Shown here: in pieces, positions 1 to 32,000 of the stretch
Layout of the letters: each line of letters begins with the position of its first letter
How positions within the stretch are numbered: the first letter of the stretch is position 1
Origin: Alkalilimnicola ehrlichii MLHE-1
Lineage (GTDB): Bacteria > Pseudomonadota > Gammaproteobacteria > Nitrococcales > Halorhodospiraceae
Length of the DNA: 32,000 nucleotides
Direction of reading: 5' to 3'
NCBI RefSeq assembly: GCF_000014785.1
Contig: NC_008340.1
Span: 2,520,001 to 2,552,000, forward strand
The notes under the pieces: generated by a model
Database searches by the model: none
What the model saw: the letters and a program-made list of their open reading frames with translations, nothing else
What the model was told of the DNA's origin: nothing
Made by a program: the position numbers and the translations under genes

Positions 1-207
1 CCCGGGGATATCATCACCCACATCGAGGGCGAACCGGCGGCCGATGCCCAGGCGCTGCTGGAGCGGGTCACCGACAAGCGGCCCGGGAGCGAGCTGCGGC
101 TGGATCTGCTGCGGGATGGCGAGGCGCGCACGGTCACCGTGGCGGTGGGAGAACGCCCGGCCCAGGACGAGCGGCAGCCGGCCCCACGGCAGCCGCGGTT
201 ACCCTGA
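1..207 (+). CDS. 3' end of a trypsin-like periplasmic serine protease (C-terminal PDZ domain, DegS/AlgW-like); 5' part lies outside the window
   Basis: Frame +1 is open from base 1 to TGA at 205-207. It translates to PGDIITHIEGEPAADAQALLERVTDKRPGSELRLDLLRDGEARTVTVAVGERP..., which resembles the C-terminal PDZ of DegS/AlgW. The position next to hisC matches the algW-hisC1 arrangement I recall from Pseudomonas. Confidence 0.7.
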   Translation, partial: PGDIITHIEGEPAADAQALLERVTDKRPGSELRLDLLRDGEARTVTVAVGERPAQDERQPAPRQPRLP

Positions 208-1296
208 CAGCACCTGGCCCAGCGCCGCCAGGAAGCGGGCGTTTTCCTCCGGCCGGCCCACCGTCACCCGCAGGCAGTCGGCGAGCTGCGGGTGACTACC
301 GTCCAGGTTCTTGATCAGCACGCCGTGCTCCCGCAGCCCGCTGTGCACCCGGCCGGCGGCCCCGGCCGGGCCCCGGAAGGTGAGGAAGTTGGCCTCGCTG
401 GGCCAGACCCGTTCCACCCCGGGAATGGCCGCCAGCCCTTCGGCCAAACGCCCGCGCTCGGCCACGATGGCGGCCACGCTGCGCTCGAGTTGCTCGCGGT
501 GATCCAGCGCAAAGTTGGCACTGGCCTGGGTAAGGGCACTGATGTTGTAGGGCAGGCGCAGTTTCTCCAGTTCCTCAAGCCAGTCCGGGTGGCCGGCCAC
601 CAGGCCCAGGCGCAGGCCGGCCAGCCCCACCTTGGAGACGGTGCGCATCACCAGCAGGTTGGGATAGGCCAGCACATCGGGCAGGAAGCTGTCGTTGGCG
701 AAGGCGTAGTAGGCCTCGTCCACCACCACCAGGCCTGGGGCCTCGTGGATCACGCGGGCCAGGGCGTCGCGATTAAAGGCATTGCCGGTGGGGTTGTTGG
801 GATAGGCAATATAGACCACCGCCGGCTGCACCTCCCGCAGCGCCGCCCGCATGGCCGTCTCGTCCAGCTCAAAGTCCTCGGCCAGCGGCACCTCGCGGTA
901 GCCCAGGCCGCTGTTGACCGCGATGATGCGGTACATGGCGAAACCCGGCCCCGGGGTGAGCACGACCCGGCCGGGCCCCGCCACCAGGAGGTTGATGAGC
1001 AGGATCAACTCATCCGAGCCGTTGCCGAGCATGAGCGCGGCCCCCTCCGGGATGCCCATGGCCGCGCGCAGCCGGGCCTTCAGTTCGCCGGCCCCGGCGT
1101 CGGGATAGCGGTTGAGCGGCACCTCCGACAGCGCTGCCTGCCAGGCCTCGACCAGTTCCCCGGGCCAGGGCCAGGGGTTCTCCATGGCGTCCAGCTTGAT
1201 CACGTCCGCCGGTGGCGGCACGTGGTAGGCGCTCAGCGCCCGCACCTCCGGGCGCACCCAAGCGTCGATCAGGGCGCTGCGTGAGGAACGGCTCAC
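199..1296 (-). CDS. hisC: histidinol-phosphate aminotransferase
   Basis: 365-aa ORF with class-II aminotransferase features (NPTGN, the SK lysine region [13 protein letters not shown]). The GTG start overlaps the hisD stop (GTGA). Lies in a his cluster. Confidence 0.9.
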
Positions 1297-2609
1297 TGTC
1301 CGCCCTCCCCGTCCTCCACCCGCAGCTCCGCGGAGCGGGCGTGGGCGGTCAACCCCTCGCCACGGGCCAGCACGCTGGCCACCCGGCCCAGCTTCACCGC
1401 CCCGGCCGGCGAGCAGTTGATCAGGCTGCTGCGCTTCTGGAAGTCATACACCCCCAGCGGCGAGGCAAAGCGGGCCGTGCGCGAGGTGGGTAGCACGTGG
1501 TTCGGCCCGGCGCAGTAATCGCCCAGGGCCTCCGCGGTGTAGCGGCCCAGGAAGATGGCGCCGGCGTGGCGGATGTAGCCGGCCAGCTTCTCCGGCTCGG
1601 CCACCGACAGCTCCAAGTGCTCCGGGGCGATGCGGTTGGCCACCTCGGCCGCCTCATGCAGGTCGCGCACGTTGATCAACGCACCGCGCTTTGCCAGCGC
1701 GGTGCGGATGATGTCCGAGCGCTCCATCTCCGGCAGACCGTTCTCCATGGCCGTCTGCACCTGGTCCAGGAACATCGGATCCGGAGAGACCAGGATGGCC
1801 TGGGCCTCCTCGTCGTGCTCGGCCTGGGAGAAGAGGTCCTGGGCGATCCACTCCGGATCGGTCTGGCCGTCGCAGATGACCAGGATCTCGGAGGGGCCGG
1901 CGATCATGTCGATGCCCACCACGCCGAAGACGCGGCGCTTGGCCTCGGCCACAAAGGCGTTGCCGGGGCCGACGATCTTATCCACGGCGGGGATGGTCTC
2001 GGTGCCGTAGGCCAGCGCCCCCACCGCCTGTGCCCCGCCCACGGTGAACACCCGGTCCACCCCGGCAATGGCGGCGGCGGCCAGCACCATCTCGTTGGGC
2101 TCTCCCCCCGGGGCCGGTACCACCATGACGATTTGCTCGACGCCGGCCACCTTTGCCGGCACCACATTCATCAGCACCGACGACGGGTAGGCGGCCTTGC
2201 CCCCGGGCACGTAGACGCCGACGCTGTCCAGCGGGGTCACCTGCTGGCCCAGCACGGTGCCGTCCTCCTCGGTGTAGGACCAGCCCGCCATCTTCTGCCG
2301 CTCGGCATAGCGGCGGATCCTATCGGCGGCCTCGTGGAGGGCATTGCGCTGCTCGCCGGGCAGTTTGTCCAGGGCCTGCTTGAGCCGGGCGGCCGGCACC
2401 TCGAGCTCGGCCACGCTCTGCGCCTGGCTGCGGTCGAAGCGGCGGGTGTAGTCGAGCACGGCCTGATCGCCACGATGGCGCACCTCGTGCAGGATCTCCG
2501 CCACGGTCGCTTCCAGTTCCCCGCCCACGTGGGCGTCCCAGCTCACCAGCTTTTCCAACTCGGTGTCGAAATCGGGTTGCTTGGTGCTGAGGCGGTTTAT
2601 CTCGAACAT
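1293..2609 (-). CDS. hisD: histidinol dehydrogenase
   Basis: 438-aa ORF with typical HisD motifs ([32 protein letters not shown]). Confidence 0.95.
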
Positions 2610-2669
2610 GTTGACCTCGGGCTTGCGCTTGCCGGTTGCGCGATTGCGGTTGTCGGCGACGGCCCCCGC

Positions 2670-3317
2670 CTAGGCGCGGCGGGCCTCCACGGCCTCTGCC
2701 AGCTGGCCCAACAGGGCCTTGATGCGGCGATGCTTCATCTTCATGGAGGCCTTGTTGACCACCAGCCGGGAGCTGATGTCGGTGATGTGCTCCAGCGGCT
2801 CCAGGCCATTGGCACGGAGGGTGTTGCCGGTGTCCACCAGGTCCACGATGACATCGCCCAGGCCCACCAGCGGCGCCAGCTCCATGGAGCCGTAGAGCTT
2901 GATCAGTTCCACCTGCCGCCCCTGCTCCGCGTAGTAGCGGCGAGCGATATTGACGAACTTGGTGGCCACCCGCAGCCGGCCGGGGCGCTCATTGGCGCCG
3001 GGATGGCCGGCCACCATCATCCGACAGCGGGCGATATTCAGGTCCAACGGCTCGTAGAGACCGTTGCTGCCGTACTCCATGAGCACGTCCTTGCCGGCCA
3101 CCCCCAGGTCGGCGCCGCCGTGTTCCACGAAGGGCGGCACATCGGTGGCGCGGACCACGATCACCCGCACCCCGGGCACCGTGGTCTCGAAGATGAGCTT
3201 GCGGCTGCGCTCCGGATCCTCGGTGAGGCGGATACCGCAGTCGGCCAGCAACGGCAGCGTGTCATCCAGGATGCGGCCCTTGGAGAGGGCCAGCGTCAGG
3301 GTCTCGGCGTCGGACAT
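2670..3317 (-). CDS. hisG: ATP phosphoribosyltransferase, short (HisZ-dependent) form
   Basis: 215-aa ORF ([16 protein letters not shown]..., [14 protein letters not shown]). Its length fits the short HisG class. Confidence 0.92.
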
Positions 3318-3347
3318 GGTGGTTGCGTCCAGCTTGTTCGGTCCCGG

Positions 3348-4854
<1,507 letters not shown>

Positions 4855-4971
4855 ATCTCCAACCCCGTTCGGGACTATCGGTTCGGCGGCACACCGCCAG
4901 GAAGCCCGGCAGTATAACGCGAGCAGGCCGTCAGGCAGAAACCCGACGCCCCGACCGCCGGCAACGGGGCG

Positions 4972-5301
4972 CTAGGCCTTCTCCGGGGCCAGCTGCAGGA
5001 AATCCGCCAGGCCGCTGAGCCGCGCCATGGCGCGCAGTTGTTCCGGGAAATGGCAGAAACGGATGGCCTGGTCATGCTGGGCGGCGCGGCGGGTCAGGGC
5101 CACCAGCAAGGCCAGACCGGCGCTGTCGGTGCGGGCCACCGCGCCCAAGTCCAGCTCCACATCGCCGCTGCCGCGGAAGAGGCGCTCCGCCTCGGCCCAG
5201 AGGCCGGGCACGGTCTCGAAGCTCAGATCACCGCTGAGCTGGAAGCGCCCGGCCTCCCCGGTCGATTCCAGCTGCGCCTGCTTCCCTCCGGCCCGACTCA
5301 T
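4972..5301 (-). CDS. mlaB: STAS-domain lipid-asymmetry maintenance protein MlaB-like
   Basis: 109-aa ORF with anti-sigma-antagonist/STAS-like sequence (LDLGAVARTDSAGLALLVAL). Its start overlaps the mlaC stop by 4 bp. Confidence 0.75.
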   Translation of the reverse strand: MSRAGGKQAQLESTGEAGRFQLSGDLSFETVPGLWAEAERLFRGSGDVELDLGAVARTDSAGLALLVALTRRAAQHDQAIRFCHFPEQLRAMARLSGLADFLQLAPEKA

Positions 5302-5921
5302 TCCAGCCCGGCCTCCTCGTTACGCGCCTCCATCCGGGCGACCTCCTCCTCCAGGGTGCGGTCGCGCAGCCGGCTGCGGAAATCCTCGCGGTAGTTCTGC
5401 ACCAGGCTGATGCCCTCGGCGGTGAGGTTGATCAGCCGCCAATGACCATCGTCCTGGCGCTCCATCTCGTAGATCACCCGCGCCGGGCTGCCGCTGCCGG
5501 TGTGGATGTCCATGCCCACCTGGGCCACGTTCTCCCGGGCGGGATCGCGACGGACGCCGAGAACACGCACCTCCAGGCCACGGTACTCGCCGATGGTGCT
5601 GCCGTAGGTGCGCACCAGACTGCGCTGGAAGGCGGTGACGAAGCGCGCCTGCAGCTCCGGCTCCGCCCGCCGCCAGTGCGGCCCCAGGATCAGTTCCGCC
5701 ACCCGCTCCACCGCCACATGGGGGCCGACGATGGGCTCTAAGGCCTCGTACAGCGCCACGCGATCCTCGAGCAGCTCGTCGGCCTGCTCCTCCAGCAGAT
5801 CCAACACATCCTGGGTCACCTGCTCCACCACCTGGCGGGGGCCCGGTGGCGCGTCAGCCAGGGCCGGCAGGGTCCAGACCAGCAGCACCAGGGCCGTCAA
5901 TAGGGATTTGAACACACGCAT
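5298..5921 (-). CDS. mlaC: phospholipid-binding periplasmic protein MlaC (Ttg2D family)
   Basis: Signal-peptide-like N-terminus MRVFKSLLTALVLLVWTLPALA. I chose the ATG at 5921, which has a GGGAGA SD 6 nt upstream, over the TTG at 5939 used by the ORF track. Confidence 0.85.
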   Translation of the reverse strand: MRVFKSLLTALVLLVWTLPALADAPPGPRQVVEQVTQDVLDLLEEQADELLEDRVALYEALEPIVGPHVAVERVAELILGPHWRRAEPELQARFVTAFQRSLVRTYGSTIGEYRGLEVRVLGVRRDPARENVAQVGMDIHTGSGSPARVIYEMERQDDGHWRLINLTAEGISLVQNYREDFRSRLRDRTLEEEVARMEARNEEAGLE

Positions 5922-5935
5922 AATGGGTCTCCCGT

Positions 5936-6397
5936 TCAATCGTCGCCCAGGCTGTAGAGGAATTGCCCGAGGATGCGTTCCAGCACCACGGCGGACTGGG
6001 TGCTGGTGATCTGGTCGCCGGCGGCGAGGTAGTCCTCCTCCCAGCCCGGATCCAGGCTCACGTATTGCTCACCGAGCAGCCCGGAGGTATAGATCGCGGC
6101 CGTGCTGTCGGCGGGGATCCGGTCGAAACGGCTATCCAGCCCCAACACGACCCGGGCCCGGTAACTCTGTGCATCCAGCTCGATGGCCTTGACCTGGCCG
6201 ACCCGCACCCCGGCCATGTTCACCGGCGCCTTCTCGCGCAGCCCGCCGACGTTATCGAAGTGGGCGGTGACCTCGTAACTGGGGCGATCCCGGAACTCCG
6301 CCAGGCCACTGACCTCCAGCGCCAGCAGGAACATCGCTCCCAGCCCTAGGGCCACAAACACCCCTACCCAAAGCTCCATGGTTCGCGTCGATTGCAT
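5936..6397 (-). CDS. mlaD: outer-membrane lipid asymmetry protein MlaD (MCE domain)
   Basis: 153-aa ORF with an N-terminal TM helix plus an MCE-like domain. Fits the mlaFEDCB gene order. Confidence 0.87.
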   Translation of the reverse strand: MQSTRTMELWVGVFVALGLGAMFLLALEVSGLAEFRDRPSYEVTAHFDNVGGLREKAPVNMAGVRVGQVKAIELDAQSYRARVVLGLDSRFDRIPADSTAAIYTSGLLGEQYVSLDPGWEEDYLAAGDQITSTQSAVVLERILGQFLYSLGDD

Positions 6398-6427
6398 TAT
6401 TGATCCCGGATCGTCGGTCGGTTGTTA

Positions 6428-7207
6428 TCAGTCGAACATCAGGGCGGTGAGCAGGAAGTCCAGCCCCAGTACGGCCAGCGAGGCGTGCACCACGCCGTGG
6501 GTGGTGGCCCGGCTCACACCCTCGGAAGTGGGCACGGCCTCATAACCTTTGTAGAGGGCGATCCAGCCCACCACAATGCCGAAGACCACACTCTTGATGA
6601 CCCCGTTCAGCACATCGTCGCTGAAGCTCACCGCGGACTGCATGTTGCCCCAGTACGCCCCGCCATCGAGCCCTATCAATCCTACAGACACCAGATAGCC
6701 ACCGTAGATCCCCACCAGGCTGAAAATACCCGCCAGCAGGGGCACGGCAACCACGCAGGCAAGGAAACGCGGGGCGATCACCCGCAGCTCCGGGTCCACG
6801 GCCATCATCTCCATACTGGAGAGCTGTTCGGTGGCCTTCATCAGCCCCACCTCGGCGGTGAGTGAGGACCCGGCCCGCCCGGCAAACAGCAGCGCGGTCA
6901 CCACCGGCCCCAGCTCGCGCAGCAGCGAGAGCGCCACCAGCACGCCCACCGACTCGGCGGCGCCGAAATCCACCAGGGTGTAGTAGCCCTGCAGCGCCAG
7001 CACCATGCCGACGAACAGCCCGGAGACCACGATGATCACCAGCGAGAGCACGCCCACGGCGTAGAGCTGCTGAATGATGTAGCGCGGCTGGGCCAGCACC
7101 CGCAGCAGCCCGGCCAGCAGGCGGAACATGAGCAGATGGGCCCGGCCCACGCCGCCGAGGGCAGCCAGGGTGCGGGCACCGAGGTTGCGAAAGGCTGCGG
7201 TAATCAT
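6428..7207 (-). CDS. mlaE: ABC transporter permease MlaE
   Basis: 259-aa multi-TM ORF. Its start overlaps the mlaF stop by 4 bp. Confidence 0.9.
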
Positions 7208-8034
7208 CGTCCCGGACGCTCCAGCAGGTCTTCAGCCAGGGTGCGACCGGGGTAATGGAAGGGCACCGGGCCGTCCGGCGCCCCGTCGAGGAACTGGCGC
7301 AACCAGGCGTTATCACTGTGGTGCAGCGCCTCCGGCGGGCCTTCGGCCACCACCTCCCCCCCGGAGAGCACATAGGCGTAGTCGGCGATGCTCAGGGTCT
7401 CCGCCACATCGTGGGAGACCACCACCGAGGTCAGCCCCAGGGCATCGTTGAGCCGGCGGATGAGGTCCACCAACACGCCCATGGTGATCGGATCCTGTCC
7501 GGTGAAGGGCTCGTCATACATCACCAGGTGCGGGTCCAGGGCAATGGCGCGGGCCATGGCCACGCGCCGGGCCATGCCCCCGGAGAGTTCCGCCGGCATC
7601 AGTCCGCGGGCACCGCGCAGGCCCACCGCCTCCAGCTTCATCAGGACCAGGTCCCGCACCAGCGGCTCGGGCAGGCGGGTGTGCTCCCGGATGGGGTAGG
7701 CCACGTTTTCAAAGACGTTCAGGTCGGTGAACAGCGCCCCGCTCTGAAACAGCATGCCCATGCGCCGGCGCAGCCGGTAGAGCTCGGCGCGGCGCAGCCG
7801 GTGCACATCCTCGCCCTCCACCGTAATCTGGCCGGCGGCGGGCTGGAGCTGCCCCCCAATCAGTTTCAGCAGGGTGGTCTTGCCGGTACCGCTCGGTCCC
7901 ATGATGGCCGTGACCTGGCCCTGGCGGATGTCCAGATCCACGCCATTGAAAATAGGCCGGCCACCGCGGCTGAAATGCAGTCCGCGCACCTGGGCCAAGA
8001 CCGGTTTATCACTCGTTTCCTGCACTGGAGACAT
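7204..8034 (-). CDS. mlaF: ABC transporter ATP-binding protein MlaF
   Basis: Walker [13 protein letters not shown] signature [14 protein letters not shown], Walker B VMYDEP. Confidence 0.92.
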
Positions 8035-8212
8035 CCTTGACCGCTGCCCGTCCCGCCCCCGATGGCGGGGCGTCGAAGCGCCCCCGCACGGCCGCGGGTT
8101 TTTACCATAGAATGCCGCAGTATCCGATCAACCCCGGCGCCGGTCAAACATAGCGCCGCCCGGGTCGGCATCCCCCTCACCCCTCGCACCCCATTGGCAT
8201 TAGAATGCGCCC

Positions 8213-9196
8213 ATGTTGCTGCAGATCATCCTATTGGGGCTCAGCTTCGCCCTGCTCGCCTGGAGCGCCGACCGCTTCGTGCTCGGGGCCTCGGCCACGG
8301 CGGCGCTGCTGGGCCTCTCACCGCTGTTGGTGGGGCTGACCATCGTCGCCTTCGGCACCTCGGCGCCGGAGCTGCTGGTCTCGGCGCTGGCGGCACTGGC
8401 CGGTAGCCCGGGCCTGGCGGTGGGCAATGCCATCGGCTCCAACATCGCCAACATGGGCCTGATCCTGGGCCTGACGGCGCTGTTCGCCCCGCTGCTGATC
8501 CGTGGCCGCATCCTGCAGCGGGAGGTGCCGGCCATGGCCCTGGTCATGCTCGGCACCTGGCTGCTGATGCTCAACGGCCGGCTGGACCGGCCCGAGGGGA
8601 TCGCGCTGCTGGCCGGGCTGGTGGCGCTTACCGCCTGGCTCGCCTGGATCATCCGCCGCAGCAACGGAAATGGCGCTGACGCCGCCCTGGTCGCGCCGGT
8701 GAACGGCCTGCCGGAAGACGCCCCCACCCGGCTGCCCCGTGCCCTGCTCTGGCTGCTGCTCGGCTTGGTGGTGCTGCTGATCAGCGCCCAGACCGCCGTC
8801 TGGGCCGCCACCGGCCTGGCGGAGCGGGCCGGGGTGGCCGAGACCGTGGTGGGGTTGACCCTGGTTGCGGTGGGCACCAGCCTGCCCGAGCTGGCCACCT
8901 GCCTCGCAGCCGCCCGCCGCAGCCAGGGCGATATTGCCATCGGCAATATCATCGGCTCCAATATATTTAACCTGCTCGGCGTACTCGGCCTGGCCGCCAC
9001 GCTGCGCCCGGTGGCCCTGGAGCCCGGCATCCTGAGCCGGGATTATGCCACCATGGCCGGCATCACCCTGATCTTCTTCCTGCTCAGCCATGGCCTGCGC
9101 CAACGCGGCCACGTGGGCCGGGCCGCCGGGGCCTTCCTGGTGCTGCTTTGGGTGGCCTGGCTGGTCTGGCTGGGCCTGGACAATCTGGGGCCGTAA
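8213..9196 (+). CDS. yrbG: Ca2+/Na+ antiporter family inner-membrane protein (YrbG-like)
   Basis: 327-aa ORF. The N-terminus MLLQIILLGL...SADRFV and both alpha-repeats (GTSAPELLVS, GTSLPELATC...GNIIGSNIFN) parallel E. coli YrbG. Divergent from mlaF and upstream of kdsD, as in E. coli. Confidence 0.87.
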   Translation: MLLQIILLGLSFALLAWSADRFVLGASATAALLGLSPLLVGLTIVAFGTSAPELLVSALAALAGSPGLAVGNAIGSNIANMGLILGLTALFAPLLIRGRILQREVPAMALVMLGTWLLMLNGRLDRPEGIALLAGLVALTAWLAWIIRRSNGNGADAALVAPVNGLPEDAPTRLPRALLWLLLGLVVLLISAQTAVWAATGLAERAGVAETVVGLTLVAVGTSLPELATCLAAARRSQGDIAIGNIIGSNIFNLLGVLGLAATLRPVALEPGILSRDYATMAGITLIFFLLSHGLRQRGHVGRAAGAFLVLLWVAWLVWLGLDNLGP

Positions 9197-9228
9197 GCGC
9201 AAGACGCACGCCCCGCGGAGGACTGCTA

Positions 9229-10254
9229 ATGAACGCCCAAAAGACCCTGGTGGAGCGCCAGCGCCGCCAGCCCGGAGAACCGGCCAGCGACGAGCGCTTC
9301 CGGGCACTGGGCCAGGCCGTGCTCGAGCTGGAGGCCGATGCCGTGCGCACCCTGACCGAGCGGGTGGACGCCACCTTCGTCCGCGCCTGCCGCCACATGC
9401 TGGCCTGCCGCGGCCGGGTGGTGGTCACCGGCATGGGCAAGTCCGGCCACATCGCCGGCAAGATCGCCGCCACCCTCGCCAGCACCGGCACCCCGGCCTT
9501 CTTCGTGCATCCGGGCGAGGCCAGCCACGGCGACCTGGGCATGATCACCCGCGACGACGTGGTGCTGGCCCTGTCCAACTCCGGCGAGACCAACGAGATC
9601 ACCACCATCCTGCCGCTGATCCGGCGCCTGCACGTGCCCCTGATCGCGCTCACCGGGAACCCCGACTCCACCCTGGCCCGCGCCGCCGATGATCACCTGG
9701 ATGTCAGTGTCGCCCAGGAGGCCTGCCCGCTGGGCCTGGCCCCCACCGCCAGCACCACGGCGTCGCTGGCCATGGGCGACGCCCTGGCCATCGCCCTGCT
9801 GGAGGCCCGCGGCTTCACCGCCGACGATTTCGCCCGCTCCCACCCCGGCGGCCGCCTGGGCCGGCGCCTGCTGCTGCTGGTGGAGGACGTGATGCACACC
9901 GGGACGCGCATCCCGCGGGTGGGCGAGGACACACCGCTGGCCGAGGCCCTGCTGGAGATCACCCGCAAGGGCCTGGGCATGACCGCCATCGTTGACGGCG
10001 ACGACCGTATCCTGGGCGTGTTCACCGACGGCGACCTGCGCCGCTGCCTGGACCAGGGCCTGGACATCCATCGGCTGCGGGTGGGCGAGGTGATGACCCG
10101 GGGCGGGCGCACGGTACGCCCGGACGCGCTGGCCGCCGAGGCCCTGGAGCTGATGGAAAGCCACCGCATCAACGCCCTGCTGGTCACCGATGACGGCCAG
10201 CGGCTGCTCGGTGCCCTCAACATGCACGACCTGTTGCGCGCCGGTGTCGTGTAA
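9229..10254 (+). CDS. kdsD: arabinose-5-phosphate isomerase (SIS domain plus two CBS domains)
   Basis: Starts at the ATG at 9229 with a GGAGGA SD upstream; the longer ORF-track start at 9148 would overlap yrbG. Contains the SIS motif VTGMGKSGHIAGKIAATLASTGTPAFF. Confidence 0.92.
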   Translation: MNAQKTLVERQRRQPGEPASDERFRALGQAVLELEADAVRTLTERVDATFVRACRHMLACRGRVVVTGMGKSGHIAGKIAATLASTGTPAFFVHPGEASHGDLGMITRDDVVLALSNSGETNEITTILPLIRRLHVPLIALTGNPDSTLARAADDHLDVSVAQEACPLGLAPTASTTASLAMGDALAIALLEARGFTADDFARSHPGGRLGRRLLLLVEDVMHTGTRIPRVGEDTPLAEALLEITRKGLGMTAIVDGDDRILGVFTDGDLRRCLDQGLDIHRLRVGEVMTRGGRTVRPDALAAEALELMESHRINALLVTDDGQRLLGALNMHDLLRAGVV

Positions 10255-10263
10255 AGTGATGCC

Positions 10264-10839
10264 ATGAACGCGAATCCGGAGATCCGCCCCGGCTACCACG
10301 GCCAGGTCACCGACGCGGTGCTCGCCCGCGCCGCCGGGGTGCGCCTGCTGGTGCTCGACGTGGACGGCGTGCTCACCGACGGCAGCGTTTATATGGGCCA
10401 CGACGGCGAGCTGTGCAAGGGCTTCCACATCCACGACGGCAAGGGCATCCGGCTGCTGCAGCAGTCCGGCGTGGAGGTGGCATTGCTCACCGCCCGCCGC
10501 TCCCCGATCCTGGAACGGCGGGCGGCGGAGCTGGGGATCCAACAGCTCATCCAGGGCTCCGGGCGCAAGGGAATCGATCTCGAGCGGCTGCAGTCCGGGC
10601 TGGGCATCCCCGCCGAGGCCTGCGCCTACATGGGCGACGACCTGCAGGACCTGCCCGCCCTGCGCCGCTGCGGCCTGGCCGTGACCGTGGCCGACGGCCA
10701 TCCGCTGCTCACCCGGCACTGCCATTGGCAGACCCGGCGGCCGGGCGGCCGTGGCGCGGTGCGCGAGCTGTGCGAACTCATCCTCGCCGCCCGCGGCGAA
10801 CTCGACGCCCTGCTTCAGGCCCATGAAGACGCGGATTAA
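10264..10839 (+). CDS. kdsC: 3-deoxy-D-manno-octulosonate-8-phosphate phosphatase (HAD family)
   Basis: 191-aa ORF with the LVLDVDGVLTDG HAD motif and a GDDLQDLP motif. Confidence 0.9.
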   Translation: MNANPEIRPGYHGQVTDAVLARAAGVRLLVLDVDGVLTDGSVYMGHDGELCKGFHIHDGKGIRLLQQSGVEVALLTARRSPILERRAAELGIQQLIQGSGRKGIDLERLQSGLGIPAEACAYMGDDLQDLPALRRCGLAVTVADGHPLLTRHCHWQTRRPGGRGAVRELCELILAARGELDALLQAHEDAD

Positions 10840-11401
10840 CCCCCCCCGGCTGTTCACCCTCATCGCCGTGGGCCTGTTGATCGGCGTCGCCTGGCTGATC
10901 GCCGATCGTCCCGACCGCGAGCCGCCCCCCGACCCGGAGATCCCCACGCGCGAGCGGGCCGACTACTTCATGGAGGGGTTCACCATCCACGCTGCGGACG
11001 CGACGGGCCGCTGGCAGTACCGACTGAGCGCGGACGACCTCTACCACTTTCCCGAACGCGGGGTCTGGTCCTTCGCCCGGCCGGAGGTGGAGATGTTCGC
11101 CGAGGCCGGCGCCAATTGGTACGGTAGCGCGCCCCGGGGCAGCGCGTGGGACCAAGGCCAGCGGGTCCTGCTGCACGAGGAGGTCCGGTTCTGGCGACCC
11201 GAGAGCGCCGTCAACCGGCCGCTGGAACTGGAGACCCGCGAGCTGTGGTTCTACCCCGGTGACGACCGGGTGGAGACAGAGGCGCACGCCGTGCTACGCC
11301 AGGACACCTCCTACACCGAGGGCGTGGGGGCCCGAGCTTGGCTGGACCAGCAAAGGATCGAATTGCAATCCGAGGTCAGAGGACACCATGAACTGCCATA
11401 A
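10823..11401 (+). CDS. lptC: LPS export system protein LptC
   Basis: The internal ATG at 10823 gives MKTRINPPRLFTLIAVGLLIGVAWL (a TM anchor). It overlaps the kdsC end, and the gene order is kdsC-lptC-lptA-lptB. Confidence 0.8.
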   Translation: MKTRINPPRLFTLIAVGLLIGVAWLIADRPDREPPPDPEIPTRERADYFMEGFTIHAADATGRWQYRLSADDLYHFPERGVWSFARPEVEMFAEAGANWYGSAPRGSAWDQGQRVLLHEEVRFWRPESAVNRPLELETRELWFYPGDDRVETEAHAVLRQDTSYTEGVGARAWLDQQRIELQSEVRGHHELP

Positions 11402-11915
11402 CCGCGCCGCCACCTTGCTGGCCGGCCTGCTCTGTCTGCTGCTGGCCACCGGGGGGCAAGCCCGTACCCCCGACCGCGACCGGCCCATTGATCTGGAGGC
11501 CGACCGCGCCGAGATCGACAACGTCCGCGGCATCAGCACCTACACCGGCGCTGTCGTGTTGACCCAGGGCAGCCTGGTCATCACCGGCGATCGCATGGTT
11601 GTGCACACCCGCGACGTGGAGGGGCGCCGCGTTCTGGACCGGGTGGAGGTGGCGGGCGGCCCGGCCACCTACGAGCAACTGCCCCCGGGGCAAACCGACA
11701 CGGTGCATGCCGAAGCCCCGCGCATGGAGTACCACAGTCGCGGGCCGCAGCGCCTGCACCTGTCCGGAGGGGCCGAACTCTGGCAGCGGGAGAACCGCAT
11801 GTCCGGCGACGAGATCCGCGTCAATCTGGAGACCCAGGAGGCAGTGGTCGAGGGCCGGGAGGACCGGCGCACCCGCACCATCTTCTACCCGGCGGAGGAG
11901 CGGGACGAGGAATGA
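11388..11915 (+). CDS. lptA: LPS transport periplasmic protein LptA (OstA-like)
   Basis: The ATG at 11388 gives a signal peptide, [25 protein letters not shown]. Shows an OstA-like beta-jellyroll sequence. Confidence 0.85.
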
Positions 11916-12637
11916 GCCGCCTGGAGGCCAAATCGCTGGTCAAGCGCTATCGCGGCCGCACCGTGGTCGAGGAGGCCTCACTCACCGTGGATGCCGGTGA
12001 GATCGTCGGCCTGCTGGGGCCCAACGGCGCCGGCAAGACCACCTGCTTCTACATGGTGGTGGGCCTGGTGCGGGCCGATGGCGGTCAGATCCTGCTCAAC
12101 GGCGAGGACATCACTGCCCTGCCGATGCACGCCCGCGCCCGCAAGGGCATCGGCTACCTGCCCCAGGAGGCCTCGGTCTTTCGCAAGATGACCGTGGCCC
12201 AGAACATCATGGCCATCCTGGAGACCCGACCGGACCTGGACCGTCGGGCCCGAAGGGAGCAGCTACAACAACTCCTGGACGAATTCCATGTGCCGCACCT
12301 GGCAGACCAGTCCGGCATCAGCCTCTCCGGCGGCGAGCGCCGGCGGGTGGAGATCGCCCGGGCCCTGGCCGCCAACCCGCAGTTTATCCTGCTCGACGAG
12401 CCCTTCGCCGGCGTCGACCCCATCTCGGTGGTCGATATTCAGCACATCATCCGGCAGCTCACCGAGCGCGGCATCGGTGTACTGATCACCGATCACAACG
12501 TCCGTGAGACCCTGGGCATCGTGGAACGGGCCTACATCCTCAGCCAGGGCCGGGTCATCGCCCGCGGCAGCGCGGAGGAGGTCCTCGCCAACCAGGCGGT
12601 GCGCGAGGTCTACCTGGGCGAGCATTTTCGGCTATAG
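11912..12637 (+). CDS. lptB: LPS export ABC transporter ATPase LptB
   Basis: Walker [10 protein letters not shown], signature [15 protein letters not shown], Walker [10 protein letters not shown]. Confidence 0.95.
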
Positions 12638-12789
12638 GCGCCATTCCGCTGTAAACTAGGGGCATCCAGACCCGCGTGACGGGTCGCTTCCGACGCCATC
12701 GGGCGGCGACGATTAAAGAGATCCATGACAAGACATCGCATTCACACTTCAAAAGAACCGGATGGGGGGCACCCCCTTTGGCAACGGTC

Positions 12790-14295
12790 ATGAAACAATC
12801 GCTGCAACTTCGACTCGGGCAGCAACTCACTATGACGCCACAGCTGCAACAGGCCATCCGCCTGCTGCAGCTCTCCACCCTGGATCTGCAGATGGAGATC
12901 CAGCAGCAGCTCGAGTCCAACGTCATGCTGGAACTCGCCGAAGAGGACCAGCAGGAGACCGAACAGCGCACCGAAGAGGGCGAGACCCAGGACACGGAGG
13001 GCGAGCGCGGGGACGAGGCCAGCACCGAGGAGGCCACCGAGGCCGGGACCGCGGGCGAGGAGACCGCCGCCCAGGAGCAGGCCGACATCCCCGAGGACCT
13101 GCCGCTGGACTCCAATTGGGATGACATCTACGACGGCAGCACCCCCTGGAGCCAGCCGGACAGCGAGGACGAGGACCGCGACCCCTACGCCAACCGCTCC
13201 GGTGGCGGTGAAACCCTGCACGACCACCTGACCTGGCAGGCGGAGCTCACCCCCTTCACCGATCGGGACGCGGCCATCGCACAGGTCATCATCGACTCCG
13301 TGCGCGACGACGGCTACCTGGGCGCCGGCATCGAGGAGTTGATCTCCGCCCTGCCGGCGGAGTGGGCCGTGGAGCCCGATGAGGTCGAGGCGGTGCTCCG
13401 GCGCATCCAGCACTTCGACCCGGTGGGCGTGGCCGCCCGCGATCCGCGTGAGGCGCTGCTCATCCAGCTCGAGCAGCTGCCGCCGGACACCCCACTGCTG
13501 CCCGAGGCCCGGCGCCTGGTGGATCTGCACCTGGACATGCTGGTACAGCGCCAGTACGCCCAACTCTGTCGGCGCATGAAGCTCAATCAGGACCAGCTTC
13601 GCGAGGTCCTGGGCCTGATCCAGACCCTCGATCCGCGGCCGGGCTCGCAAATCGGTGGCGACGAGACCCAGTACGTGGTCCCCGACGTGGTGGTCCGGCG
13701 CAGCGACGGCCGCTGGCAGGTGGAGCTCAATCCCGCGACCGCCCCCCGGCTGCGGGTCAACAGCTATTACGCCAGCCTGATCAAACGCGCCGACAACAGC
13801 AGCGACAACACCACCCTGCGCAACCACCTGCAGGAGGCGCGCTGGTTCATCAAGAGCCTGCTTAGCCGCAACGACACCCTGCTCAAGGTCGCCCGCTGCA
13901 TCGTCGAGCGCCAGCAGGGCTACTTCGACCACGGCGAAGAGGCCATGCAGCCGTTGGTCCTGCGCGAGGTGGCCGAGGCGGTGGACATGCACGAGTCCAC
14001 CATCTCCCGGATCACCACCCGCAAGTACATGCACACCCCGCGGGGCACCCTGGAGTTCAAGTACTTCTTCTCCAGCCATGTGCAGACGGTGGACGGCGGC
14101 GAGTGCTCCGCCACCGCCATCCGTGCCCGCATCCGGCGTCTGATCGCCGATGAGAACCCCACCAAACCACTCAGTGACAGTCGTATTGCCAATATCCTCC
14201 AGGAGGAGGGCATAAACGTGGCAAGACGGACCGTAGCCAAGTATCGTGAGGCTATGGCCATCGCGTCCTCGTCAGAGCGCAAGCGACTGGCCTGA
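12790..14295 (+). CDS. rpoN: RNA polymerase sigma-54 factor
   Basis: The ATG at 12790 gives [29 protein letters not shown] (region I). This is followed by an acidic region II and a C-terminal RpoN box, [10 protein letters not shown]. Confidence 0.96.
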
Positions 14296-14319
14296 ATCGC
14301 AACGTTGAAAGGAGGCGGC

Positions 14320-14661
14320 ATGCAAATACAGATCACCGGTCACCACGTGGATGTCACGGATGCCCTGAAGGCCTATGTACGGGAGAAATTCCAGCGCCTG
14401 GAGCGCCATTTCGATAACGTGGTGGACAGCCACGTGATCCTCTCGGTGGAAAAACTCCGGCAGAAGGCCGAGGCCAATCTGCTGATCAGCGGCAACCGGC
14501 TGCACGCGGAGACCACCGACGAAGACATGTACGCCGCCATCGACGGCATGATCGACAAGCTTGACCGCCAATTGGTCAAGCACAAGGAGAAGGTCACCGA
14601 CCACCACCGCCGCGAGGGGGCTGCTCAGAAGGCGGGAGCGGGCGCAGGGGCCGCGGAGTAG
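14320..14661 (+). CDS. hpf: ribosome hibernation promoting factor (short HPF/YhbH type)
   Basis: ATG at 14320 preceded by AAAGGAGG. Sequence MQIQITGHHVDVTDALKAYV... Located directly downstream of rpoN. Confidence 0.9.
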   Translation: MQIQITGHHVDVTDALKAYVREKFQRLERHFDNVVDSHVILSVEKLRQKAEANLLISGNRLHAETTDEDMYAAIDGMIDKLDRQLVKHKEKVTDHHRREGAAQKAGAGAGAAE

Positions 14662-14721
14662 ACACTCAACCATCGGCCGGTGACCGCCGTCGCGGTCACC
14701 GGCCCCGGGCTGAACGACACC

Positions 14722-15192
14722 ATGAAAATCGCCGAACTCATCACTCCGGACCGCATCCGTTGCGACGCCGAGGTCAGCAGCAAGAAGCGCGTGCTGGAAC
14801 AACTCAGCGACCTGCTGACTGCGGATGACACCACACTGGCCTCCACCCAGGTCTTCGACCGGCTGGTGGCGCGGGAACGGCTGGGCAGCACCGGCCTGGG
14901 CCACGGCGTTGCCCTGCCCCACGCCCGCATGGAGGGCATCGAGCAGGCGCGGGGTGCCATGATCCGCCTCGACCAGGGGGTGGACTTCGACGCCTTCGAC
15001 CGGGAGCCGGTGGATCTGCTGTTTGCGCTGGTGGTCCCCGAGCACTTCACCGACGAGCATCTGCAGATCCTCGCCGACCTGGCGGAGATGTTCAGCGACA
15101 GCGGCCTGTGCGAACAGCTTCGCGCCACCACAGACCCCACACGCCTGCACCGGCTGCTATCGGAGTGGCAGGGCAGCGAAACGGCCGGCTAA
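14722..15192 (+). CDS. ptsN: PTS-Ntr enzyme IIA (nitrogen regulatory protein)
   Basis: ATG at 14722. Contains the phosphorylation-site region GLGHGVALPHAR. Confidence 0.9.
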   Translation: MKIAELITPDRIRCDAEVSSKKRVLEQLSDLLTADDTTLASTQVFDRLVARERLGSTGLGHGVALPHARMEGIEQARGAMIRLDQGVDFDAFDREPVDLLFALVVPEHFTDEHLQILADLAEMFSDSGLCEQLRATTDPTRLHRLLSEWQGSETAG

Positions 15193-15237
15193 CACCGACC
15201 GCCCCGAGCGGCGGTCGGTGGGCGGAGCACCATCTTC

Positions 15238-16104
15238 ATGAAGAGCATCCGGTTGATCATCATCAGCGGCCTGTCCGGGTCGGGGAAGAGCGTGGCCCTG
15301 CACACGCTCGAGGACCAGGGCTGGTACTGCATCGACAACCTGCCCATTGGGTTGCTCAGCGCCTTCGCCCGACACGTCAATGACACCTGCCCCGCCGGCG
15401 GCGGCCGCTACGCCGTGGGTATCGACGCCCGCAACCGCCCGGAGGACCTGGACCGCATCCCGGCGATCCTGGACGAGCTGCAGGCACTGGGCCTGAACAG
15501 CGAGGTGCTCTTTCTATTTGCCAGCCGCGAGACCCTGATCACCCGGTTCAGTGAGACCCGCCGGCGCCACCCGCTCAGCGACGGTGACGCCGCGCTGGCC
15601 GACGCCATCGCCCGCGAGGAGGCTCTGCTGGCACCACTGCGGGCGCGCGCCGACCTCACCCTGGATACCAGCAACACCAACGTGCACCAGCTTCGCGACC
15701 TGGTCCGCGAGCGGATCGAGCACGACCCCGGGCGGCTGTCGCTGCTGTTCCAGTCGTTCGGCTACAAGCACGGCATCCCGCCGGATGCCGACTACGTCTT
15801 TGACGCCCGCTGCCTGCCCAACCCCCACTGGGAGCCGCGGCTGCGGCCGCTGACCGGACTGGACGCCCCGGTCCAGCACTACCTGGAGGCTCAGCCCGAG
15901 GTGGCGGAGCTGACCGGGCAGATCGAGGCGCTGATCGCCACCTGGCTGCCCGCCTTCCGGAAGGCGGCGCGCAGTTACGTCACCGTGGCCATCGGCTGTA
16001 CCGGGGGGCAGCACCGCTCGGTCTACCTGGCCGAGCAACTGGCCGGGCGCTTTGCAACCGGCATGGATGCCATCAGCGTACGTCACAGGGAGCTCAACCG
16101 TTGA
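15238..16104 (+). CDS. rapZ: RNase adaptor / nucleotide-binding protein RapZ (YhbJ)
   Basis: 288-aa ORF with Walker A SGLSGSGKS and a conserved C-terminal GCTGGQHRSV. Confidence 0.93.
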   Translation: MKSIRLIIISGLSGSGKSVALHTLEDQGWYCIDNLPIGLLSAFARHVNDTCPAGGGRYAVGIDARNRPEDLDRIPAILDELQALGLNSEVLFLFASRETLITRFSETRRRHPLSDGDAALADAIAREEALLAPLRARADLTLDTSNTNVHQLRDLVRERIEHDPGRLSLLFQSFGYKHGIPPDADYVFDARCLPNPHWEPRLRPLTGLDAPVQHYLEAQPEVAELTGQIEALIATWLPAFRKAARSYVTVAIGCTGGQHRSVYLAEQLAGRFATGMDAISVRHRELNR

Positions 16105-16151
16105 ATTGCCAATCCGAGGAACACCCGCAACCCAACCAAGGACCCACCGCC

Positions 16152-16460
16152 GTGGCCAGCCAGGCAATGGACATCGTGAACACACTCGGGCTGCATGCCC
16201 GTGCCGCCGGCAAATTTTCCGCCCTGGCCGCAGAGTTCCCGTGCCAAATCCGGGTCACCCGCGGTCAACGCACGGTGGATGGCAAAAGCGTGATGGGGCT
16301 GATGATGCTGGCCGCCGGCTGCGGCAGCCAGATCCTGGTGGAGGCCGAGGGGGACCAGGCCGAGGAGGCGCTGGCCGCCCTCAGCCGCCTGGTGGCCAAT
16401 GGCTTCGACGAAGGCCCCGGTGCGCCGAGCCCCCACCCGGGCGATAAAGGCGACGACTAG
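16152..16460 (+). CDS. ptsO: HPr-like phosphocarrier protein NPr; start uncertain (GTG 16152 versus TTG 16101)
   Basis: Contains the motif NTLGLHARAAGKF. A GTG start at 16152 places the phospho-His at position 15, as in HPr. The ORF-track start is a TTG overlapping the rapZ stop. Confidence 0.8.
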   Translation: MASQAMDIVNTLGLHARAAGKFSALAAEFPCQIRVTRGQRTVDGKSVMGLMMLAAGCGSQILVEAEGDQAEEALAALSRLVANGFDEGPGAPSPHPGDKGDD

Positions 16461-16559
16461 TCCACAACACCGCGCCCGACAGCCATAATAGAGGGAGGCG
16501 GGCACTGCCCCATACGGGACCGCCGACACGAGAGTCCATCAGCAGATTCGGGGAACGTT

Positions 16560-16928
16560 ATGCAATTGAAGGAGTTGGTCGAAAGCTGGGAAGAGACGGC
16601 CGGCGAGCGCCGCACCCCCCACGAGTACGCGGTGCGCCTGCCCCTGGCTGACGCCGCCAAGCTGGCGGCACTGGCGGAGATGTATCCGGGGCGCTCCGAG
16701 GAGGACCTGATCACCGACCTGCTCAGCGCGGCGCTGGATGAACTTGAGGCCACCTTCCCGTACGTCCAGGGCCAGCGGGTGATCGCCGAGGACGAACAGG
16801 GCGACCCCATCTACGAGGATGCCGGGCTCACGCCGCGCTTCAAGGCACTGACACGGCGCAAGCTGCAGGCGCTGCGCGCCAGCGTCGAGGCGGACGAGGC
16901 CCCCGCCCCCAGTCGGGAAACCGGCTGA
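16560..16928 (+). CDS. hypothetical acidic 122-aa protein, possibly with a ribbon-helix-helix-like N-terminal half
   Basis: ATG with a GGGGA SD 5 nt upstream. The codon usage looks like that of its neighbours. No family recognised. The segment YAVRLPLADAAKLAALAEMYPGRSEEDLITDLLSAALDEL has a strand-helix-helix pattern. Confidence 0.55.
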   Translation: MQLKELVESWEETAGERRTPHEYAVRLPLADAAKLAALAEMYPGRSEEDLITDLLSAALDELEATFPYVQGQRVIAEDEQGDPIYEDAGLTPRFKALTRRKLQALRASVEADEAPAPSRETG

Positions 16929-16971
16929 GGGCGCCAGGCGCCGGCTGCGGGCGCCCCAGGCGGTGGCGCTC

Positions 16972-18120
16972 TCAGCCTCCGGCGCCCGCTTGCAGCCGCT
17001 CACGGGCGCTCAGGGCCCGCCGCGCCGCGTCATCGCGGTCCTCACCGAAGGCAGTGACGTGGCCCATCTTCCGCCCCGGCTTGGCCTCGGCCTTGCCGTA
17101 GAGGTGGAGCTTGACCTCCGGGTCCTTGAGCGCCGCGGCCCAATCCGGCTCGCCATCGCCCCAGAGATCCCCCAGCAAGTTCACCATGGCCGCCGGCCGC
17201 AGCAATCGGCTGTCCCCCAAGGGCAGCCCGCAAAGGGCGCGCACCTGCTGCTCAAACTGGCTGGTCATCGCCGCATCGAAGGTCAGGTGGCCGGAGTTAT
17301 GGGGGCGCGGGGCCAGCTCATTGACCAGCAGCCGTCCGTCACTGGCGACAAAAAACTCCACGCAGAGCACCCCGACCACATCCAGCGCCTCGAGGATGCC
17401 GCGGGTGACATCCTCCGCCTGCTCACGAAGCTGCGGCCCCAGCGGGGCCTCCGGCAGGGTGAGATCGAGGATGTGATCACGGTGGCGGTTCTCCAGCACG
17501 CCGTAGTGGGTGAAGCTGCCGTCCAAGCCGCGGGCGGCCACCATCGAGACCTCCATGTGGAAATCCACGAAGGCCTCCAGCACCGCCGCCTGCCCCCCGA
17601 TCGCCGCCCACGCCCAGGCGGCCTCGGAAGGCTCCCGAATCAACGCTTGGCCTTTGCCGTCATAGCCAAAGCCGGCGGTCTTCAGCACCGCGGGCGTGCC
17701 CACCCGTTCGAGGGCGGCAGCCAGTTCCTCCTCCCGCTCCACGGTGGCAAAGGCCCCCACCGGAAAGCCCTGCTCGCTCAGCCAAGTCTTTTCCCGCCAA
17801 CGGTTCTGGGCCACGTGCAGCACCGTATGGTGGGGGCGGACCGGGACGTACCCGGCCAGCAGATCACCGGCCTCGGCCGGCACATTCTCGAACTCAAAGG
17901 TGACCCCATCCACCCGGCGGGCAAAGTCACGCAGGGCCTGCTCATCGCGGTAGTCGGCGGTCACCTCGATGTCGCAGACCTGTCCGGCGGGACTGTCCCG
18001 GCCCGGGCCGAAGCACGCCACCCGATAGCCCATGCGACGCGCGGCCAGGGCGAACATCCGGCCCAACTGGCCGTTGCCCAGCACCCCCAGGGTGGCCCCC
18101 GGCAACAGTATCTTGCTCAT
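16972..18120 (-). CDS. purK: N5-carboxyaminoimidazole ribonucleotide synthase
   Basis: 382-aa ATP-grasp ORF ([12 protein letters not shown]...). Its start overlaps the purE stop by 4 bp. Confidence 0.93.
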
Positions 18121-18611
18121 TGCGGCAGCTCGTCCTCCAGAACCTTTTGTGCCTGGCGCTCGCGGAAGGCACGCAACCGCTCGCGCAGGCCGGCATCCTC
18201 GTTGGCCAGGATACTGCAGGCCAGCAGGCCGGCATTGCGTGCCCCGGCGCTGCCGATGGCCAGAGTAGCCACTGGCACGCCGCCCGGCATCTGCACAATG
18301 GAGAGCAGCGAGTCCAACCCCTTCAGCGCGCGGCTCTGTACCGGCACGCCCAGCACCGGCACGGTGGTCATGGCCGCCACCATGCCCGGCAGGTGGGCGG
18401 CGCCGCCGGCACCGGCGATAATCGCCTTCAGGCCACGCTCCTCGGCCTGGTGCGCATAGTCACGCATCAACTCCGGGGTGCGGTGCGCGGACACAATCCG
18501 GGCCTCATAAGGCACCTGGAAGTCGTCCAGAACCTGGCAGGCCTCCGACATGGTCTCCCAGTCCGAGCGACTGCCCATGATGACGCCCACCAACGGCTGC
18601 GACTCGCTCAT
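18117..18611 (-). CDS. purE: N5-carboxyaminoimidazole ribonucleotide mutase
   Basis: 164-aa ORF with [14 protein letters not shown] and [13 protein letters not shown] motifs. Confidence 0.95.
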
Positions 18612-18718
18612 CCTGCTTATCCCTCCGGTGAAAAACGGGGCAGTATAGCAGTTGTCAATGACGAGGACAGCTTTGTGCTAACCTGGGAGGGTACAGGGTA
18701 TTACCGCCGGAGGTGGCC

Positions 18719-18955
18719 ATGGACATCAACAACGCCTTCAACAGCGGCCTGCAGGGCGTCTACGCCGCGCAGTCCGGCCTGGAGCGCAGCGCCCTGGCCG
18801 TGGCCCGGGAGACCGCCCGGACGGCCGACGGTGCCGAGGACATCAACACCGCCCTGGTGCAATCGCTCAGCTACCAGCGCCAGGGCGAGGCCTCGGTGCG
18901 GGTGGTCCAGGCCGCCGACGAACTGCTGGGCACCCTGCTCAACGAACGCGCCTGA
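18719..18955 (+). CDS. small hypothetical protein (78 aa)
   Basis: ATG at 18719 with a GGAGG SD 5 nt upstream; the ORF-track GTG at 18713 sits inside the SD. Sequence MDINNAFNSGLQGVYAAQSGLERSALAVAR... The resemblance to flagellar rod/hook N-terminal or YjfB-like small motility proteins is weak. Confidence 0.5.
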   Translation: MDINNAFNSGLQGVYAAQSGLERSALAVARETARTADGAEDINTALVQSLSYQRQGEASVRVVQAADELLGTLLNERA

Positions 18956-18976
18956 CCCCGCTCCCGCTCCGCCCCA

Positions 18977-19073
18977 TTAGTGCCCCCGAACCGAACACGT
19001 TGGCAGGCGGCCCTTAGGGCTGTGGATCGCCGCGTCGCTTCGCTCCTCGCGATGACGGGGGTGAGGCCCCCAC
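18977..19073. repeat. degenerate A-type repeat unit; its 3' half matches the 97-bp unit of the 22.3-23.7 kb array
   Basis: TGTGGATCGCCGCGTCGCTTCGCTCCTCGCGATGACGGGGGTGAGGCCCCCAC (19021-19073) is nearly identical to the second half of the 97-bp unit. The 5' half is only loosely similar. Confidence 0.7.
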
Positions 19074-19151
19074 CGTCACTGCGAGGAGGCGAAGCCGACG
19101 TGGCAGTCTACCGCCCTGGATCGCCACGGGCCTTCGGCCCTCGCGATGACG
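19074..19151. repeat. 78-bp B-type palindromic module, copy B1
   Basis: CGTCACTGCGAGGAGGCGAAGCCGACGTGGCAGTCTACCGCCCTGGATCGCCACGGGCCTTCGGCCCTCGCGATGACG. The left and right arms are imperfect inverted repeats. Confidence 0.95.
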
Positions 19152-19241
19152 AGGGGAAAGCCTTCGGCCCTCGCGATGACGGGGAGGAAGCCTTCGGCCC
19201 TCGCGATGACGGGGAGGAAGCCTTCGGCCCTCTTGATGAAC
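19152..19241. repeat. three tandem 30-bp mini-modules (GGGAGGAAGCCTTCGGCCCTCGCGATGACG); the third is degenerate
   Basis: Unit starts at 19152, 19182 and 19212, read directly. Each reiterates the right-arm end of the B module. Confidence 0.9.
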
Positions 19242-19298
19242 TTGGCCAGACGCTGCGGGCGCCCCCTACCCTCACTGCGAACGCGGACCCACCCCCAC

Positions 19299-19376
19299 CG
19301 TCACTGCGAGGAGGCGAAGCCGACGCGGCAGTCTACCCCTCTGGATCGCCACGGGCCTTCGGCCCTCGCGATGACG
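19299..19376. repeat. 78-bp B-type palindromic module, copy B2
   Basis: Differs from copy B3 (23541-23618) at a single base (GACGCGG versus GACGTGG). Confidence 0.95.
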
Positions 19377-19529
19377 GGGAGAAAGCCTTCGGCCCTCGCG
19401 ATGACCGGGGGTGCCCCGTTCCTCGTTGATTCGCGCCCGCGCAGCGGGGAGGGGGGCTCGCGATGACGGGGGTGCCCCGTTCCTCGCTGATTCGCGCCCG
19501 CGCAGCGGGGCGGGGGGCTCACGATGACG
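19377..19529. repeat. one 30-bp mini-module (19377-19406) followed by two tandem C-type modules of about 61 bp (19407-19468, 19469-19529)
   Basis: GGGGTGCCCCGTTCCTCG(T/C)TGATTCGCGCCCGCGCAGCGGGG(A/C)GGGGGGCTC(G/A)CGATGACG occurs twice head to tail. Both copies end in the family core. Confidence 0.9.
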
Positions 19530-19548
19530 GGACGATCCGCCCCGACAG

Positions 19549-19572
19549 GGCCGGCGGCGTAAGCCGCCGGCC
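19549..19572 (-). terminator. GC-rich stem-loop just downstream of the phaC stop (10-bp stem, 4-nt loop, no U-tract)
   Basis: GGCCGGCGGC-GTAA-GCCGCCGGCC sits 12 nt past the phaC stop codon. The absence of a T-run makes its function as an intrinsic terminator uncertain. Confidence 0.35.
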
Positions 19573-19584
19573 AGCCCCGAGCGC

Positions 19585-21393
19585 TCATTTCGGGTCGTCG
19601 TGACGCTCCTTGACGTAGCTGCCGGGGGCGTCCTCGATAGGCGGGTGCTGCTCGCTGCCCAACTGCTGCGGCGCCTCGACCTTGGCACCGCCCTTATGGG
19701 CCAGCCACTTGCCCCAGTCGTTCCACCAGGACCCCTCAAAGTGCTTGGCGCTCTCCAGCCACTCGTCCTGATCCACCGTCTTCTTGGTGGAGGTCCAGTA
19801 GCCGTATTTATTCCGCGACGGCGGGTTGATGACCCCGGCGATGTGGCCGGAGCCGCCCAGCACATACTTAGTGGGCCCGGAAAGCAACTGCGGACCGCGG
19901 AGGGTGCTCTTCCAAGGGGCGATGTGGTCCTCCTTGGCCGACATGAAGTAGGCGGGCACCTTAATCTGGGACAGATCGATGGGTTCGCCGGCCAGGGTGA
20001 TGCCACCGGGCTGCTTGAGCAGGTTCTTCTGGTACATGTTGCGAAGATAGAAGCTGTGCATCTTCGCCGGCATGTTGGTGGCGTCGGAGTTCCAGTAGAG
20101 CAGGTCGAAGGGGAACGGCTCGTCACCCTTCAGGTAGTTGTTGACGAAGAACGACCAGATCAGGTCGTTGGCACGCAGCATGTTGAAGGTGGTGGCCATC
20201 TGCTGGCCCTCCAGATAGCCCTTGGCGCCCATCTTGCGCTCGAGCATCTGGATCTGCTCCTCGTCGATGAACACCTCCAGCTCCCCCGGATACTCGAAAT
20301 CGAGCATGCAGGTCAGGAAGGTGGCGGCCTTCACGCGGTCGTCGCCCTTGGCGGCCAGGTAGGCCAGGGTGCAGGCCAGCAGGGTGCCGCCCAGGCAGTA
20401 GCCCACGCAGCTCAACTCCCGGCTGCCGGTGATCTCGTTGACCGCATCCATGGCCGCCAGCGGCCCTTCAAGCATGTAGTCCTCGAAGGTCTTGTCCGCC
20501 TCCTTCTCCGTGGGGTTTTTCCACGAGATCATGAACACCTGGTGGCCCTGCTCCAGCAGCCACTTGACCATGGAGTTCTTGGGCGACAGGTCCATGATGT
20601 AGTACTTGTTGATCCAGGCCGGCGTCAGCAGCATGGGCCGCTTGTGGACCTTCTCGGTCTGCGGCTGGTACTGGATCAGCTGGATCAGGTCGTTCTGGTA
20701 GACCACCTTGCCCGGCGTGGTGGCGACGTTCTCGCCCACCTCGAAGGCGTCCAGGTCGGTCATACGGATGTTCAGCTTGCCACCGCCCCGGGACAGGTCC
20801 TCAAGCATGTTCTTGAGGCCCTTGATCAGGTTCTCACCCCGGGTTTCCAGGGTCTTCTCCAGCACCTCGGGGTTGGTCGCCACGAAGTTGGTGGGCGACA
20901 TGGCGTCGATGAAGGCGCGGGTGTAGAAATCGACCTTCTGCGCGGTGCGGTCGTCCAGGCCCTCGGTCTCCTTCACCGTGCGGTGCAGGTAGTCGGCGCT
21001 CAGCAGGTAAGACTGCTTGATAAAGTCGAACAGCGGGTTGTCCTCCCAGTGTTCGCTCTTGAACCGCCGGTCCCCCTTGGACGGGCTGACCACGGGGTCG
21101 GACTGGAACCCCCAGAAGCGCAGCGCGGAGTTCTGCATGAGAGTCGCATAGTCCTGCCAGAAGGCCATCTGCGACTGCCAGAGGCGCACCGGGTCGGCCA
21201 TCGCACGGGCGGCCCACTCCTGGAACGGCTTGCTCATGGCCAGAGCATCCTCCACCGAGATGTGGTGCTCGGTCTGCTCCTTGGCCAGGAAGTCGTTGAC
21301 CAGCTTCTGGCTGGTGGTTGCGATCTCCGACAGCGCTTCCGAGAGTTCGGACGTTTCCAGAGCGCCGGGCTCCGTGGGTTTATTGTTCGCCAT
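19585..21393 (-). CDS. phaC: class I poly(3-hydroxyalkanoate) synthase
   Basis: 602 aa from the ATG at 21393, with a GGGAGG SD upstream. Contains the lipase box GYCLGG and the conserved PHA synthase N-terminal and alpha/beta-hydrolase regions. The ORF-track N-terminal extension was rejected. Confidence 0.93.
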   Translation of the reverse strand: MANNKPTEPGALETSELSEALSEIATTSQKLVNDFLAKEQTEHHISVEDALAMSKPFQEWAARAMADPVRLWQSQMAFWQDYATLMQNSALRFWGFQSDPVVSPSKGDRRFKSEHWEDNPLFDFIKQSYLLSADYLHRTVKETEGLDDRTAQKVDFYTRAFIDAMSPTNFVATNPEVLEKTLETRGENLIKGLKNMLEDLSRGGGKLNIRMTDLDAFEVGENVATTPGKVVYQNDLIQLIQYQPQTEKVHKRPMLLTPAWINKYYIMDLSPKNSMVKWLLEQGHQVFMISWKNPTEKEADKTFEDYMLEGPLAAMDAVNEITGSRELSCVGYCLGGTLLACTLAYLAAKGDDRVKAATFLTCMLDFEYPGELEVFIDEEQIQMLERKMGAKGYLEGQQMATTFNMLRANDLIWSFFVNNYLKGDEPFPFDLLYWNSDATNMPAKMHSFYLRNMYQKNLLKQPGGITLAGEPIDLSQIKVPAYFMSAKEDHIAPWKSTLRGPQLLSGPTKYVLGGSGHIAGVINPPSRNKYGYWTSTKKTVDQDEWLESAKHFEGSWWNDWGKWLAHKGGAKVEAPQQLGSEQHPPIEDAPGSYVKERHDDPK

Positions 21394-21507
21394 GCATGCA
21401 CCTCCCAGGGCTGGGCGCCGCCGGTTTTTGGGCAGCGCTTCCAAAAGCGTTCGCGCATAGTACTGTAGTGGCCGGCGCAGCGACAAGAAACCGGGAGCCC
21501 GCTGTCA

Positions 21508-22302
21508 ATGATCAACCGCAACCACCGGCCATTACGGGGCGTCCTGAGCGACCCCGACGAGCCGGCAGCCGCCGCCGCCCTGGCCCACCGGCTCGACCTG
21601 CCGCTGCTCACCGAGCCCCCCGAGACGCCCGCCCTCTTTCTACACCATAGCCGCAACGGCCTGGCCCTGCGCAGCAGTGGGTCGAACGCGCCCGGCCCGA
21701 TACGGGTGAGCCTGGACGAGGGCCGGCAAGGCCAGCGCCTGCGCCAGGCCAGCCTGAAACGGGAGACGCTGGCCCGGGCCTGCGGGCTGCGCGGGGGGCG
21801 GTCGCTGCGCATCGTCGACGCCACCGCCGGCCTCGGTCGGGACGCCATGGTACTGGCCGCCCTCGGCGCACGGGTCACCCTGATAGAGCGCCACCCGGTG
21901 ATCGCCGCACTGCTGGCCGACGGCCTGCGCCGGGCGCGACGCAGCCATCCCGAGCTGGCCGCCCGCCTGCACCTGGTGGAGGCGGACAGCCTGCAGTGGC
22001 TGGCCGAGCTGACCCCGGCGGAACGGCCCGAGGTGATTTGTCTCGACCCGATGTACCCGGCCGGAAGCACGCGCGGCGCGGTCCGCAAGGACCTGCAGGC
22101 GCTGCGGGAGCTGCCCGACTGGCCGGGCCTGGCCCCGGTGGACGAGGTCGCCCTGCTCGCGCTCGCCCGCGCCAGCGCCACCGCCCGGGTGGTGGTCAAA
22201 CGCCCCGGGCGGGCCGCCCCACTGGCCGGCAAGGCACCGGACTGGCAACTGCCCGGGCGCAGCACCCGGTTCGATGTCTACCGGGGGCTCGCCGGGGATT
22301 AA
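21508..22302 (+). CDS. rsmJ: 16S rRNA (guanine1516-N2)-methyltransferase RsmJ-like SAM-dependent methyltransferase
   Basis: 264-aa ORF. DATAGLGRDAMVLAALGARVTLIERHPVIAALLADGL and VVKRP...RFDVY closely parallel E. coli RsmJ as I recall it. Confidence 0.87.
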   Translation: MINRNHRPLRGVLSDPDEPAAAAALAHRLDLPLLTEPPETPALFLHHSRNGLALRSSGSNAPGPIRVSLDEGRQGQRLRQASLKRETLARACGLRGGRSLRIVDATAGLGRDAMVLAALGARVTLIERHPVIAALLADGLRRARRSHPELAARLHLVEADSLQWLAELTPAERPEVICLDPMYPAGSTRGAVRKDLQALRELPDWPGLAPVDEVALLALARASATARVVVKRPGRAAPLAGKAPDWQLPGRSTRFDVYRGLAGD

Positions 22303-22376
22303 GGGTGCCGCGAAGGGCGCGCGATGACGGGGATGGGGGCGCCCCCACCGTCACTGCGAGCCCCCGACCCATCATC
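22303..22376. repeat. degenerate or truncated leading units of the array
   Basis: GCGCGATGACGGGGATGGGGGCGCCCCCACCGTCACTGCGAG is a variant of the junction hairpin. It is followed by a truncated 28-bp unit (22349-22376). Confidence 0.85.
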
Positions 22377-23540
22377 CGTCACTGCGAGCCCCGAAGGGGC
22401 GTGGCAGCCCACGCCGGGGTGTGGATCGCCGCGTCGCTGCGCTCCTCGCGATGACGGGGGTGGTGGCCCCCACCGTCACTGCGAGCCCCGAAGGGGCGTG
22501 GCAGTCCATACCGGGGTGTGGATCGCCGCGTCGCTGCGCTCCTCGCGATGACGGGGGTGGTGGCCCCCACCGTCACTGCGAGCCCCGCAGGGGCGTGGCA
22601 GTCCACGCCAGGGTGTGGATCGCCGCGTCGCTACGCTCCTCGCGATGACGGGGGTGGTGGCCCCCACCGTCACTGCGAGCCCCGAAGGGGCGTGGCAGTC
22701 CATACCGGGGTGTGGATCGCCGCGTCGCTGCGCTCCTCGCGATGACGGGGGTGGTGGCCCCCACCGTCACTGCGAGCCCCGAAGGGGCGTGGCAGTCCAC
22801 GCCGGGGTGTGGATCGCCGCGTCGCTGCGCTCCTCGCGATGACGGGGGTGGTGGCCCCCACCGTCACTGCGAGCCCCGAAGGGGCGTGGCAGTCCATACC
22901 GGGGTGTGGATCGCCGCGTCGCTGCGCTCCTCGCGATGACAGGGGTGGTGGCCCCCACCGTCACTGCGAGCCCCGAAGGGGCGTGGCAGCCCACGCCGGG
23001 GTGTGGATCGCCGCGTCGCTGCGCTCCTCGCGATGACGGGGGTGGTGGCCCCCACCGTCACTGCGAGCCCCGAAGGGGCGTGGCAGTCCACGCCGGGGTG
23101 TGGATCGCCGCGTCGCTGCGCTCCTCGCGATGACGGGGGTGGTGGCCCCCACCGTCACTGCGAGCCCCGAAGGGGCGTGGCAGTCCATACCGGGGTGTGG
23201 ATCGCCGCGTCGCTGCGCTCCTCGCGATGACAGGGGTGGTGGCCCCCACCGTCACTGCGAGCCCCGAAGGGGCGTGGCAGCCCACGCCGGGGTGTGGATC
23301 GCCGCGTCGCTGCGCTCCTCGCGATGACGGGGGTGGTGGCCCCCACCGTCACTGCGAGCCCCGAAGGGGCGTGGCAGTCCACGCCAGGGTGTGGATCGCC
23401 GCGTCGCTACGCTCCTCGCGATGACGGGGGTGGTGGCCCCCACCGTCACTGCGAGCCCCGAAGGGGCGTGGCAGTCCATGCCGGGGTGTGGATCGCCGCG
23501 TCGCTACGCTCCTCGCGATGACGGGGGTGGTGGCCCCCAC
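22377..23540. repeat. 12 head-to-tail copies of a 97-bp palindromic unit (A-type)
   Basis: Unit starts fall at 22377 + 97n for n = 0 to 11. Consensus: CGTCACTGCGAGCCCCGAAGGGGCGTGGCAGTCCACGCCGGGGTGTGGATCGCCGCGTCGCTGCGCTCCTCGCGATGACGGGGGTGGTGGCCCCCAC. Only 7 positions vary among copies. Confidence 0.98.
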
Positions 23541-23618
23541 CGTCACTGCGAGGAGGCGAAGCCGACGTGGCAGTCTACCCCTCTGGATCGCCACGGGCCT
23601 TCGGCCCTCGCGATGACG
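23541..23618. repeat. 78-bp B-type palindromic module, copy B3
   Basis: Same orientation as B1 and B2, with 1 mismatch to B2. Confidence 0.95.
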
Positions 23619-23677
23619 GGGGGAAAGCCTTCGGCCCTTGCGATGACGGGGAAAGCCTTCGGCCCTTGCGAGGATGG
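23619..23677. repeat. two 30-bp-type mini-modules; the second is degenerate
   Basis: GGGGGAAAGCCTTCGGCCCTTGCGATGACG followed by GGGAAAGCCTTCGGCCCTTGCGAGGATGGGG. Confidence 0.85.
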
Positions 23678-23687
23678 GGCTATCACT

Positions 23688-23724
23688 AAAATAAAAGGGC
23701 CCCATCCCGTGGGATGGAGCCCCT
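23688..23724 (-). terminator. rho-independent terminator downstream of tRNA-Gln
   Basis: The minus strand reads GGGGCTCCATCCC-ACG-GGATGGGGCCC followed by TTTTATTTT. Confidence 0.75.
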
Positions 23725-23727
23725 TGT

Positions 23728-23801
23728 TGGCTGGGGGACCAGGATTCGAACCTGGGTTGACGGAGTCAGAGTCCGTAGTCCTACCGCTAGACGATCCCCC
23801 A
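23728..23801 (-). tRNA. tRNA-Gln (anticodon CUG)
   Basis: The minus strand reads TGGGGGATCGTCTAGCGGTAGGACTACGGACTCTGACTCCGTCAACCCAGGTTCGAATCCTGGTCCCCCAGCCA. It folds by hand into a cloverleaf: 7-bp acceptor stem, anticodon stem ACGGA/TCCGT with loop CTCTGAC, T-arm CCAGG-TTCGAAT-CCTGG, and an encoded CCA. Confidence 0.93.
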
Positions 23802-23857
23802 ATAAAGCGGGCCCGGCGTACCGGGCGGGGCCGCCGGAGCGACCCGGATACAGCCGA

Positions 23858-24250
23858 TCAGCGCTTGCTGAACTGAGTGGCGCGGCGCGCCTTGTGCAGG
23901 CCGATCTTCTTACGCTCGACCATACGGGCGTCACGGGTGACGTAGCCTGCCTTGCTCAGCGGCTGCTTGAGCGCCTCATCGTACTGGACGAGGGCGCGGG
24001 TGATGCCGTGACGGATGGCGCCGGCCTGGCCGCTGGGGCCGCCGCCCGCAACGGTCACCTGCACGTCGAACTGCTCGGTGGCGTCGACCAACTCCAGCGG
24101 CTGACGGACGATCATGCGCGCCGTCTCGCGACCGAAGTACTCGTCCAGCGAGCGCCCGTTTACTTTAATGTCTCCGCTGCCGGGGCGCAAGAAGACCCGG
24201 GCGCTGGAGGTCTTGCGACGACCGGTGCCGTAATACTGCTGTTCCGCCAT
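23858..24250 (-). CDS. rpsI: 30S ribosomal protein S9
   Basis: 130-aa [24 protein letters not shown]...[10 protein letters not shown]. Confidence 0.97.
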
Positions 24251-24273
24251 GACGTTTACCGTTCCTGATCCAA

Positions 24274-24702
24274 TCAGATATCGAGCGGCTGCGGCTGCTG
24301 GGCAGCATGCCGATGTTCGCCGCCGGCGTAGACCTTGAGCTTTTTGATCATCGCGCGACCCAGCCGGTTCTTGGGCAGCATGCCCTTGACGGCCTTCTCG
24401 ATCACGCGCTCAGGCGCCTTGTCGATCAGCTTCTCGAAGCTGATGCTCTTCATGTTGCCGATGTAGCCAGTGTGCTGATGGTACATCTTGTCACTGGCCT
24501 TGTTCCCCGTCACGGCGATCTTCTCGGCGTTGACCACGACGATGTAGTCGCCGGTGTCGACGTGGGGGGTGTATTCGGGCTTGTGTTTACCACGCAGGCG
24601 ATAGGCGACTTCGCTGGCCAGACGGCCCAGGGTCTTGCCGTTGGCGTCTACCACGTACCAGTCGCGCTGTACGTCTGCGGGCTTTGCGCTGTAGGTCTTC
24701 AT
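24274..24702 (-). CDS. rplM: 50S ribosomal protein L13
   Basis: 142-aa [33 protein letters not shown]... Confidence 0.97.
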
Positions 24703-24744
24703 GAACCGTACTCCGAAGCCTGTGCTCCCTCAGGAAAGGCGGGA

Positions 24745-24773
24745 ATCTTAGCGGAAACGGCCGCGTCAGACAA
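24745..24773 (-). promoter_or_regulatory. candidate sigma-70 promoter for rplM-rpsI
   Basis: The minus strand reads TTGTCT-N17-TAAGAT, with the -10 element about 40 nt upstream of the rplM ATG. This is a pattern match only. Confidence 0.35.
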
Positions 24774-24814
24774 CACCCGATTGGCGGTTTGAGGCGTCTG
24801 CGCGCCGCACGGAT

Positions 24815-24845
24815 AAAAAAAAGGCGCGGCAGAGGGTGCCGCGCC
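24815..24845 (-). terminator. strong rho-independent terminator
   Basis: The minus strand reads GGCGCGGCA-CCCTC-TGCCGCGCC followed by T8. It lies about 170 nt downstream of the ferredoxin gene stop and upstream of the rplM promoter region. Confidence 0.8.
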
Positions 24846-25017
24846 TAACACACCAAAGGAGGATGGAGGAGAAGACCGACTGGCCAAACCATGTGGCCAA
24901 CCGGACGAGTGTTATTTTCTTGCGACGCAGCAGATGGGTCAACCGCGCGGGGTGTGGCGCATTGTCCCACCCGGCGCGTCGCCCTTGTGCACCGGCACAG
25001 CGCCGCTGGTCGCCGCC

Positions 25018-25329
25018 TCATAGCTTCAGCCTTTCCACCTCGCGCCCGTGGACCAAGTGCTCGTCGACCAGCTCGTCCAGGTCCTCCTCATCCACCCACG
25101 TGTACCAGACACCCTCCGGGTAGACCACCGCCACCGGCCCCTCCTCGCAACGGTCCAGGCAACCGGCCGCGTTGACCCGCAGCCCCCCCGGCCCGGTCAG
25201 CCCCAGGGCCTTGGCGCGGGCTTTGACATAGTCCTTGGCCTCTGCACCGCCTCGATTGCAGCAGCAGGGGCGCTCATCGCCCTCCCGCCGGTTGGTGCAG
25301 AAAAACATGTGGCGACGGTAATAGGACAT
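25018..25329 (-). CDS. thioredoxin-like [2Fe-2S] ferredoxin-domain protein
   Basis: 103-aa ORF with Cys clusters FFCTNRR...PCCC and AAGCLDRCEEGP, typical of (2Fe-2S) ferredoxin-domain proteins. Confidence 0.8.
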   Translation of the reverse strand: MSYYRRHMFFCTNRREGDERPCCCNRGGAEAKDYVKARAKALGLTGPGGLRVNAAGCLDRCEEGPVAVVYPEGVWYTWVDEEDLDELVDEHLVHGREVERLKL

Positions 25330-25336
25330 AGGCGGA

Positions 25337-26158
25337 TCAAACCTCCTGATCCGGCGCCAGGTTGCGACCGGCGAAGATCTCGGTCATCTCCCGTCGAAGC
25401 TGGCGTTCGATCTCGCGGCGCTCGGCCGGTTCCAGATTGCCGGCTGACTCGCCGAACAGGTAGTTCTCCAAGTCCAGCTCCCGCACCATCATCTTGGTGT
25501 GGAACAGGTTCTCCTGAAACACGTTCACATCGATGGTGTGGTAACGCTCCTTGGTATCGTCCGCCAGGTAGTTCTGGATGGAATTGATGTCGTGGTCGAT
25601 GAAATGCTTGCGGCCGCGCACATCACGGGTGAAGCCGCGCACCCGGTAGTCCATGGTGACGATGTCGGAGTCGAAGCTGTGAATCAGGTAATTCAGCGCC
25701 TTAAGCGGCGAGATCACCCCGCAGGTGGAGACATCAATGTCGGCGCGGAAGGTGCTGACACCGTGATCCGGGTGGCTCTCCGGGTAGGTGTGCACGGTGA
25801 TGTGCGACTTGTCCAGGTGGCCCAGCACCGTCTCCGGCAGCGGCCCGGGCCCGACCTGGTCGGCGGCCTCCGCCACGGCCTCGCTGACCGGCTCCTCGGA
25901 GATGAGGATGGTCACGCTGGCCCCCTGGGGCTCGTAGTCCTGCCGGGCGATATTGAGGATATTCGCCCCGATGATGTCGGCCACATCGGTCAGGATCTGG
26001 GTCAGACGTTCGGCATTGTAGACCTCATCGATGTACTCGATATAGGCATGCCGCTGCTCCGCGGTCTTGGCGTAGCAGACGTCGTAGATATTGAAACTCA
26101 GGGACTTGGTCAGGTTATTGAAGCCGTGCAGGCTCACCCTGGAACCGTGTTCTGCCAA
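25337..26158 (-). CDS. speD: S-adenosylmethionine decarboxylase proenzyme (E. coli type); start uncertain (TTG 26158 or GTG 26137)
   Basis: [47 protein letters not shown]...[25 protein letters not shown] closely parallels E. coli SpeD. The TTG at 26158 has a GGAGGA SD 7 nt upstream. The long ORF-track extension to 26257 was rejected. Confidence 0.9.
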
Positions 26159-26279
26159 CTGCCCGTCCTCCAGTCCGGCCCGTGGTGATCGGTACCGCCG
26201 CGCACAGGCGGCGGGCGCGGTATTATGCCTGACCCGGGGCCCACTGCCAGCCCCCACCGGACGTTGCGCCCCGGCCCGC

Positions 26280-26690
26280 TCAGACGAGTTCGTGGCTGTG
26301 CGTCACCTTTGCGGCCTTGCTCAGCATGATCGAGGCGGAGCAGTACTTCTCGGCGGAGAGCTGCACCGCCCGGGCGACGGCCTTCTCCGAGAGCCCCTCG
26401 CCGGCCACCTGGAAGTGTAGGTGGATGCGGGTGAACACCTTGGGGGGCTGCTCCGCGCGCTCCGCCTCGACGCGCACCTGGCAGTCCGCCACCGGGTGGC
26501 GGCCCCGCTGCAGGATGTGCACCACATCGAAGGCAGAGCAGCCGGCCGTGCCCAGCAGCAGCATTTCCATCGGCCGCGGGCCGCGATTCTCACCGCCCGC
26601 ATCCGCCGGCCCGTCCATCACCAGGGTGTGGCCGCTGCCGGTCTCCGCCTCGAAAGCGGCGTTGCCAAGCCATTTCACGCTTGCCTTCAT
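26280..26690 (-). CDS. OsmC/Ohr-family protein
   Basis: The ATG at 26690 has a GGGAG SD 5 nt upstream. Contains OsmC-like motifs (P.E.LL...AGC, EKYCSAS). Confidence 0.85.
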
Positions 26691-26852
26691 GGCAACTCCC
26701 ACCTATACCAATGACTAATAATACCGATAAGAGTGCGGAGTATATCCACGGTGCGCCGCTCTGAACAGGCGATGCGTCGCGATCTGTCGCAGGTCACTTA
26801 TAATTAGAGTCCCCTTCGCAACGCCGTATGCGCGGCACGAGGCAACCCTAAC

Positions 26853-27509
26853 ATGATTATGAATGCATCCATGGCGGGCCAGAACCCCGACTGTATCCAG
26901 CAGCTGCTGGCACAGAGTGAGCGCCATCTCTATGCCCCCCGGGCCTCGATCATGATGGCGGGGGAGGCCTCAGAGACGCTGTGCTACCTCAACTCCGGCA
27001 GCATCACGATCTTCATGGATGAAAGCAGCCACCGCGAAGTCATCATCGACTACCTCTACGCCGGCAGCTTCTTTGGGGCCTTGGGGTTGTTTCGCCAGGG
27101 GATGCCGCGCGGGGCCTGGGTGCGGGCACGCGGGGCCTGCGAGGTGGCCGAGATCCCCTACGACCGCTTCCTCGAGCTCAACCGGGAGTACCCGGAGCTG
27201 ATGGAGATGCTGGCGGGCCAGCTCGCCGACCGCCTGCGGCGGGCCCAGCAGAAGATCCACGACCTGGCCTGCCTGGACGTGGCCGGCCGCATCATGAGCG
27301 CCCTGCGCGATCTCGCCAGCCGGCCCGAGGCCATGACCCACCCCGACGGGATGCAGGTGCGCATCACCCGCCAGGAGCTGGGGCGCATCGTCGGCTGCTC
27401 CCGCGAGATGGTGGGCCGGGTGCTGAAGACCCTGGACGAGGAGGACCAGCTCGCGGTCCAGGGCAAGAACATCGTGGTCTTCGAGCGTCCGGTCGATCAC
27501 AGCGCCTAA
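26853..27509 (+). CDS. crp: cAMP receptor protein family global regulator (Crp/Vfr orthologue); start could be ATG 26853, 26859 or 26871
   Basis: RGAWVRARGACEVAEIPYDRF...LDVAGRIMSALRDLASRPEAMTHPDGMQVRITRQELGRIVGCSREMVGRVLKTL is near-collinear with E. coli CRP. It lies next to trpC, as vfr does in Pseudomonas (from memory). Confidence 0.92.
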   Translation: MIMNASMAGQNPDCIQQLLAQSERHLYAPRASIMMAGEASETLCYLNSGSITIFMDESSHREVIIDYLYAGSFFGALGLFRQGMPRGAWVRARGACEVAEIPYDRFLELNREYPELMEMLAGQLADRLRRAQQKIHDLACLDVAGRIMSALRDLASRPEAMTHPDGMQVRITRQELGRIVGCSREMVGRVLKTLDEEDQLAVQGKNIVVFERPVDHSA

Positions 27510-27539
27510 AAGGCCGTCCCGGGGCGGCCGCCGGCGCGG

Positions 27540-28343
27540 TCAGGCCGTGGTGAACAACTCCTGCAGTGCATCCCCGGGCTGCGGCGAGCGCATAAAGGCC
27601 TCCCCCACCAGAAAGGCGTCCACCCCCGCAGCCCGCATGCGGGCCACATCCGCCGGGGTGTGAATACCGCTCTCAGTCACCAGCAGACTGCCCGCAGGCA
27701 CCTGATGCAACAGGTCGAGGGTGGTCTCGAGCCGGGTCTCGAAGGTCCGCAGGTCACGGTTGTTGATCCCCAGCAGGCGCGGCTTGAGTCGCGCGGCACG
27801 GGCCAATTCATCGGCGTCGTGCACCTCTACCAGCACATCCATGCCCAGCGACCCCGCCAGGTCGTGCAGTTCGGCCATGCGCCCGTCGTCCAGGGCGGCG
27901 GCGATCAACAGCACGCAGTCGGCGCCCAGCATCCGCGCCTCCAGCACCTGCCAGGGGTCGATGATGAAGTCCTTGCGCAACACCGGCAGACCGCAGGCGG
28001 CCCGGGCCACCCGCAGGTGCTCGTCGTCGCCCTGGAAGAAGTCGCAGTCGGTCAGCACCGACAGACAGGCGGCGCCGGCGGCCTCGTAGCCGCGGGCGAT
28101 GGTGGCCGGATCGTAGGGATCGCGGATCACCCCCTGGCTGGGAGAGGCCCGCTTGATCTCGGCAATCACCGCGGCCCGGCCGGTCGCCACCCGATCGGCC
28201 AGGGCCCGGGCGAAGCCCCGCGGCGGATCGGCCTCGGCAGCGCGGGCCGAGAGTTTCTCCAGCGGCAGCCGGGCCTGGCGCTCATCCACCTCCTCGGCCT
28301 TGCGGGCGAGGATCTTTTTCAGGATATCCGGGGTGCCGGCCAT
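27540..28343 (-). CDS. trpC: indole-3-glycerol-phosphate synthase
   Basis: The ATG at 28343 gives [19 protein letters not shown]... Contains the [10 protein letters not shown] and VLRKDFI motifs. The ORF-track extension would overlap trpD. Confidence 0.93.
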
Positions 28344-28345
28344 GG

Positions 28346-29371
28346 TCACACCTCCCGCGTGCAGCGCACAAAGGCCTCCAGCTTGCGCAGGGCCGAGCCG
28401 TTGCGCAGCAGTTCCGCGGCCCCGGCGACACCGGCATCCAGGGTCGGCGCCTTCTCGGCGGCGTAGAGTGCGGCGCCGGCATTGATGGCGATGATGTTGA
28501 AGGCCGGGCCCTCCCAACCGGCGAAGGCCTCGCGGATCAGGGCCAGGCTCTCCTCGGCCGTACCCACCTGCAGGTCGCTCAGCTCGGCCCGGGGCAGACC
28601 GAACTGCTCCGGGGTAATGCGGTACTCGTGGATCTCGCCCTCATTCAGCTCCGCCACCAGTGTGTCGCTGCCGATGCTGATCTCGTCCAGGCCATCGTCC
28701 GCATGCACCACCAGCACCCGGCGGCTGCCCAGCGCCCGCAGGGTCTCCGCCACCGGCACCACCCAGTGCTTGTTATAGACCCCCAGCAGCTGGTGCGGCG
28801 CGCCGGCCGGGTTGGTGAGCGGCCCGAGGATGTTGAACAGGGTCCGCACGCCCATCTCGCGGCGCGGCCCGATGGCGTGCTTCATGGCCGAATGGTGCTG
28901 CGGGGCGAACAGGAAACCCACGCCCACCCGGCGGATGCATTCGGCGACCTGATCGGCATTCAGGTCCAGCCGGGCGCCGGCCGCCTCCAGCACATCGGCA
29001 CTGCCGCAGCTCGAGGAGACCGATCGGTTGCCGTGCTTGGCCACCCGCGCACCACCGGCCGCCGCCACGAAGGCGCAGGCGGTGGAGACGTTGAGGGTGT
29101 GACTGGCGTCGCCACCGGTGCCGCAGGTGTCCAGCAGGTGCGGCTCGTCCACCGTCACCCGGGTGGCCAGCTCGCGCATCACCCGGGCGGCGGCGGTGAT
29201 CTCGGCCACGGTCTCGCCCTTCATGCGCAGGCCGATAAGAAAACCACCGATCTGCGCCGGGGTGGCCTCACCGGTCATGATCTGGCGCATGACCTCCGTC
29301 ATCTCCGCCTCGGTCAGGTCGGTGCCCTCGGTCACCAGCCGAATCGCGCCCTGCATGTCCATGGTCGTCAC
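28346..29371 (-). CDS. trpD: anthranilate phosphoribosyltransferase
   Basis: 341-aa ORF with the DTCGTGGD and KHGNRSVSS motifs. Confidence 0.95.
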
Positions 29372-29946
29372 CCCTCGAGAAAGTTCTTCAGCAGTTCATG
29401 CCCCTGGCGGGTCAGGATGGATTCCGGGTGGAACTGCACCCCCTCCACCGGCAGCTCACGATGCCGCATGCCCATGATCTCGTCCAGCCGGCCGTCCGCC
29501 AGCGCCGTCCAGGCGGTGATCTCGAAGCACTCCGGCAGGGTCTCCCGGCGCACCACCAGGGAATGGTAGCGGGTGGCCTCCAGCGGGTTGTCCAGCCCGC
29601 GGAACACGCCCCGGCCGTTGTGGTGGATCGGCGAGGTCTTGCCGTGCATGACCTGGCGCGCCCGCACCACCTCGCCGCCGAAGGCCTGGCCGATGGCCTG
29701 ATGGCCGAGACAGACCCCGAGGATGGGCACAGTGCCGGCCAGCTCGCGCACCACCGCCAGCGAGACCCCCGCCTCGTTGGGGGTACAGGGCCCGGGCGAG
29801 AGCACAATGCGCTCGGGGGCCAACCGGCGGATCGCCGCCACGTCGATCTCGTCGTTACGGTAGACCGCCACCTCGGCACCGAGCTCGCCCAGGTACTGGA
29901 CCAGGTTCCAGGTGAAGGAGTCGTAGTTGTCGATCATCAACAGCAT
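29368..29946 (-). CDS. trpG: anthranilate synthase component II (glutamine amidotransferase)
   Basis: 192-aa [22 protein letters not shown]..., with the GVCLGHQ catalytic Cys and GVQFHPES. Confidence 0.94.
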
Positions 29947-29949
29947 GGC

Positions 29950-31458
29950 TCAGTGCGCCTCCACCGCCGGTGGGTTATCCAGGCCGTGCTCGGCCATCTC
30001 CACGGCGCGGAACAGGGCGCGGCCCTTGTTCAGCGTCTCCTTCCACTCCAGCCGCGGCACCGAGTCGGCCACCACCCCAGCGCCCGCCTGCACGTACACC
30101 CGGCCGTCCTTGATCACCGCGGTGCGGATGGCGATGGCGGTATCCAGGTTGCCGGACCAGGACAGGTACCCCACCGCCCCCGAGTACACCCCCCGCTTGA
30201 CCGGCTCCACCTCGGCGATGATCTCCATGGCCCGTATCTTCGGCGCCCCGCTCACCGTACCCGCCGGGAAGGTAGCGCGCAGCACCTCCATGGGCCCCTG
30301 CCCGGGGCGCAGCCGCCCGGTGACGTTGGAGACGATATGCATGACGTGGGAGTAGCGCTCCACCACCATCCGCTCGGTGACCCGCACGCTGCCGGTGTCC
30401 GCCACCCGGCCCACGTCGTTGCGCCCCAGGTCGATGAGCATCAGGTGCTCAGCCAGCTCCTTGGGGTCACTGACCAGATCGGCCTCCAGGGCCAGGTCCT
30501 CGGCCTCGTCGTGGCCACGGCGTCGGGTACCGGCGATGGGCCGCACCGTCACCTGGTCGTCCTCCAGCCGCACCAGGATCTCCGGCGACGAGCCGGCCAC
30601 GTGGAAATCGCCCAGGTCCAGGTAATACATATAGGGGGAGGGATTGGTGCAGCGCAGCGCCCGGTAGAGGTCCAGCGGCTCCGCCCGGTAGGGCACCGAC
30701 ATGCGCTGGGAGGGCACCACCTGCATGCAGTCGCCGGCCAGGATGTACTCGCGGATACGCTCCACCACCGCCTCAAACTCCGGCTGGGTGAAGTTCGAGC
30801 GAAAGTCCGACTCCAGCACCCGCCGTGGAGGACGGCGCCGCTGGTAGACCGAGTCGGCGCGGCGCAGCCGCTCGGCCAGCTCCTCCAGGCGCGCCTGCCC
30901 GCGTGTCAGCGCCCCCTCGGCGGCCGGGTCCACCTGCACCACCAGGTAGAGGCGGCCGGCCAGGTTGTCGAAGACCAGCACCTCCTCGCTGACCATCAAC
31001 AGGATGTCGGGCACCTCCAGCTCGTCGCGGTTGGCCCGGCCGGCCAGGCGCGGCTCGATATACCCCACGGTCTCGTAGCCGAAGTAGCCCACCAGCCCGC
31101 CGAGAAAGCGGGGCATCTGCGGAAAGCCGGGCGGATCGGCCGCCTTGAAGCGGGCCTGGTAGGCCTCGATCCAGGCCAGCGGATCGTCCACCGGGATGCG
31201 TTCCACCACCCGGTCATCCTCGCTGACCTCCACCTCCTGGCCCCATACCCGCAGCACCGTGCGGCAAGGCAGGCCGATGATGGAATAACGGCCCCACTTC
31301 TCACCGCCCTGGACCGACTCGAACAAATAGGAATAGGGCCCCTGGGCCAGCTTCAGGTAGGTGGACAGCGGGGTGTCCAGATCGGCGAGGATCTCCCGCA
31401 CCAGCGGGACGCGGTTGTAGCCGGCCTCGGCCAGTTCACGCAGTTGTTCCGGTTGCAT
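29950..31458 (-). CDS. trpE: anthranilate synthase component I
   Basis: The ATG at 31458 gives [19 protein letters not shown]...[25 protein letters not shown], collinear with Pseudomonas TrpE as I recall it. The 30-codon upstream extension was rejected. Confidence 0.95.
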
Positions 31459-31572
31459 GTTGACTCTCCAGGTAATGCAAGACGTGACTCCCTCCGTGCG
31501 CGCCGGGGCCTCACCATCGACGGCGGGCCCGGCGCTGCCGGGGCACATCCACCCTGGAGAGCAGCGCCCCCA

Positions 31573-32000
31573 TCAGGCCGCCCGACTGCGCAGCATGGCG
31601 GGGATTTCCGCCAGGCTCTTGACCATGGCATCGGGGAAGGCGTCCTCGATGGCATTGCCGGCGTTATAACCGTAGGGCACGCAGATCACCTTCATGCCGG
31701 TGTTGCGGGCCGCGCCCACGTCCACCGCCGAGTCGCCCACCATCAACGCCTGTGCGGGCTCCACCCCCAGCCGCTCCAGGGCCAGACGCAGCGGGGCCGG
31801 ATCGGGCTTTTTCACCGGGGCGCACTCGCCGCCCACCACCGTCGCCATATAGCGGCGGATGCCCAGGGTCTCCAACAGCGGCTCGGCAAACCGGCGCGGC
31901 TTGTTGGTCACCACCGCCTGGGCGATACCCAGCTCGGCCACCCCGGCGATGCCCTCGGCCACGCCGGGGTAGAGGCGACTGCGCTCGGCCACCCGCTCAC
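31573..32000 (-). CDS. gph: phosphoglycolate phosphatase (HAD family); 5' part lies outside the window
   Basis: The frame stays open to the window edge. Sequence ...VVTNKPRRFAEPLLETLGI...VGDSAVDVGAARNTGM... The gph-trpE adjacency matches Pseudomonas (from memory). Confidence 0.85.
   Translation of the reverse strand, partial: ERVAERSRLYPGVAEGIAGVAELGIAQAVVTNKPRRFAEPLLETLGIRRYMATVVGGECAPVKKPDPAPLRLALERLGVEPAQALMVGDSAVDVGAARNTGMKVICVPYGYNAGNAIEDAFPDAMVKSLAEIPAMLRSRAA

What the first reader, a model, noticed from the sequence alone, without database searches (positions are those of the whole stretch)
22303..23680. 1.36-kb array of 12 near-identical 97-bp palindromic units in the gap between rsmJ and tRNA-Gln
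Seen directly in the sequence:
- The motif CGTCACTGCGAG recurs at exactly 22377 + 97n for n = 0 to 11. Degenerate or truncated units lie upstream (22303-22376), and a different module type (B plus 30-bp units) lies downstream (23541-23677).
- The 12 units differ at only 7 of 97 positions (offsets 18, 32, 36, 37, 40, 63 and 80). Six of those seven differences are transitions.
- Each unit junction forms a long imperfect hairpin: CTCGC-GA-TGACGG-GGGTGGTGGCCCCCA-CCGTCA-CT-GCGAG.
- Inside each unit there are two overlapping, mutually exclusive hairpins, GCCCC-GAA-GGGGC and GGCGTGG-CAGT-CCACGCC, plus ATCGC...GCGAT. The CG-to-TA variant at offsets 36-37 weakens the second hairpin in roughly every other unit.
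- The region has no AT-rich promoter-like stretch and no ORF longer than 75 aa on either strand. Since 97 leaves remainder 1 on division by 3, no single frame can run through successive units.
- It is the only long non-coding stretch in an otherwise tightly packed core region. It sits between the ends of two convergent transcription units: rsmJ on the plus strand, and rplM-rpsI-tRNA-Gln on the minus strand.

Inference: this is a REP/BIME- or REPIN-like palindromic element that has amplified into a satellite. No RAYT, transposase, cas gene or other obvious partner gene is in the window. Possible roles are a multi-hairpin 3' UTR or transcriptional insulator, a protein-binding array, or a recombination hot-spot. 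I cannot choose between these from sequence alone.
Basis: partly seen in the sequence, partly recalled or inferred. Interest (0 to 1): 0.7.

Follow-up and report, generated by a model that had tools for sequence, protein, structure and literature searches.

The report
Tandem array of Ssn-type hairpin repeats
The 1.36-kb stretch is a real but dispensable, strain-specific pile-up of short hairpin DNA repeats ("CGTC-tagged" REPs) that in other bacteria flank small GIY-YIG single-strand nucleases (the Ssn family), so it is an unusually large member of a known kind of repeat.

Summary
In detail: 12 tandem 97-bp units at 22377-23540, differing at 7 columns. Each unit holds two inverted 35-nt hairpin repeats: type A on the + strand (CGTC-ACTGC-GAG..GCAGT-CCA) and type B on the - strand (CGTC-ATCGC-GAG..GCGAT-CCA). 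That makes it a BIME-like cluster of REPIN-like doublets.

The head is CGTC, not GT[AG]G. It therefore belongs to the CGTC-tagged REP superfamily (Di Nocera 2013), not the RAYT-linked one. Since 2025 the known partner of that superfamily is Ssn, a ~95-aa GIY-YIG nuclease that cuts single-stranded DNA beside its hairpin (Chenal 2025).

I found this REP subfamily within 400 bp of ssn homologues in 51 of 80 metagenome loci, on both sides in 34. One Sphingomonadales locus shows the same A/B alternation with period 96. The published Ssn-motif search string misses the subfamily entirely (0 hits in the window).

A second Alkalilimnicola ehrlichii genome lacks the whole 1341-bp cluster, so it is not essential. 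Units 4-6 equal units 7-9, which points to growth by block duplication.

No ssn or RAYT gene lies in the window. I could not test whether the genome encodes Ssn.

Verdict: a new variant of a known kind, of modest interest.

The parts
22303..22376 (.). Degenerate left edge of the cluster. It holds a type-B head remnant, CGTCATCGCGCG (22318-22329, - strand), which the array-less strain also has, and a truncated type-A head (22349-22360, + strand).
22377..23540 (.). Twelve tandem 97-bp units. Each unit is: type-A REP (35 nt, + strand), a 10-nt tail-to-tail spacer, type-B REP (35 nt, - strand), and a 17-nt head-to-head spacer. Units 4-6 are identical to units 7-9, a 291-bp block duplication.
22765..22799 (+). 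Example type-A REP: CGTC | ACTGC | GA | GCCCC-GAA-GGGGC | GTG | GCAGT | CCA.
22810..22844 (-). Example type-B REP, read on the - strand: CGTC | ATCGC | GAG GAGC-GCA-GCGA CGCG | GCGAT | CCA.
23541..23618 (.). Variant doublet: type A2 (23541-23577, +, 37 nt, GGC-GAA-GCC inner hairpin) and type B2 (23584-23618, -, GGCC-GAA-GGCC). It is part of a 129-nt composite module that also occurs at 19057-19185 and 19282-19410.
   Evidence: (D5)
23597..23679 (-). Direct tandem repeats of 28-30 bp. Each is a head-only, truncated type-B REP (CGTCATCGC[G/A]AG GGCCGAAGGC TTTCCCC) lacking the 3' half of the outer stem.
   Evidence: D3/D4
22332..22338 (+). Left copy of the 7-bp direct repeat GATGGGG that bounds the 1341-bp presence/absence polymorphism.
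23673..23679 (+). Right copy of GATGGGG. The array-less strain keeps a single GATGGG here.
18985..19535 (.). Second cluster of the same REP family, in another convergent gap (80-aa Flg_bbr_C-like ORF on + versus phaC on -). It holds A2/B1/B2 REPs, a 30-bp head-only array (19130-19239) and 61-bp units (19395-19531).
21508..22302 (+). rsmJ-type SAM-dependent methyltransferase gene (PF04445). Its stop codon abuts the cluster.
23694..23725 (-). Intrinsic-terminator-like hairpin plus T-run downstream of tRNA-Gln. It is not part of the repeat and is conserved in the array-less strain.
23728..23801 (-). tRNA-Gln (CTG).

Best explanation
The stretch is a BIME-like cluster of CGTC-tagged REP hairpins. 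Twelve tandem copies of a 97-bp doublet are flanked by variant and truncated units. Each doublet is one type-A REP on the top strand and one type-B REP on the bottom strand, tail to tail.

Shown:
- Each REP has an unpaired CGTC head, a 5-bp outer stem (A-Y-Y-G-C / G-C-R-R-T), an internal loop, a 4-5-bp inner stem capped by a GNA triloop, and a CCA tail.
- The stems are kept by compensatory changes across phyla.
- In other bacteria this REP subfamily sits immediately around genes for ~95-aa single-domain GIY-YIG nucleases of the Ssn family.
- A conspecific strain lacks the cluster.

Inferred:
- The hairpins are Ssn-related motifs that act as single-stranded DNA. When the region is unwound (replication, repair, DNA uptake), each hairpin on either strand is a binding site for a cognate Ssn nuclease, which cuts a few nucleotides 5' of the CGTC head, as shown for Neisseria SsnA and its NTS.
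- A doublet landed, or was already present, next to a solo REP remnant at the rsmJ stop codon. It then expanded locally by slipped-strand or unequal recombination of one- and three-unit blocks.
- The array is selfish or neutral DNA tolerated in a convergent, terminator-side gap. Any effects on the rsmJ 3' end or on local recombination are by-products.
For: Architecture:
- Strict +A/-B alternation with exact 97-bp spacing. There are 26 full REPs in the two clusters.

Family structure:
- Among 213 distinct REPs from many taxa, the head YY and tail RR dinucleotides are complementary in 145 (TT/AA 74, TC/GA 39, CT/AG 32). Only 8 do not fit and 6 are G-T compatible.
- On 82 distinct 35-mers, 86.6% of cells are paired, against 21-57% when the partners are slid. 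There are 74 compensatory cells against 14.1 +/- 3.0 in shuffles (0 of 500 shuffles reach this). Six of 10 pairs change on both sides.

Link to Ssn:
- Three of the 26 genome loci fetched purely by the REP arm pattern carry a small GIY-YIG gene embedded in the REPs.
- Starting from the protein instead, 51 of 80 metagenome loci encoding homologues have a CGTCAYYGCRAG head within 400 bp, 34 of them on both sides.
- In L024, ssn is flanked by alternating B(-)/A(+) REPs with period 96, the same two types as in the window.
- The REPs beside ssn in L058 are near-identical to the window's A1, A2 and B2 types.
- Homologues in the same set are flanked by canonical Neisseria-type NTS (L105, both sides; L082, L093). 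This places these proteins in the Ssn family of PMC11893778.
- The protein motif co-varies with repeat type: K[AGS]GSR goes with GCGAG-type REPs (45 of 46 loci with any REP) and KWxRxWK with CCCGC/NTS-type (4 of 4).

Dispensability:
- A. ehrlichii CP184336 (L027) and a Logan assembly (L028) have only about 57 bp between the rsmJ stop codon and the tRNA-Gln terminator.
- The difference is a clean 1341-bp indel between GATGGGG repeats. The flanks are 96.3% and 99.8% identical.

Local amplification:
- Spacers are identical in all units, and units 4-6 equal units 7-9.
- Five of the 7 variable columns fall in the N of the two GNA triloops or in the tail-to-tail spacer.
- Tandem arrays of this family occur in 39 places in other loci.
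Against: - No ssn gene lies in the window or in 20 kb of the sister strain. I could not scan the rest of the A. ehrlichii genome, so a cognate nuclease in this organism is unproven.
- The published degenerate Ssn-related-motif string finds 0 matches in the window. Membership therefore rests on my association data, not on the published definition.
- No Ssn of this clade has been tested biochemically on a GCGAG-type hairpin.
- The + strand RNA of a unit also folds very stably, so an RNA-level side role is not excluded.
- Most dispersed copies, such as those in 120 IMG/VR contigs, have no adjacent ssn. This is also expected for a one-gene, many-repeats system.
Confidence: 0.72

Rival explanations
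1. Orphan satellite. The units descend from Ssn-type REPs, but A. ehrlichii no longer has, or never had, a cognate nuclease. The array is then inert DNA that grows and shrinks by replication slippage or unequal recombination alone. Its only effects are physical: hairpins or cruciforms, and a recombination hot-spot.
For: No ssn in the window or the sister-strain locus. No Alkalilimnicola entry among the best 120 Ssn homologues of the closest REP-matched query. Block duplication explains the growth without any enzyme. The cluster is present in one strain and absent in another.
Against: Chenal et al. report that 81% of genomes with more than 200 such motifs encode an Ssn homologue. The same composite 129-nt module is present at three sites in two gaps, and a further REP array exists at Mlg_1951. 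That suggests dispersal, not only local slippage. The top-120 list is a weak negative, because the family has thousands of members.
Confidence: 0.2
2. RAYT-mobilised REPIN cluster. The doublets are non-autonomous elements moved by a REP-associated tyrosine (Y1/HUH) transposase encoded elsewhere in the genome.
For: The doublet architecture and tandem clusters resemble REPIN clusters in Pseudomonas fluorescens SBW25. Related Ectothiorhodospiraceae (Thioalkalivibrio) do carry RAYTs and TIRYTs.
Against: The head is CGTC, not the GT[AG]G guide that defines RAYT substrates. Di Nocera et al. found no CGTC repeat flanking any tyrosine transposase. tblastn with eight RAYT/TIRYT queries found nothing at E <= 1e-4 in the window or in 232 REP or ssn loci. 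The gene actually flanked by this REP subfamily is GIY-YIG.
Confidence: 0.04
3. Functional RNA-level element. The array is a multi-hairpin 3'UTR that stabilises or terminates the rsmJ transcript, or insulates the convergent rsmJ and rplM-rpsI-tRNA-Gln units.
For: It starts directly after the rsmJ stop codon. The + strand RNA of one unit folds at -53 to -61 kcal/mol with z about -4.2 to -4.6. REPs in E. coli are documented 3'UTR modulators (title and abstract listed). Both clusters lie in convergent gaps.
Against: No T-run follows the hairpins and no terminator-like site was found inside the array. No Rfam family matches, even at E <= 10. A conspecific strain manages with about 57 bp in the same gap. 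The hairpins are equally present on both strands. One or two hairpins would be enough for such a role.
Confidence: 0.1
4. Assembly artefact, or a protein-coding or CRISPR-like array.
For: Short-read assemblies break here: the L029 contig ends inside the repeat. Mechanical ORFs of 96-161 aa exist.
Against: The units carry an ordered pattern of 7 variants with a three-unit super-period. An independent assembly shares the right-hand junction. There are no unique spacers and no cas genes; the window holds housekeeping genes only. The ORFs have no Pfam match. A 97-bp period shifts the reading frame at every unit.
Confidence: 0.02

Closest known systems
Ssn-related motifs (SRM) / Neisseria NTS with the SsnA GIY-YIG ssDNA nuclease (Chenal et al., Nat Commun 2025, PMC11893778)
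   Same: A directional hairpin repeat with a conserved, unpaired 5' CGTC(A) head and an (A)TCC(A) tail. Hundreds of extragenic copies that form clusters. The repeats bracket a ~95-aa single-domain GIY-YIG gene (repeat-ssn-repeat). The proteins next to this subfamily are homologous to ones bracketed by canonical NTS.
   Different: - The stem is ATTGC/ATCGC/ACTGC + GAG with a nested GNA-triloop hairpin (27-37 nt), not ATTCCCGC-loop-GCGGGAAT.
- The published search string HGTCWYN(0-2)YYVSBRH... gives 0 hits in the window and hits in only 7 of 80 ssn loci. By contrast, 52 of those 80 loci carry the GCGAG-type head.
- The partner proteins carry a K[AGS]GSR motif instead of KWxRxWK.
- Neither an ssn gene nor nuclease activity has been shown for A. 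ehrlichii.
CGTC-tagged REP superfamily, families CGTC-1 to CGTC-4 (Di Nocera, De Gregorio & Rocco, BMC Genomics 2013, PMC3733652)
   Same: An unpaired CGTC head (sometimes TGTC), a stem opening with A:T, a CCA tail, head-to-head dimers, extragenic placement downstream of convergent genes, and no tyrosine transposase association.
   Different: The described families have one 8-9-bp stem and a 4-5-nt loop. Here there is a 5-bp outer stem, an internal loop, an inner stem and a 3-nt loop. Clusters and tail-to-tail dimers were called rare for CGTC repeats, but here they dominate. A. ehrlichii is not among the species analysed.
BIME-2 of E. coli and tandem REPIN/REP clusters of Pseudomonas fluorescens SBW25 (Bertels & Rainey 2011, PMC3116915)
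   Same: Regular alternation of two REP types in opposite orientation. Tandem repetition of nearly identical doublets together with their flanks. Arrays of up to 12 REPs.
   Different: Those are GT[AG]G-headed REPs tied to RAYT (Y1/HUH) genes. The largest ordered REPIN cluster in SBW25 is about 700 bp with 4 REPINs, whereas this array has 12 doublets over 1.16 kb.
IS110-family elements and phage recombinases that target REPs or dRS3
   Same: In the sister strain, an IS110-family transposase gene sits inside the other REP cluster of this region. This fits the known REP targeting by ISPpu9 (listed) and the dRS3 targeting noted.
   Different: This is a user of the repeats as a landing site. It is not their generator, and no IS is present in the window.

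Membership tests
REP / BIME (generic) | Short imperfect palindromes in extragenic space, repeated, with clusters of regularly spaced units in alternating orientation | tested here: met
   Alternating +A/-B heads at fixed spacing. Two extragenic clusters in 32 kb. A further array at Mlg_1951. The genome-wide copy number was not obtainable.
GTAG REP / REPIN-RAYT system | Conserved 5' GT[AG]G tetranucleotide at the foot of the hairpin | tested here: not met
   The head is CGTC (rarely TGTC) in all units. CGTC is invariant in 82 of 82 distinct 35-mers.
GTAG REP / REPIN-RAYT system | A single-copy Y1 (HUH) transposase gene flanked by the same REPs | tested here: not met
   No RAYT or TIRYT hit in the window or in 232 related loci, 1.64 Mb. 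The whole A. ehrlichii genome could not be scanned.
CGTC-tagged REP superfamily (Di Nocera 2013) | Unpaired CGTC head, stem opening with A:T, 3-nt CCA-like tail | tested here: met
   Columns 1-4 (CGTC) are invariant, the pair 5:32 is A:T in 82 of 82, and the tail is CCA in most.
CGTC-tagged REP superfamily (Di Nocera 2013) | Single 8-9-bp stem with a 4-5-nt loop (families CGTC-1 to CGTC-4) | tested here: not met
   A 5-bp outer stem, an internal loop, a 4-5-bp inner stem and a 3-nt GNA loop. Element lengths are 27-37 nt.
Ssn-related motif (SRM) / NTS (Chenal 2025) | Match to the published degenerate search sequence HGTCWYN(0-2)YYVSBRHN(0-5)WNVSBRGN(0-2)RNCYNB | tested here: not met
   0 matches in the window on either strand. 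The control NTS sequence matches.
Ssn-related motif (SRM) / NTS (Chenal 2025) | The repeat brackets genes for small single-domain GIY-YIG (Ssn) proteins, often on both sides | tested here: met
   Met for the REP subfamily in other organisms: 51 of 80 loci within 400 bp, 34 on both sides, plus L018, L009 and L024 found from the REP side.
Ssn-related motif (SRM) / NTS (Chenal 2025) | A cognate ssn gene in the same genome | not testable with these tools
   None in the window or in 20 kb of strain CP184336. The top-120 homologue lists contain no Alkalilimnicola entry.
Ssn-related motif (SRM) / NTS (Chenal 2025) | Strand-specific binding and cleavage of the hairpin as ssDNA by Ssn, with no activity on dsDNA or RNA | not testable with these tools
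   This needs a biochemical assay. The only indirect hints are that G-T pairs are rare (10 of 820 cells) and that C-GNA-G triloops occur in 116 of 145 REPs. Such triloops are known, from my own knowledge, to be very stable in ssDNA.
Ssn protein family (cd10448) | About 95-aa single GIY-YIG domain, homologous to proteins bracketed by canonical NTS | tested here: met
   PF01541 is the only domain. Homologues L105, L082 and L093 are flanked by CGTCATTCCCGCG...GCGGGAATCCAG. CDD assignment itself was not available, and there is no PDB relative by sequence.
CRISPR array | Direct repeats separated by unique spacers, usually with cas genes | tested here: not met
   The spacers are identical in all units and the repeats alternate in orientation. 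The window contains housekeeping genes only.
Known structured RNA (Rfam 15) | A covariance-model match | tested here: not met
   Only tRNA-Gln passes the gathering score. Nothing credible at E <= 10 in 18900-23800.

The most novel reading that the evidence does not exclude
The GCGAG-headed REPs (CGTCAYYGCGAG ... GCRRTCCA) and the K[AGS]GSR clade of Ssn nucleases may form a distinct, very widespread repeat-enzyme pair that the published Ssn-motif definition misses. On this reading, the tandem doublet arrays (this one is the largest I saw) are produced by the nuclease itself: nicks 5' of hairpins on both strands provoke template switching or re-insertion next to existing heads. That would make it a GIY-YIG-driven, non-autonomous replicator analogous to REPIN-RAYT.
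Probability: 0.25. Interest if true: 0.6.

Novelty: new variant of a known kind. Interest (0 to 1): 0.33.

Why it matters
For this genome it matters little. The array is dispensable, strain-variable repeat DNA, and any ORFs called across it (like Mlg_1951 elsewhere in the genome) are spurious.

More generally, three points follow:
- One of the commonest hairpin repeats in bacterial and metagenomic DNA, the CGTCA(T/C)(T/C)GCGAG type, belongs with the recently discovered Ssn single-strand nucleases, yet it falls outside the motif used to define their targets.
- Repeat type tracks a short motif in the protein, which is a candidate specificity determinant for engineering ssDNA cutters.
- A. ehrlichii offers a natural pair of strains, with and without a 12-unit array, for testing what such arrays do to transcription, recombination and DNA uptake.

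Tried and rejected
- **Rfam:** scans at the gathering threshold and at E <= 10 returned only tRNA-Gln.
- **Literature string search:** searching for the repeat or its peptide translations returned only irrelevant primer matches.
- **RAYT/TIRYT:** I rebuilt 8 sequences from the supplement of PMC3733652. They gave no hit in the window or in any locus. A search with the Thioalkalivibrio K90mix TIRYT listed no Alkalilimnicola protein among the best 120; this is a weak negative.
- **Exact-protein look-ups:** RsmJ and Mlg_1951 are not on record, so I could not fetch other MLHE-1 loci.
- **REP-array ORF as a protein query:** it found only Mlg_1951.
- **Ssn query chosen for its A. ehrlichii-like flanking REPs (L058):** no Alkalilimnicola hit among the top 120.
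- **HMM built from 80 Ssn homologues:** no ssn in the window, L027 or the Thioalkalivibrio loci.
- **IMG/VR scan:** at least 120 contigs carry the REP, but only 3 have an ssn-like ORF and none is adjacent. This gave no insight into phage involvement.
- **PDB sequence search with Ssn:** no match.
- **NCBIfam:** no specific model for these proteins.
- **Rejected readings:** CRISPR, protein-coding repeat, and assembly artefact, for the reasons given under the rival explanations.
Full report
**What is there**

The window is almost certainly from Alkalilimnicola ehrlichii MLHE-1. Its L13 and S9 proteins are identical to ABI57584 and ABI57583, from a 3,275,944-bp contig. The only protein homologue of an ORF read across the repeats is Mlg_1951 of that strain.

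TRF finds a 97-bp period with 12.1 copies at 22376-23552. The motif CGTCACTGCGAG sits at 22377+97n for n = 0-12. The arm motif is more than ten-fold over-represented relative to shuffles.

- Stop-free stretches of 96-117 codons exist on all frames, and mechanical ORFs reach 118-161 aa, none with a Pfam match.
- A second repeat-filled gap of the same family lies at 18956-19584.

The rest of the window is housekeeping: his, murA, mla, kds, lpt, rpoN, pts, pur, phaC, rsmJ, rpsI-rplM and trp genes. It contains no transposase, nuclease or cas gene.

**Anatomy**

A search for the 12-nt head on both strands shows a strict alternation:
- + strand, type A: CGTC-ACTGC-GAG...GCAGT-CCA
- - strand, type B: CGTC-ATCGC-GAG...GCGAT-CCA

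A unit is therefore made of four parts: a type-A REP (35 nt), a 10-nt tail-to-tail spacer, an inverted type-B REP (35 nt), and a 17-nt head-to-head spacer.

Of the seven variable columns:
- two are the N of the GNA triloops;
- three are in that spacer;
- one changes CGTC to TGTC;
- one breaks the last pair of the type-A outer stem.

Downstream there is a variant doublet (A2/B2), followed by 28-30-bp direct repeats. Those direct repeats are head-only, truncated type-B units. The same 129-nt composite module occurs three times across the two gaps.

Units fold stably as DNA or RNA on either strand.

**Origin of the array**

Units 4-6 are identical to units 7-9, and all spacers are identical. The array therefore grew by duplication of one- and three-unit blocks, not by repeated independent insertions.

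A second A. ehrlichii genome (CP184336, locus L027) and a Logan assembly (L028) have identical L13 and S9 but only about 57 bp between the rsmJ stop codon and the tRNA-Gln terminator. The difference is a clean 1341-bp indel between two GATGGGG repeats. The flanks are 96.3% and 99.8% identical. Both strains share a solo type-B head remnant next to the rsmJ stop codon.

A third assembly (L029) ends inside the right-hand units. This independently supports the junction and shows why short reads fail here.

The cluster is thus strain-variable and dispensable.

**What family it belongs to**

The arm pair occurs in Limnohabitans, Comamonadaceae, Thioalkalivibrio, Sphingomonadales, Anaerolineaceae, Vicinamibacteria and other genomes, often in arrays.

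Across 213 distinct copies the two variable stem positions co-vary: TT/AA 74, TC/GA 39, CT/AG 32, and only 8 do not fit. On 82 distinct 35-mers:
- the two-helix model is 86.6% paired, against 21-57% for slid controls;
- there are 74 compensatory cells, against 14 in shuffles (0 of 500 shuffles reach this);
- the outer helix is 99.8% paired.

Most copies have a C-GNA-G triloop (116 of 145). From my own knowledge, that motif is exceptionally stable in single-stranded DNA.

The unpaired CGTC head, the A:T opening pair and the CCA tail place the element in the CGTC-tagged REP superfamily of Di Nocera et al.. It is not one of their four families, which have a single 8-9-bp stem and a 4-5-nt loop. 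That paper stressed that CGTC repeats, unlike GTAG repeats, have no associated tyrosine transposase. In line with this, I found no RAYT or TIRYT in the window or in 1.64 Mb of related loci.

**The partner**

Three of the 26 loci recovered purely by the repeat pattern carry a ~90-aa GIY-YIG gene embedded in the repeats.

A literature search then showed that this link was published in 2025. Chenal et al. found that the Neisseria NTS (CGTCATTCCCGCGMAVGCGGGAATCYRG, the CGTC-1/dRS3 repeat) brackets ssnA. They showed that SsnA is a site-specific nuclease that binds the hairpin and cuts just upstream of it. It acts only on single-stranded DNA and only on one strand. It restricts NTS-bearing transforming DNA, and thousands of homologues are flanked by 'Ssn-related motifs'.

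I tested the link from the protein side. Of 80 metagenome loci encoding homologues, 51 have a CGTCAYYGCRAG head within 400 bp, 34 of them on both sides. Further points:
- The Sphingomonadales locus L024 has ssn flanked by alternating B(-)/A(+) REPs with period 96, the same two types and architecture as the window.
- L058 has REPs nearly identical to the window's A1, A2 and B2 types.
- Other homologues in the set are bracketed by canonical NTS, which ties these proteins to the Ssn family.

The published degenerate motif, however, finds nothing in the window and matches in only 7 of the 80 loci, whereas 52 loci carry the GCGAG-type head.

Repeat type tracks a protein motif: K[AGS]GSR goes with GCGAG-type and KWxRxWK with NTS/CCCGC-type.

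The protein family is large: 11,889 clusters at 50% identity with E <= 0.001, and 3,980 with E <= 1e-10. Many gene calls run into REP-encoded peptides.

**How it most likely works**

Shown:
- the hairpin architecture and its conservation;
- the association of this REP subfamily with an Ssn clade;
- local block amplification;
- dispensability.

Inferred:
- In A. ehrlichii the roughly 29 heads in the cluster (14 on the top strand, 15 on the bottom) are Ssn recognition sites that matter only when the DNA is single-stranded.
- The array expanded by slippage or unequal exchange in a tolerant convergent gap.
- Any effect on the rsmJ 3' end is incidental.

Missing link: neither the window nor the sister-strain locus contains ssn, and I could not scan the rest of the genome. 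An 'orphan satellite' version of the explanation therefore remains a real rival.

**Verdict**

The REP/BIME reading is right. The RAYT/REPIN framing and the novelty estimate are not.

This is a large, strain-specific member of a known kind of repeat, in a sub-type that current Ssn-motif definitions miss. I rate it a new variant of a known kind, with interest about 0.33.

Noticed in passing
L027 14102-15496 (A. ehrlichii CP184336), orthologous to window ~19240-19450: An IS110-family transposase gene (PF01548 + PF02371) is inserted inside the phaC-side REP cluster of the sister strain. The window has no IS there, and the repeat modules on either side are rearranged. This fits the known habit of IS110 elements of targeting REPs.
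   Followed up: partly
window 19130-19239 and 23597-23679; also L003 6624-6800, L006 4186-4288: Direct (head-to-tail) tandem arrays of head-only, truncated REPs. The period is 30/28 bp in A. ehrlichii and 21 bp in Limnohabitans. They keep the CGTC head and the GNA mini-hairpin but lack the 3' half of the outer stem. How they form is unexplained.
   Followed up: partly
window 19395-19531: 61-bp tandem units (2.2 copies) begin with a type-B head but continue with an unrelated body (CCCCCCTCCCCGCTGCGCGGGCGCGAATCA...). This may be a chimeric module.
   Followed up: no
protein P0123 = Mlg_1951 of A. ehrlichii MLHE-1 (not in the window): This annotated 156-aa 'hypothetical protein' is a translation of another REP array. 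It contains a 31-aa peptide repeated twice and the motifs SPVIAR and PRHREERSDAAI. It is almost certainly a spurious gene call.
   Followed up: partly
80 metagenome loci L033-L112: The Ssn protein motif co-varies with the flanking repeat type. K[AGS]GSR goes with GCGAG-type REPs (45 of 46 loci with any REP). KWxRxWK goes with CCCGC/NTS-type (4 of 4). It is a candidate specificity determinant.
   Followed up: partly
L099 3001-3255, L105 111-374: Some ssn copies flanked by REPs carry in-frame stop codons, so they are decaying copies.
   Followed up: no
Only 3 contain an ssn-like ORF, and none of those is adjacent to the REP.
   Followed up: partly
(genome-contig scan): The scan of one genome per species returned no A. 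ehrlichii record, although the window contains 13 exact matches to the pattern. Presumably the species representative is an array-less strain, or the stretch is masked. L018 also shows a run of N inside its REP cluster.
   Followed up: no
L007 3625-4111 and L021 (Thioalkalivibrio): Related Ectothiorhodospiraceae carry arrays of A2-like REPs with a period of about 133 bp on both sides of an SLT_4 transglycosylase gene. The family is therefore shared within the wider group.
   Followed up: partly
window 18713-18955 (+): An isolated 80-aa ORF has only the C-terminal flagellar rod motif (Flg_bbr_C, E = 2e-6). It lies between purE and the REP cluster and is conserved in the sister strain.
   Followed up: no
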